64,000 nt of DNA from Callorhinchus milii (GCF_018977255.1 NW_024704742.1:54748001-54812000), one strand, 5' to 3'; shown: positions 1-64,000, counted from the stretch's first letter. Numbers and translations are program-made. The notes: a model not told the origin generated them from the sequence alone.

Positions 1-1636
1 CGTGAAACAGATGAATGTAATGACCAATCTCAAACTATTCATTTTTGATGAAGCAATTTTACTCATGGTGTGTCCTTTAAGATTAATGCTTTATTTCAGG
101 CATAAGTTACCAAGAAGACAGAATGGAATAACTGAAGAAATATCAAGATCTACAGTACAGAAAAGTTCACAAGGTGAACAAAATTCAACAAAGTATTTTT
201 GTTTAGACAAGTGTTAATTTTGAATTCCACATAATGTAGAACTGCAAGTATGCTCAATTCATTCCCATCAAACATGTGCATTTCCATAAGTAAGACTGGA
301 TAAATCATGCAAAATAGCGTAAGAGTGGGTTGCATCCCAGCTTTGGGAATGAAGTAAGAAGGACATTTCACACAAGGCATAAAGCATTCTACCATTCTCT
401 ATTTTCAAAGGCTGAAATTGTGAATAAAACAGGTGACACCTCCATTTGTGATGTAGCAACTGTATAAATATAGGAAACAGTTCCACACCTGTTAGCCCAC
501 ACAGAGTAACAAAAATGTTATTAAAACATAACTATAAACTGAATCTGTCCCATATAGTCTATACTAGATAAGATCCGACTTCAACAAAAACATTTACTTT
601 GAAAAGCTTTGTAGTCAAACCTTAATTGTAAAGGCTAATTATTCAATGTCAGTGTTAGCACTTAAGATGAAGGAAGACACCGTGTCTGTAAAACATTTAA
701 CATTTTAATTCCCTTTTGAATTTGTACTGCATTCATTACAGAACTGGAAAGGTTTCTTTATAAAATGAAAAGAAACAGATGCTTCTCTCATAGTACAGTC
801 AAGAGACAACTACATATAGATTAGATAATAAAAAATGTTCCGTAGAATAAAAATCTACGGGTAGTACTTTTTTGTTTCATTATTCTGTAATCACCATTTG
901 CACTGAGAGAGAACTCTCTGAGTAAATATTGGCACAGTTCATTTTGGTTTTGCTTTATCTCACCTGTACATATCTAAGTAAAAATAAACTCTGCTTAATA
1001 AATAATTATATAAAATAAATATATGTGATTTGGAACTGTATAAATACATCCATCCTAAAAGAATTGTAAAAAGGCTTGTGTCCAACTTTGTTCAAGACAA
1101 ATGTGAGCTTGAATATCCACCCAGCATTTGTGACGAAGGTTACACTATTGTGCTTTAAATCACAATAACACTCATTGTGCTGATACTCTGTGGAAAAGCT
1201 AGCAGGAGTCTTCATGATGAATTTTAGGATGACCCTCTGACCTATCTCCACAAGTCCAGAAGCTGTTTTCTCACAATTAAAAGTAGGAACTTTTTTTTAA
1301 ATGACACTAATATGTCATGTTAACTTGCATCCTGGAGAGAAGGCACCAGCAGCATCGATGATCAACAATTGAAACTTCTCTTCATCTACCACATAAAGCA
1401 TTACTGATGCCAATAAGGCCGATCAACTCATAGTTTAAAAGTGTAGAATCCAGAACAAGGAACTGCACATCTGAAAGAAATCTTCTGATCTGAAGAATCT
1501 AAGGCCACAACTCTGACTAGTCATCCTTTGGGACAAGTCTCCTAAAGGCTTGTAGCTGCAGGAAGCTGATGTTCAACATCCTTGGTTCTGTGAGGAACAG
1601 GATATTTAAAAAGGCTTCTCAAGACACAATGTAGCT

Positions 1637-1882
1637 TCAACTATATCCTAATATATCTCTATAGAGCTCGGGTACTTTCTCAGGATCCACGGGTCTCGGT
1701 AGGAAATGTGTAAACTTCTGATGTCTTTTGGATCTAGTCCCATCTCTTGGCGATCCATCTTTGTTAAGTGCAACAAAATATCGTCGCCCTGTGTCATTAT
1801 GTTTATACAGGTTGGAAGAATACGTGTTGTACCAGTTTTCTTCAAATTGCTCCCTAAAGATGCATTCTGCTATCAGTTTTTC
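1637..1882 (-). CDS. FGF20: Fibroblast growth factor 20, coding exon 3 (last)
   Basis: Minus strand: ctttctag|GAA AAA CTG... translates [81 protein letters not shown], with TGA at 1639-1637. This is the FGF9/16/20 C-terminus, and phase 0 matches exon 2. Confidence 0.97.
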
Positions 1883-2906
1883 CTAGAAAGAAAAGAATAT
1901 ATAAATGAAAACAAATGTAAAATTCCAACACAAATAAACAGTCATTTTCGATATTCCAACTTGATACTTTTCTACATGGATTGTAAACCAGACTATCTCT
2001 ACGGTCTTGTCTATAGCTGTTAATTTAGCTGCAGCATTTCTCAGAATAGGAAAGTAACAATGTATTTATTGGTATAATTTCAGATAGGAGAGACTGAATG
2101 GAATGATATTTACAGTGTGCAGACTGTTTCAGTGAAATACATTTTGTAAGCCTTTCATGTACCGTGAACACTGGCATATAAATCCTACTGGTATAAAACT
2201 CAAACTTGTGACTTTCACGAGACATTAAAAGTTCACTTGCGTTTCAAGTTTACATGATTTAAACGATCTATATTATACATCCAATTTTACTACAAATCCA
2301 GAAGTAACAAATGTAAAAATCATTATTACACCTACAATGTCTGATATGATTTGTTATAGTATCTACATGTTATTTTAGAAAACAAAGTGGCTGAGATCCT
2401 GCTCAAACTAATTTGTTCTCAATTTACTGCAAGCCTTAACCAACTGACTAATTGTCTGCACGCTCTACTTGTTGAGAACAGTCCAATTGCTCCAGGAACT
2501 TGATTGTAATACAAAGACCTTTCACACTCAAAGTAAAGCCTCAACCGTTTTATTCATTCACTTCCAGAACTTTACATTTTATTTGGTGGCAATGTACTGA
2601 TTACCAATATAAAGTGAACAGTTCTTAAATGAATATATTTTATGCAAAATTCTATTTCTTTGTCACTTGAGGGAAAAGGATTCTAGCATATTAGAGCCAG
2701 TTATTTCAAAAACGTAGCAAATAATTTGAAACTCATTGCAACACATGAAAATATCTATAATATTACATTTGTATTATATAAGATAGTTAGTGCTATTAAC
2801 AAATTAATACATAGTACATTTGAATTAGTAACCCCCCCACCACCCCTTATGAATTATTTCCATATGATTTTTCCTCTTTACTCCATCTCAAGATATGGAT
2901 GATGTC

Positions 2907-2992
2907 AGCATTTTGTTCACATCACAAGTTGCCTTGAGATGATTTTACATATAAAATCAGCTCAAGGCAACTTATGATGTGCATCAAATGCT
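2907..2992. repeat. Near-perfect inverted repeat (41-bp arms, 4-nt loop) in FGF20 intron 2
   Basis: Arm 2907-2947 versus the reverse complement of 2952-2992 matches at 36/41 positions; loop CATA. Confidence 0.9.
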
Positions 2993-3479
2993 TCTCTTTC
3001 AACCATTACAGCCCTTGTGGTGATAGTAATCCCACAATGTAAGCAATTGAGTGTCTTGCTAGGCAATTTCACATGACATTTTAAGTCAACCACATAGTGT
3101 GGGACTGGAGTAGGATATTGGTGAACCAGTTGGGTATTCATAACATTTACATTGTTTCTTTCTACTAAGCATTATGTACGCTTCTTTCAGCACTATAATT
3201 TTAAAATTATTTATATTAATAAGCAACAGTGCAGGTAAAAATTCAAATCATGGCTAATTGTCATTTCTAATAATCAGCAAGGTTTCTTGTTGCATTATAA
3301 TAATTCTGATGCACAGAATCATAATCAATTTTGCTGTAAATTTAAGAAGACATTTCCAAAACACTTTAATGATATACTAGTGTGATAGTCCCAGCTGGAT
3401 ACCTTGCTCTTGTAATTCAAGTTATGTAGATTGAAACAAAACAAATAGCTTTTCCTCATTATGAAATATCGCACTTAGA

Positions 3480-3747
3480 ATTGTGCCCGGTGGCAGCATT
3501 AGACACACTCTGGGTTTGGGTACTGTATATGTTACATGTAGTGAAGGGATTTGCCAACATACACTCAGCAGCAAGGCCCAAGCACAGCTCAAGACCAACA
3601 CTAATCATTCCCTTACCCCCACCACCCCCATGTACTATAATATGTCTATTTCTGTTACTCACACTCCTACCTATTAAACTTTGCTATCTGTGCTCTGAGC
3701 TGCTGTCCTGTATGAATGGCGCTATATAGATTCAAGTTGTTATTGTA
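3480..3747 (+). mobile_element. Degenerate LINE/SINE 3' end with L2-type tail
   Basis: Ends in ggcgctatatagattcaagttgttattg, the same tail pattern as L2 copies elsewhere in the window. Confidence 0.5.
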
Positions 3748-5126
3748 CTTTGTCTGTGTTATTGCTGAATTGTGCTAAGCAGAGCTAAACTCGGCAACAT
3801 TTCTAAATTCATCACATTCTGTGTCATTCTGGTAGAGGATGAACAGTACAACTGGGGCCCAACTGGTCTTATTCCATGATTCTGTATTGGACCTGAGACT
3901 ACCTACATAGATATGATCTCCAATGACTTCAGCTTTGCAATTGAATCACTGCAAGGCCAACCTTTTACGCTTCACAATGGAAAGCTTATGAAAATGCCTG
4001 CCAGACTCTCTGATTTTCTATGGTTAAATTAGCCTTTTTTAACATTACAAAATGTACTACCAATCAGAAGCCAGCAACCAGTGCTCTGCACATGTGGTTA
4101 TATATGCATTCAAAGAGTTCTGCTTCTTGTGCGTAAAGAGTGGTACTTGTGGGGAGTGTAACTTGTATACGTACTATTATTTGTGAAATGCAATCATGCA
4201 CTGGGACCTCTCCAATACCAGCATAAAAGCCACACAAATAGTCTTTGGGTTCCCTGTGAACTGAATAGAGACAACCATAACCACCTAACAGATACAGCAC
4301 TATCACCCAGTCAATTGCTTTGGTTAAGATTGCAAAACGAAGGAAAAGAGGGAATTAGATAATGTGATTGATCAGATAATGTCATCATTGATCACATCGG
4401 CCACTGAAACTCTTGGTTCTAAAAATCAAACCTGACAATGGAAGGACAACTACTTCAAATGTTCAGGTCACATTACCTAAAGCACCTACTGGTGCTTAAG
4501 GTTTCCTCTGTGATTAAGGTGAAAGAGTAATATGTGGAGTTTTTAAAGCAAGTTCTTTTAGAAGCCCAAGCAATTTGTCACCAAATAAAGGGTACAACAG
4601 GCACAGGAGACAAAGAAGAAACAGGGAAACAATATTCTCACAAATATGTTCAATGAAAGTTAACAGTTACTTTCTTCTGTTGCATTTATAATAGTTTTTT
4701 TTTGGAGGGGGGAAGAGGTGACACAAGTATATTTACCTTTATCCAAAACACTCAACAACTGAATAACTTCTCATAAGTAGTGCATACTAAGTACACTTGC
4801 AGCTTAATTTAATCTGATATAATCAATTAAAGTTTGAAAACTTACAATATTATATAAAACTTGCTGTCTGTCTAACGCTCTTTAGAAAACATGAATAAAC
4901 CAAAGATGCTCCTCACCTTTGCCACTGGATGAATATTTCAAATGATACAAGTTTCAGAAGTAGCCACATACACATACATCAACAGTGCACACCATAAAGT
5001 CTAATAAAGTGGCTTTTACACACACTTCGTGCTGCCGCTGTACAGAATTGCTTGGCACGAAAATCTTAAGAGCTACAAAAGCAAATCCATTCCATTTATC
5101 AGTTGTCACCTTTGGGGTCAGGTTTA

Positions 5127-5279
<153 letters not shown>

Positions 5280-5687
5280 TTAAGGCTTGCATTTTGAAGG
5301 CATTTTTTGTAGTTAAAAGATTCAAAGGTTAGTTAGCATCTGTTAATCGGTAGTGCGTTAATGCATTACTGCACTATAATAGGCAAAAATCGTGTTCCCG
5401 GGAATATAGGACCTTTGGGGTTTGTGCAAAACTTTTCCATCTTAATACCCTGACACGCGGGCTGGGCTGTACATGTCGGGCAGTCCGATACAGGACAGCT
5501 GGTCCCTGGAACTTCCGCAGGTGTGTGCCAGAAACAAAGTATTTTGGGGCAACACTCCATACAGGTTTCCTAGAAACACTTGGACTGTGTCTCTCGGTCT
5601 AAAGTGTATCACAGTCAGAGCTGCTATTTCCGAAGCAAAATGGCATGAGTGCGACAACCTCATCATCAGTTGCTTTCCCAACTAACC

Positions 5688-6228
5688 CATAGAGTAGGGA
5701 TTATTCGAGAGGGACTTATTTTGGAGCCCCAGATTTGGATGTCTTGGATCCCAACACCTCGGAAGGTTTGTGGAGCCGGAATGCCGGGCAGACAGAGAGC
5801 CCAGGGACAGGTGAGGGGGAGCCTGGCAGCGGCCCTTGCAGATCGCAGTGAAGCAAGATTGCAAAGGGGAGACTGCAGCCACTCGGGGGAAATACTGTTG
5901 AGCAGCAGCTAAATAAATACCTGATGTGCACTATTACAGGTGTAGTGTTCCCTCGATGACGTACAATTATTAAAAATGTTTATTAACGTCTGCGTTACGC
6001 AGGAACACAGGAATGTGCAGAACCGGGGAAAAGCACAGTGGTCCATCCGACTGGACCCAAATAATCAAATTACGTGTGTAAGCTTCATTTGCAATGGGTT
6101 ATACCTGGTTTATATATGTGTTATATTTGGTGCAATAGGATGCATTTGTTTAAGTCTTATTCTTTCCGAACCGAGGGAGGCCCTGGGATGGTTTTAATAA
6201 GTCCCTCTCGAATAATCCCTACTCTATG
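5688..6228. mobile_element. Non-autonomous DNA transposon (MITE), 541 bp, perfect 33-bp terminal inverted repeats
   Basis: CATAGAGTAGGGATTATTCGAGAGGGACTTATT at 5688-5720 and its exact reverse complement at 6196-6228; no convincing coding capacity between them. Confidence 0.8.
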
Positions 6229-6787
6229 TCCCATTAAATACACGTTTCTGGTGGTTGGTGTCCCTGATGTGTTTTGTCTGGTGATACCAGTTTGAAAAAT
6301 GTAACGAGAGCGATTCATCTCGAGTCCAGACCACATCAGACAGGAGAAGGAGAATAGGGGCTGAATAAAAATGAGAAGTTTAAAAGAAAACCTGGAAATG
6401 TTTGATGTAGCGCTGAAGGCTTTTTTTGGGGGGTGGGGGGTGTTCAAAGGGATGGTTTTATGTTTACTTAGCGCTTTACTTGGGGTTTCTTTACTGCTGT
6501 GACAGATCCCTCACGAAACCTATGATCTTAAGGTTGCAATAAAAAGATAACACGTTGCATTTGCGTTTAACTTCATCACCGCCACTACCACCTAAACATG
6601 AGTGAATAACACAAGGACACATATCCCCAAAAGATGTGTGTGCAGAGACATGACTGCTCATGGATGGTTAATCCTGGGTCAGTCTGGGTTATTACTAAGT
6701 TAACCACACGATCGCAGATCATCGCCGAGCGACCGATGCACAAATGTATTCAAGTTACATTTTCAAGCACAACAGTTTACTGTGCAC

Positions 6788-7860
6788 ACAACCAACCAAC
6801 CAATCAACCAGTCAGGCAACCAGCCAGCCAGGCAACCAGCCAGTCAGGCAGGCAACCAGCCAGCCAGGCAACCAACCAGCCAGCCAGGCAACCAACCAGC
6901 CAGCCAGGCAACCAGCCAGCCAGGCAGGCAACCAGCCAGCCAGGCAACCAACCAGCCAGCCAGGCAACCAACCAGCCAGCCAGGCAACCAGCCAGCCAGC
7001 CAGGCAACCAACCAGTCAGCCAGCCAGGCAACCAACCAGTCAGCCAGCCAGGCAACCAACCAGTCAGTCAGGCAGGCAACCAACCAGCCAGCCAGGCAAC
7101 CAGCCAGCCAGGCAACCAACCAGCCAGGCAACCAACCAGCCAGCCAGGCAACCAACCAACCAGCCGGGCAACCAACCAACCAGCCGGGCAACCAACCAGC
7201 CAGCCGGGCAACCAACCAGCCAGCCGGGCAACCAACCAGCCAGCCGGGCAACCAACCAGCCAGCCAGGCAACCAGCCAGCCAGGCAACCAGCCAGCCAGG
7301 CAACCAGCCAGCCAGGCAACCAGCCAGCCAGGCAACCAGCCAGCCAGCCAGCCAGCCGGGCAACCAACCAGCCAGCCAGGCAACCAGCCAGCCAGCCAGG
7401 CAACCAGCCAGCCAGGCAACCAACCAGCCAGCCAGCCAGGCAACCAGCCAGCCAGCCAGCCAGGCAACCAGCCAGCCAGCCAGCCAGGCAACCAGCCAGC
7501 CAGCCAGCCAGGCAACCAACCAGCCAGCCAGGCAACCAACCAGCCAGCCAGCCAGGCAACCAACCAGCCAGCCAGGCAACCAGCCAGCCAGCCAGGCAAC
7601 CAGCCAGCCAGCCAGGCAACCAGCCAGCCAGGCAACCAGCCAGCCAGCCAGCCAGGCAACCAGCCAGCCAGCCAGCCAGGCAACCAACCAGCCAGCCAGG
7701 CAACCAACCAGCCAGCCAGCCAGGCAACCAACCAGCCAGCCAGGCAACCAACCAGCCAGCCAGGCAACCAGCCAGCCAGCCAGGCAACCAACCAGCCAGC
7801 CAGGCAACTTGCCAGCCAGCCAGGCAACCAGCCAGCCAGGCAACTTGCCAGCCTGCCTGG
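6788..7860. repeat. Complex tetranucleotide satellite (CAAC/CAGC/CAGG units) in FGF20 intron 1
   Basis: About 1.07 kb built almost entirely from CAAC, CAGC, CAGG (and CGGG) tetramers, nearly T-free on the plus strand. Confidence 0.97.
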
Positions 7861-7970
7861 CACCCTGGCTGGCACCCTGGCTGCCACCCTACCTGGCAAA
7901 GCTCCCCATCACAGCATCCGCGCCTCTTGGAGCTAAAACGCTCGCAAAACCACGCGACAAACCCGGGGAG

Positions 7971-7972
<2 letters not shown>

Positions 7973-8019
<47 letters not shown>
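7973..8019. repeat. Poly-G homopolymer (47 nt)
   Basis: Uninterrupted G run. Confidence 0.9.
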
Positions 8020-8020
<1 letters not shown>

Positions 8021-8185
8021 ATCTCGGGTATTTTAACGCGAGGTAGTAAGTGCGGGTCAGCCCCGGGTCGGGCGCGAGACGCTGCAGCGTCGGCCGTTCG
8101 GGTTGAAAGGTGCGCAACTTACAGCCGCCGACGGTGAGCGAACAAATACGGGATTGAAAGGGGGGAAAAAAAAGGCAACAGCTAC

Positions 8186-8459
8186 CGAATGGGCTGTGGT
8201 CTTTCCTGGTGCCCTGGACCGTCCCATCAGGAAGGATCTCCAGGTGAAAGCCGGTCCTGCAGTACAGCTGCCGCCGCCGCAGGATCCCCTGCAGATGCAC
8301 TAAGTCCGTGGCGGTGCTTCGGGATAACCTGCTCTCCGACTGGGCGAGGTGGTCACTCAGCAGCACCGGGGTGTCCGCCGCCGGGAGGAAGAAAGGGGCC
8401 GCGCCGTGGCCGGTGTCCAGACCGCCCAAGTAGCTCCCAACGTCGGCTAAGGGGGCCAT
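8186..8459 (-). CDS. FGF20: Fibroblast growth factor 20, coding exon 1
   Basis: ATG at 8459; [15 protein letters not shown]...[37 protein letters not shown](G), donor G|gtagct. The N-terminus MAPLA.VG..LGGL and adjacency to MICU3 point to FGF20 rather than FGF9/FGF16. Spliced CDS 274+104+246 = 624 nt. Confidence 0.95.
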
Positions 8460-8707
8460 GGGGAGCCGCTGATCACCACCGACACCGACACCGACAGCAA
8501 CGGCAACGGCTCTGGAGGATGGCTACGAATGGCAAACAGGGGAAGGGGCTGGGGGGGGGGGGGAGGGTGGGGGGGGGGGGGGGGTGGGGAAGTCGGTGGG
8601 GGGCGGAGAGAAAAAAAATACAATGCACACAAATAAAATCACCAATGCACACAAAATAAAATGCAGAGTTTTCTGATGCCCTGTGTGTGTGATAGTTTCT
8701 TCTGGCA

Positions 8708-8802
8708 CTGAGGCACTGAGTGAGTGACTGAGGCAGTGAGTGACTGAGTGACTGAGGCAGTGAGTGAGTGAGTGACTGAGGCAGTGAGTGAGTGAGTGAG
8801 TG
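8708..8802. repeat. (GAGT)n / GACTGAGGCAGT compound microsatellite in the putative FGF20 5' UTR
   Basis: Repeated tgagtgagtgactgaggcag units. Confidence 0.85.
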
Positions 8803-9460
8803 ATTACTGGGAGGACGGTAGTTTGCGCTGTTGTGGAGCGGATCAGATGATCCGCCTCTGTTTATATACATACCTTATGTAAATAAGCTCTCCGGGCACA
8901 TATATTTATATTTATATATATATATATATGCTAATCGAGCTGCTATCGTTCGGATCGTTCAAAGTTGGTCTGAAGTTTATTCCCGAATCCGGTCCCGCAG
9001 CAGAGGCGAGTCGACTTTCTTTGCACAAAGTGTCCGTGTCCACTCCCGGAGCAAACCCAACCAGCACCGCCCGCAAACACAGCCCGAACCACTGCTCTGC
9101 TCTGCTCTGCTCTGCGGAGATTCAGCACTCAGCGGATTTCTGCAATCCCCGCGTCCTTACCTTTTTGCTGAGCGGAAGGTATTCTAAGGGCTTCGGGTTA
9201 TTTTGCCCGATTCCGAACTGTATTTTGCTGTAATGACCCGGGAGCCTGATTTAATAAGGACTGCTTGGTGCCTGTGAAATACGTGGAGCAGGTGCAAGGC
9301 GAGAGGGGGACGAGGGGGAGGCGTTACCTGTGCTGGTACCTGCCCAGACACATTAAAACCAATCTGTGATTTCTGGATCTCAACTTCAAAGGCAAACGCA
9401 AGGTTTTCCTGCAACAAATATTGATAGTCGTTTTATAACGCATTTGGTTGTGGGCGCACC

Positions 9461-9462
<2 letters not shown>

Positions 9463-9493
<31 letters not shown>
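9463..9493. repeat. (GA)n microsatellite
   Basis: Direct reading. Confidence 0.95.
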
Positions 9494-9498
<5 letters not shown>

Positions 9499-9734
9499 AA
9501 CATGAACAGTGCAACGTTTCTTTCTGGTCGTTGAGTTTCAGCGTTAGTCGTGTTGCACTTTGAGTTACCTTTTCTTAAGAAGTAAAAAACGTGCTGTGCG
9601 TTGATGTGGTCTGGGAATCGTAGCTGAGCTGAACTGTATGTCCGTGCATCGCAGCACTTCAGAAAACCAGTGACACAAGAACTGTTAAAAGCAAACGCAT
9701 CGTTCAGAGCCTTTCGGCAAAATGCAGTTTAATA

Positions 9735-9987
9735 ACAGAACACCAAATACTGCAGATGCTGGAAATCTGCAAACCGAAACCCAAGTGGCTGGGAACACTC
9801 AGCGGGTCCGGCAGCATCTGTGCAGAGAGGAAAGTGAGTCAACGTTTCAGGTCCACGACCCTTCGTCAGAACTGGGAACTGGGGTCTGGTGAAGGCTGAT
9901 GGACCCGAAACGTTGACTCACTTTCCTCTCTCCATAGATGCTGCCGGCCGGACCCGCTGACTGTTCCCAGCCACTTGGGTTTCGGTT
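9735..9987. mobile_element. Palindromic non-autonomous Penelope-like element remnant flanked by a 12-bp direct repeat
   Basis: About 100-bp inverted arms spanning 9767-9992; TGCAGTTTAATA at 9723-9734 and 9988-9999; CTGANGA...GAAACGTT motif typical of Penelope pseudo-LTRs. Confidence 0.7.
9837..9873 (-). ncRNA. Candidate minimal (type I) hammerhead ribozyme
   Basis: Minus strand reads AGTT-CTGACGA-AGGGTC GTG GACCT-GAAAC-GTT-GACT: conserved CUGANGA and GAAA boxes, stem II, stem I (AGUU/GACU), palindromic AACGUU in place of stem III. Confidence 0.55.
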
Positions 9988-10781
9988 TGCAGTTTAATAG
10001 CACATTGATAGCAATGGAGGAAGGAGTGGTGTGAAATGCCGCAGATATCAAATGCTGCTTAAAATGTAACGAGCAAGTGATTCATTATATAGGGATACAC
10101 AGGACCAAATCCATCCACCAGCACCCTCTCCCCTTTAGCACTCTGCCCTGAATGGTGAAATGTTGTATATCCAGCACTCATTTCAGATTGCAAACCATAT
10201 CAACCCTATTCTAATATTCTAATAATATTCTAATAAATCCCTGGAAATATTCCAGCATAACGTGTCTCTCCTCACTGTGGTCACTGGGGGGTAACATTAA
10301 TCGAATGAATGAATGAATGATTCAATCGCTTTACTTAATCTTCTCGTCAAGAGCAACCTCTCCACAGAAAGTGGGCAGAGACGACAACACACTGCAGAGC
10401 CACCGACCAGTCGTGATACCATTGCCATGTCTCCTAAGCCTTAAAAGAAATTATGGTTTCTTTTAGATAAATAGGGCAGCTGAAAAAATCAGACTTTTCT
10501 TGGTCACCCTGTACTTAAAAGTGTGCCTGTGCGCACGAATCATCTTGGCAATGTTCCACTTGGGAGGGATTTCCAACTTAATTATATTCTTGTGTTAAAC
10601 AGTCAAGATAAATTGGACCCAAACGAGTACAAACGGACGCTTAACAGGTGTCGGTTGTATTATTTCGCTTTGCAAACTGCGATGTCAAGTGGTTGGGACC
10701 CACTAACCGCTGTAATTGCGATCTCAAAGCATATCTGTGTCAACATCACAGCCCAAATGTTGACACTTCCAGTGATGAATT

Positions 10782-10833
10782 CTTTGAAATAACTGTCTAA
10801 TTGTAGTGTGAAATCAAAGCAAACTGATCAAAG
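10782..10833. promoter_or_regulatory. Cluster of three TCF/LEF consensus sites
   Basis: CTTTGAA 10782-10788, ATCAAAG 10813-10819 and ATCAAAG 10827-10833. Confidence 0.4.
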
Positions 10834-11904
10834 TTCAGAGGAGGGGAGGGGGGGGGGAACCTACATTCAAATTTACTCCTCAAAGCAATGTTTGTTTTGT
10901 TACCGAAACACCACGACATGGTCGGTTTTATGCCTTGTCACAGGATCCAAACCACTGGATTGTTGTGGTTGAAATATCACAGACACGAACATCATGTGTG
11001 TTGCTCTTCGGGAACATTTAATATTACCGCCTGAACTGCTGCAACGTGTGATGTTTCTCTTGCGACTGACAGTGAGAGCAACAGTGGTCAACACTTGTCT
11101 GTCTCTCTGCTCCAAGGGATTGGGGGCTGTTAATCACTGGAATGGCTTCTCCCTGTGAATCGCCTGTGCTGTTGCATTGCTTTGCTTCGATTTCATGAGC
11201 TCCCCCCCCCCTCCCTCCCTCCCCACTTTGTAGGTTGCGACCAATCTTTTGGGATATTTAACCTCTCACGTCCTCTCAGGTTTCCTTTCGGGATGTCCCT
11301 CAAGCGCTTTGGACGAGAACCATGAAAGGATCGGCCTTGTCTGATTTTGCCTGTAAAAGGGGTAACAATTCTGGTACAAGGCAACGCCACCCTCTAATGT
11401 AACGTGTAATATTGTCAATGCACATTATTATCCACGCAGGCGTTTGGTAAAACCTGCAAAGGTTTTTGTATGAAACTAAATGTGTGTTATTACGGTTCTA
11501 TGGGTCAGATTATGATCAAATAAAGAATAATTAATGGATGTAATCCCTCTTGCAATGACATTCTACTAAATCATTCCCATGTGTCCATTTAATATCTAAA
11601 CTGGTATTTAAGATGAATTTCCAACTGGTTTATTCCATGGCAGTACATCGTTTTCAAGGCAGGAAAAGCCACAGCACTCAGTGGAGCTGATAAATCACTG
11701 TAAGCACAGTAGTGCTTTAATGATCCTAACATAATCAATTGAGTTGCATTGTAAACTTGGCCGTGGAGATACTAATCGAGTCTATGGAGTCAAAGAGATT
11801 GAATTTTTGTAACATTTTCAGTCGTAATGATGAAAGTATCAGAAAGGGGATCTGTATTTTCATTTTACAGGAAAGGAACAATAAGTGCATAAAAATAAAG
11901 TCAT

Positions 11905-12322
11905 CACCGCATTTGAAGTAGCACATTTTACAGTAGAACATTTGAAAGTGCTTCACAGGAATTACTGTAGTTCATTGGCTGTGTATTTTGTAGGCAAACA
12001 TAGCAATCAATTCGCAGGCAGTATTGTTCTACAAACAACACGATTACATTTGTATAGCACCTTTCATGTCGGTGAAGAACTGATATTATCTGGTGGATTG
12101 TTGGTTAAGATATGAGGAGAAATTCCCTTCTCTTTTTCAAATAGTGCCACAGGATCTTTAACATCCACCTGAACAGACAGAAGGGATCTTAGGTTAACAT
12201 CTCATCCAAAGAAGGACACCTCTCTGACACTGTGGCACACACCCAGCACTGCATTAGGGGCTCGAACTCTCAATCATCTGACTCAGAGGGGAGAGTGCTA
12301 CTAAGTGAGTCAGGCTGACACT
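11905..12322 (-). mobile_element. Degenerate Deu-domain-type SINE (SacSINE1/AmnSINE-like)
   Basis: Reverse complement begins gtgtcagcctgactcac..tagcactctc..ctgagtcag..gagttcgagccc and continues ggatgagatgttaacc...caggtggatgttaaagatcc..gcactatttgaa; homologous to the plus-strand copy at 50815-51250. Confidence 0.7.
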
Positions 12323-12554
12323 TACACTTCAATCTGACAGATCTCATGTAGTAATCATGGCAAATTTATGAAGAATTTTATAGCATCATTTTAGTTACCA
12401 TAAATACCCTATTGTTATTTCTTAGGTGAATGCAGTGCAACAGAAGGTAGGGTATTGAAGGGCAATTTTAGGACACTGTGATTTATGTTAAAAAAAAGAG
12501 TAATCAACAGCAGAAAAGGTTAAAGCGCGCGTTACTGAACTAATTTAAAAATCG

Positions 12555-12803
12555 GTTTGCCTAGCAGTAAGTAGGAATTCAGTTGCTAGTCGATTGGCAG
12601 ATTGCTTTCCAGGGGTAATAAACCTTTCCCCAAAAAATGTGGTCACTCAATACACGACTGTGGAACACTGCTGTGTGCAATTGGCTGCCCATTTCACCCA
12701 CAAAAATACAGTCAATTCACTTTGCAATATATTCTGCAAAGCACTTTGAGAGTCTCAATGATGTGATATGGCAATATATCAAATGCAAGGATTGTTATTA
12801 TTA
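12555..12803 (+). mobile_element. 5'-truncated tRNA-derived SINE (family of 48883-49272)
   Basis: cctagcagtaagtaggaa..tagtcgattggcagat..cactgctgtgtgcaattggctgcc..tatcaaatgcaaggattgttatta. Confidence 0.8.
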
Positions 12804-14519
12804 AAAATAGGTAGTTGATATTCTAAAAGTACAAGATCAAATGCACTGAAGAACCTTCTTCCAAACCTCTTGTAAAATGAGTAAGTTAAAACTCCACGTG
12901 AGTTTAGATTTACTCTATCAAATTAGCATTTAAAAAAATCCAGCTCTGAGGTGCTACCCATGTGAAGGGCACGATATACATTCAAGTTGTTACCTTTGAA
13001 ATCTGTTTTCTATACTTCTTAAAATAACTTCAAAAAAAGCTTCAAAATTAAGGATTGTATTTAAGAATTTGCCAAATTTCATAAGTTTTGAAATGTTACA
13101 TTAGTAGAATAAATCTAGACTCAAGTGAAGTCTCAATCCCAATATTCCATAATTAATTATTGTGAAACGTTGAGTATACGCTACATAGTGTATAAAGTAA
13201 TGCACAAGTCAGGTGAGTTGTTAAGGTATGTGCCGGTTTTTCTTGTTTAGGTTACATTAATATATGTGCCAACCTTCAAAATAAGAGGGATGGTAAAAAT
13301 TTCTGTATTAGAATATTGGATGGGTCCCAGTAATTTAATTGAAAAGTTCATGTGATGCTTAGTTTAAACCACAAGAGGTAGGTTTGAGTGATTGGTAAAT
13401 GAGCCCTGAAACTGGATTACTGCCACTATACCATACATGTACATTACATGATCTTTTTATATAACAGTGTTTTGTGAGTGTTGTTTTGAAGGCATTTGGC
13501 AAGGTTTGATGGTGCTTAGTCTTTGTAGATATCATGGACTGGTTGATAATGCATAAACAATATATCAAGTGAAAAATGTAAAACTCCGCAAAAACAAATG
13601 TCACCAATTCATTCATAATCATTTTTGTGAAACTACAGAAAATATACTTTTTTTATTATGTACATTGTATGCCAGCCTGTCTCAGTTGGCAGCACTGCCA
13701 CCTCTGACATTGTTTAATGACACTTCAATAAAGTGTTTGGGGGGAGGGGCGGGAGGAGATTTGCATCGTTGAAGGTGTTGTCCTTCGGATGACACATTTA
13801 ACCTAGGTCCCATCAGGTGGACATCAAAGGTAACATTGCACTACTCAGGGAGAGAAGGGAATTTCTCCCAGTGGCCCACAAACAACAATTAATTTGCAGG
13901 TTTGTTGGCCAGGATGTCAGGAGGAACTTATTCCTTTTCAAATAGTGTTGGGTGATCATTAATGTTTGCCTGTACAGGCATCTCATTCCAAAGCTGATTC
14001 ATCTGATAAAGTAACATTCTCCCAGGCCTGTATTGCAATGGATGTGTTGAATGGCATCAAGAGAGATGGATATAGTATGCCTTTTGGTTCCTTAATGGTT
14101 CCCAGATCCTATGCCTGCAGAAGAGGAATTTCATTGAGCGGTATTTGGAAGTCCAGGCTGCAACAGTGAAATTGGATTGTGGGGTAAGGGAGAAGCAGTT
14201 GCAGGGACGGAGAGCTCTAACTACATTGACCTGTCACTCTTTGCCAAGGCCCCCTCACTTGAAGACCTGGATTAAGCAGTAAATTTTGAGTAAACCTGGC
14301 AAGCAGCAATGTTACAGCTCTAGAACAGCAAAGTGGCTGGCATGTCACAGTTGTCCTGTACAGATTTTTCTAGCAGATTGAAGGCATATACCCATTGAAC
14401 AGCTGATGAGGAAACTCTGAAGCTTGAGATAACAGCTGCTGCAAGGTATTACTTGGAGGCTAGGTTTATGAACACATACTTGTATATCCAGAGTTTGGTA
14501 TCTACCTTTACTAATCCTT

Positions 14520-15010
14520 ACATTTAAAATAATCCTTACATTTGAAATAGTGCCTTTCATGTCAGAAGGACATCTCAAAGCACTTGATAGGATTTTCCGT
14601 AAATTGGAGTAACAATATTTTCGTGAGCAAACATGACAGTCAATTTTGCACACACCAAGAGCCATGAAATGAATATTAGAAACTTCCACTTATATGGCAT
14701 CCTTCAAATGAGGTAGCATCTTAGAGTGTTGAACAATAATGTTTGACACCAAGCTGGGGATAAAGGGGAGGGTCGAATGTAGACATGATCAAAGAGAAAA
14801 GTCTTCAGGTAAATTTTATTTACTTTTATTACAATTTATTCAAATGAAATGATCAATTTATTTGGGGGATTATTGACCAGGACATCTGGAGAAACTCGCT
14901 TTTCTTCTAGTAATGCCATGGGATCTTTAACTTCCACTGATGGACTCAAGTTTAGCATCTCATCCGAAGGACTGCACCTCCAAAAAAGGCAGCACACTTC
15001 CAGCATCACG
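14520..15010 (-). mobile_element. Degenerate Deu-domain-type SINE fragments
   Basis: aatccttacatttgaaatagtgcctttca tail and catctcatccgaaggactgcacctcc core in reverse orientation. Confidence 0.55.
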
Positions 15011-15099
15011 TGAATATCAGTATTGTAAATGGTGTGCAGAGAGGTAAGCAACTACTGCTCAAGCTCTACACTTCCAACTGGTTGAACAATTATTTTCTG

Positions 15100-15285
15100 C
15101 GTGTAATAATCCCTCCAAAAAAAAATGTTCACTCAATCCACGACTGTTTGCGCAATTGGCTGCCACGTTTCGGCCACAAAATACACAGTCAATTCACTTT
15201 TTACAATGTATCCAGTGAAGCATTTTGAGACATCTCAGCAATGTGATAAGCCACTATATCAAATGCAAGGGTTATTATTATTAAT
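15100..15285 (+). mobile_element. SINE 3' half
   Basis: taataatccctccaaaa..cactcaatccacgactg..tatcaaatgcaagggttattatta. Confidence 0.8.
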
Positions 15286-16274
15286 AGATAGGGATGTGTC
15301 GCTAAGCTATGGGCAGGTTGAGTTGTGCTTTTTGCCAAGAGATCCTCGTGTCTGCTATCTATCCACTTAGCGAGGACTCAAATATCAAATGACCAACTAG
15401 TGGTTCACCTCCAAGGAGGCACAAGTAGAGCTTTCTTAGAACTGAGCTTGCTCCAAACTAACTTGCCTGATAATAGACCATCATAATTTCTCTGTGGCAG
15501 TCCAGTTGTTGAGCCAAGCAATTATACAGTATTACAAGGCACCATTGATGACAGATTAGCCAGCATGGCTCACCAGTACAATTTAAAGGAGAAAGTCCAG
15601 GTACTGGAGACAGGATTTCTTCAAGGCCTGCCTATGGAGGTACATATGGGCCCTAGTTTAATGTCTCATCAAATTTGTTATAAAGGGAACATAAAATTAA
15701 GTTAATTTTGTTGAAATAATAATTGGTCATTCAATTGGAGAAATATAATAATATGATATGAATATGTAATTCCGAAAATCCTTCATTTAATTCGACAGGG
15801 TGATATACAATATTCAGGAAGATCTGTTGAGTGCAAAAGTATACTAAGGGTTAAGGATGGCAGAGCAGAAAACAAAAGGATTGAGTGCAATGCACCATGG
15901 CAGTTTCTGTGAGAATCCGGAGGTGATAGGAGAACCCAGGAGGTTAATAGCTTTGTACCACCCAAGAACCAATTGTTTGAGGGGAGGTTATGATTGTGGG
16001 ATGGAGATTTAAGTTATTTCCTATTAAAAGTAATCCATTTATCCATTGATGTTGCAGACAGGTTTTCCCTCCAACTATTTCAAAGCAAGGTTATTATGTA
16101 TGTGTCATCATAAAAAAAGTCTGCCCTTTTAACCAAATAATTGTAGTTCTTTCATTGCTCCTAGTTGTTGGAATACTTTATAATTGAAATAAAAAAAGAA
16201 ATCAAGTTTTTATGCCAACCACCTTTACTGATTGTTGCTGAAACAGGAGTTAAGTTAATTATGGAGGGGAGTAC

Positions 16275-17600
16275 AACAACAACTTGCACTTATATAGCAC
16301 CCTCCACAAAGGCCAGGGTCATAGAGTGCTTAACAATAGCAAAGCCTGACTCCCAGCTGGGAGGTGGGTGGGGGAAACGGAGGTGGCTGTAAGCACGATC
16401 GAAAAGGAAGGTTTTAAGGTGGACTTGAAAAAGCGGAGAGACGGGGCAAGGTGGAGGGATTAGGGCATAGTGGCTGAAAGTGCGACCTCCAATGATGGAG
16501 CGGAGGATGCGAGGTACAAGCAGGAGGCCGGTGCCAGTCGAGCGGAGGCCCTGGGTGGTGGCTTGCGGAGTAAGGTAGGGAGGTGCCGGGGAGGGAAGGG
16601 ATTTGAACATGAAAGTGAGGATCTTGAAGTGGATCTGTTCAGTGATGGGGAGCCAGTGGAGCCTGGCCAAAACTGGTGAGATGTGGGTATGGACTTTGGT
16701 CCGGGTAAGAATGCGGGCAGCAGAGTTCTGAATGAACTAGATTTTTTGAATAGTGGAGCTGGGGAGATCGGAGAGGAGTGTATTTGAATAATCCAGGTGG
16801 AAAGTGACAAACGCATGCACGAGGGTTTCAGCTGCATTTGGGGTAATGTATGGTCGGAGGCAGACAATGTGGCGGAGGTGGAGGAAAGCAGTCCTGGTCA
16901 GGGACTGGATGTGGAGGAGGAAGGACCCCTGGGGACACAAATTGGATGCCTAGATTGCACACTGGTTCAGTGAGCCCGAGGGAAAGCCCAGGGACGTTGA
17001 GGAGTTTAGATCCACAGGAGTGAAGATGTTGACGGGAGCCAAGGAGTATGGCTTCCGTCTTGTCCACATTCAGCTGCAGGAAATTTACACTTATCCAAGT
17101 CTTGATGTCTGCCAGACAAGCTGATAGAACATCGGCAGACCTGGAGTTGGTTCTGAAGGAGGCAAAGTAGATTTGTGTGTCATTCGCATCCTTTTGGAAG
17201 TTTACCTCGTGTCCACAGATGACATCGCCAAGAGGGAACATATAGATTAATAAAAGGAGGGGACAAGGATGGAGCCCTGGGGAGACTGGGAGGGGGTAGA
17301 AGGAGAAATCATTTGCCAAGATGAAATGGAGATGGTTGGTTAAGTAGGACTCGAACCATGTGAGTAAGGTGGATAAGGGAGGAGAGGCGGTGGAGGAGGA
17401 TAGCATGGTCAACTGTATCGAACGTAGCAGAGAAATCCAGGAGGATGAGGAGGCAGAGGAAGCCCTGGTCACAGATAGAGAGGACATTGTTGTAACTTTG
17501 ACAAGCACTGTCTCTGTGCTGTGGGCAGGGCGAAAACCAGACTGCAGGGGCTCGAGGAGAGAGAGGTGTGACCGAATAGACGGGGGATAGGCATGACAAT
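16275..17600 (-). mobile_element. L2-clade LINE fragment (decayed ORF2 RT C-terminus plus 3' tail)
   Basis: Translated pieces LILLDFSATFDTVDHAILL, NFLQLNVDKTEAILLG, AAETLVHAFVTFHLDYSN, LHWLPITEQIHFKIL, WN/LKTFLF; (CAA)n tail at about 16275. Confidence 0.9.
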
Positions 17601-18749
17601 AGGACAGTTAAGGGGGATATATGAACAATTTGTGTTGTATTCAGAGGCAGTGCATTATGGAAAAAATAGCTGAAATAATCTCATTGTAAAAACAAATTAA
17701 TTTTTATACAAAACTGTATAATGCATGAAAAGAAATCCACGATTATAAAATAAAATTTAGTGATATCTTCTTGCTTATTTTCATGCAATGAATTCAACAG
17801 AATGGGTGTGGTCAACAAATCATGATCAGGAGTGTCAAATTGGATATCTAGTCCCATAACACAGCTCCCATTCAACTCCGTGAAGCATATTGATGCATCC
17901 TTCTGACTTTCCTTATAAATGAAATTTGTTGTTCTCCCAGAATATGCAACATCAACATATGTAATCAAAAATTTAAATAAATGTCAAGCGCTAAATGCAC
18001 AATTAAGTCATGTTTTAAAATTGATGCTGGTGCTCAAAACCAAATGAAAACCACATTTTTATTATTTCGCCCACTAAATACAATAACAACAATAACAAAT
18101 TGCATTTATAAAGTGTCTTTCACGTCGGAAGACATTGAGGGATTTGCACCCGAACTGAGGGTTGGGATCAGAGAGGGGTCGAGGGCAGATGGGGTGGAGG
18201 AAGGAAGATGACTGAAGGCACGTTCGAAAAGGAAGGTCTTGAGACAGGCTTTGAAGGAAGCAAGGGAGGGGAAATAAAATTTTTAAAAATGTAAAAGTAA
18301 AGTGGAAATTTCCTATTGAGGGCAGTTAATAGATTGTCTTAAATTACTTTCTTCTAACTGCTGGGCTGTTATATGTTTTGAAAAGTATTTTAGTGTTATG
18401 TTTTGAAACCACTGCTATGTTTCTTTCCACTTCTTTTGGGGCATCAATAATCTTTTATTTATGTATAATCTTGTACTCCACATTTTTTATTCTCTCTCCA
18501 TACTTTGTAAATACATTTTCTTTTTGTCTTTCTATCAATTTCCCTTTTGATCTATTTCAGACCATCTTTGTTTAGTTTGTACCCTACTGCACTAATTACT
18601 TGGTTACATGCATAATATTATTGAAGGATACTTATTTATCCTTGACAGATTGGTAGTGTTAATCACAATCTTTTACTAAGCTTGGCACTCATACCTTGAT
18701 GTTTGTCCATCTAAAGTTTCATAACACCAGTTAAGTCTTCTAAAGCATA

Positions 18750-19633
18750 AAGCAGTTAAAACTTGTAAGCAAAACAGAAGTCCACAGTATTAAATGGACA
18801 GTGGCAGCATGGATACAGAACTGGCTGGAAAACAGAAAGCAGAGAGTGGTGGTGAACGGTTGTTTTTTGACTGGAGAAAAGTGTGCAGTTGTGTCCCGCA
18901 GGGGTCAGTATTGGGACCACTGCTGTTTTTGATCTATATAAATGACCTGGATTTGGGTATAAGGAGTACAATTTCCAATTTCCAGATAATACTAAGATAG
19001 GAAAAGTAGTAAACAGTGAGGATAGTAGCAGACTGCAAGGGAACATAAGCAGACTGGTAAAAATGGGCAGACATGTGGCAGATGAAGTTAAACGTGGTGA
19101 TCCATTTTGGGAGGATGTCAAGGCATTGGAGAGGGTGCAAAGGAGATTTACCAGGATCATACCAGGAATGAGGGACTTCAGTTATCAGGAGAGACTTCCT
19201 GACTAGTTATCAGGAAAGATTATTCTCCTTGGAGCAGAGAAGGTTAAGAGGAGACTTAATGGAAGTTTTCAAACTTATGAGGGGATTCAGTAGGGTGAAC
19301 AAGGAGAAACTATTTCCACTGGTGGGTGGGTGGGTGGGTCAGTAACCTGAGGACATGGATTTAAAATAGTGCTAAAAGAAATAGAGGAGAAATGTTTTCA
19401 CACAGCGAGTTGTTCGGATCGGGAATGCATTGACTGAAAGGATGGTGGAAGCTGATTCGCTAACAACTTTTAAGAGAGAAGTAGGTAATTATTTGGGGAG
19501 GACAGGTTTTCAGGGCTATGGGGAGAGAGCGGGAGAATGGGATTGATTTGGATAGCTCTTTTCAAAGAGCCAACGCAGACACAAAATGGGCCAAATGGCC
19601 TCCTTCTGTACTGTATAATTCTGTGATTCTATG
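18750..19633 (+). mobile_element. CR1-clade LINE 3' fragment
   Basis: [22 protein letters not shown] motif, LERVQRRFTR region, 3' end gggccaaatggcctccttctgtactgtataattctgtgattctatga. Confidence 0.9.
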
Positions 19634-20234
19634 AAATCGTGACTGATTACTTTCTAAAGCAGAGATTACATAACCAAAGCTTGGTGTTGTATTGTACTGT
19701 TCATTAATATTAAAGTAGGGGGCAGACATTCTTCTGGGAAAAAAAACTGCACAAATTAAGACTCCACAGTCCTATTAATAAATGGAATATTTGTCGGACC
19801 CAGATACGTTCTTTATATTTTTGCTGGCTAATTTTTCTAATTTAGTTTCCACAACACTCAGGGAGAGAGAAGGCCCCTGAATTATAGGTAGAGGCTAGAA
19901 TACTGGAGTAAAATTTACGGAATTCCAAAACTCATTCCATTCCTTATTTAAGGAATAGGTTTAGGAAAATGCCCAGGTTGGTCCCTCTGGAGGCATGCTC
20001 CACGTGGGTTCAGAGGACTACCAATTTGTTTTGACCCTGAGGCTAGCAATTCTATTTTGTAAATCTTGGACCCTACGTCAGGCTTTATGTTTTTTATTCG
20101 TCTTTAGGGTTTGTCGCAGGGTTTGTCTTTCACAGGGTCTGTCTGGCGAGCTGGACTGGAATCTTTGCTGGCCTAGACCACAAAAATTACTTTCAGCAAT
20201 TGGCCAGAGGTTTCATGCCTTGTGCTGGCAATCA

Positions 20235-20345
20235 CTGTCAGCCTGGCTGTTGGTAACACTCTCACTGCTGAACCCTGTGTGGGTTCAAGCCCCACACAGG
20301 GCCTTTGACCTCACAGTCTAGGCCTTGTCTGACACTTCAGTGGGC
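20235..20345 (+). mobile_element. 5' head of a Deu-domain-type SINE, running directly into the G-rich minisatellite
   Basis: tgtcagcctggct..gtaacactctcac..gggttcaagccccac..ctgacacttcagtg matches the head of the 50815 copy. Confidence 0.65.
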
Positions 20346-21420
20346 AGTGGTGGTGGGGGAGTGAGGGAGTGGGGGTCATGGGGAGGGGGTGTGGGGGTGG
20401 GGCAGTGGGGGTCAGAGGGATGGGGGTGTGAGGATAGGGCAGTGGGGGTTAGGGGGAGGGGGTGTGAGGGTGGGGCAGTGGGGGTGGAGCAGTGGAGGGT
20501 CAGTGGGAGGGGGGCAATGGGTGGGGCAGTGGGGGTCAGTGGAGGGGGGCAATGGGGTGGGGCAGTGGGGGCAGAGGGAAGAGGTGTGGGGGAAGGGGAG
20601 GGGCTGTGGGGAGTGGGGCAGTGGAGGTCAGGAGGAGGGAGTCAGTGGGGGGGTGGGGCAGTGGGGGTCTGGGGGGGTGGGGCAGTGGGGTCAGGGGGAG
20701 GGGGTGTGAGGGGTGGGGCAGTGGGGGTCAGGGGGAGGGGGTGTGAGGGGTGGGGCAGTGGGGGTCAGGGGGAGGGGGTGTTAGGGGTGGGGCAGTGGGG
20801 GTCAGGGGTCAGGGGAGGGGGTGTGAGGGGTGGGGCAGTGGGGTCAGGGGAAGGGGGTGTGAGGGGTGGGGCAGTGGGGTCAGGGGGAGGGGGTGTGAGG
20901 GGTGGGGCAGTGGGGTCAGGGGGAGGGGCAGTGGGGGTCAGGGGGAGGGGTGTGAGGGGTGGGGCAGTGGGGTCAGGGGGAGGGGGTGTGAGGGGTGGGG
21001 CAGTGGGGTCAGGGGGAGGGGGTGTGAGGGGTGGGGCAGTGGGGTCAGGGGGAGGGGTGTGAGGGGTGGGGCAGTGGGGTCAGGGGAGGGGGTGTGAGGG
21101 GGGCAGTGGGGGTCAGGGGCAGGGGGTGTGAGGGGTGGGGCAGTGGGGTCAGGGGGAGGGGGTGTGAGGGGTGGGGCAGTGGGGTCAGGGGAGGGGGTGT
21201 GAGGGGTGGGGCAGTGGGGTCAGGGGGAGGGGTGTGAGGGGTGGGGCAGTGGGGGTCAGGGGGAGGGGGTGTGAGGGGTGGGGCAGTGGGGGTCAGGGGG
21301 AGTGGGTGTGAGGGGTGGGGCAGTGGGGGTCAGGGGGAGGGGGTGTGAGGGGTGGGGCAGTGGGGGTCAGGGGGAGGGGGTGTGAGGGGTGGGGCAGTGG
21401 GGGTCAGGGGTCAGGGGGAG
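20340..21420. repeat. G-rich minisatellite, about 35-37-bp unit GGGGGTGTGAGGGGTGGGGCAGTGGGGTCAGGGGGA
   Basis: Tandem units, degenerate on the left and regular from about 20680 to 21410; five G4-5 tracts per unit. Confidence 0.95.
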
Positions 21421-21620
21421 TCGGGATGGTGATGACGCGGGGCAGTGACTGACCACCTCGTCACGTGCTCTCCCCACGCTGTGCTCCCCACGTGACGCTC
21501 GGGCGGCACGTGCGCTCTCCCGCTCCCTCGGCGCCAACGGCTTTCGCTCGAGCGATCTCGCGAGCGTTCGGGACGCGGTTGGGGCCGTTGACGGGCGGGC
21601 GGGCGGGGTGGCGGGTAGCA
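21421..21620 (+). promoter_or_regulatory. MICU3 CpG-island promoter / 5' UTR with three CACGTG E-boxes, TCTCGCGAG motif and GC boxes
   Basis: CACGTG at 21462, 21489 and 21507; TCTCGCGAG at 21556-21564; GGGCGG repeats at about 21592-21607; CpG-rich sequence continues to about 22600. Confidence 0.65.
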
Positions 21621-21908
21621 ATGGCCGTGTTCAGAAGGCTCCTCGACGCCGCGGTTCCTCGCCAGCCTCTGGCCGACAAGGGCAGCAGGGCCCGGGGGGC
21701 GCTGGCCAGCTCCAGGCTGGCGCTGGTGTGCGGGCTGGGAGGGGCGCTCGTGGCCTTTTGTTATCATCGTTACCTCGAGGAGCCCGAGGACAGGAGGAGG
21801 AGGAGGAGGAGGACCAGACTCGGGGTCAGGTTCGGGCTCCCGGACAGGGGCAGGGCTGCCCGGCCGCAGCTCGCTCTGCCGATCGTGGCAGCCAAGGAGA
21901 AGCCCAAG
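21621..21908 (+). CDS. MICU3: Calcium uptake protein 3, mitochondrial, coding exon 1
   Basis: gcaATGGCC start; MAVFRRLL... Arg/Ala/Leu-rich presequence-like N-terminus, hydrophobic LALVCGLGGALVAFCY, ends LPIVAAKEKPK|gtaagc; 288 nt, phase 0 fits exon 2. Confidence 0.85.
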
Positions 21909-23039
21909 GTAAGCGCCGTTACCCGGGGAGGTGCCGGGGCCGAGTGCCTTTCACGGGCACCGAGGACCACCGCTGCGGATGCGAGTGAGGCTGAGCCGCA
22001 TCCTCCGGGGCTGAGAGCATCCTTGGAACCCGGCGGGGGGTGGCGCCCGGTGTCCGTCCACAGCCGTACACCGGAGGCGGTGTAACTCGCATCTTTAAAC
22101 GTTTTAGTATTTTTCGTGTGTTTTTTTTTTAAAAAAAAAGGTCTTGGATCGCATCGAGAACCGAACCACAGGACGATAATTACCGAGAGCCTGTGGGGGT
22201 GGGGGGTGCGGTGCTGATGGACGCTGGTGATTTGTTGAACACCGCGTTTCCATCGCTTTCATTATTTATATGGCAACAGCTGTCACCTTTTCAACGCTCC
22301 CCCGAACATGTCGAAAGGATGGCGTTAGCCTCTGGTTACAAGCAGCCAAGGACGGGGGTTTGTTTAGTTTGTGCTGAAGGACGGTTCAGTTTCACGTATC
22401 GATACATCACGGGGTCAGCGTTGCGCATCGATTCATTTGCAGTGCGAACTGCGTGGCGTTTTGTGATCCAACCAGAGCGAGAGTCTGAAGGGAGGAGGAA
22501 AGATGCCCAGCACAGCGAGACTGGCCCATTTGTGAGAAGGAGAATATTTTTGTTGTGAGATTTGATTCGGAAGTGCAAAGCCGACTCTGTACGTTGATTA
22601 TCAATTGTGATAAAGTTAACTCATTAGTCGAAGCAGACACGGACTGTAATACCAGGGAGTGGTTTCAGGTTGCAATGGTTTTTGTTCCGACTGGAATTGT
22701 TACCATCACAGTTGGGGTGTACAGAAAACTGCATGTTGACCGTCAGTTTGATGATAGCTGCGAGTATATTTAAATCCGAATTTAGTCAAACAAATCTCAT
22801 GTTTTCAACAGCAAACCCCAAATAAAATTGATTACTCCTTCCATAAATGTTTGTAGGACATTGCTGTGAGCCCAGCTCGCGTCCATAACTCTGTCTATCC
22901 TGCGCCTTGGAACGTCCTCCCGACTTGAAAGGCGCTATACAAATGTAATATTGTTGCTGTGAGCAAATTGGCTGCTGTGTTCGGCCACAAAAATACAACA
23001 GCTTGCACCTATAAGGCACGCTTCACACAGGCAGCAACT

Positions 23040-23867
23040 TGGATCCTCATCCTCACCTACAAGACCATTCACGGCCTTGCTCCATCCTACCTCTCCAATC
23101 TACTATCCCCCCACGTACCTGCCCGTACTCTCCGTTCCTCTGGCTCCGGTCTGCTCCACATCCCCCGCCCCAACCGCCCTACCATCGGTGGCCGGGCCTT
23201 CAGCCTCTCAGCCCCGAGGCTCTGGAACTCTATCCCCCAGTGCCTTCGCCGCCTCCTCCCTTTCCTCCTTCAACAACAAGATTCCATTTATAAAGCGCCT
23301 TTCACGTCAGGAGGACGTCCCAAGGCGCTGCACAGTTGGGTCATGACCCGAGTAGGGGAGAAATGGTCAGGGGGAGGGGGGGGAGGGAGCGAGGAGCGGG
23401 GAAATGGTCAGGGTGAGGGAGGGAAGAGGGGAGCGAGGAGGGGTAGAGAGTCGAGAGGGGAGCTGAAGGCTCGGTCAAAGAGAAAGGTTTTGAGACCGGC
23501 CTTGAAGGAGGAAAGGGAGGAGGCGGCGAAGGCACTGGGGATAGAGTTCCAGAGCCTCGGGGACTGAGAGGCTGAAGGCCCGACCACCGATGGTAGGGCG
23601 ATTGGGGCGGGGGACGTAGAGCAGACCGGAGCCGGAGGAACGGAGGGTACGGGCAGGTAGGTAGATAGGTAGGCCGGTCTCAAGACCTTTCTCTTTGACC
23701 ATGCCTTCAGCTCCCCTCTCGACTCTCTACCCCCTCCTCGCTCCCTCCCTTCCCTCCCCTCACCCTGACCATTTCCCCCCTGCTCGGGTTCTGACCCAAC
23801 TGTACAGAGCCTTGGGATGTCCTCCCGACGTGAAAGGCGCTCTATAAATGCAATTTTGTTGTTGTTG
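23040..23867 (+). mobile_element. Young L2 3' fragment interrupted by an inverted copy of the same family (23271-23670)
   Basis: Host reads ...cctccttcaa | ggccggtctcaagacc... across the insert; both copies encode ILILTYK/LSNLL..RTLRSSGSGLL..GGRAFS..PRLWNSIP and have (TTG)n tails. Confidence 0.88.
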
Positions 23868-23869
23868 GA

Positions 23870-24540
23870 GCACTTAAACAATGGCAGAGTTTGATGCGAA
23901 CTTGGGAGAAACTGGTGGTGACCATAGACACATTGCCAAAGAGGAAGGTCTTCAGATGAGATCCAAAGCTGGGCAAGGCAAAGATTTCCAGATTTATGGT
24001 GTGTAATGGCTAAAAGCACAGTAACTGATCGTGGAGCAGAGGGGACAAGGGACCTGGAGAAGGCCGGAGCCAGCTGAGCGAAGTGAGTGACTCAGTGTGG
24101 GTGATGAAGTGGGGTGTAAGAAGATTGGAGAGGTAGGGAGATGCTAGGGTATGAATTGATTAAGTTTGTGTGATAATCTTGAAATCAATCAATTCTGCAA
24201 TGGGGAGCCAGTGGAACCTGGTACAGGTGAGAATATGGGCAGGGAGCTTTGGATCAGTTGGATTTTGTGGGTGGTAAAGCTGAGGAAAGCAGGAAGTAGG
24301 GTATTGGAAAAATTGAGACGTGAGGTGACGAAAGCATGAATGAGGATTTCAGCTGTGTTGTTGTGAGGTATGATTGGAGGTGGATGATATAGTGGAGGAA
24401 AGCAGTTCTGGTCAGGGACCTGATGAGGGGCAGGAAGGATAGCTGGGGATTAAACTGACGCTTTTTGCTTTTGATTTAGCGAGTGAGGGATAAACCGAAG
24501 AGGTTAAGGAAGCAGAGCCGCAGGTGAAAAGAAATTGACA
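23870..24540 (-). mobile_element. Older degenerate L2 fragment
   Basis: Homologous to 16290-17040 (ggggagccagtggaacctgg, ggaggaaagcagttctggtcagggac). Confidence 0.7.
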
Positions 24541-24749
24541 GGAATACACACAGTTGCACCACTTTACAGTATATCCTGTGAAGTGCTTTAAAATGTCTCA
24601 ATGTGATAAGGTGCAATATTAAATGCAATAATTATTTATTATAATAATCCTTGCAATTGATGCAGCACTTTATTGTTTTGTCAAAACCTCTCAACGTGCT
24701 TCACACGATTTACAGTGAAGTGTAGAGACTTTATGTATTTGTAGACAAA

Positions 24750-24993
24750 CCTTGGGCAAAACCTTGGGCAAGTTTCCTCACTCCACATGTTTGATAATAA
24801 TCCCTCAAGAAAAAACAATAATAAATTAGTTGCTTCAATCCACGACTGTTTGTGGGGACACTGCTGTGTGGAATTGGCTGCCGCATTTTGCCCACAATTA
24901 TACAGTCAATTCACTTTACAGTATATTCTGTGAAGCGCTTTGAGACGTCTAGAAGACATGAAAAGCGCTATATCAAATGCAAGGATTATTATT
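24750..24993 (+). mobile_element. tRNA-derived SINE, 5'-truncated
   Basis: ttgggcaagtttcctcactccac..gggacactgctgtgtg..aagcgctttgagacgtc..aaatgcaaggattattatt. Confidence 0.85.
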
Positions 24994-26267
24994 AAACAAA
25001 GCAGTCAATTTATACTGAGTAATGACTTTAACATGCAGGGGAGGGGTTTCCTTTAGCCAATCTGTGAAGTCCAGGAGCAATTAGTGAGCTTGATTTGTGG
25101 CAAAAGAGGCAACAGCTTCAAAGAGAGTGACCTATCACTGAGCGCCTGGAGTCTGCTTCACAGTGGGTATTGTCTATTTGTCAAAGCCCCTCAAATAAAG
25201 ATTACGCAGTTAGTGCTGATTGAGTGCTGACTGAGCTAGGATATGGATCTCGAGAACTTTAAAGTGGTTAGCACATCACAAGCCGTCCTGTAAAGATCCT
25301 CCCTCCACACTGAAGGCAGGTACCTGTTGAACAGCTGATGAAGAGAATTGGGATGGCAACTGCTGGAAGACATGGCCTACTCAAGCTCTGCACCTGTAAC
25401 TCGTGGAATCATTAAGCAACGGAACCACTGCTGGATAGGAATGTGTGTTTGAGCTACGGCTGGAGGATGATGAGTGTTCTCGTACATTTTATGCAGAGCT
25501 GTGCTGCTCATCAGTATTCTCGGAGAGAGCTCCTGGTACTTGCTATCCACCTTGTGAGGTTTCAAACCTGTGCATGTCAGATATCAAATGACCAAGAAGC
25601 AACTATCCTCCCTGTGCCACATTTTTTTCCTTTCCCAATCAGGTCCAAAATAGAGCAGAATTGCATAACTTCCTCTCCAAGGTGCTGGAACAAGTTAATA
25701 CATCTTAGCTTTGCTTCTTCCTCTCCCATCACTCCCTCAATGAGTCCCTTCAATGTGGTTTCTTTCCCACCCCAGCATTGCGACTGCCTTAGTTAAAGTC
25801 ACTGATGACATTCTCCACGCCTGCAACCAGGGTTCCTTTTTCTTCCTTGACCTCTCTATGGCCTTCATCACCATTGCCCACTTCATCCCGATCTGCCCTA
25901 CAAGTGATGGGTGAGCTTTTAGCTTTTCCAATCTGGAGTTCTTCTACATTTCTCCCTCCCTTCCCTCCTTCCATACACACATTAAGACCTATTTTTCTGA
26001 CTTGTCTTCCCGATGTGAAAGGCACTATTTCAATATAAGTTGTTATTTTTGATTGTCTTCATATTAGACATCTCAAAACCATTTGATAATGAGTTGTAGT
26101 TGTAAACTAATTTTTGGGTTATCTCTTCCTCTTTGAGTGGCTCCAATTGTAAGTTTACGGTTACTGCTTCCAGCTATATGCTCCAAATTTTGTTTGCTGA
26201 TTACTTTTACGTTAGGTATGTTGAATTATTTTTTATCCTTCAATTACAGTTCATTTCTGTTTTTAGA

Positions 26268-26695
26268 AACAACAAGAAATTACATTTGTATAGTTCCTTT
26301 TACATCGGGAGGACGTCCCAAAGCGCTGGACAATCAGTGTTTCGGGTCCGAGTTGGAGGTGGGAGGGTGGAGGGCGGGGGGGGAAGAAGGGTGATCGAAG
26401 GCACGGTGGGTCGTGAAGCCGGCTGGAGCCCGCTGAGCGGAGGGAGCGGGCAGTTTGGTAGGGGATTAGGAGGTCGCAGAAGTAGGTGGGGAATAAGGCC
26501 ATGGAGGGTTTTGAAGGTAAAGACCAGGATTTTGAACTGTATACTCTGTGTAATGGGAAGCCAGTGGAGTCAGGCAAGAATGGGGGTGATGGGGTCATGG
26601 AGCCTGGTGCAGGAGAGGACACTGGTTGCAGAGTTCTGGATGATCTGCAGCCTATGGAGGGAGGAATTGGAGAGGCCGATAAGCAGGGAAGCCTT
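26268..26695 (-). mobile_element. L2 3' fragment
   Basis: Tail aacaacaagaaattacatttgtatag..ggacgtcccaaagcgc; gttgcagagttctggatgatctgcag (LQIIQNSA on minus). Confidence 0.8.
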
Positions 26696-29600
26696 GCTTC
26701 AATAGTTTCCTTAGCTACTCTCAGGTTAAGCTTTATCTTGATGTATAAAAATAACTTGCTGCCCAAACTAGCATCATTAATCAGTTTAACAAATTGGACT
26801 TTATGTAACTCCCTACTAGTTTGATACAGAATTATTGAACTAGAAATAATAGTTAATTAGTTCACCAAAGTTGGCTTGTGTAATTACTGTAATACACTTA
26901 TATCATGTTACACACAAGTTGCTGATATTAGACTCTGTTTATCATAGAAATTGGACATTGCAGAGGCAAGCTTAAAATTTCAGTTGCAGTTTAAGCGGCT
27001 GACTGTTAAATCCATGGAATTTGACTAAACATATCTTTAATCCAATCTTCTGAAGACTTCAATTGCAATTCTTGGAAAATCTGGGAAGAGTTGATGAACA
27101 TTCCATTAGTTACTCTTATAGGCATTTTCTAATCCCTGGAATACAGGGGTATTAAAGGAACTAATAAAGTTGCTGGGTAAGAAAATATTCTGCAAACCAG
27201 TGGAGCCCATTTATGCACTAGATAAAATAGGGGCATAGCTCATTTTAAGGTTTTCTTTGTGACTTACACAATTTCTAGCTTAATTAATCAGTGGTATCAC
27301 TCTTGGTCTCTTTGTTGTCCTGCGGTGGTGCCCTTCATGGCAACTATTACATTTATTCTTGTTGCTTTATCATTCTTGCCATTAAAATTTAGTTTGGAAA
27401 TGCTTCAAATTTCATAAACTTTATTTGGGTTTAATAACAGCCTCTCAGTTACCATTGAACACATTTGTTAGAAGACAGCTTGAGTAAAAGGGCAGTGGCA
27501 AATTCCAGCTTTGATTCTATTATCTTATCAAATAACTGATTGCTTGCAATTAACTTTTGGAAAAATTAGAACTCTAGCCAGATGTTCTACCAATTTGTCT
27601 GTAGTAAGATTCAAGCCTCCTGTATATGGGCACTTCAAGTTGAAAGAAACAGTTATACCAGTTTCTAAAACCAAGCACCTGTGGAGGACAAGTACCTAAC
27701 AAATTCTGGACCTAATGGAGTAAAATAATAATAATTCTTGCATTTGATATAGTGCCTTATCATGTCGTTGAGACACCTCAAAGCACTTCACAAAATATAC
27801 TATAAAGTGGATTGACTGTGTATTCTGTGGGTGAAAACAAATCTGGAACAAAGTTTTCATCTAGTCCAGGCAGCAGAATAACGTAGCATAGTTTAAGATT
27901 CTGAAGGTTATCAGGAATTATTTATTTGAAGCAGTTGAAATAGATTACCAGGATGATACAGTCTAGGACATTGAACTCATAAGAAACAGCTGGATATTGA
28001 TGGTTGGTAAGATGGTATGGTTGATATTTTGAAAGTGAGTTTGAGTGAGCTGCCAAACTTGTAATCTAATCGCTTAAAAGTTCTGAGAGTGAGCACAAGT
28101 GAATAGTTGTCTAAGTAAGAATAGATGTACAGTTGTTGTCGTTAGAAATAAGCCACTATTGTCTTACTAAAATGCCTTTGTCGGGTAATGCAGGTCTAGA
28201 GCAGGGAAGCAATGTTATTTTGGTTCAGTGTCATAATTTTTTTCTTAGTTATCCATAAATCGATCCACAAGCCAAACTTTCCAATAGGTTTGTTGATGTA
28301 GTCCTTAACTTGGTCTAAAGGGAAAGCCCTGTCCATACACCAACTCATTAATGGATTACTTCAAAACAAATTAATGATATACTAGATGGTAAGCTGTATT
28401 ATCTGAAACTGAGTATCTCAAAAAAAATGCTGCAAGTCTAAAGTACTGTAGATTGAAAACCCAAATTGTATTGATAGTTGAATCAACTATGGTCCAGTTT
28501 GAAAAATAATTAACTATTTTCAAATATACAGATTTAAAAATAAGTAGGATTGAAATATATCAATTGTTTCAAATTGTAACTTCTGTGAAAGAGATAACCT
28601 TCATCTATTTATCCATTTATCAGAGGAGAATGGTTGTCCAATCTGAAGCATGTTGTTGCTGTAAACCTGTTTTACATCAGGAATTGGATAACTTTCTTTA
28701 CTGTTTCCCATCTACAGGTTTTTCTGTGTACATTTCTCTGTTGGAAAAGAATATTTTAGTGGGATTTGCTAGAATACCTCAGAACATGTCTTAGAGAAAT
28801 ATAACAGAAGCGATTTCTTGTTGAACCTTTGGAAACGGGTAAATGCCATTTGGGGTGCAATTTTGATGAAGACCTTCATTTTGTTAATTACCAGTTTGGT
28901 TTAAATATGCAGATTCAGTGCTACTTACATATAATTTTTAAAAAGTCTGATTATAATACAAACCTTTGGAGAATCAATTATTATTCACAATACCAGGTGA
29001 TTAAAAAGACCCCTAAACTAGAAGAATGTACTTTTAACTTATTACCTATAACTTTCGCAGATGTCTCAACGCACTTCACAGGATACACTAAAGTACGACT
29101 GTGCATTTTGTGGGTGAATGCAGCAGCCAATTTGAACACAGCAGTGTCCCACAAACATCCATGCAGTAATGGCCAAATTTTATTTTGGAAAAATCCCTGA
29201 AATTTTAACCATGAAAACGTGATCATTTCATCAGATTGATCACATTTGTTAGCATTATCAACAAATAAATAACACATTATGAAAATTAACATTTCATTCA
29301 CTGATGAGTCAAATGCTTATTTGTTAACACAACTAAAGCTTCCATGGAGCTGCATTTTTGGTTGATTTGAAGCATTTAAAACGGTTGGTCTGACATTTCT
29401 TCTGTCCCCATTTACAGTTCATAAAGCCTTGTCCGCCCAAAGACTGCAATGACAGCTTCACGGAGTGACACTGACTTCTCCTGTTGACATAGGTTTCATT
29501 TAACAATCGTTGTGGGCAGAGGTCAAATTGGTTCCTGGAATAGTGACCCCTCAGGATACCGGCCTTCACTGCTATCCTGTAATGGTCAATGTCTAATTCT

Positions 29601-32600
29601 ATTAATGGTAACACCAAGGATGTCCCTCGGATCCGCTCTACCCTGTCCACTGCTGGGATCACTTTTTCATTAAATCCCTGATTCCTAATTTCAGTGACTA
29701 ATTTCATGGTTTCAAATTGTTCTGAAAATTTCAGGAATTTCACGAAATCGCTGGTTTCACAACTTTACTGTAACAGCATGAACCCATAACCTTCTGCCTC
29801 TAAGGTGAGAGTGCTATCAACTAAGCAAGCCAGGCTGACACCGAGCACGCCCACTTAGCATAAGTAACAAGTATGAAAATATTTTATTCACTGATGAATG
29901 ATCCACAACTGTCCAAGTACAGTTTACATTTATGTCGTGCCTTTCACATTGGGAGGATGTCTAAAGCACTTCACACAACTGAGGGAAGGGGGAGCTGGAG
30001 GGAGATGAAAGGTAGCTGAAACTGCAGTTGAAACGTTGGGTCTTAAGGTGTGTTTTGAAATTTGGGGTTAAAGCAGAAGGACTCTAGTATGGAGTACAGA
30101 AAGTGGGTCAGAATGTTTGAAAGCTTGTCTACTGATGGTTGGGTGAATTGTTGCAGGAGGAGTGAAAGATATGAAGTCGGATGGTGTTATCTGAATGGAG
30201 GGAATGGCTGGGGAAATCAGATGCAGGAGGTCACAGATGTAGGTAAAGAGAACGGTGGTGGAGGCACCCATGTTGTGGAGGTGAGGGAAAGCTGAGCGAG
30301 TGGAAACCTGACTGTAGGATTAAAAGAATAGTTCTGAATGGATTTCCTCTTTTTTCCCCCATCCACCCAGATTGCTGCAACTCTTATCCATGCTTTCATC
30401 ACCTTCAGGATCAATTTTACCAACATCCTCCTTGCTAGATTCCTCAACCGAGGGTTAGAGTTATTTAACGTGAGGAAACGCATCTTTGGTGTTCAAATTA
30501 TTAAGAGTCAGAGACTCTCATGAAAAAGCTATGTTGTGGCACAAGTGGGGATAAACTGAAATACTAGATCCATTTAAATCTTTATAAATTCCTGATCCAG
30601 TTAGTTTGTCTCAGGAAATCAGCAACAATTTTGAGGTTAAAAGCTCAATTAAATATGTTAAAAAGAAACCTGGACCAAATGCACCATGAAAGTAGAAAAT
30701 ACCAAGGGAAATTATTCAATTTTATTCAATTTCGGAAGGTGCTTGATAAAATTCTTCAGAAATCTTGCTTGGAGAAAGATTACGGTTAATGGAATTATGG
30801 ATGACTGATCTTGTAATAAAACTGCCTCGTCAGTAGAAAGCAAAATGTAACAAATTGTTCGCGCTGCATGACCAATGGAGTTCTGTGGACGCCTGTTGAG
30901 AGTCCAATGCTGTTTATGCTGTTGCTGTTTATACTTTGTAACAAAGCAGCCTTTTCAGATTTTATATTACAAATTTTCTTACAGCTTACGATAGCTTGTG
31001 GCAACATTCAAAGTGATTTTAACAAATTACATGAAAGCAATGGAGGAATTTGATACTAATTTAAACAAGGTTTAAATAAAACCTGGGATGAGAAGAATTT
31101 CTCTCCTGCTTTCTCTTCTCCAACCCATCCCACAAAACAATATAGCAGATATGTGAAATAGTCTTGTAACATGTGGAATCATTTTCCATCAAAAGCTAAT
31201 TTCCCTGTTTTTGTGGTTATGTACTTGGAGAAATTGAGGAAAAAACATCATATGAATGCTTAAGAATGGAAACTAAATTTGTAAGGATAGATCCAAACTA
31301 TTCAATGCTCTGAAATTGTATGGTTTCTTGGTGCTGGGATTATGGACATGTGTGTGGAAACCGTCTGGTCAGTTGTAGATTGTATTTTATAAAATGGAGT
31401 TTTGCCTGATTTTTACAGTGCTCCGAGATGCTATCTTGTGAGAAGGGCATTATATAAATACAAATTATTGTTTTTGTTGTTAGTCTTCAGCAATCAGAAG
31501 GAAGTTCTATAAAGTTTTATTTCTGGTCTTTTATGTGCGGTTATGAGTCTGCAGAGATGAGGCAAGGAATTTATATATATATATATATATATAGGCTGCT
31601 CTGTAATAGACTTTAAAATTGTTTTTTTGATTATTATTCTAACAAAATGCATTACAAAAATTTAAAAGATAAATTGTGCATGCAATTCCCAAATTCACAA
31701 AATGTTTTACAAAGGCTGAAGAAATGAAGAGAGCTGCTATGGAATTTGTCAAGTATGTAAAGTGCTGGGAATTATAAAGAATTAGGAAGGATGGCACTTT
31801 GATGTCAGATTCTAATTCATATTTTACAGGTGAGAATGTGAATGTTTTGATTGTTTGTGGAGAGGAATGTTCTTTTGTATGCGAATGGGATGATTTATCT
31901 CTGTGGAAGTCTGATATTTATTCAGATTTAGAATGCCAGAACTAAAATTTGTTATTTCCAGATCACCTGAGGCTAGTTGGAACAGCTTTGCAAGGTTACA
32001 AGACGCATTCGTACAACTACCATTTAAATTGTCTCAATGAGCTTCATATCTCATTATTGTCATGTAATAATTGTTTGATTTCTTAAGGAAGTAACCTGCA
32101 GGATAAAGCGAATGAACAATTAATCTGGATGATTGTTAGCTAGGACATCAGGAAAAACTTCTTTCTCTTTTGAATCTTGTAATGTTCATCCGACTAGGCA
32201 CTGTTTAACGTATCATTGTTTAATGTTTCAGCACCTTGGGGCGTCCTGCCGACTTGAAAGCCGCTATACTGTTGTATTGCATCAACTGAAAAACAGTACT
32301 TTCAACAATGTAGCGCACTCCCATGTCTTCAGTGGAGTTTGTCAGTGAACCTGGGGCTTGAACCCACAATCTTCTGCCCCAGATGCTAAGAGTGTCAACT
32401 GAGCCAAGCTGATGATGTTTTAAAACCACCATGGTGGTCTGCATTTTTAAATGTAATCTGCAGTATCTACCAAAGTAAAATAGATTTTTAAAAAATTGTC
32501 TGTTGCTTGTATGCATCATTGTTCATGATTTGAGAAATTAGTTGCATACAGTTAAGTTTACTCAAATATTTAACAATCTTTAATCCTATGTTCTTCAGTT

Positions 32601-33194
32601 ATTCAACTTTTACTGACATATTTTGTCATCTCTTGATGTGGGTGATTCTCCATTTTCCGTAAAATTACTCACCTTAGTTGTGGTATTCTCCCCACCGCCA
32701 GGTTGGTATATTCACTGCCAGAATGAGAATAATTCAAGGTTGCAGCCATGACTGATACTTTCACTGAGAAAGTTGTGACTTTTTGGTCCAAAAGTTGCGG
32801 CCACAGTGTTAAAGTTGCCTTTTTGTTTATGCCAGTTCAAGTACCTCCAGTATTTGCTCCCATTGGCAATCTGCCTGTCCATCAACTTTTCCCACACTCT
32901 CGTTGGTCCATCCTACCTAGTGAAGCATGCGTTCAGTGGGACAGATTCGCTCTTTGTGCCAACCACCTGAAACCCTGGACTGAGGCGGCAAATCTGATTC
33001 CATAGATCCTCCGGATGGTCAAATGGGAGCTTGTACTCACTGTTGTCATTAAAGTTGCAGCAACTATAAAATGTTGCAGGGTGTGTTAAAAGTTGCAGTG
33101 TCTGCAGAGAATCAACCTTCTGTGAAACAGGTTATCTTCCTCGTACTGCTGTAAGCATGACATCACTTGGCAATTTCATTGTAAAGTAGGCTAT

Positions 33195-33985
33195 CTTGGG
33201 CACGTTGAGTAAGTTTCCTTACTCCACATCCCTCTGTTTACCTGTCAGTAATAGGAACCTGGTAGTTAGTCGATTGGCAGATCGCTTTTCCAGGGATACA
33301 ACAACAACAACAACAAGATTCCATTTATAAAGCGCCTTTCACGTCAGGAGGACGTCCCAAGGCGCTTCACAGTTGGGTCATGACCCGAGCAGGGGGGAAA
33401 TGGTCAGGGTGAGGGGAGGGAAGGGAGGGAGCGAGGAGGTGGGAAATGGTCAGGGTGAGGGGAGGTAAGGGAGTGAGCGAGGAGGGGGAAGAGAGTCGAG
33501 AGGGGAGCTGAAGGCACGGTCAAAGAGAAAGGTCTTGAGACCGGCCTTGAAGGAGGAAAGGGAGGAGGCGGCGAAGGCACTGGGGATAGAGTTCCAGAGC
33601 CTGGGGGCTGAGAGGCTGAAGGCCCGACCACCGATGGTAGGGCGGTTGGGGCGAGGGACGTGGAGCAGACCGGAGCCAGAGGAACGGAGGGTACGGGCAG
33701 GTAGGTAGGGGGATAGTAGGTTGGAGAGGTAGGAGGGAGCAAGGCCGTGAATGGCCTTGTAGGTGAGGATGAGGATCTTGAAATCAATAATCACTTCAAA
33801 TATAAATAATAATTTGGTCACTCAATCCATGACTGCTTGTGGGACACTGCTATACACAATTGGCTGCTGTGTTTTGCCACAAATATACAGTCAATTCACT
33901 TTACTGTATATTCTGTGAAGCGCTTTGAGACATATAGAAGATGTGATAAGTCGCTTTATCAAATGTAAGTATCATTATTAAATAA
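33195..33985 (+). mobile_element. tRNA-derived SINE split by a young minus-strand L2 3' fragment (33299-33787)
   Basis: SINE left half ends ...gatcgcttttccagggata and resumes aataatcacttcaaa..ggtcactcaatcc; the insert encodes DFKILILTYKAIHGLAPSYLSNLL...LKTFLFDRAF. Confidence 0.85.
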
Positions 33986-34548
33986 CAACAAAATTACATT
34001 TATATAGTGCCTTTCATGTCCCAAGGCGCTAGTCAATCAATATTTTGGATCCAGGCTGGGGGTCAGGATCAGGGAGGGTGGCGGGCGGGGGGGAAGGGGG
34101 GTGAGCGAAGTCATGGTTGAAGAAGTGGCCAGGGCCTGTTGATTGGAGGGAGAGCGCAGGCTGGTAGGGGGTTTGGAGGTTGCATAAGTAGGCAGGAGCA
34201 ATACCATGGAGGGCTGTGAAGGTGAGGACCAGGATCTTGAACTGTATCCTCTGTGTGATGGGAAGCCAAAGGAGTCAGGTGAGGATGGGGGTGATAGGGC
34301 CACAGGAGAGAACACAGGCTGCAGAGTTCTGGATGATCTACAGCTTATGGAGGGAGTAGTTGGGGAGGCCGACAAGCAGGGAGCGTGTCTCGTCAAGCCT
34401 GGATGTTATGAATGCGTGTATGAGAGTTTCGGCGTCCTGCGGTGTGAGACCTCTGGAGTTGGGGTGAAGTTGCGGAGGTGGGGGAAGGCAGAGCGGGTTG
34501 GGGCACAGATGTGGGGTATAAATTTCTATATATATATATATATATATT

Positions 34549-35349
34549 TCTGAAGGAGAATTGAAGGAGATCTGCTACAAGCATCCATGGGTCTGAAATA
34601 CATCCACAATTCTGGCCTGGTCCATATGGACGTGAAGCCGAGCAATATTTTCATTTGTTAAAAAATGATTGATGCTAAGTCTGGATGCTTGGAAGAAGAC
34701 AGTGATATTGACGAGGATGGTGGTTTGAACACAAATATGCAAAATAGGTGACCTGGGGCATGTGACCTCAAATTCAAATCCCCAAGTGGAGGAAGGAGAC
34801 TGCCGCTTCTTAGCCCATGAGATATTACAAGAGGACTATTCTAATTTGCCCAAAGCGGATATTTTTGCCCTGAGTCTGACCATCACCCTGGCTGCAGGAG
34901 TGGAAAGACTGCCTCACAATGACATGGCCTGGCATTACATCAGAAAAGGCAACCTTCCCACAATACCTTTGCAGTTGTCACATGAATTTTGCAGTCTACT
35001 GAAGTTGATGGTTCATCCAAATCCAACTGAGAGGCCTTCAGCAGCTGCCCTGACCAAACCCCCACACTTCGCAGAATGCTGGGAAAATCAGCAGCACAGG
35101 TAGAACGCTTCAGGACTGCCATGTTGGAAAGGGAGCTGATGAAAGCTCGGCTGTCGCAGGTCTTCCCTCGGACAGACCTCACAGAAGTCCTCCACCCTTG
35201 GAAGCAGGACCTCCTGCCAGGGAAGAAGAACCAACTGTTGGTGGGAGGCAGAAGCAATCGGTCAGTGAGCTTCAACTGTGGTGGCTACTCAAGCCATCTC
35301 TGTGCAATGCTCTCAGGAAAGACTTGAACCTGATGAACCAGCTTACTCC
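34549..35349 (+). pseudogene. WEE2: Processed pseudogene of a Wee1-family kinase, WEE2-like (5'-truncated; kinase C-lobe, C-terminal tail and short 3' UTR)
   Basis: Intronless GLKYIHNSGLVHMDVKPSNIFIC*...[39 protein letters not shown]...RPSAAAL...LVGGRSNRSVSFNCGGY. Premature TAA at 34659-34661; frameshifts near 34572, 34740 and 35060. Confidence 0.92.
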
Positions 35350-35546
35350 AATCCCCCCAAAACAAAAAATAATAAATTGGTCATTTTCAATCCACGACTG
35401 TTTGTGGGACACTGCTGTGTGCAATTGGCTGCCACGTTTCGCCCACAAATATACAGTCAATTCACTTTAGAGTCTATTCTGTGAAGCGCTTTGAGACGTC
35501 GAGATGACATGAAAAGCGCTATATCAAATGCAAGGATTATTATTAT
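35350..35546 (+). mobile_element. SINE 3' half fused to the WEE2 retrocopy
   Basis: aatccccccaaaa..caatccacgactgtttgtgggacactgctgtgtgcaattggctgcc..AGCGCTTT(n20)AAAGCGCT..aaatgcaaggattattatta. Confidence 0.9.
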
Positions 35547-37099
35547 TATAAAGGATAGTTGAGGGTCAAACAAAATGCCAAGGGTCCGGACTGGCTTAGT
35601 GGGGTGAAGTGTGCAACCATGGATGGTGATGCTGTCAGCGACAGGTGTGGAGGCGCTGACCGGAGCCAATCAGGAGAGCCTCTGTCTTGTTGACATTCAA
35701 CTGAAGAAATTGGCTCCCATCCAGGACTTGATGTCTGACATAGTCTTAGGATAGCAGTGGTCCTGGAGTAGAGGGTGGAGGCTGAGAGATAGTTGGGTGT
35801 CATTGGCATACATGTGGAAGTTGACGCTGTGGATGATGTCACCAAGAGGGAGCATATAGAAGAGAGGACCAAGGCCAGACCCCTGAGGAATCCTGCACGA
35901 GATGGTCCAGGGGCTAGAGGAGAAACCACTTGTGGAGATGGCGTGAGAGGTACGATCTGAACAATTCAAGGACAGGACCATGAAGGTTGAGGTGAGAGGA
36001 GGCGGTGGGGGAGGATAGAGATGTCAACGGTATTGATGGTGTCAGTTCAAGTACCTACAATATGTGGTCTCATTGGACCAATAATTGGTGAGCATTGTTG
36101 GAATACAGTAGTTGATAGAGTGGGCATTCTAGTTTGCTTTTAAGAGTAGTCCAGCCAACTTCCTGCTGCTTGTCCAGTTAGAATCATCCTATCAATTAGG
36201 ATTTTGAAATGCAGGGTTTACACGTTTGTGTGTCTTGAGTATCGTATGTCTGCGTATCTACGTGTTTATCATTGAGAAAACAACTGTTTTGTACAGCAGG
36301 TGTTCTTCATTGTTTATTTGTTTAAAACATGTGCATGGTATGATAACAATGGAGCTTCACAATGCTTCTCCAGATTCGGTACCTCTCTTACAAATAGTAG
36401 ATTTGCCTAGGCCTATGTTCTTTGTATGCAGAGGTTCAAATATAAAGTTAATCATCCAACTTCACCAGTTGGAGCACATTGGACAATACCAAAGCTGGGC
36501 CTTTCCTCTTTTGTCCTCTTTCCTTTTTCGTCCAGTTTTTCTCTACTAGAAATCTTCAGCATATGTTTTATGATACATCTTTCTTGTTCTGAGTTACAGT
36601 TGTCTTGAATTACATGTGTTGTAATGTAAATATAGAATCGTACAAGCAGAGTTTGTGGTGATGGGGTGGGTGAGAGAAGAAAGGAGGTTCTTAGGTTAAC
36701 ATCCTGTTGGATAGTTTCCTACGAGGAGGAGGTGGATTAGAATGAAGGCATAGCTGAGTGCTGTGATCTTGCCAGGTTTTATGTGCTGGATGTGTTTACA
36801 ATAAGAAGATTTAGTATTTGGTGATGAGGTTGAAAGTTTTGGAGGAGAGATTTATTAAAGGTTGAGGTTTCATTTTGATATATGAATTTTGACAGCTGCA
36901 GTTCAAGTTAAATCCAAGTATTCAGTTTACTGATTTCTGCAATAGATATGAGTCGGGTGATTTGTTTTCATTGTAATTTTAATGTATGGAACATTGAAGG
37001 CAAATTCGGATTTAGGTAGGTCCCTATCAAAGTCATTTGCAAATGTTTGTACTGTCTATGGAGATTTTCTTGACATTGAGGATTGGCTCATAATTGATG

Positions 37100-37790
37100 T
37101 GAGATACAAATGTGTAGAGTTATCATTTTGTGAGTAAAATTGACTAAGTAGTGAGTAAGCAATGGATTCACCTCTTTTGTCCTCCATTGTGAACCCTGAG
37201 GGCGGGGCAGGGCGAGGCAGGGTCGCCGAGGCAGTAAGAAAGAGTGAGAGCAGAGAGGGAAATGAGGGGAGTATTTTGTGGTTCACTGTCAGGACAGACA
37301 ATCGGAACGTCCCTCGGCCGCCGGGGGGGGGGACTGAGGACAGACCCAGAGTGCCGTGCAGTTTCCTCACAGATAACTCCCTCTTTCCCCATTTGAAAAC
37401 TTCTCTACGTCCTTCATTCTACCTCCCTCCCCCCCCCCCCCCCCTCTCCAATCTGCCACCTCCTGAAGTGCTGTTCCCTTTGCAGAACAAACAGAACAAA
37501 CACCAACTTGCTTCATGTCCCCCACCCCATCTGCCCCACCATCCTGGATTCCTGGAGTCCCTCCAGCTCCCTTCTTCCCTCCCTCCCCTCTTTCAAGGCC
37601 TAATTGTCGGATTGCGCTTTCGGTCATTTTTTTACCCTCCTTATCCCATTTCCCTTGGCTTCCACCCCTAGCTCAGGTGCCAGCCGGTATTGTCGAGCGC
37701 GTTAAGAGTCCTTCTAATGTGAAATGTTATGTTAAGCGCTTTGAGACGCTACCTTGCGTGGAGGGCGCTATGTAAGTGCAAGTTGTTGTT
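37100..37790 (+). mobile_element. GC-rich LINE 3' UTR-like fragment with L2-type tail
   Basis: Ends aagcgctttgagacgctaccttgcgtggagggcgctatgtaagtgcaagttgttgtt. Confidence 0.6.
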
Positions 37791-39239
37791 TCTGGAAGAG
37801 AAATATAAAATGTTGCTTCTGTGGCCTGTGGACGTTTCTCAAATAGGTGATCCAGTCCGAGGCAGCCAAAAGTTTGGACTACTCTGATGCATTGTTTCTG
37901 AACTGTACATACTTTTTTGCTAAGTGCAAATGCTAGAGTTCAGATTTGGTCTTTATTTTCCAATAATATGTTGTGTCCTATTAATGGAACAATTTAACAT
38001 TCATTCCTTCGTGGCTGTTTAGTAGCTAAGGAGATATTTTTTCCTAAAGTTGGTCATGTTACTTAGTGGAGATCTTGGGGTGGTGAAAAGGCTAATGTGT
38101 TGTATAAGGTTAGGCAAAAGATAAAATTGTCTCAGGTTACCTCTTTAATGCTTTATCTGTTTGAGGCATCAGTTTTCCTTGTCAGTTTGTGAATCCTTTA
38201 TCTCAAAGTCAATCATGTCGTCATGGGAAAAACAAATCTTTAACACTTGAGTATAAAATTAGTGGTGTTAGCTCAATGTAACACGAGACTGTATTAGCAG
38301 TGAATCTTTTTTGGTATTTAGGATGATGCTACTGTATATTGGACATTTAAAACTCTTATTAGTATTCCTAGGTATTTTAAAAGTTTTCTAACAAATTATA
38401 TAATAGGTTGGTGGAGGTTCTGAACTAAATCATTTGTAGGAGGAGAGAAATGCACTATATCTAAGGCTGCTTTACAAGTTTAAAGCTACTGTGTTTTGCA
38501 GTTAATCAGTATTGGGTAAGCCAAAGCAAGTGATTTATTTTTAATGCAGGTTTCGAAAGTACATCTTACCAACTGGCAGAAAAGTGCTGCAATGTGATCT
38601 ATTTCTTGTTACTGGAGTTCATGGGGTCAATGTGACACATTCCTGGTTATCACAAATCACCATTTCTGACTCCTTCCCAATGTAACTGATTTGCCATTAA
38701 GTGGAAATACTGTATTTTTCATTCTCTATTAACCTATAAATTAATCTGTTAATGTAGACATACTATTCATAATTCTGAGCATCATGATTGATTCCCCCGT
38801 CTCCAACAGTGCAACAGTGAAAACTGTTTAATTTTTACATCTGTCAACAACTATAATTTCTCATCCATGCGAATCTTTGCTGAAATAGATGTTCCATGTC
38901 CACTGTGAATTTGTCCTGAAATCTCACCATTGCTGTGATACCCTTTCTATCCTAAGATGTCTGAAACAAGCTGAAATATTCTCAACTGTGGCCTAAGTAA
39001 GATGTTGTACAAGTTATAACCTTGCATCATTGTTGTTTTCAATCTTTTATTCTATCTATAAAACCTAGAATTCAATTTTGAAGGCTTTCATCTATTGCTT
39101 TATTCCACGCACAGAAAGTTAGAAAAAAAGGTCTTCATACTTTATTCTAACTATCAAAATAATCTTTACATTTCATATGGTGCCTTTCACACTGGGATGA
39201 TCTCTCAAAGTGCTGCACAGGATGTTTTTAGTCAGCTGG

Positions 39240-40060
39240 TTGTAGAAGCCCCTCACTATGTTTGAGTGTGAAAACCAAACTCAAAGTTCTATGCATCTCA
39301 CCTATACATAGACATTTCAGAGATATATATTGGAATGGAATGTATGCACTTCCCCTGGAGGGATGCATCCTGCTTGCCTAATTCAAGAGAGTATTAGGCA
39401 CAGCACTTTCTGGCAAGCTTTCTCACTGCTTTCCAGCTAGGACCACCTACCTGTTAGGGCTTTGGCTTGCAGGGTTAACAGGAACTGGGTGAGAAGAGTC
39501 AAAGTCCTGTTGTTAAGCCAGGCTGGCTGGGCTGTCCTCAGCAGTGTCCTGGATTACTGCAGATCTGCCTGGCTCAGGAATTGGGCTATTGAGACTCCAA
39601 CAGAGATTTGGCTCAATACTGATATACCGTTGCTAAACACATTACCCTGAAGACAGTTTCTCTCCAAGGAGAGCTTGCTTATCTACCAACCACCCCCAGG
39701 AGGATTGGATCATTTGACATCTGACAAGCTTGAGTTTGAGCCCTGACTAGGTGGATGGTATTATCAGGAACTCCCTGTGAGCTTCTTTTAGGAGCTTGGC
39801 ATTAATGCTGCCTGCACCTGCTGCCTTGCCATTAGCTAGGTGCTGCGGAGTGGAGTCCACCTCCTCCTGAAGGATTGAGTTGTGAAGACCTTCAACCTGT
39901 TCCACATCTCCAGCCAGCCCTTCCATCATCTACGCAGATGGATCTCTGTTATGTCCTGTTGGGTCTGGTGTCAGCTCCGCATAACACTCCTTCCAGACCT
40001 CAAGGATACCCTCATGGATCTGTTGTAGGGATAGTGACCTTGCCCACAGTGAGGGTGACC
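39240..40060 (-). mobile_element. Ancient LINE fragment (RTE-like), with an inverted homologue at 42300-42760
   Basis: NGKAAGAGSINAKLLKEA resembles the GKA.G.D.I.AELLK pre-RT motif; cctgcaagccaaagcc.taac.ggtagg.tggtcctagctgga is shared with 42438-42480. Confidence 0.5.
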
Positions 40061-41477
40061 ATGATGTGCATACAAATTGGTTGTGCTTTAACAATTAATA
40101 TTTGCCTATTATCATTTTAAAAGTTTCAAGGTCTGGGCAGAAAATTACTTAATCTTATAAATTTTTCAGTTAACTCTTTGGTGGCTAGTTTATCTTATTC
40201 AACATGTACTTTATTTTAAATCATGCATGCTTCATCTTATATAAATCAGCATTTAATTATTTTCCTAAATTCAATCTAATATTTTAAAAGTTTAAATTGA
40301 CAAAATTTAAAAATCATTCACTGATTTGAAGGGTACATTTGCAACAGTACTGTTAAATACTGTAAGCTATTTATTTTAACTTCAACTAAGCAAAAGCTAA
40401 CCTTGCAAACATACTGGATTTAGCAAAGATAATAGTCCTTCTGTAGCAATAAATCTGGTTTAATTCATTCTGCTATCTGCAAAGTAGGGCAATGACTAAA
40501 GATGGTCATGCTTGTGTTATCCTGCTTGTGGTATTACTCAGATCGTACTTTATGATGGAAGTGTGTGACCATGTGTTCAAGGGAAATGGCTTGCAAAGCT
40601 AATTGAGCCTATGCCATATTATGTGTTTGTCATGAACAATACAATACTAACTAATAACATAAATCTGAGTTTATTTTCAGATGCTGTTGTCTGCATTTTT
40701 ACACATTACATTTTTTAATGTAGTGATATTTGGAAGGGAGATTTGCAGTGCAGTTTGAGTAAATGTTTATGGACCATTGAATTGCTTTCTCGCCAAACTC
40801 CCAGTGCATGTGAGACATTAGTGACTGGTGTTGACACAATTACATTCAAAAAGTGAACCCAGTAAAACCAAGGTGAGAAACAGTATTCTCAGTAACACTT
40901 ATATTTTAATTAATTTTAAATGAGATTTATATTTTCAGTAACAAAATACTAACACAAATTAAAGCACTCTGGGGTAGGAATTCGACCTGGGTGCTAATTT
41001 ACCCTTATTAATGCAGCATTTTAGAGGGTGCCAAATTTTGGCAAATCTTTGAATTCAATTTTAACTTTGAAACTTGTTTTCTATAGTATTTTAGGAAAAA
41101 ATTCACAAATTCTGCCTGCTTTGAAATACTAATCCATTATGTTAATGGAATAAATTTAGACCCAGGTGGACATAATAATAATCCTTGCATTTGATATAGC
41201 GCCTTATATCATTGAGACGTCTCCAAGCACTTCATAGAATATACTGTTATGTATCTGTTATGAAAAAAGTATTTTGCTTGGTTTCTAAAATGCTTGCAGG
41301 ATTGTAGTCTAGGGTAACTATCTATGATCATTAACATAATTAATAAATGCTGGTTGCAACTGATTTCAAAGAGGTTTTTCCATTTCTTGTAGGGATTTTG
41401 GTTATTATGAAAGATGCCTGAGAGTGGAGAAATAGCAGTTCAGTTATAGATTTATTTTATTTTAATTAGTTACTCTA

Positions 41478-41775
41478 GTGGCTCTGGACCTCCATCCCCC
41501 AGTGCCTTTGCATTGCTTCCTCCCTTTCCTCCTTCAAGGCCGGTCTCAAGACTTTTCTCTTTGACCGAGCCTTCAGCTCCCCTCTCGACTCTCTTCCCCC
41601 TCCTCGCTCCCTCCCTTCCCTCCCTCACCCTGACCATTTCCCCCCTCCTTGCTCCCTCCTTCCCTCCCCTTGACCATTTCCCCCCTGCTCGGGTCCTGAC
41701 CCAACAGTCCAGCGCCTTGGGACGTCCTCCCGATGTGAAAGACGCTCTATAAATGAAATCTTGTTGTTTTGTTGT
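41478..41775 (+). mobile_element. Young L2 3' fragment (same subfamily as 23040 and 33299)
   Basis: ccttcaaggccggtctcaagac..ccctgaccatttcccccc x2..gcgccttgggacgtcctcccgatgtgaaagacgc..ttgttg. Confidence 0.88.
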
Positions 41776-42299
41776 TACACTGTCAAAGAAATAGTTGACA
41801 AATTGATATATTAAAAAGTACAACTGATTAGTGAATATTTGCATACCATTATCTTTATATTAGATTTTACTATTGTGCATTTCTAAAAAAAATCTAATTA
41901 CCTTTGGGACTTTAATCCAGTTGTATCTATAATCTAGTAGTTTGTGGCTAGATTTAATTTTTGTTAAGTTTTGAAATATATCCGTATCTAATTGACATTT
42001 CTGGGCAAATGTTTTTGCTTTTTGATTAGGTATTGTAGTTTTCTGTAATATACATGAGAATGTATGGTACAAATTTTTTTATTTCAGGTCAGAATACCGT
42101 CTCCTTCGATAATCATTGTGTAATTTGATGTCACGGGATCTTCTTAGTTTATTTATTCCACTGAAGACAATAATAATAAGAAAAAAGGTGAAATATTTGT
42201 TCCTAACCCCAAAGAAAAATTGAGTGTTTTTGAAATCTCCTCCTTGTGGGAGGTAAGTGGTGTCTCCTTGGACGTGAACTGTCTCTAAGGTGAGATGTT

Positions 42300-42760
42300 T
42301 AACCACCGAATGTTGGAATCGAGCCAACCCTCTGTGGCCGTCTCAGTAGTCCGTTTCCTGAGCCAGACAGGACCGCAATACACCAGCACAACCAGTCTGG
42401 CTCAACGGAGGAATCACCCCACTCAGCTCCTGTTATTCCTGCAAGCCAAAGCCTTAACGGGTAGGGTGGTCCTAGCTGGACAAGCAGTGTGGCAGCTTGA
42501 CAGACAGACAGTGATATCAGTGGCAAACTATGTGGTTTTAGCTGGTTGGGTTACAGCAAGTCCATTCTGGGGTCACCAAGCCTTGGCACTTGCCAATCTA
42601 TGCCTAATACTTTCTGGAATTAGGTAAGCAGGATGTGTCCCTCCATGCAGCGAGACTGCATTCGATTCCCACAATCTGTCTCTCGAATTTGCATGTGTAG
42701 GTGTGATGCATGGACTTTTCAGTTTGGATACTCTTTAACACACCATGATGGGTTTCTGCG
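42300..42760 (+). mobile_element. Ancient repeat fragment homologous to 39240-39620
   Basis: Two shared blocks (see above, plus ggatg..tccctcca...atgt.taggtg.gatgcat.ga.cttt..agtttgg). Confidence 0.5.
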
Positions 42761-45755
42761 TTGTCAGATATCCAAATAGGAATATAAATCTAATCGTAAT
42801 CATTCAGCTCTATCAGTTGAATAACATTCTCGTGATCCCAATTTGACTGAAATAATCCCATAGAAAGGTGATTACTACTGCCATAATACATTATTACATG
42901 TGATTGCTATGAATTACTCTATTTAACATTAATGGATAAAATTGCCCTGAGGAAGGGGAAACGGAGACATCTGGATCTACAGATTTCCACCCATAAAGAT
43001 TCATGCAATCTCTTGATCAGGCAAAAGGTTGCTTGCAGAGGTGGCCAAGTTAATGCATGTATCTTATTCATTTAAACTCTTTTGTCACAATGTTGCACAG
43101 TATTTCAAATGTGCCCTCACCAGTGATCTATTTCAAAGTAGCATTATCCACTTGCAGTCATAAATGAAATGGGGGCAGGGAAGTTATCTAGCCGAGTTTT
43201 TAAGCATACTAATTACAGCATAATTCAGTAATGCTCCTTTTAATGTTCTGAAATACTTCTTGTTAGTGAGGAAATTTTAATAATGTGTAGTAATTTCCTT
43301 TCCAAGTAAGTTCCCTTTGATTCTTGTTTGAGTAAGGATTATTCTAAAGCTTTCAAGTTTAGGAAGTGCATAGCACTGTGTGCACCAAATTTGGTTGAGG
43401 TACCAATATTCTTTGAGCTTGAGAAGCATCCTACCAATTTGAGCTTTGTTTGTGAGTATCCTTTTTTATTTCTAAAAGTGTTGCATATTAACATTTCACC
43501 ATTTTTTTTTAAAAAAGCATTTAATTTTAGTAAAAGTAACATAACTTTCCAGAATACTTCTCAGGGAAGATTGTGGCTCTGGTGTCTCATATAGTCCATA
43601 CAAATCTTGATAACATTTTTGATATAGTCCTCTGTGTATCATTTCTACATACTATAGATGATCATACATTGTCAATTTTTTCAACTTGGTGTATACTAGT
43701 ACTGGTCATTGTCAAACGGGCAATGTGAAAGTTTGAATGGATGATCCCAGAGATAAAATTAGGCCAGTTTTCACTGGAACAGAGAAGGCTTGCAGGGAAC
43801 CTAAAATAATTCCTGTTGCTTGTTAATTAAAAATTAGGGGGAAAGAAATTGTCACTGGAAAAGTTGAACTAGAGATTAAAAATAGCCTTTAATGCACAAG
43901 ACCATTAAAACATGCAATGGCTTGCTACAAGCAGCTATTGAAGTTGAAATCATAGTGTTTAAAAGGGAATAGGATAATACTGTTAAATAGATAGATTATA
44001 AAAGGATACAAAGAGGGAGCAGGGAAATGGAAATAGAGTAGCTTGCTCAAGTGTGGAGGAGTTGCCACCGTTATAAGGCTCAGGCTTCAAATACTATATT
44101 TTTCATGGTTCTAGATTATCCAATCCTGATTTTGCACTAAAAAGATGAGTGCAGGCATTGTGCATCAGTAATGTTTTCCTAAGTCTAAAAATATTTGTCA
44201 GCTGTACATTGTGGTGCATTATGTCCCCTTCAATCCATACTTCCGGATGCCCAATTGGGAACACATGGTCAGTTTTCTGCCAATTCTTTTTGATCTCTTA
44301 AATATAAGGCCAACTTCTGCTTCATGATCTGGCTGATGAGCAATTTTTCCTTGATTGGGGCCTTTTATGGACATACTTCTGATCTCAAGAAACCCTATGA
44401 AAATTCTGCATATAACTTCAAATTGGAAATTGCCCAATGGTCCTTGTCTATTTGTCATATTTAAAGGAAAACCAATTACAAAACATTTAATGAAGTTACT
44501 GGCAAAATATATTTTCTCATTATTTTTCTGTCAACGATCATTTAACTTATGTTGCTGCCTGAGAATGTAGCACTTTGAACACTTGAATAGTGCTGATAGA
44601 GCACAAAAGTCTTACTAAAGCAGATTACGTTGGATTTTTTAAAATTAAATAGCTATGAGCTGATCTTTAAGCAGCTGTGACCATCTGTGATGCCACCTCT
44701 TGAGGTTTTTTAAATATAGAATTTTTAATTTGCTAAAGCTGATTCTCTGTAATGAAGGCCATGCTTAGGTGTGTGTATATAATATATATTATACACACAA
44801 CCCACACAGACCATATTTGGGTATAAATTTTATATTAAAAAAAGTATGTGTCAAACCAAAATTAGATGCGAGTCAAAAGCCCATTTGTCCGGGCCAGCAA
44901 TCTCTGTTTAAAATTAGTTATTCATGACTAGGCAAAATGAGTGTATGTGAGACATGGCTGTGCACAAATGCAAGGGTTGTTCTATGTAGCGTTGCTCTTT
45001 CTTACAGCTATTCCGTGCTTTTTATTTGCGTGTACATTTTTAAATGTGCTCCTGAGCTACTCTCCCGCTTTCTATGTTTAACAACAATTATCTATTAACT
45101 GTTTTGACACAATAAAGTTCTATAAAAATACAGGTTCTTTCTTTATAGAATGGAATTTTTCAGCACAAAAGAAAGTAATTTGGCCCATTAATCATGCCTG
45201 TGCTAATTCTCTGCAAAAAATCTGTTTAGAGTCACTCCCATGACATACTCCTATATTTTCCTTTTCCAGATTCTTATTTTCTTTCTTGCATATGATTATA
45301 GATGCATAAAATATAACAATCATTGCATTTGATGTAGCACTTAATCACATTGTTAAGTCTCAAAGCTCTTCACAGGATATATTGTTAAAGTAGTATGCTT
45401 ATTTTGTGTGCAAATACGGGCATTGCATTCATATGTAGAGAATCATTGTTTTAAAAAAGCATTCTGTCTGCCTGTTTAGGTGGACACCTCTACTCAAAAT
45501 GAGAAGAGAATTTCTCGTGGTGTCCTGACCAACAATCCTCTAGAAAAAAATGGTCACTCTTTTCATTACTACTTAATTACTGCTAATTGGGTACCAATTG
45601 ATTGTATGTGTGTGTACAGATAGTCACTGCATTTTACAGAAACTTTAAGTGTTTGAGGTGTTCTCGACATTGTAAGCACTATATAAAATGAAAAGATTAT
45701 TGTGCCATTTTAAGCCTTCAAAATATTTAAGATTGCAATTGGATTTTTTTTTCAG

Positions 45756-45909
45756 AGTGCATTTGAAGAATATGACATTGAAGATGTTGAACTCTATGTT
45801 TCTTCCCAAGAGCAACGATTCAGGCAGTTTGCTTCAGTAGAATATGAAGGCCAATTTTACATGACCCCAAAGGACTTCATTCAAGCTGTTACCACTGATG
45901 AACCAAGTC
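45756..45909 (+). CDS. MICU3: MICU3 coding exon 2 (154 nt)
   Basis: tttttttttcag|AGT GCA...CCA AGT C|gtaagt translates SAFEEYDIEDVELYVSSQEQRFRQFASVEYEGQFYMTPKDFIQAVTTDEPS, matching the MICU3 DIED..LY..S.E.RFR.FAS.E.EGQ..MTP.DFI.AVTTDEP pattern. Confidence 0.96.
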
Positions 45910-46129
45910 GTAAGTACATTTTACTGTCAGAACTTACCATCGCTGATTTAACATAAGTAAATGGATTTGATAAAATAAATTTCCCCCAAGCGATAATGGC
46001 TTTGTATGTGGAAGTTGATTTTACTTCAAGAAATGTTCCTACGTAATGTAGCCTAAGATTGTTGTCTTTACAAAAAAAATTCCAGCCTAAAATTTCCTTA
46101 AGGATCCCTTCAGAACAATGTATGCATGC

Positions 46130-47140
46130 ATTATAATTTATGTGGAGTTCCACAGGGATCTACTTTGGGACCTCTTATTTAACATTTTCATAAATGATCT
46201 GGAGGTAGGAGACACAAACACAGTGGCTAAATTTGCAGATCACACAAAGTAATGAAGGTGTTAGACTGCAAAGATGAACAGGATAGGTTACAGGAGGATT
46301 TGAAAATTCGTGGGCATTGGGCAGGTCGATGGCAGATGAAATTTAATGTAGAGAAATGTAGTGCTTCTCATGGGGACAAAAAAAATCAGGAAGTGACTAT
46401 TATTTAAATAGTAAGAAAATAACCTACAGAAAATGAAAAGGACCTGGGGTTCCTGATTGATAATAAATTGAAGCTATCCCAACAGTGCTCGATATCAGTG
46501 AGTAAGGCAACCAGATGCTTGGCTGTACTAAAATGGCAATATTGAGCCGAAATAGTGGGATAATTCTGCCACTTTATAAATCATTGGTGAGACCACACTT
46601 GGAATCCTGTGTACAGTTCAAGTCACATAACAGGATATTGCAGTAATCGAGAGGATGCAGAGGAGGGCAACCAAAATGATTGAGGGGGTGGAGGGACTGG
46701 ATTACGAGGAGTGAGTAGATAAACTGTTCATGTTCACATTGGAGAAGAGAAGGTTGAGGGGTGATATTATTATGGACTTTATGATTTTGAAGGGAACAGA
46801 TAATGTAGACTATGATGAGCTGTTTTATCTTGTTCTGAACAGTAGAACCAGAAAACATGGCCTGCGATTGAAGAGGGGTAAATTTAGAACAATTCTGCGG
46901 AAACACTACTTCCAGTGAGCGCGTAGTACACTTATGGAACAGGCTCCATAGGGAGACAGTGGAAGCAGAAAATGTTTATTTCAAGAACAAATTAGATAGA
47001 TTTCTGCTAGAAAATAATATTTCGGGATACAGAATACAGTTTGTGACACGACATGTCAAGCAACTGCCAGGATGGTAGAAGGCGAATTAGATGGACGTTG
47101 GTCTTCTTTTACAAGCAAATTCTTATGTTCTTGTGTTCCT
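46130..47140 (+). mobile_element. CR1-clade LINE 3' fragment
   Basis: GVPQGS.LGP, LPLYKSLVRPHLE, FTLEKRRLRGD, RTRKHGLRL motifs; tail ttcttatgttcttgtgttc. Confidence 0.9.
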
Positions 47141-47711
47141 TTTTATTGGATTAAACATTTGTTTTGAAAAAAATTACTTCATGTTGCATCAGTGTTTAAA
47201 CACTAATTGAAAATGTTGTATGAAAGTTGAACATATTAGATTACATCTGTTAATATTGAAGTAGCTTTTTATATAATTGGCATGAGGATTTTGAAAAATT
47301 GGATATTAGTTAATTTTATGCAATGCCAAATAATTGCCCATATTTCCATTTTAAGTTTAGATCATGGCGGTAACCATCTATTGTTGTTATCCCTGTACAG
47401 AGCGGTGTAAAAATTATACAAAGCTAAAGTGCTACCAACGTTACCCTGCGTGACAGCATTAGATAAATGCATGTTGTGTTGCTTAGACTACAGGTTTCTC
47501 CTCAGTAAAAATTTTTTTGCCAATGTTCCAAATACACTAGATGCCGCATTCACCCACAAAATACAGTCAATTCACTTTACAGTATCGTGTGAAGCGCATT
47601 GAGATGTCTCAATGACACGATAAGGTACTAAATCAAATGGACGGATTATTGTTATTAATTAGTTCCTGGGTCAATATGACTAGATCTGGAATTTATCCAA
47701 CTGTTCATCGT

Positions 47712-47890
47712 GGAGTCCTGTAGCTCAGCAGTTAGAGCACTCGCCTCGGAAGTGAGAGGACCTGGGTTCGAATCCTGGGAGGGCGAAATGTTGGCCAAGT
47801 TTCCTTACTCCACATGCCTCTGTTTACCTTGCAGTAAGTAAGAACCCGGTTGTTAGTCGATTGGCAGATCACTTCTCTGGGGGTAATAAA
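47712..47890 (+). mobile_element. tRNA-derived SINE 5' half
   Basis: ggagtcctgtagctcagcagttagagc..gggttcgaatcc (A and B boxes) followed by the ttggccaagtttccttactccac core. Confidence 0.85.
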
Positions 47891-47917
47891 TACAGCACAC
47901 AATACAAAATTACATTT

Positions 47918-48740
47918 AGCAGGTTGGAGAGGTAGGAGGTGGCAAGACCATGGAGGGTCTTGAAGGTGAGGATGAGAGTTTTGAACTCGATCCACTGACG
48001 GACGGGGAGCCAGTAGAGCCAGGCAAGGGTGGGTGAAATGGGGTCACGGAGCCTGGTGTGGGAGAGGGCACGAGCTGCAGAGTTCTGGATGATCTGCAAC
48101 TTGTGCTGGGAAGAGTTAGGAGGGCCGACAAGCAGGGCGTTAGCATAGACGAGCCTGGATGTATTGTAGGCTCGCATGAGGGTTTTGGCTGCCTTTGGGG
48201 TGAGGCAGTGGCTGAGTCAGCAATGTTGTGGGAGTGGGGGAAGGCAGAGTGGGTCATGGCATGGATGTGAGGCAGAAAGGACAGTTGAGGGTCGAACAAG
48301 CCAGGTTCCTGACTGGCTTAGTGAGGTGGAGTGTGCATCTGTTGATGCTGATGCTGCCATGCCTGAAGTATGGAGGGAGTTATGGGAGATGAAATGGTGA
48401 TCTGAGATGGCTTTATCGATGATAGTGATATCCGAGACATTGAGACCCCGGGTAATCACTTGGTCGAGTGGATGGCCGAGTAAATGTGAGGGAGAGGTTG
48501 TGCGAAGAGAAGTCGGTGGAGATAGAGCAAGAGAGGGTAAAGTGCAGGTTGAAGTTGCTTAGAATTTGGAGGCATTCAGAACAGAGGCAGAGAGAAGCTA
48601 GGAGGGTGGAGATATCAGAGATGAGGCTGGGGGAGGGTTTAGCGGGATGATAAATCAGGAGAATTTTGAGGGAAATATTGGAAGAATGATAGAGGGTAAG
48701 CTTCTCGAAGGAGGAGAATGAGCTGGAGGAGTAGGGGAAT
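47918..48740 (-). mobile_element. L2 fragments (internally deleted; RT C-terminus and endonuclease-region pieces)
   Basis: KLQIIQNSAARAL..WLPVRQWIEFKTLILTFK; ISDHHFIS. Confidence 0.8.
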
Positions 48741-48882
48741 ATAGTATATCAAATGCTATTATAATAATAGTATTATTTGTGAGTAGTGAAGTAGAGAACA
48801 TATCTAAATCACACAAAAGTTAGATGAGCATAGCTAAATTAAATGAGTAAGAGGACATTAGCAACATGACAATATACTATAT

Positions 48883-49272
48883 GGCGTCCTGTAGCTCAGT
48901 GGTTAGAGCACTCGCCTCGCAAGAGAGAGGACATGGGTTCGATTCCCAGGCGGATCAGGGCTAAATGTTGGGCAAGTTTCCTTACTCCACACACATTCAC
49001 GCACGCCTCTGTTTACCTAGTAGTAAGTAGGAACCCAGTTGTTAGTCGATTGGCGGATCTCTTTTCAGGGGGTAATGATTCCTTCCAAAAAAATTAATAA
49101 TAAATTTTGGTCACTCAATCCACAACTGTTTGTGGGACACTGCTGTGTGCAATTGGCTGCTGCGTTTTGCCAAACAAAAGTATTCACTTTACAGTGTATC
49201 CTGTGAAGTGCTTTGAGATATCTCGAAGATGTGATAAGCCGCTATATCAAATGCAAGGATTATTATTATTAT
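48883..49272 (+). mobile_element. Full-length tRNA(Ala-like)-derived SINE, about 390 bp, (ATT)n tail
   Basis: A box TAGCTCAGTGG, B box GGTTCGATTCC, pseudo-anticodon loop ctCGCaa, then core and 3' region shared with more than 10 copies in the window. Confidence 0.92.
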
Positions 49273-50814
49273 AGAACAATTGACTGTGGAAAAAATAGCC
49301 AGAAGAGGTGCAAGAAATATTAGTAGTTAATGTTATAAGCTAGATTGCTCTTTTGAGGGATTTGTTCAGGTTTGGACTTTTTAATATCTTAAATATTCTA
49401 ATTTTTCTGACCTGAATTTTTTTAAAAAAATGAAAAAGCTAATGTTAAATGGTGTACTTAGTCTGATTATTTTATCTTTCAGTCATTATAAATAGTGAAG
49501 TAAAATATTTGGTTTTTTAACTTGGTGAACGTAAAAACATTTTACACCAAACTCTTTCCAGCAGGCAAGTGATGTATATAATGCCGTTCTGATACTTCTT
49601 GACTTCTATATTTTTGTATGCTTTATGTCTCAGGTTTAAAATCACGTAGTTTGTTGTATAAATGACTTTAAATTAAATTGTAAAGCTCTTAAGTATTCCA
49701 TTACCACCACCATCATGGAAACAATATAACTTTGTACAAGACATTTTATGTATTTAGATAGAAATAAAACGAGGTTTACATGGGATTTTGCGTTAATACT
49801 TTATCCAAATTATTGTTTTTATCTACCAAGATAAAAACCTAAACAATACCCCATTGATTGCAATTGCCCATCATCAGTATACTTCACACAATTACCTTTA
49901 CTAAGTACACAACTGCAGTCTTTTTATGACCAGCACATAAAGCCGTAAATTTCATTAAACCATTACATCATATCTTTGAGTAAAGGCACTTCGGGCTTCT
50001 TAACTGGCGAACAACAATAGTGGTTAAAACTGCGTACTACTGTGTGGGAAACCACCATTACATGCTCAAGGAATGTATTATCCTTCCTAGCCTCACAAAT
50101 CTGGTTTTGTTCATTAAATATTCAGAAGTATTTTCCAATTATTTTGTTTCGGACTTTCTAAATAATATGCCATTCCTCAATTATATTAAATACCTATCAT
50201 GTACTATGTAATGATTAATTTTTTTGAGGACAGGAAGGGGTGAACAATTAGTCATTAAAAATAACTCCTGCCAGACTACTAAACAAACCATTCCCATATT
50301 GATAAATAATACCCAAACATTTTTTTTAATTCAAAGTTTAGCATTCAATTCTCTTACATCAGGAAAGGGATGAAGAAACAGTTTTCATCAAAGTAAGGGG
50401 TATTGTTTGATTAACACGGCTGAGTCACATGTAACACAACCATAGAAATGTATGACATAGTAGGAGGCATTTGACCAACTTAGAGTTTGTTTCCCTGCCA
50501 ATGACGCAATCTACCCTAATCCCAATTCCTTGCTTTTTCCCATATCCTCTAATACCTTTCTTCTGCATGTGGCTATCCAATTATATTTTAAATGCACAAA
50601 TTGAGTCTGCTCCCAACAGCCAACCCATGCTAGCTAAAGTGTAAAGCTCCCTCTATGTTGGTCCAATACTGAGTTAATAACTTCAGAAATGGGACCTATT
50701 TCGGACCATTGTGATATCTTCATTTATGATACCAGTATCCTTGCAATGTTGCCAATCATTGTTGAATGACTGACAGTTCTGGGCTATGAACCTGCATCTG
50801 TTAGAAACAAGATT

Positions 50815-51250
50815 GTGTCAGCCTGACTTGGTAGCACTCTCACCTTCCAGTTCAAAGGTTATGGAGTCAAGCCCCATATTTGAATTTTGAAGTTATATAG
50901 ACTGACACTCCAATGCAGTGTCGGAAGTGTGCAGCAATGTTGGAGGTGCCATTGTTCGAATAAGACATTGAACCAAGTTCCCATCTTCCTGTTTAAGTGA
51001 ACGTTAAAAATCTCATTGCACTATTCTAGAAGAGACGGGAGTTCCTCCTGGTACTTTGACCAACAATTCACCCAAACAAAATTGATCATTTACTTTATGG
51101 TAGTTTGTAAGACATTGCTGTGTGTAAAGTAGCTGCTGTGTTCATCTGTGAATACAGTGACAGCACTACAGTATATTCTTGAAGCGCTTTGAGGGGTCCT
51201 CCTGATGTGAAAGGTGATACCAAATGGAAGGATTATGTTTATTATTAATA
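50815..51250 (+). mobile_element. Near full-length Deu-domain-type SINE (SacSINE1/AmnSINE-like)
   Basis: gtgtcagcctgacttggtagcactctcacc..ctgacactccaatgcagtg..ggaggtgcc..gaataagacattgaacc..gctgtgtgtaaagtagctgc..aagcgctttgagg..aggattatg. Confidence 0.75.
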
Positions 51251-53649
51251 AGATTGAGGCCAAACTCAGAGTATGCCAAGCAGTTTACATCTGAGAAAAA
51301 GATTTTCATTCAATCTGATCAGAATTTCAAATCAGTGATAAAATGGACAGTATTCTGATCTGTTTTTTTTCAGTGATCATATTTGTTGTCTCAGGGACAA
51401 ATGTTTGATATCACAAACTATATACAGGACATTTAGGATCTGTGACTAACAATATCCTACTAAATCGTCACTTGCTGCTGATACCTTTTTTTTTCTTGAT
51501 AAAATTGTATTAGTTAATTTTATTAAGCTGTAGACATTATAATTCTTGCATTTGATATAGCACCTTATCAGGTCGTCAAGTGTAGTGACTATTTATTGGA
51601 AAACGTGGTAGCCCATTTGCACACAGCAATATCCCCAAAACAGCCATAAAGTGAATGACCAATAAGCAAGTCCTATAGACTGACCGCTTAAGACCAACAA
51701 CGTTTTAATTTGGCAATTATACAGATGTTCAGAACCCGCCAAAAAACATAGGTAGCTTCATAGTTACTAAATAACTGTTTCTTAATACACCATACAAAGC
51801 AGAATACTCCAACAGATATGTTAGATTTAATATGCAGCAGTGCACCAGAAATTATTAATAACTTATGTACAACAAACCACAACATTGTACTGATTGAAAA
51901 ACTGACAATGAATCATTGCTGGTTGAGCCAAGTTATCCTCTAACTCAATGTGAATAAGAGAGAAACCATTCTACTCAGCACCGGCCAACATCTCTTCTGG
52001 CTCTGACATCCTCAATCTCCCTGGCCCCTCTCTCAAACGCTCTGAATCCACCTCCAGCTTTCCCTTCTGCCTAACATCCAGTCTGTCACCAAGACAGTCT
52101 TCCTTCACCTCAATCACATCACCCACCTCCGTCGCATCTCATACCCAGTGGTGCTGAAACACTTATTTATCCTTTCATTATATACCGCTTTGACTTTTTC
52201 AATGCCCTCCTCGCTGCTCCCCAGCTCCACCATTCACAAGCTGCAACTCATCCAAATCTCCACTGCTGCATTCTCATGTGCCAAGCACCCCACGGCTGAG
52301 CAGTCTCCATTGAATGATATAAATTTCACATTTCACTTGTGGAAAAATATACAAAGTAAAATCTGGAAATCTTAATTACAATTGTTTTTTTTCATTGTTA
52401 AAATAAAAAGAACAATCTCCATGTAATATAAACAACACTAGCTTGCCATCAGTGAATTAATTACAGGTATAATCATTCTCTGGTTTCAGGAATTGAGCAA
52501 ACTGCGATTTCATTCCTGTTTTTTCGGTTGAATATCTGTACTGCATCACTGCCTTGTAATGCATTGAGTGTTGTCTATTGTCTTTAAGGGCCATTAAAGT
52601 CTGTATTAGTAGCAAAATAATTCTAGGTATTATCATAACAATCCTTACATTTGATATAGCACCTTTCACCTAGGGAGGGCATCAAAGCGTTTCACAGGTT
52701 TTGCTGTCGTGACTGTGTTTTGTAGAGAAACAGGGCATCCTATTTGACAATACCCATGAAGTGAAAAAAGAAATTTATCTGAGGATTGTTGACCAGGAAA
52801 CCAGGAGAAATTCCCTTTTTTTTTCAAATAATGTGTGGGATCTTTAATGGCTACCTGAACAGGCAAACGGGACCTGAGTTTAATGGGTCATCCGAAGGAC
52901 GATAACCCAACAATACAGCGCACTACATACAATACTAAAAGAATAATTTACATTTATGTAGCACCTTTCATGCAGGGTAGTGTCTTGTGACTACATCTGA
53001 GTGTAAGACTAGTGTCTGAGTTCAAAACCCTAACATGAGACTTGAACTATTAAGATTCTGACTCTGAGGCGAGAATGCTATCAACTGAAAAAGGTCTTTT
53101 TTTTCCCTTCAAAAAGCAGGAGGAAAACAGGGTGGAAATTGAAAAGAAACAAATCTCAGTTAAATTTGGCATTTAATTTGGGACATATGCTCATCTCGCA
53201 TTAGAAAAACGACTTGGCTGCAATGCCAGACCTGTGAATACACTCAGAAGCCACTTGATCACAAAATACAGGGTTTTGAGCATATTTGTGGGACCGGCAT
53301 TGAAGTGGGCAGTGTTTCCAGTCGCATATTCAATACCATAACCAGTGTAACTGCATATTCCTTGGACTTGCATGGTAGCCAAATGGGCTTTAGGACACTC
53401 ACAATTGTGGTGGCAAAAAAATTCCAAAATTCAGATTTAAAAAGTAAATTTCAATTAAATTGTTTTAACAACTGACTTTCATTAAACAACTGGATTTTTA
53501 TCGGTGAAAAAATGGTTACAGAAATCTTTAATGATCCTTAATTATCTTCCATGTATGAGGTCTTCTAAGAATAATTCAGCAGATTGCATTGATTTGTCCA
53601 TCTGGCTTACTATTCTATTTTTTTCATTTTTATTGTATTTTAAATAGTA

Positions 53650-56037
53650 TGTCAAGGCCATCTTGGATCACTTGCTCATCTCCCTCTCCTCCCATATCCC
53701 TCACCCCTCTTCCAAGCCGACCACCCTTTTTTTCAGCCCTTGCAAGAAGGTCCCCCCCGAGTCCCTCACAAATGCCCTCTTCCTCTCCCTCTGGCCCTCC
53801 ACCCGCAGCGATCCTGATGCAGCCATCAAGCTGCTGAATGACCATCTCTCCACAACCTTCAATTCTCTGGCTCCCCTGAAATCCAGGATTGTTTCCAAGC
53901 CCCCCCCCCCCCCCGATACATCAATCATCTCCACTCACTCAAAACACAAATCCTGATGCTTGAGCGCAGATGGCAGAAAGCCGGCCTCGCGATTCACCTC
54001 CAGCTGTGGCTCGAACACCTATCGCCTCTCCCTTTCACAGGCCCAAACTCTCTTTTACTCAAGTCATCCTGGAGGCAAACAACAATCCAAAGATGCTGTT
54101 TTCCACCGACCATCACTACCTCCATGCGCCCCCTCAAGCCCCTCTAAGCTCACATCAAACTCCAAGTGCAAAGAGGACCTAGACTTCTTCGCCTCAAAGA
54201 TTGAAAACATCCACTTGGCTGTATTGTCCTCTCCACCCATCCCTCCCCCATGTCCCCTTCCACCCCTCCCAGACCATCCACACCACCTTCTCCCTCTACC
54301 ACAGCTCCTGCCAATCCCCCTCCTTAGACTCCTTTGCCCCCATTTCTCCCTCCCTCTCAACCACAATCACCCACATGAAGTTCATCACCTGCTGCCTTGA
54401 TCCCCTGCCCACCCAGCTGTTGGTCACTCAATTCCCCTTCCTCTCCCCCTGCTGGCCAACATGGTGAACCCGTCTCTCTCCTCAGGCTCTGTTTCTCTCT
54501 CCCTGAAAACCGTTGTTATCACATGCGTTCTCAAAAAAAAACCATCCTCGATCCCTCTAATCTCTCACACTACCATTGCATTTCCAACCTACCTTTCCTT
54601 GCCAAAGTCCTGGAATGCATTGTTGCAGGTCAACTTTGGTCACACAGCTCTCTCCACTCCCTCCTTGAGCCGCCGCAGTCTGGTTTTTGCCCTTCCCACA
54701 GCAGAGACCTCCGTCTCGCCCCCTCCCTCGTCACCTTCAAGACTCGCCTCAAGACCCTTCTCTTCGACCGTGCTTTCAATATCCCTGCCTCCCCCCACCC
54801 CAACCCTCAGCTCAGGTCTGTAACTCCCGACATGAAATGCGCTATATAAACTTAATGCTGTTGTTGTCAAAGTCACAAATGACGTTCTCTTTATCTGTGA
54901 CCAGGGCTCCCTCTGCCTCCTCGTCCTCCTGGATCTCTCTGTCGCGTTCGACACAGTCGAGCAGGCCATCCTCCTCCATCGCCTCTCCTCCCTCATTCAC
55001 CTCAGTGGGACCACACTCGAATGGTTGGAGTCTTACTTAACTAACTGCCTCCATTTCATCTCAGCAAATGGTTTCTCCTAACGCCGTCACCTGCAGGGTA
55101 CCCCAGAACTCCATCCTTGGCCCTCTTCTTTTCCTTACCTATATGCTCCTTCTTGGCGACGTCATCCGCAGACACGGGGTAAACTTCTACATGTATGTGA
55201 ATGCCACACAAATCTACTTTGCCTCCTTCAGAACCAACTACAGGTCTGCCGATGTTCTATCAGCTTGTCTGGCAGCCATCAGGGCCTGGATGAGTGCAAA
55301 TTTCCTGCAGCTGAATGTGGACAAGACGGAATCTGAACTCCAACCTCCCTGGGCTTTCCCTCACAGTCACCAAACCAGTGCACAATTTAGGCGTCTGGCT
55401 TGACCCCCAGCTGTCCTTCCTCCCCCACATCCGGTCCCTGACCAGGACCGCCTTCTTCCACCTCCGCCACATTGCCTGCCTCCGACCATACCTTACCACA
55501 AATGCAGTCAAATCGCTTGTGCATGCATTTGTCACCTCCCACCTGGATTACTCAAACGCACTCCTCGCCGTCTCCCCAGCCCCACTATTCAAAAGATCCA
55601 GCTCATTCAGAACTCTGCCGCCCACATACTGACCCGGACCAAACTCCGTACCCACATCTCACCAGTTCTGGCCAAGCTCCACTAGCTCCCCCATCACCGA
55701 ACGGATCAACTTCAAGATCCTCACGCTCTTGTTCAAATCCCTTCACTGTCTGGCATCTCCCTACCTCTCCGACCTCCTTACTCTCCAATCCACCACCCGG
55801 TGCCTCCACTCGACTGGCACCGGCCTCCTGCTTGTCCCTCGCACCCTCTGCCCTACCATCGGAGGTTGCGCTTTCTGCCACTATGCCCTGAAACTCTGGA
55901 ATACTCTCCCTCAATCCCTCCGGCCCCTAACCCCCCTTTTTCAAGTCCTACCTGAAAACCTTCCTCTTTGACCGTACTTACGGTCACTTCCTCTCCCCCC
56001 CACCCCCCGGCTCAGTCAGGCTCTGCTGCTGTTGTTG
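53650..56037 (+). mobile_element. Longest L2 remnant (about 2.4 kb, decayed ORF2) with a nested short L2 3' end at about 54707-54866
   Basis: CCLDPLPT, ISNLPFLAKVLE, QSGF, VPQNSILGPLLF..YVNATQIY, NFLQLNVDKTE, VHAFVTSHLDYSNALL; multiple frameshifts; (GTT)n tail. Confidence 0.92.
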
Positions 56038-56969
56038 TATGACCAAGTGTACACTTCTGCAGTCTTGTTGGAACCAATAATATATTTGCCTCTGCATTTA
56101 TCTGAGGAATATATTGGGGTTGACCAATATACTGCTACTTATTTGTTTTGTGAGTGTTCTGTTTCTAGTGTCTGCAATGATTTATAGAATACAATGGAAT
56201 GCATCTTGGTTTTCCCAGTAATAAAATAGGGCTTTACTGCAACCTACCATACTTGTAACCCCAAATTATTTTAAATTTAATTCTCAGCCTACCATTTTAA
56301 AAAAAATGGCAGTCCCCCAAAAGTCTAAACAGTATAATGTTAACTCAGCAATGCATGTTCATTAGCAAGTTTTCATAATTTTAGAGAAAGCGTACCTCAT
56401 TTTTGCAAACAGTTTCTGAGTAACCAAATCTGTACATTTGCAAATTACCTTGTTAGTTTATACTTTCTTGGAAATCCCAAATTTGCTTCCTCTGCACTAT
56501 ATAGAGAAAATATGAATTCTGCTTGAACATACCACATGCACGTAGATTAGTTTGGGCAAATCACACATTTTAAGACTTCAGAGCAATGCTGTACAAGATT
56601 CTCCTATTCCTCTGCCTTATCAATGGAATATTTCTGTACAACTCCTGAGTTTATTTTAACCAATATATGCCAGCAGCGTGCCAGCTTACAATCTAGCATT
56701 GATATGAGAGCACAAGCTGTTACCCATGCCTTGAATTGGTCCTATAGCAGCACTCAGTAATAATCCTTAATTTTGATTATAATGCCTATAACATTGAAAA
56801 CTTCCCCAAGGGCTTCACCAGTAATTGCTGTCAAGTTTAGTGGTTGTATAATTGAAGGCAAACATGGCAGCCAATTTGTGTTCAACAAACAGCAATGAAA
56901 TGAATAACCAATCTTTATTTGGGGGTTTGGTGGCCGGACACCTGGAGAAACTCCCTTCTCTTTTTAAAT

Positions 56970-57415
56970 CACCCCTGTTCTTGCTGGCTTGGTTTCACTG
57001 GCTCCCTATCCCTCAGAGAATCGAGTACAAAACCCTTGTTCTCACCTTCAAAGCCTTCCACAGTCTTCTCCCCCCTACCTCTCTGACCTTCTAACGCCAT
57101 ATCAGCCTGTCCGTTCCCTCCGCTCGGCGGACACCGGCCTGCTTCAGGTCCTGCACACTTCCTGCCCCACCATTGGCGGTCAGGCATTCAGCGTCTCTGC
57201 CCCCACACTCTGGAACTCTATCCCGCAATCCCTCCACCTCACCCCGTCTCTTGCCTCTTTCAAGTCCCGTCTAAAGACCTTCCTCTTCGACTGTGCTTTG
57301 CTCCCACTTCTCCTGGCCCCAACTCCTAGCTCGGGTCCAAAAGCCCCCGACTGTCTGGTGCCCTGGACATCTTTCTGACATGAAGGACGCTGTACAAGTG
57401 TGATTTGTTGTTGTT
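56970..57415 (+). mobile_element. L2 3' fragment inserted in a minus-strand Deu-type SINE (about 56760-57580)
   Basis: FHWLPIPQRIEYKTLVLTFKAFH...LWNSIPQSL..FKSRLKTFLFD; SINE pieces on both sides. Confidence 0.8.
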
Positions 57416-58410
57416 AAATAATGTCCACTTGAAATGCAGATAAGACATCAGTTTAATGGCTCATCCAAATCACAGCACCTCTGACAGTGCAGCAGAGGGA
57501 TTCACAGACTGAGCTCAAAGTTACAACGTGGGCTTTGAACTCACAACCTTCTGATCCAGAGGCACAACCAACTGAACCAGAAACTCAAGTGTGTGTTTTT
57601 TATTGTAGAAAAATAATCTGTTTCATTACTTTTGTGTTGGTTTCCCACCAACAATATAATACTGCAATTAACCCAGATAAGAATTACACAATAAGGCATT
57701 CTTTCCCCTTCTATTGTGTCGAAGGTATCATTCTGGGCTTTCGCCTCACCGGCAGCAGTTCTCTTTCACATTGAATAAAATGTCAATCACTGTTTCAGTT
57801 CTTTGTTTTTATCTTAAAAGCAAATCAAAATCTGTTCCTATAAAGCCACTGCAAAGCAGACCAGTCTTAGCACATCAGGTGTTTGGTTTTTAATGTAATA
57901 AAATGGCTGGTTGCGTTTTAAAGGGAGTTGATTCTTAATTTTCATCTAGAATAATTTTATTTTGTTTAGTTAACTTAATTTGCCAGGTATATTCACAGTT
58001 ATTAAAGAGCTTGGCAGCAGTTTAGTTTAGGATTGTGGAGCCTAGTATGGGAAACGACATGGGCTGCAGAGGTCCTCGTCGTCTGAATCCTGTGATGAAG
58101 TTGTTCATGAGGGCCTTGGCGGCCCAGGAGAGGAATGGCGGGAGCTGGCAGTGTTACAGATCTGAAAGAAAGCCGAGCGGGCAACAGCACAGATGTGGGT
58201 TTAAAGGACAGTTGGGAGTCAAACAAGACACCAATGTTCAGCGGGTTGATGCAATCAGTGCCTGAGGTGAGAAGGCGCTGATGGGAGATGAGCAGAAGAG
58301 TCAGGATCTTGTCTATGATTAATTGAAATAACCATTGTCATTGAATTATTGGCCATTACTTAAATTGTTGAACTCTGTTGAATTGAGTAAATGAATGTGT
58401 TTCTATGCAG

Positions 58411-58442
58411 GAGTTCACCCTCGGAAATCGCTTACAAGACAG
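58411..58442 (+). CDS. MICU3: MICU3 coding exon 3 (32-nt mini-exon)
   Basis: ttctatgcag|GA GTT CAC CCT CGG AAA TCG CTT ACA AGA CAG|gtgagt gives (R)VHPRKSLTRQ; phases 1/0 bridge exons 2 and 4 and correspond to the KSLSKQ segment of MICU3. Confidence 0.88.
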
Positions 58443-59506
58443 GTGAGTGATTATTACTCATTTATTTGACATTTATCACTTCTGCAGTAAGGGATTCAGG
58501 TTCACAAACATTGAAGGAATCAAATAAGAAATGGAAAAAGCATTGTGATATGCCTAACTTGGTTTAAAATGATAATAGCAATGATAATATATTGAGTTCT
58601 GTATATACAAAGGACATAGGCCATATATTTGAAATTATGAATCACCAAGCACAGGAAGCCCAGTTAGTGCTCTTATGGAATCTTCTCCTGCTTATAGCAC
58701 TCGTCTCCTGTGGACTTGCACTAAATGGAATGACTATATACCTGGCTTTTGGTGCTGATTGACCAGCTTCCAGTGCTACAAAACAGCCAAGTTTCAAATT
58801 GTCACTTCCTATGAGTTTTTAGGAAGTGCTGTCTGTGGGGACCTAATGAATCCAAAGGGTCTATTTCTTTAGCACTTCACTTCAACAACAACAACAACAA
58901 CTTGCACTTATATAGCATCCTCCATACAGGGTAAGCGTCTCAGTGCACTTAAACACTTATACCACTGTTGGTGAGTTATTGATCCCAGGCAATTGCATTA
59001 TAAAGAGGTTCTGCTGGACTGGCAAGAACCTGATGCAGGTTATAAATAGTTTACATTTTTTACAAAGTCATTGCATATCAATATGTTCACTGAGAATGCA
59101 CCTCTTCCATTTGGCCTGATAGTCTGTGTTCCAGAAATTTAATATTCTTCTTTGCCATAATCGCACATGATGTTTGGTTACCAACAGCAGAAAAAATACA
59201 CTTATGGAAGAAATATCACTGAAGCAATTTCCCTTTAAGCATAACCCAGTAGCCTAGCTTGAAATAGATATTGCAGATTAATACTGGTGGTTGTTAGACA
59301 CCAGTCGTTATATAATATAATATTATAAAACAAATGTGTAGTGCAGCCCCCGAATAATGTGCTTCACTGTAACGTGAATTTACTTATACCACAGTTGCAC
59401 TGTGGACTCACTGTGGACTTTTCACTTGCTTTCCATGTACCAGCTGACATTTTGCATTAAAATTAGTTTTCCCTGCTTGAATATTGTCTTTATTAACTTT
59501 CGTTAG

Positions 59507-59585
59507 GAATTGGAAAATGTGCTCATAGAAACTCCTCCTGTTTGGAAAGGCACTTCAAATCTTTTTCGAACTTTACAAGACAGAG
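59507..59585 (+). CDS. MICU3: MICU3 coding exon 4 (79 nt)
   Basis: tttcgttag|GAA TTG...AGA G|gtgagt translates ELENVLIETPPVWKGTSNLFRTLQDR(G), matching MICU3 ETPPVWKGSSKLFR. Confidence 0.96.
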
Positions 59586-59954
59586 GTGAGTGAATTAGAT
59601 GACAATGCTGATATTTTTTGGAATATTTAAACTGTGTGTTTAAAAATAGGATCCAGGTTTCATTGTGTTTAGAATCCACAAGCATTTTTATAATATAGCA
59701 TCAGTCTTACCTTTATAAATTGAAAATTGCCGAAGTTGTACGTTCACCCAAGTTCCATTCAGTTTCATATTAAAAAAACCTCAGATTTCTTTGCCCAAGT
59801 TGTATTAACTTGTAATTCTGTTTCGCCCATCCTCCATTACTCCCGCACTTACCGGTGGCATTGAATCGTGGGAAATAACGTCATGACCCGTCAACGAATG
59901 CATATTTACCGGCTGGCAGCATTGAATCATGCGAGACGTACTTTTGATCTGGTC

Positions 59955-60950
59955 AAACAACAACAACTTGCATTTATATAGCTCCCCTCACGCAGGGTAA
60001 GGTCCTAGAGTGCTTGACAATGGCAGAGCATGACGCCCAGCCGGGGGGAGAGGGAGGTGACCGTAGACACAGTCGAAGAGGAAAGTCTTCAGATGTGACC
60101 TGAAGATGGGGAAGGAAGGGGCAGTGGGTAGTAGGTTGAAATCGATCCGTTTGGCGATAGGGAGCCAGCAAGCTTGGCTAGAACTAGTGTACGGAGTTTA
60201 ATACCGGTGAGTGTGCAGGCGGCAGAGTTCTGGATCTGCTGGATCCTGTGCATGGTGGAGCTAAGGAGACCGGCAAAGAGGGCATTTGAAAAGTCGAGTC
60301 AGGAGGTGACGAACACATGGACGAGTGGTCGGGTCTATCTAGGGCAAGGTACGGTCGGAAGCGGGCAATGTAGTGGCGGTGGAGAAACAATCCTGGTCAG
60401 AAATCGGATGTGGGGAAGGAAGCACAGCTGTGAGTTGAACCTGATGCCTTGATTGTGCACCGGTTCGGTGAATCTGAAGGATAGACTGGGGAGGTTGAGG
60501 AGTTCAGAGCTGCAGGACAGAAGATGTTGACTGGAGCCAAGGAATATGGCTTCTGTCTTGTCAATATTTAGTTGTAAGAAGTTTGTGCTCATCCAGGCCC
60601 AGATGTCTGCCAGACAAGCTGACAGAACATCAGCAGACCTGGAGGAGGAGCTGGAGGAGGAGAAGTAGATTTGTGTGTCATCTGCATATGTGTGGAAGTT
60701 TATTCCATATAAGCAGATGATATCACCAAGAGGTTTGTTAGATTGGACTCGAACCAGGCTAGTGCGGTCGCACTAAGGTGAATGAGGAAGGAGAGGTCGT
60801 GGATGAGGATGGCATGGTCAACTGTGTTGAACACGACAGGGAGGTCTAGAGGATGAGAAGTCAGAGGAAGCCCTGGTCACAGAGAGAGAGGAAGTCATTT
60901 GTGACCTTGACAAGCGCTGTCTCTGTGCTATGGGCAGAAACCAGACTGTT
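59955..60950 (-). mobile_element. L2 fragment
   Basis: MSTNFLQLNIDKTEAIFLG; (CAA)n tail at about 59955; homologous to 16275-17550. Confidence 0.85.
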
Positions 60951-62691
60951 GAACAAGACGTATTGAATCGCGGAAAATATAGTCTTGATCCGTCACTGCA
61001 TGCGCACTTATCGTCTGCAGTGGCGAAGTACCGCATGCTCACTGACCAGCTGCATTGAATTATGCATGTGCAGTGTAGATCATTGATTAAATCGGATTTT
61101 ATATAACTTGTACGGTTTGCCTGTGACTTTGCGTAAGTCATATTAAATATTGTGGTCTCAACTGATACGACTTATGTGAGTTTTACTGCAGTAAGTTTGA
61201 CCTGCAGGTCAATAGTTGCCTTTCAATATTTACTTTTCAATTTGCTTTATCAGCAGCAGAATGCTGCAAGGGTTACTCCTGAATTCTTTAACAAGACCTT
61301 AAGAAGCTATAGTGACCTTTTTCCACCCTTAATGCTAAAGATTTTAATTCTAGTTTCTGGGTGTATGAATGCTCAAATAGCATTAAGGACAGATGATTCA
61401 TAGGAGATTTCTCAACATTCTGCTTCTCTATGCTTGTCTACTTTTTTTTGTTAAAATCAGTGAACATAATCATTTGGGCCTTTGATGCTCTCAGCTATTT
61501 GGGTTCAAGAATTTCCAGTTAACAACATGATAACTGGGGGAGCAAATGTAATTCAAAGGTTAAATGTTTGTGAAACAAAGGAGTGATGTCTGCCACACTT
61601 TTCAAAGCACATTGCATGAAAGTAATTGAAAAATTGCTAAAATTACTGTTATTTTCCTACCTTTTGTTGGTATGAGTGTTATGTGATTTTAAAAAAAAGA
61701 CCAACATTTCCAGAATGTTACTTGTTGTTGATGGATAAAGCTGCCATTAGGGCTTTGAAGAGTTAATTCCTTCATTTTGAATACCTGTGATGCAGGTACT
61801 TTTCTACACTCAGAACAAATACTTGTGTTGGAACTGAAACTAAGCACCAGAACTGGGTTGAAACCTGTTAATCCTGGTGTTGAGTTTCAAACCAAAGCAC
61901 AAAGGTATTATATTGGCCATCAAACAAAGCTCATCTTGAGAAAGGCTTGTGAAGGCACTCGAGGATGTCTAAGTCTGTTTGAGGTCCATGGCTAGCAAGA
62001 CAATTTTATGTTCTTACTACTGATCATTGTGAATAGAATTAACTCTTAGAGCAGCATTGAGTTACAATGTATGGAAAAAAAAGCTTTTTGGGAGGTGTTG
62101 CTTTGGAATTTTTCTGCTTAACGACATCTATTTGAACTTTTGCTTTGTCAGTGTCAATTATTTAGACTACAATTTGAGACCATTCACAAAGATAGCGAAA
62201 CTTTGTAGTTCAATGGGTATTAAGTATTTTTGCAATATAAACATTACTTATTCCTTGAGAGATGGTATTGTTATAAATTTACCCTCTGGACTAGAAGTTT
62301 ATATTTGGATACTGCAGGATTGTGTGTAATCCTAGCATACCAGTGTAAATTGTATTTACTATAGGAGATTCATCATGGGATTTATGTCACGAATGGAAAC
62401 AAAATTTCTCTTGAAGATCAATTGTTATTTAGTAGAGGGAAGTGTTAAAGTGGGATCTGATTAAGACCCAACCTTCCCAGGTTTTTTCGACAACACATAC
62501 AAGTACTGTATTTTCCAAATGTGATCAAACCTATAACCAATTTGTTTTAAATTGTATCTTTGGGAATAATGTGGAGATAACTGGACATTAAAAGGAGTCT
62601 ATACATTTGCGTTGAAAATCAAGCTATTAATACATTAAGACTAATTAACATGCATTTCTGTTGAGTTTTAAAACTGTTTGTACAGTAGGAT

Positions 62692-63040
62692 GATAATAAC
62701 AATCCTTGCATTTGATATAACACCTTATCACGTCTTTGAGATGTCTCAAAAAAGTCACAGAATATACTGTAAAGTGAATTGACTGTATAGTTTGTGAGCG
62801 AAACAAGGCAACCAATTGCACACAGCATTGTCCCACAAATAGTGGCCACTTTTTTTTTAAGTGATTATTAACTCCAGAAAAATGATCCGCCAATCGACTA
62901 ACAATCAGGTTCCTACTTACTGCTAGGTAAACAGATGTGGAGTAAGGAAACTTGCCCAGCGTTTCGCCCTGCTGGGAATTGAACTCAAGAGAGAGTTGCT
63001 TGAGAGGCGAGTGCTCTAACCACTGAGTTGCAGGACTCCC
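62692..63040 (-). mobile_element. Full-length tRNA-derived SINE (reverse orientation)
   Basis: Reverse complement begins ggggagtcctgcaactcagtggttagagcactcgcc and ends aaatgcaaggattgttattat. Confidence 0.9.
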
Positions 63041-63169
63041 CTAATGACCTTACAAGGGAGCTGCCTTTGGAGAGCTACCACCAACTTGCAATTACATAAC
63101 ACCCTCCTTGGGACGTCCTCCCGATGTGAAAGGCGCTACACACATGTAATTTTGTTGTTGTCCACGAGA

Positions 63170-64000
63170 GTCACGTCTCAGAGCGCTTAACATTGGCGGA
63201 ACTTGATGTCCAGCCAGGGAGAGGGGAAGTGACTCTTCAGGAAGCTCTTCCGATACAATATAAAGACTGGCAAGGTGGAGGGATTGTGGCAGAGTTCCAG
63301 AGCACGGCCGCCGATTGTGGAGAAGAAGGGTCGAGCGACGTGTAGGCAGAGCCAGCTGAGCAAAGGCAGTGGGTAGTGAAGTGGGGTGTAAGCAGGAGGC
63401 GAAGTAGGGAGATGCTGGGCAATGAATGTTTTGTAAGTAAGTGTGACAATCTTGCAGTTGATCTGTTATGCAATAGGGAGCCTTGCAACGATGGGGGTGA
63501 TTGTGCTGCAGAATTTTGTACAGGTGAGAATACCTACTACGGGGGGTTGAATCAGTTACATTTTATGTGTGGTGAAGCTGGGAAGATTGGCAAGGATGGG
63601 CATTGGAAACATCAAGATGGAAGGTGACAAAAGCGTGAATGAGGATTTCAGATGCATTGGTTGTGAGTTACAGTTATAGGCAGGTGATGTGGTGGAGGTA
63701 GAAGATAGCAGTCCTGGTCAGGGACCAGATGTGGGATGGGACAGACTGTTCAAGGTCGAACCTGATACCTAGGTTGTGCTTAACATCGGTGTGATTTGAT
63801 GGTGAGCCAGAAAGTGGGGTGAGATGACGAAAAGCACAGTCAAAGAGAAAAATCTTCAAGCGAGATTTGAAGATGGGAAGAAAGGGACACGATGGAGGGA
63901 TTGAGGCAAGGAGTTCCAGAGTTTTGAGGGCACAACAGCTGAAAGCATGGCCACCAATCATAGAACAGAAGAAATGTGGGATGTGCAACAGACCTGTTCC
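63170..64000 (-). mobile_element. Degenerate L2 3' fragments
   Basis: IGGHAFSCCALK..FKSRLKIFLFDCAF, LTRTAIFYLHHITCL. Confidence 0.75.

Follow-up and report, generated by a model that had tools for sequence, protein, structure and literature searches.

The 64,000-nt stretch of the Callorhinchus milii genome analysed here (the window) contains a retrocopy of WEE2-A that is joined, behind its 3′ untranslated region (UTR), to the 3′ part of a SINE. The whole block (34523-35546) is embedded in an old, minus-strand L2 fragment that lies ~26 kb upstream of FGF20, and the proposal that its insertion carries an L2-type signature is supported by the sequence at both of its ends. We consider it likely that a SINE lying in sense orientation in the 3′ UTR of the parent WEE2 gene served as the handle for the L2 machinery, and that it did so repeatedly.

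From 5′ to 3′, the block consists of TTTC(TA)10, a WEE2 coding fragment, a 58-nt UTR, the A-rich linker of a SINE and the 3′ part of that SINE. Its sole Pfam match was Pkinase; Rfam returned 0 matches in 33000-37000. The (TA)n filler of the original prediction is present and can be refined to TTTC(TA)10, a run of 24 extra nucleotides on the plus strand (34523-34546). As to its probable origin, the cDNA that follows starts at 34547-34549 with TTTCT, as does the filler, and the TATA of the filler resembles the target.

The coding fragment (34547-35291, plus strand) is a disabled and 5′-truncated copy of WEE2-A that takes in codons ~312-566 and a mutated stop. It was delimited with a tblastn search of the C. 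milii WEE2-A protein (P0001), which matched residues 320-566 in three segments (93, 96 and 90% identity), and with the transcript-like contig X5 record 17, described below. P0001 was the closest of 732 homologues, with 96% identity over the kinase stretch, compared with 74-82% for sharks. A PDB search left WEE2 and WEE1 inseparable (147.3 vs 146.6 bits), and the two were separated by chondrichthyan homologues. The copy has a premature TAA at 34659 and deletions of 1, 5, 1 and 18 nt, three of which are frameshifting, and the parental stop TGA has become TCA at 35289-35291. The copy itself is dead, and no function is evident for it. The position of the lost stop gives the UTR (plus strand), which had been predicted as a putative stretch of ~60 nt, a length of 58 nt (35292-35349), and X5 record 17 covers it. 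Since 35342-35350 matches a 9-mer of the SINE body, CTTACTCCA, the SINE may begin 8 nt earlier.

The A-rich stretch behind the UTR (35350-35378, plus strand) is an internal SINE linker and not a poly(A) tail, as the same order of AATCCC, A run and TAATAAAT is found in 5 other SINE copies of the window. The 3′ part of the dominant SINE follows (35379-35546, plus strand), with 89.8% identity to the copy at 24799-24994, and it runs into a terminal (ATT)n repeat, (ATT)4 AT (35536-35549, plus strand), whose last TAT overlaps the right-hand target-site duplication (TSD). When the SINE tail was compared with the L2 3′ end at 33300-33400, 52 of 67 letters were identical. At 48886-49273 the same repeat occurs in full and includes a tRNA-Ala-like head; the tRNA-Ala head and CORE body are absent from the 5′-truncated SINE of the block, and 5′-truncated copies that begin near the linker are also found elsewhere in the window (33780, 15100). 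In PMC5499810, CmiSINE (SINE2-1_CM / SINE2B-1_CM) is described as a tRNA-Ala head followed by a CORE body, and its tail as having 78.6% similarity to L2-2_CM, a value close to the 52 of 67 letters seen here. The fit to this family rests on that description, and the fragment likely works as the 3′ part of a CmiSINE does, not as a whole member. Its divergence from the majority line of 11 SINE copies in the window is 8.0% (13/162), a value left out of dating because the majority line is CpG-decayed and mixes subfamilies.

The original prediction also placed a stem-loop in the SINE tail. The stem, AGCGCTTT...AAAGCGCT at 35485-35520, is predicted in both the MFE and the centroid structures, but in the block's SINE copy it is no more stable than in shuffled sequences (z -0.71, with 46 of 200 shuffles folding as well). 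The corresponding z values are -2.66 for a sister SINE copy and -4.32 for a neighbouring L2 tail. L2 recognition needs a cognate loop, as reported in PMC4176376 for the elements it covers, and the weak hairpin of the block's copy counts against a reading based on such recognition.

The host element allows the insertion site to be reconstructed. Its left flank, on the ORF2 C-terminal side (34020-34522, minus strand), is 69-77% identical by blastn to other L2 copies of the window, and its right flank (35547-36030, minus strand) is 81.8% identical to 48276-48359 and 67-69% identical to other L2 copies. When the block and one TATAAA are removed, the L2 ORF2 frame is open across the site and its length is restored, and against the uninterrupted L2 at 48200-48360 the joined flanks show no gap where they meet. 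TATAAA is present at both ends (34517-34522, within host L2 sequence, and 35547-35552, both read on the plus strand), as the predicted 6-bp direct repeats require, but the right-hand TAT also closes the (ATT)n tail, which leaves a true duplication of 3-6 bp and a 3′ microhomology of 3 nt. Other L2 copies have TAGAGA, TAGAAA or CAGAAA in this place. In all 4 sequencing runs, other L2 copies have an equal number of letters between 34498 and 35550/35552, which argues that no target sequence was deleted and that at least AAA was duplicated. Insertion as a single unit, as originally proposed, is thus borne out by the one duplication that brackets the block, by the restored host frame and by the L2-type signature. 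Runs X1 and X4 yielded no empty allele, the joints that skip the block carrying the letters of other L2 copies, and each of the two runs contains a contig identical to the WEE2-SINE copy at 34699-34803. P0001 is encoded on a 69.3-Mb contig and the piece that holds the window is at least 81.9 Mb long, which would place the two on different scaffolds if they belong to the same assembly.

Published junctions offer a standard for these ends. ZfL2 insertions have a TSD of ~5 bp and 5′ extra nucleotides that are often copied from the flanks, compared with a TSD of ~15 bp for L1 (PMC4245944), and 3′ microhomology is reported for about 80% of ZfL2-2 copies (PMC2666801). The junctions of the block show a short TSD, 3′ microhomology and 5′ extra nucleotides, in line with the L2 signature as these sources present it. 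From this likeness we infer that an L2 ORF2 protein made the copy.

Several features identify the block as a retrocopy: it is truncated at the 5′ end, intact at the 3′ end and flanked by a TSD. The predicted lack of poly(A) was confirmed. No poly(A) tail follows the stop, the longest A run being 6 nt and situated in the SINE linker, and the sole AATAAA (35371) also lies within this linker. Furthermore, the TSD measures 3-6 bp and not the ~15 bp given for L1 in PMC4245944. The copy is thus a retrocopy in the broad sense, without two features of L1 processed pseudogenes, poly(A) and a long TSD.

Over 34558-35361, P0001 and X5 record 17 are colinear with the copy, and only four small deletions interrupt the alignment. 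The copy is therefore intronless, as predicted, against the parent transcript and protein, the two sequences to which the comparison is confined. For exon borders we turned to human WEE2, which has 12 exons, with exon 9 encoding residues 408-464 (PMC13359739; numbering checked on the 5vdk alignment). Human exons 6-12 span the copied region, where 6-11 are taken from the mutation table of PMC13359739 and 12 is presumed to be the last. Both borders of exon 9 map to contiguous, AG-ending codons in the copy (GAG/GAC at 34833/4 and AAG/TTG at 35004/5), and by this human proxy intron loss is likely. No loose ends of introns were seen among the matches listed (24, with 1,543 more), which the SINE swamped. 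The point at which an old gene model (P0121) leaves P0001, at RSNR, was considered as intron evidence and rejected, because the spliced sequence itself has GT there.

The parent message is represented by run X5 which, like X6, is RNA by the tool's guess, and whose contigs we read as probable transcripts. X5 record 17 (1,700 nt, depth 75) covers 34558-35361, from which it departs by 19 other letters and 25 gap letters; we take it as parent-like because it has the P0001 residue at the lesions and at the listed amino-acid differences. Beyond the UTR it continues in register for 12 nt of the SINE linker (35350-35361) and ends 14 letters later. These last 14 letters are unaligned, and the parental SINE is accordingly visible for 12 nt only, or 20 nt if the 9-mer at 35342 is counted. 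Scored against 6 other SINE linkers, the 12 nt exceed 771 of the 777 12-mers taken as controls from the WEE2 portion. Moreover, the alignment stops before further A, which suggests that the last letters are unlike plain poly(A). Of the resident SINE that the original prediction offered as one origin, to be looked for ~60 nt past the parental stop, the start is seen: the parent-like contig enters the linker after 58 nt, within those 12 covered nucleotides. SINEs are known from C. milii 3′ UTRs, with 104 mRNA hits for CmiSINE in PMC5499810.

A second occurrence of the junction comes from one X4 contig at single-copy depth (about 10), which spans about 35286-35377, as judged from from_end values, with 28 letters on the SINE side, where the bridging rule of the tool is 31. 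Five of its UTR letters are absent from both the window and X5, and it probably derives from another, more diverged locus with the same junction. Several WEE2 copies exist in this genome, and they look like repeated products of the parent gene. In X1, three distinct contigs lie over 34593-34671 and have 2, 8 and 12 differences. Shared contigs reach a depth of 47-82 and copy-specific contigs 10-14, where, by the tool's own warning, summed contig depth does not equal copy number. A further two degenerate gene models of C. milii (P0002/P0122 and P0017) begin at different 5′ points; they were compared as gene models, apart from their DNA, so that their standing as retrocopies with SINE tails is putative.

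The two models differ from P0001 at 20 of 243 and 12 of 159 residues, and the window copy differs at 9 of 237. Both models have a common residue unlike the parent's at 461, 473 and 491, and P0002 and most of the DNA depth depart from the parent at 524 and 539; the window copy has the parental residue at all five. Because these residues follow today's parent and not the more diverged copies, the window copy appears to have come from the parent late. One change, R549L, is common to the window copy and P0002 against the parent, and is best read as parallel, since the parent letter is found at 35236 in contigs from each of the four runs. Of the differences from X5, 16 could be listed: 9 of them alter or introduce a residue or stop in frame, 2 fall at frame breaks and 5 are synonymous. 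At four of the synonymous sites the change seems to lie with the parent, as most of the DNA depth has the window's letter. Copy-side changes amount to 12-15 in about 804 letters, and a rate of 1.0-1.1e-3 per Myr (PMC5499810) gives, as a crude estimate, an age of roughly 14-19 Myr. In a by-eye count the SINE part has about 7/160 differences from its relatives, which seems no more than some twofold the divergence of the coding part from the parent (15/804). This weaker test also points to a resident SINE, but the difference is not significant (Fisher p 0.075).

The course of events that best accommodates these observations would have started with the insertion of a truncated CmiSINE in sense, 58 nt behind the WEE2 stop, and the parent transcript does have the start of a SINE linker at that place, as far as it extends. 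WEE2 is an oocyte transcript (PMC13359739), and its description there agrees with the oocyte enrichment assumed in the original prediction. Those oocyte transcripts that read past the AATAAA of the linker would carry an L2 recognition tail, and L2 ORF2 protein would bind the SINE stem-loop within the mRNA. The position of this AATAAA, at which many transcripts could end before the stem-loop, counts against such a route. The junction suggests that nicking of the old L2 at TATAAA let the 3′ end of the target pair with (AUU)n over TAT, and that reverse transcription was primed at the (AUU)n repeat instead of at poly(A). Copying of ~1.0 kb through SINE, UTR and coding sequence stopped near codon 312, and closure of the 5′ end left 24 extra nucleotides and a duplication of 3-6 bp, a structure that is present in the block and whose origin we presume to lie in this step. 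The copy then decayed. The event probably recurred many times from the parent gene, with the window copy as a late product.

The original prediction had named template switching as the other possible source of the SINE tail. Here reverse transcription would have begun on a free SINE RNA, and the enzyme would have moved onto the WEE2 message at a short stretch of AATCCCCCCAAA microhomology within the UTR, in the manner of U6/L1 chimeras. The cases in PMC4859970 include chimeric junctions at A/T-rich tracts, and the parent-like contig shows only 12 nt of SINE-like sequence before its 14 unaligned letters. However, the second, diverged copy has the same junction, and as the window copy came from the parent independently of the older copies, the jump would have had to recur at one nucleotide. 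The end of a depth-75 contig ~26 nt into the linker, with no upstream AATAAA, would also fit entry into a high-copy repeat. We therefore regard a template switch as very unlikely, and of the two predicted origins the resident SINE is favoured by the linker start in the parent-like contig, as far as its 12 nt reach, and by the junction of the second copy. A different objection accepts the resident SINE and lets it act only as an AT-rich site at which a relaxed enzyme (L1-like or of another kind) was primed, with the stem-loop idle and copy number set by oocyte abundance. The sequence alone cannot name the enzyme, the hairpin of the window copy is weak (z -0.71), and WEE2 is abundant in oocytes (PMC13359739, in its account of expression). 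Yet the end point of the copy is exactly that of the window's SINE copies, poly(A) is lacking, and the short TSD, the microhomology and the 5′ extra nucleotides agree with L2 junctions and differ from those of L1, which makes a relaxed enzyme distinctly improbable.

Two further readings concern the history of the locus. An early WEE2-SINE chimera could have become a transcribed source from which the window locus descends, and the R549L change common to P0002, together with four synonymous C letters common to most of the DNA depth against X5, would suit such a copy of a copy. Against it stand the five residues that follow today's parent and the parent letter at 35236 in the contigs of all four runs, by which L549 looks parallel, and the four synonymous differences fit parent-side changes or polymorphism; we consider this descent extremely unlikely. 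Alternatively, a poly(A) retrocopy could have been inserted first and a truncated SINE could later have entered its A tail, since the junction is A-rich and 5′-truncated SINEs starting near the linker occur in the window. This reading of two separate insertions, which the original prediction had named as a way in which it could fail, is largely refuted: a single duplication encloses both parts, the A run belongs to the SINE itself as its linker and follows the SINE-type AATCCC, no polyadenylation signal lies upstream, and the junction is common to the parent-like transcript and another copy. Its probability is close to negligible. Our preferred reading is thus still that a SINE resident in the parental 3′ UTR supplied the handle.

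A wider proposal, which we put forward tentatively and which could well prove wrong, is that in genomes with stringent L2 elements the tail of a sense SINE in a 3′ UTR licenses retroposition of the mRNA. The gene itself would be a long-lived source, the SINE content of its UTR, and not poly(A) or abundance alone, would decide whether it is duplicated, and elephant shark WEE2 would be a multi-copy example. Reviews (PMC5470649, PMC3747384), in the parts relevant here, attribute the mRNA retrocopies of vertebrates to L1 and see stringent tail recognition as the reason why such copies are scarce where L1 is poorly represented; this agrees with the premise of the original prediction that L2 and CR1 elements are stringent and that processed pseudogenes are normally credited to L1. 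Sequence-specific elements such as CR1 are likewise described as limiting the cellular RNAs that hitchhike (PMC5470649). A UTR-resident SINE handle would be a concrete and testable answer to the source of retrocopies in L1-poor genomes. If it is correct, retrocopies should end at SINE tails, their parent genes should have sense SINEs near the stop, and the copies would form a dated fossil series of a maternal meiotic kinase. By title and abstract opening, a literature search over largely open-access papers found no precedent for mRNA retrocopies driven by a SINE tail.

Among known systems, the closest are the L2-mobilised SINEs, namely CmiSINE and SacSINE1-CM with L2-2_CM in C. milii (PMC5499810), and ZfL2-1 and ZfL2-2 (PMC4176376), which, as described there, have the same kind of tail, a stem-loop plus a short repeat, the same end point and L2-type junctions. 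The template here differs in being a spliced Pol II mRNA with a SINE in its UTR and not a Pol III SINE RNA, and the pertinent part of PMC5499810 treats SINEs in 3′ UTRs as possible miRNA targets and not as handles for retroposition. Like the L1 processed pseudogenes described in PMC3747384, PMC5470649 and PMC4859970, the copy is probably intron-free, and it is 5′-truncated, anchored at the 3′ end, disabled, flanked by a TSD and derived from a germ-line transcript. Unlike them, it lacks poly(A), has a TSD of 3-6 bp and ends at the (ATT)n tail of a SINE.

On our reading the system also resembles 5′ transduction by SVA and LINE-1, including SVA_F1, in which a MAST2 exon is spliced into SVA (PMC4859970), in that upstream host exons are carried along repeatedly. 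In 5′ transduction, as that source sets it out, a host promoter transcribes through the resident element. Whereas SVA depends on L1, poly(A) and splicing or upstream initiation, a truncated SINE in the UTR of a normal mRNA would here likely supply the signal. Finally, the block has in common with template-switch chimeras, such as U6/L1 and the platypus snoRNA-RTE cited in PMC5499810, a cellular RNA placed 5′ of a retroelement tail within one TSD. In contrast to these chimeras, the fusion appears to exist already in the parent transcript and to recur at one junction, and the copies appear to derive from the gene and not from a chimeric source element.

The A-rich linker inside the SINE fragment of the WEE2 block (34523-35546) contains an AATAAA motif at 35371-35376, so a SINE lying in the sense orientation within a 3′ UTR could provide a signal for polyadenylation that precedes the SINE's tail. 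Polyadenylation at this site would rival the role proposed for the SINE tail in the WEE2 3′ UTR, namely that of a handle recognized by the L2 reverse transcriptase.

The subfamily to which the block's SINE fragment belongs is also represented at 24754-24994, by a copy in which the CORE-like body is fused to the linker through an internal deletion and the 5′ end is short and duplicated. Judging from a 9-mer at 35342-35350, a deletion of this kind may also be present in the block. At 33300-33980, an L2 3′ end carrying a (GTT)n tail and a strong hairpin (z of -4.32 relative to shuffled sequences) is arranged tail-to-tail with one SINE and is interrupted on its 5′ side by a second, truncated SINE, which also starts near the A-rich linker.

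The first coding exon of FGF20 was identified on the minus strand at 8160-8456 (protein start MAPLADVG; top PDB match FGF20, E = 7.5e-27), and the WEE2 copy lies ~26 kb upstream of this gene. The first intron of FGF20 holds a degenerate (CCAG/CCAA)n array of 1 kb followed by a 47-nt G run (6792-8019). All six phases of the array have long stop-free frames, and the Pfam PT-repeat matches it produces are spurious. A G-rich tandem array with a period of ~37 nt occupies 20342-21418, its younger part comprising 13.9 copies with 94% match.

Among public C. milii proteins, the WEE2-like entries P0002/P0122 and P0017 (UniRef A0A4W3J5Y7, A0A4W3IGG5, and A0A4W3I337), one of which bears the name WEE2, appear to be gene models that were built on degenerate copies of WEE2 and do not represent the real gene.
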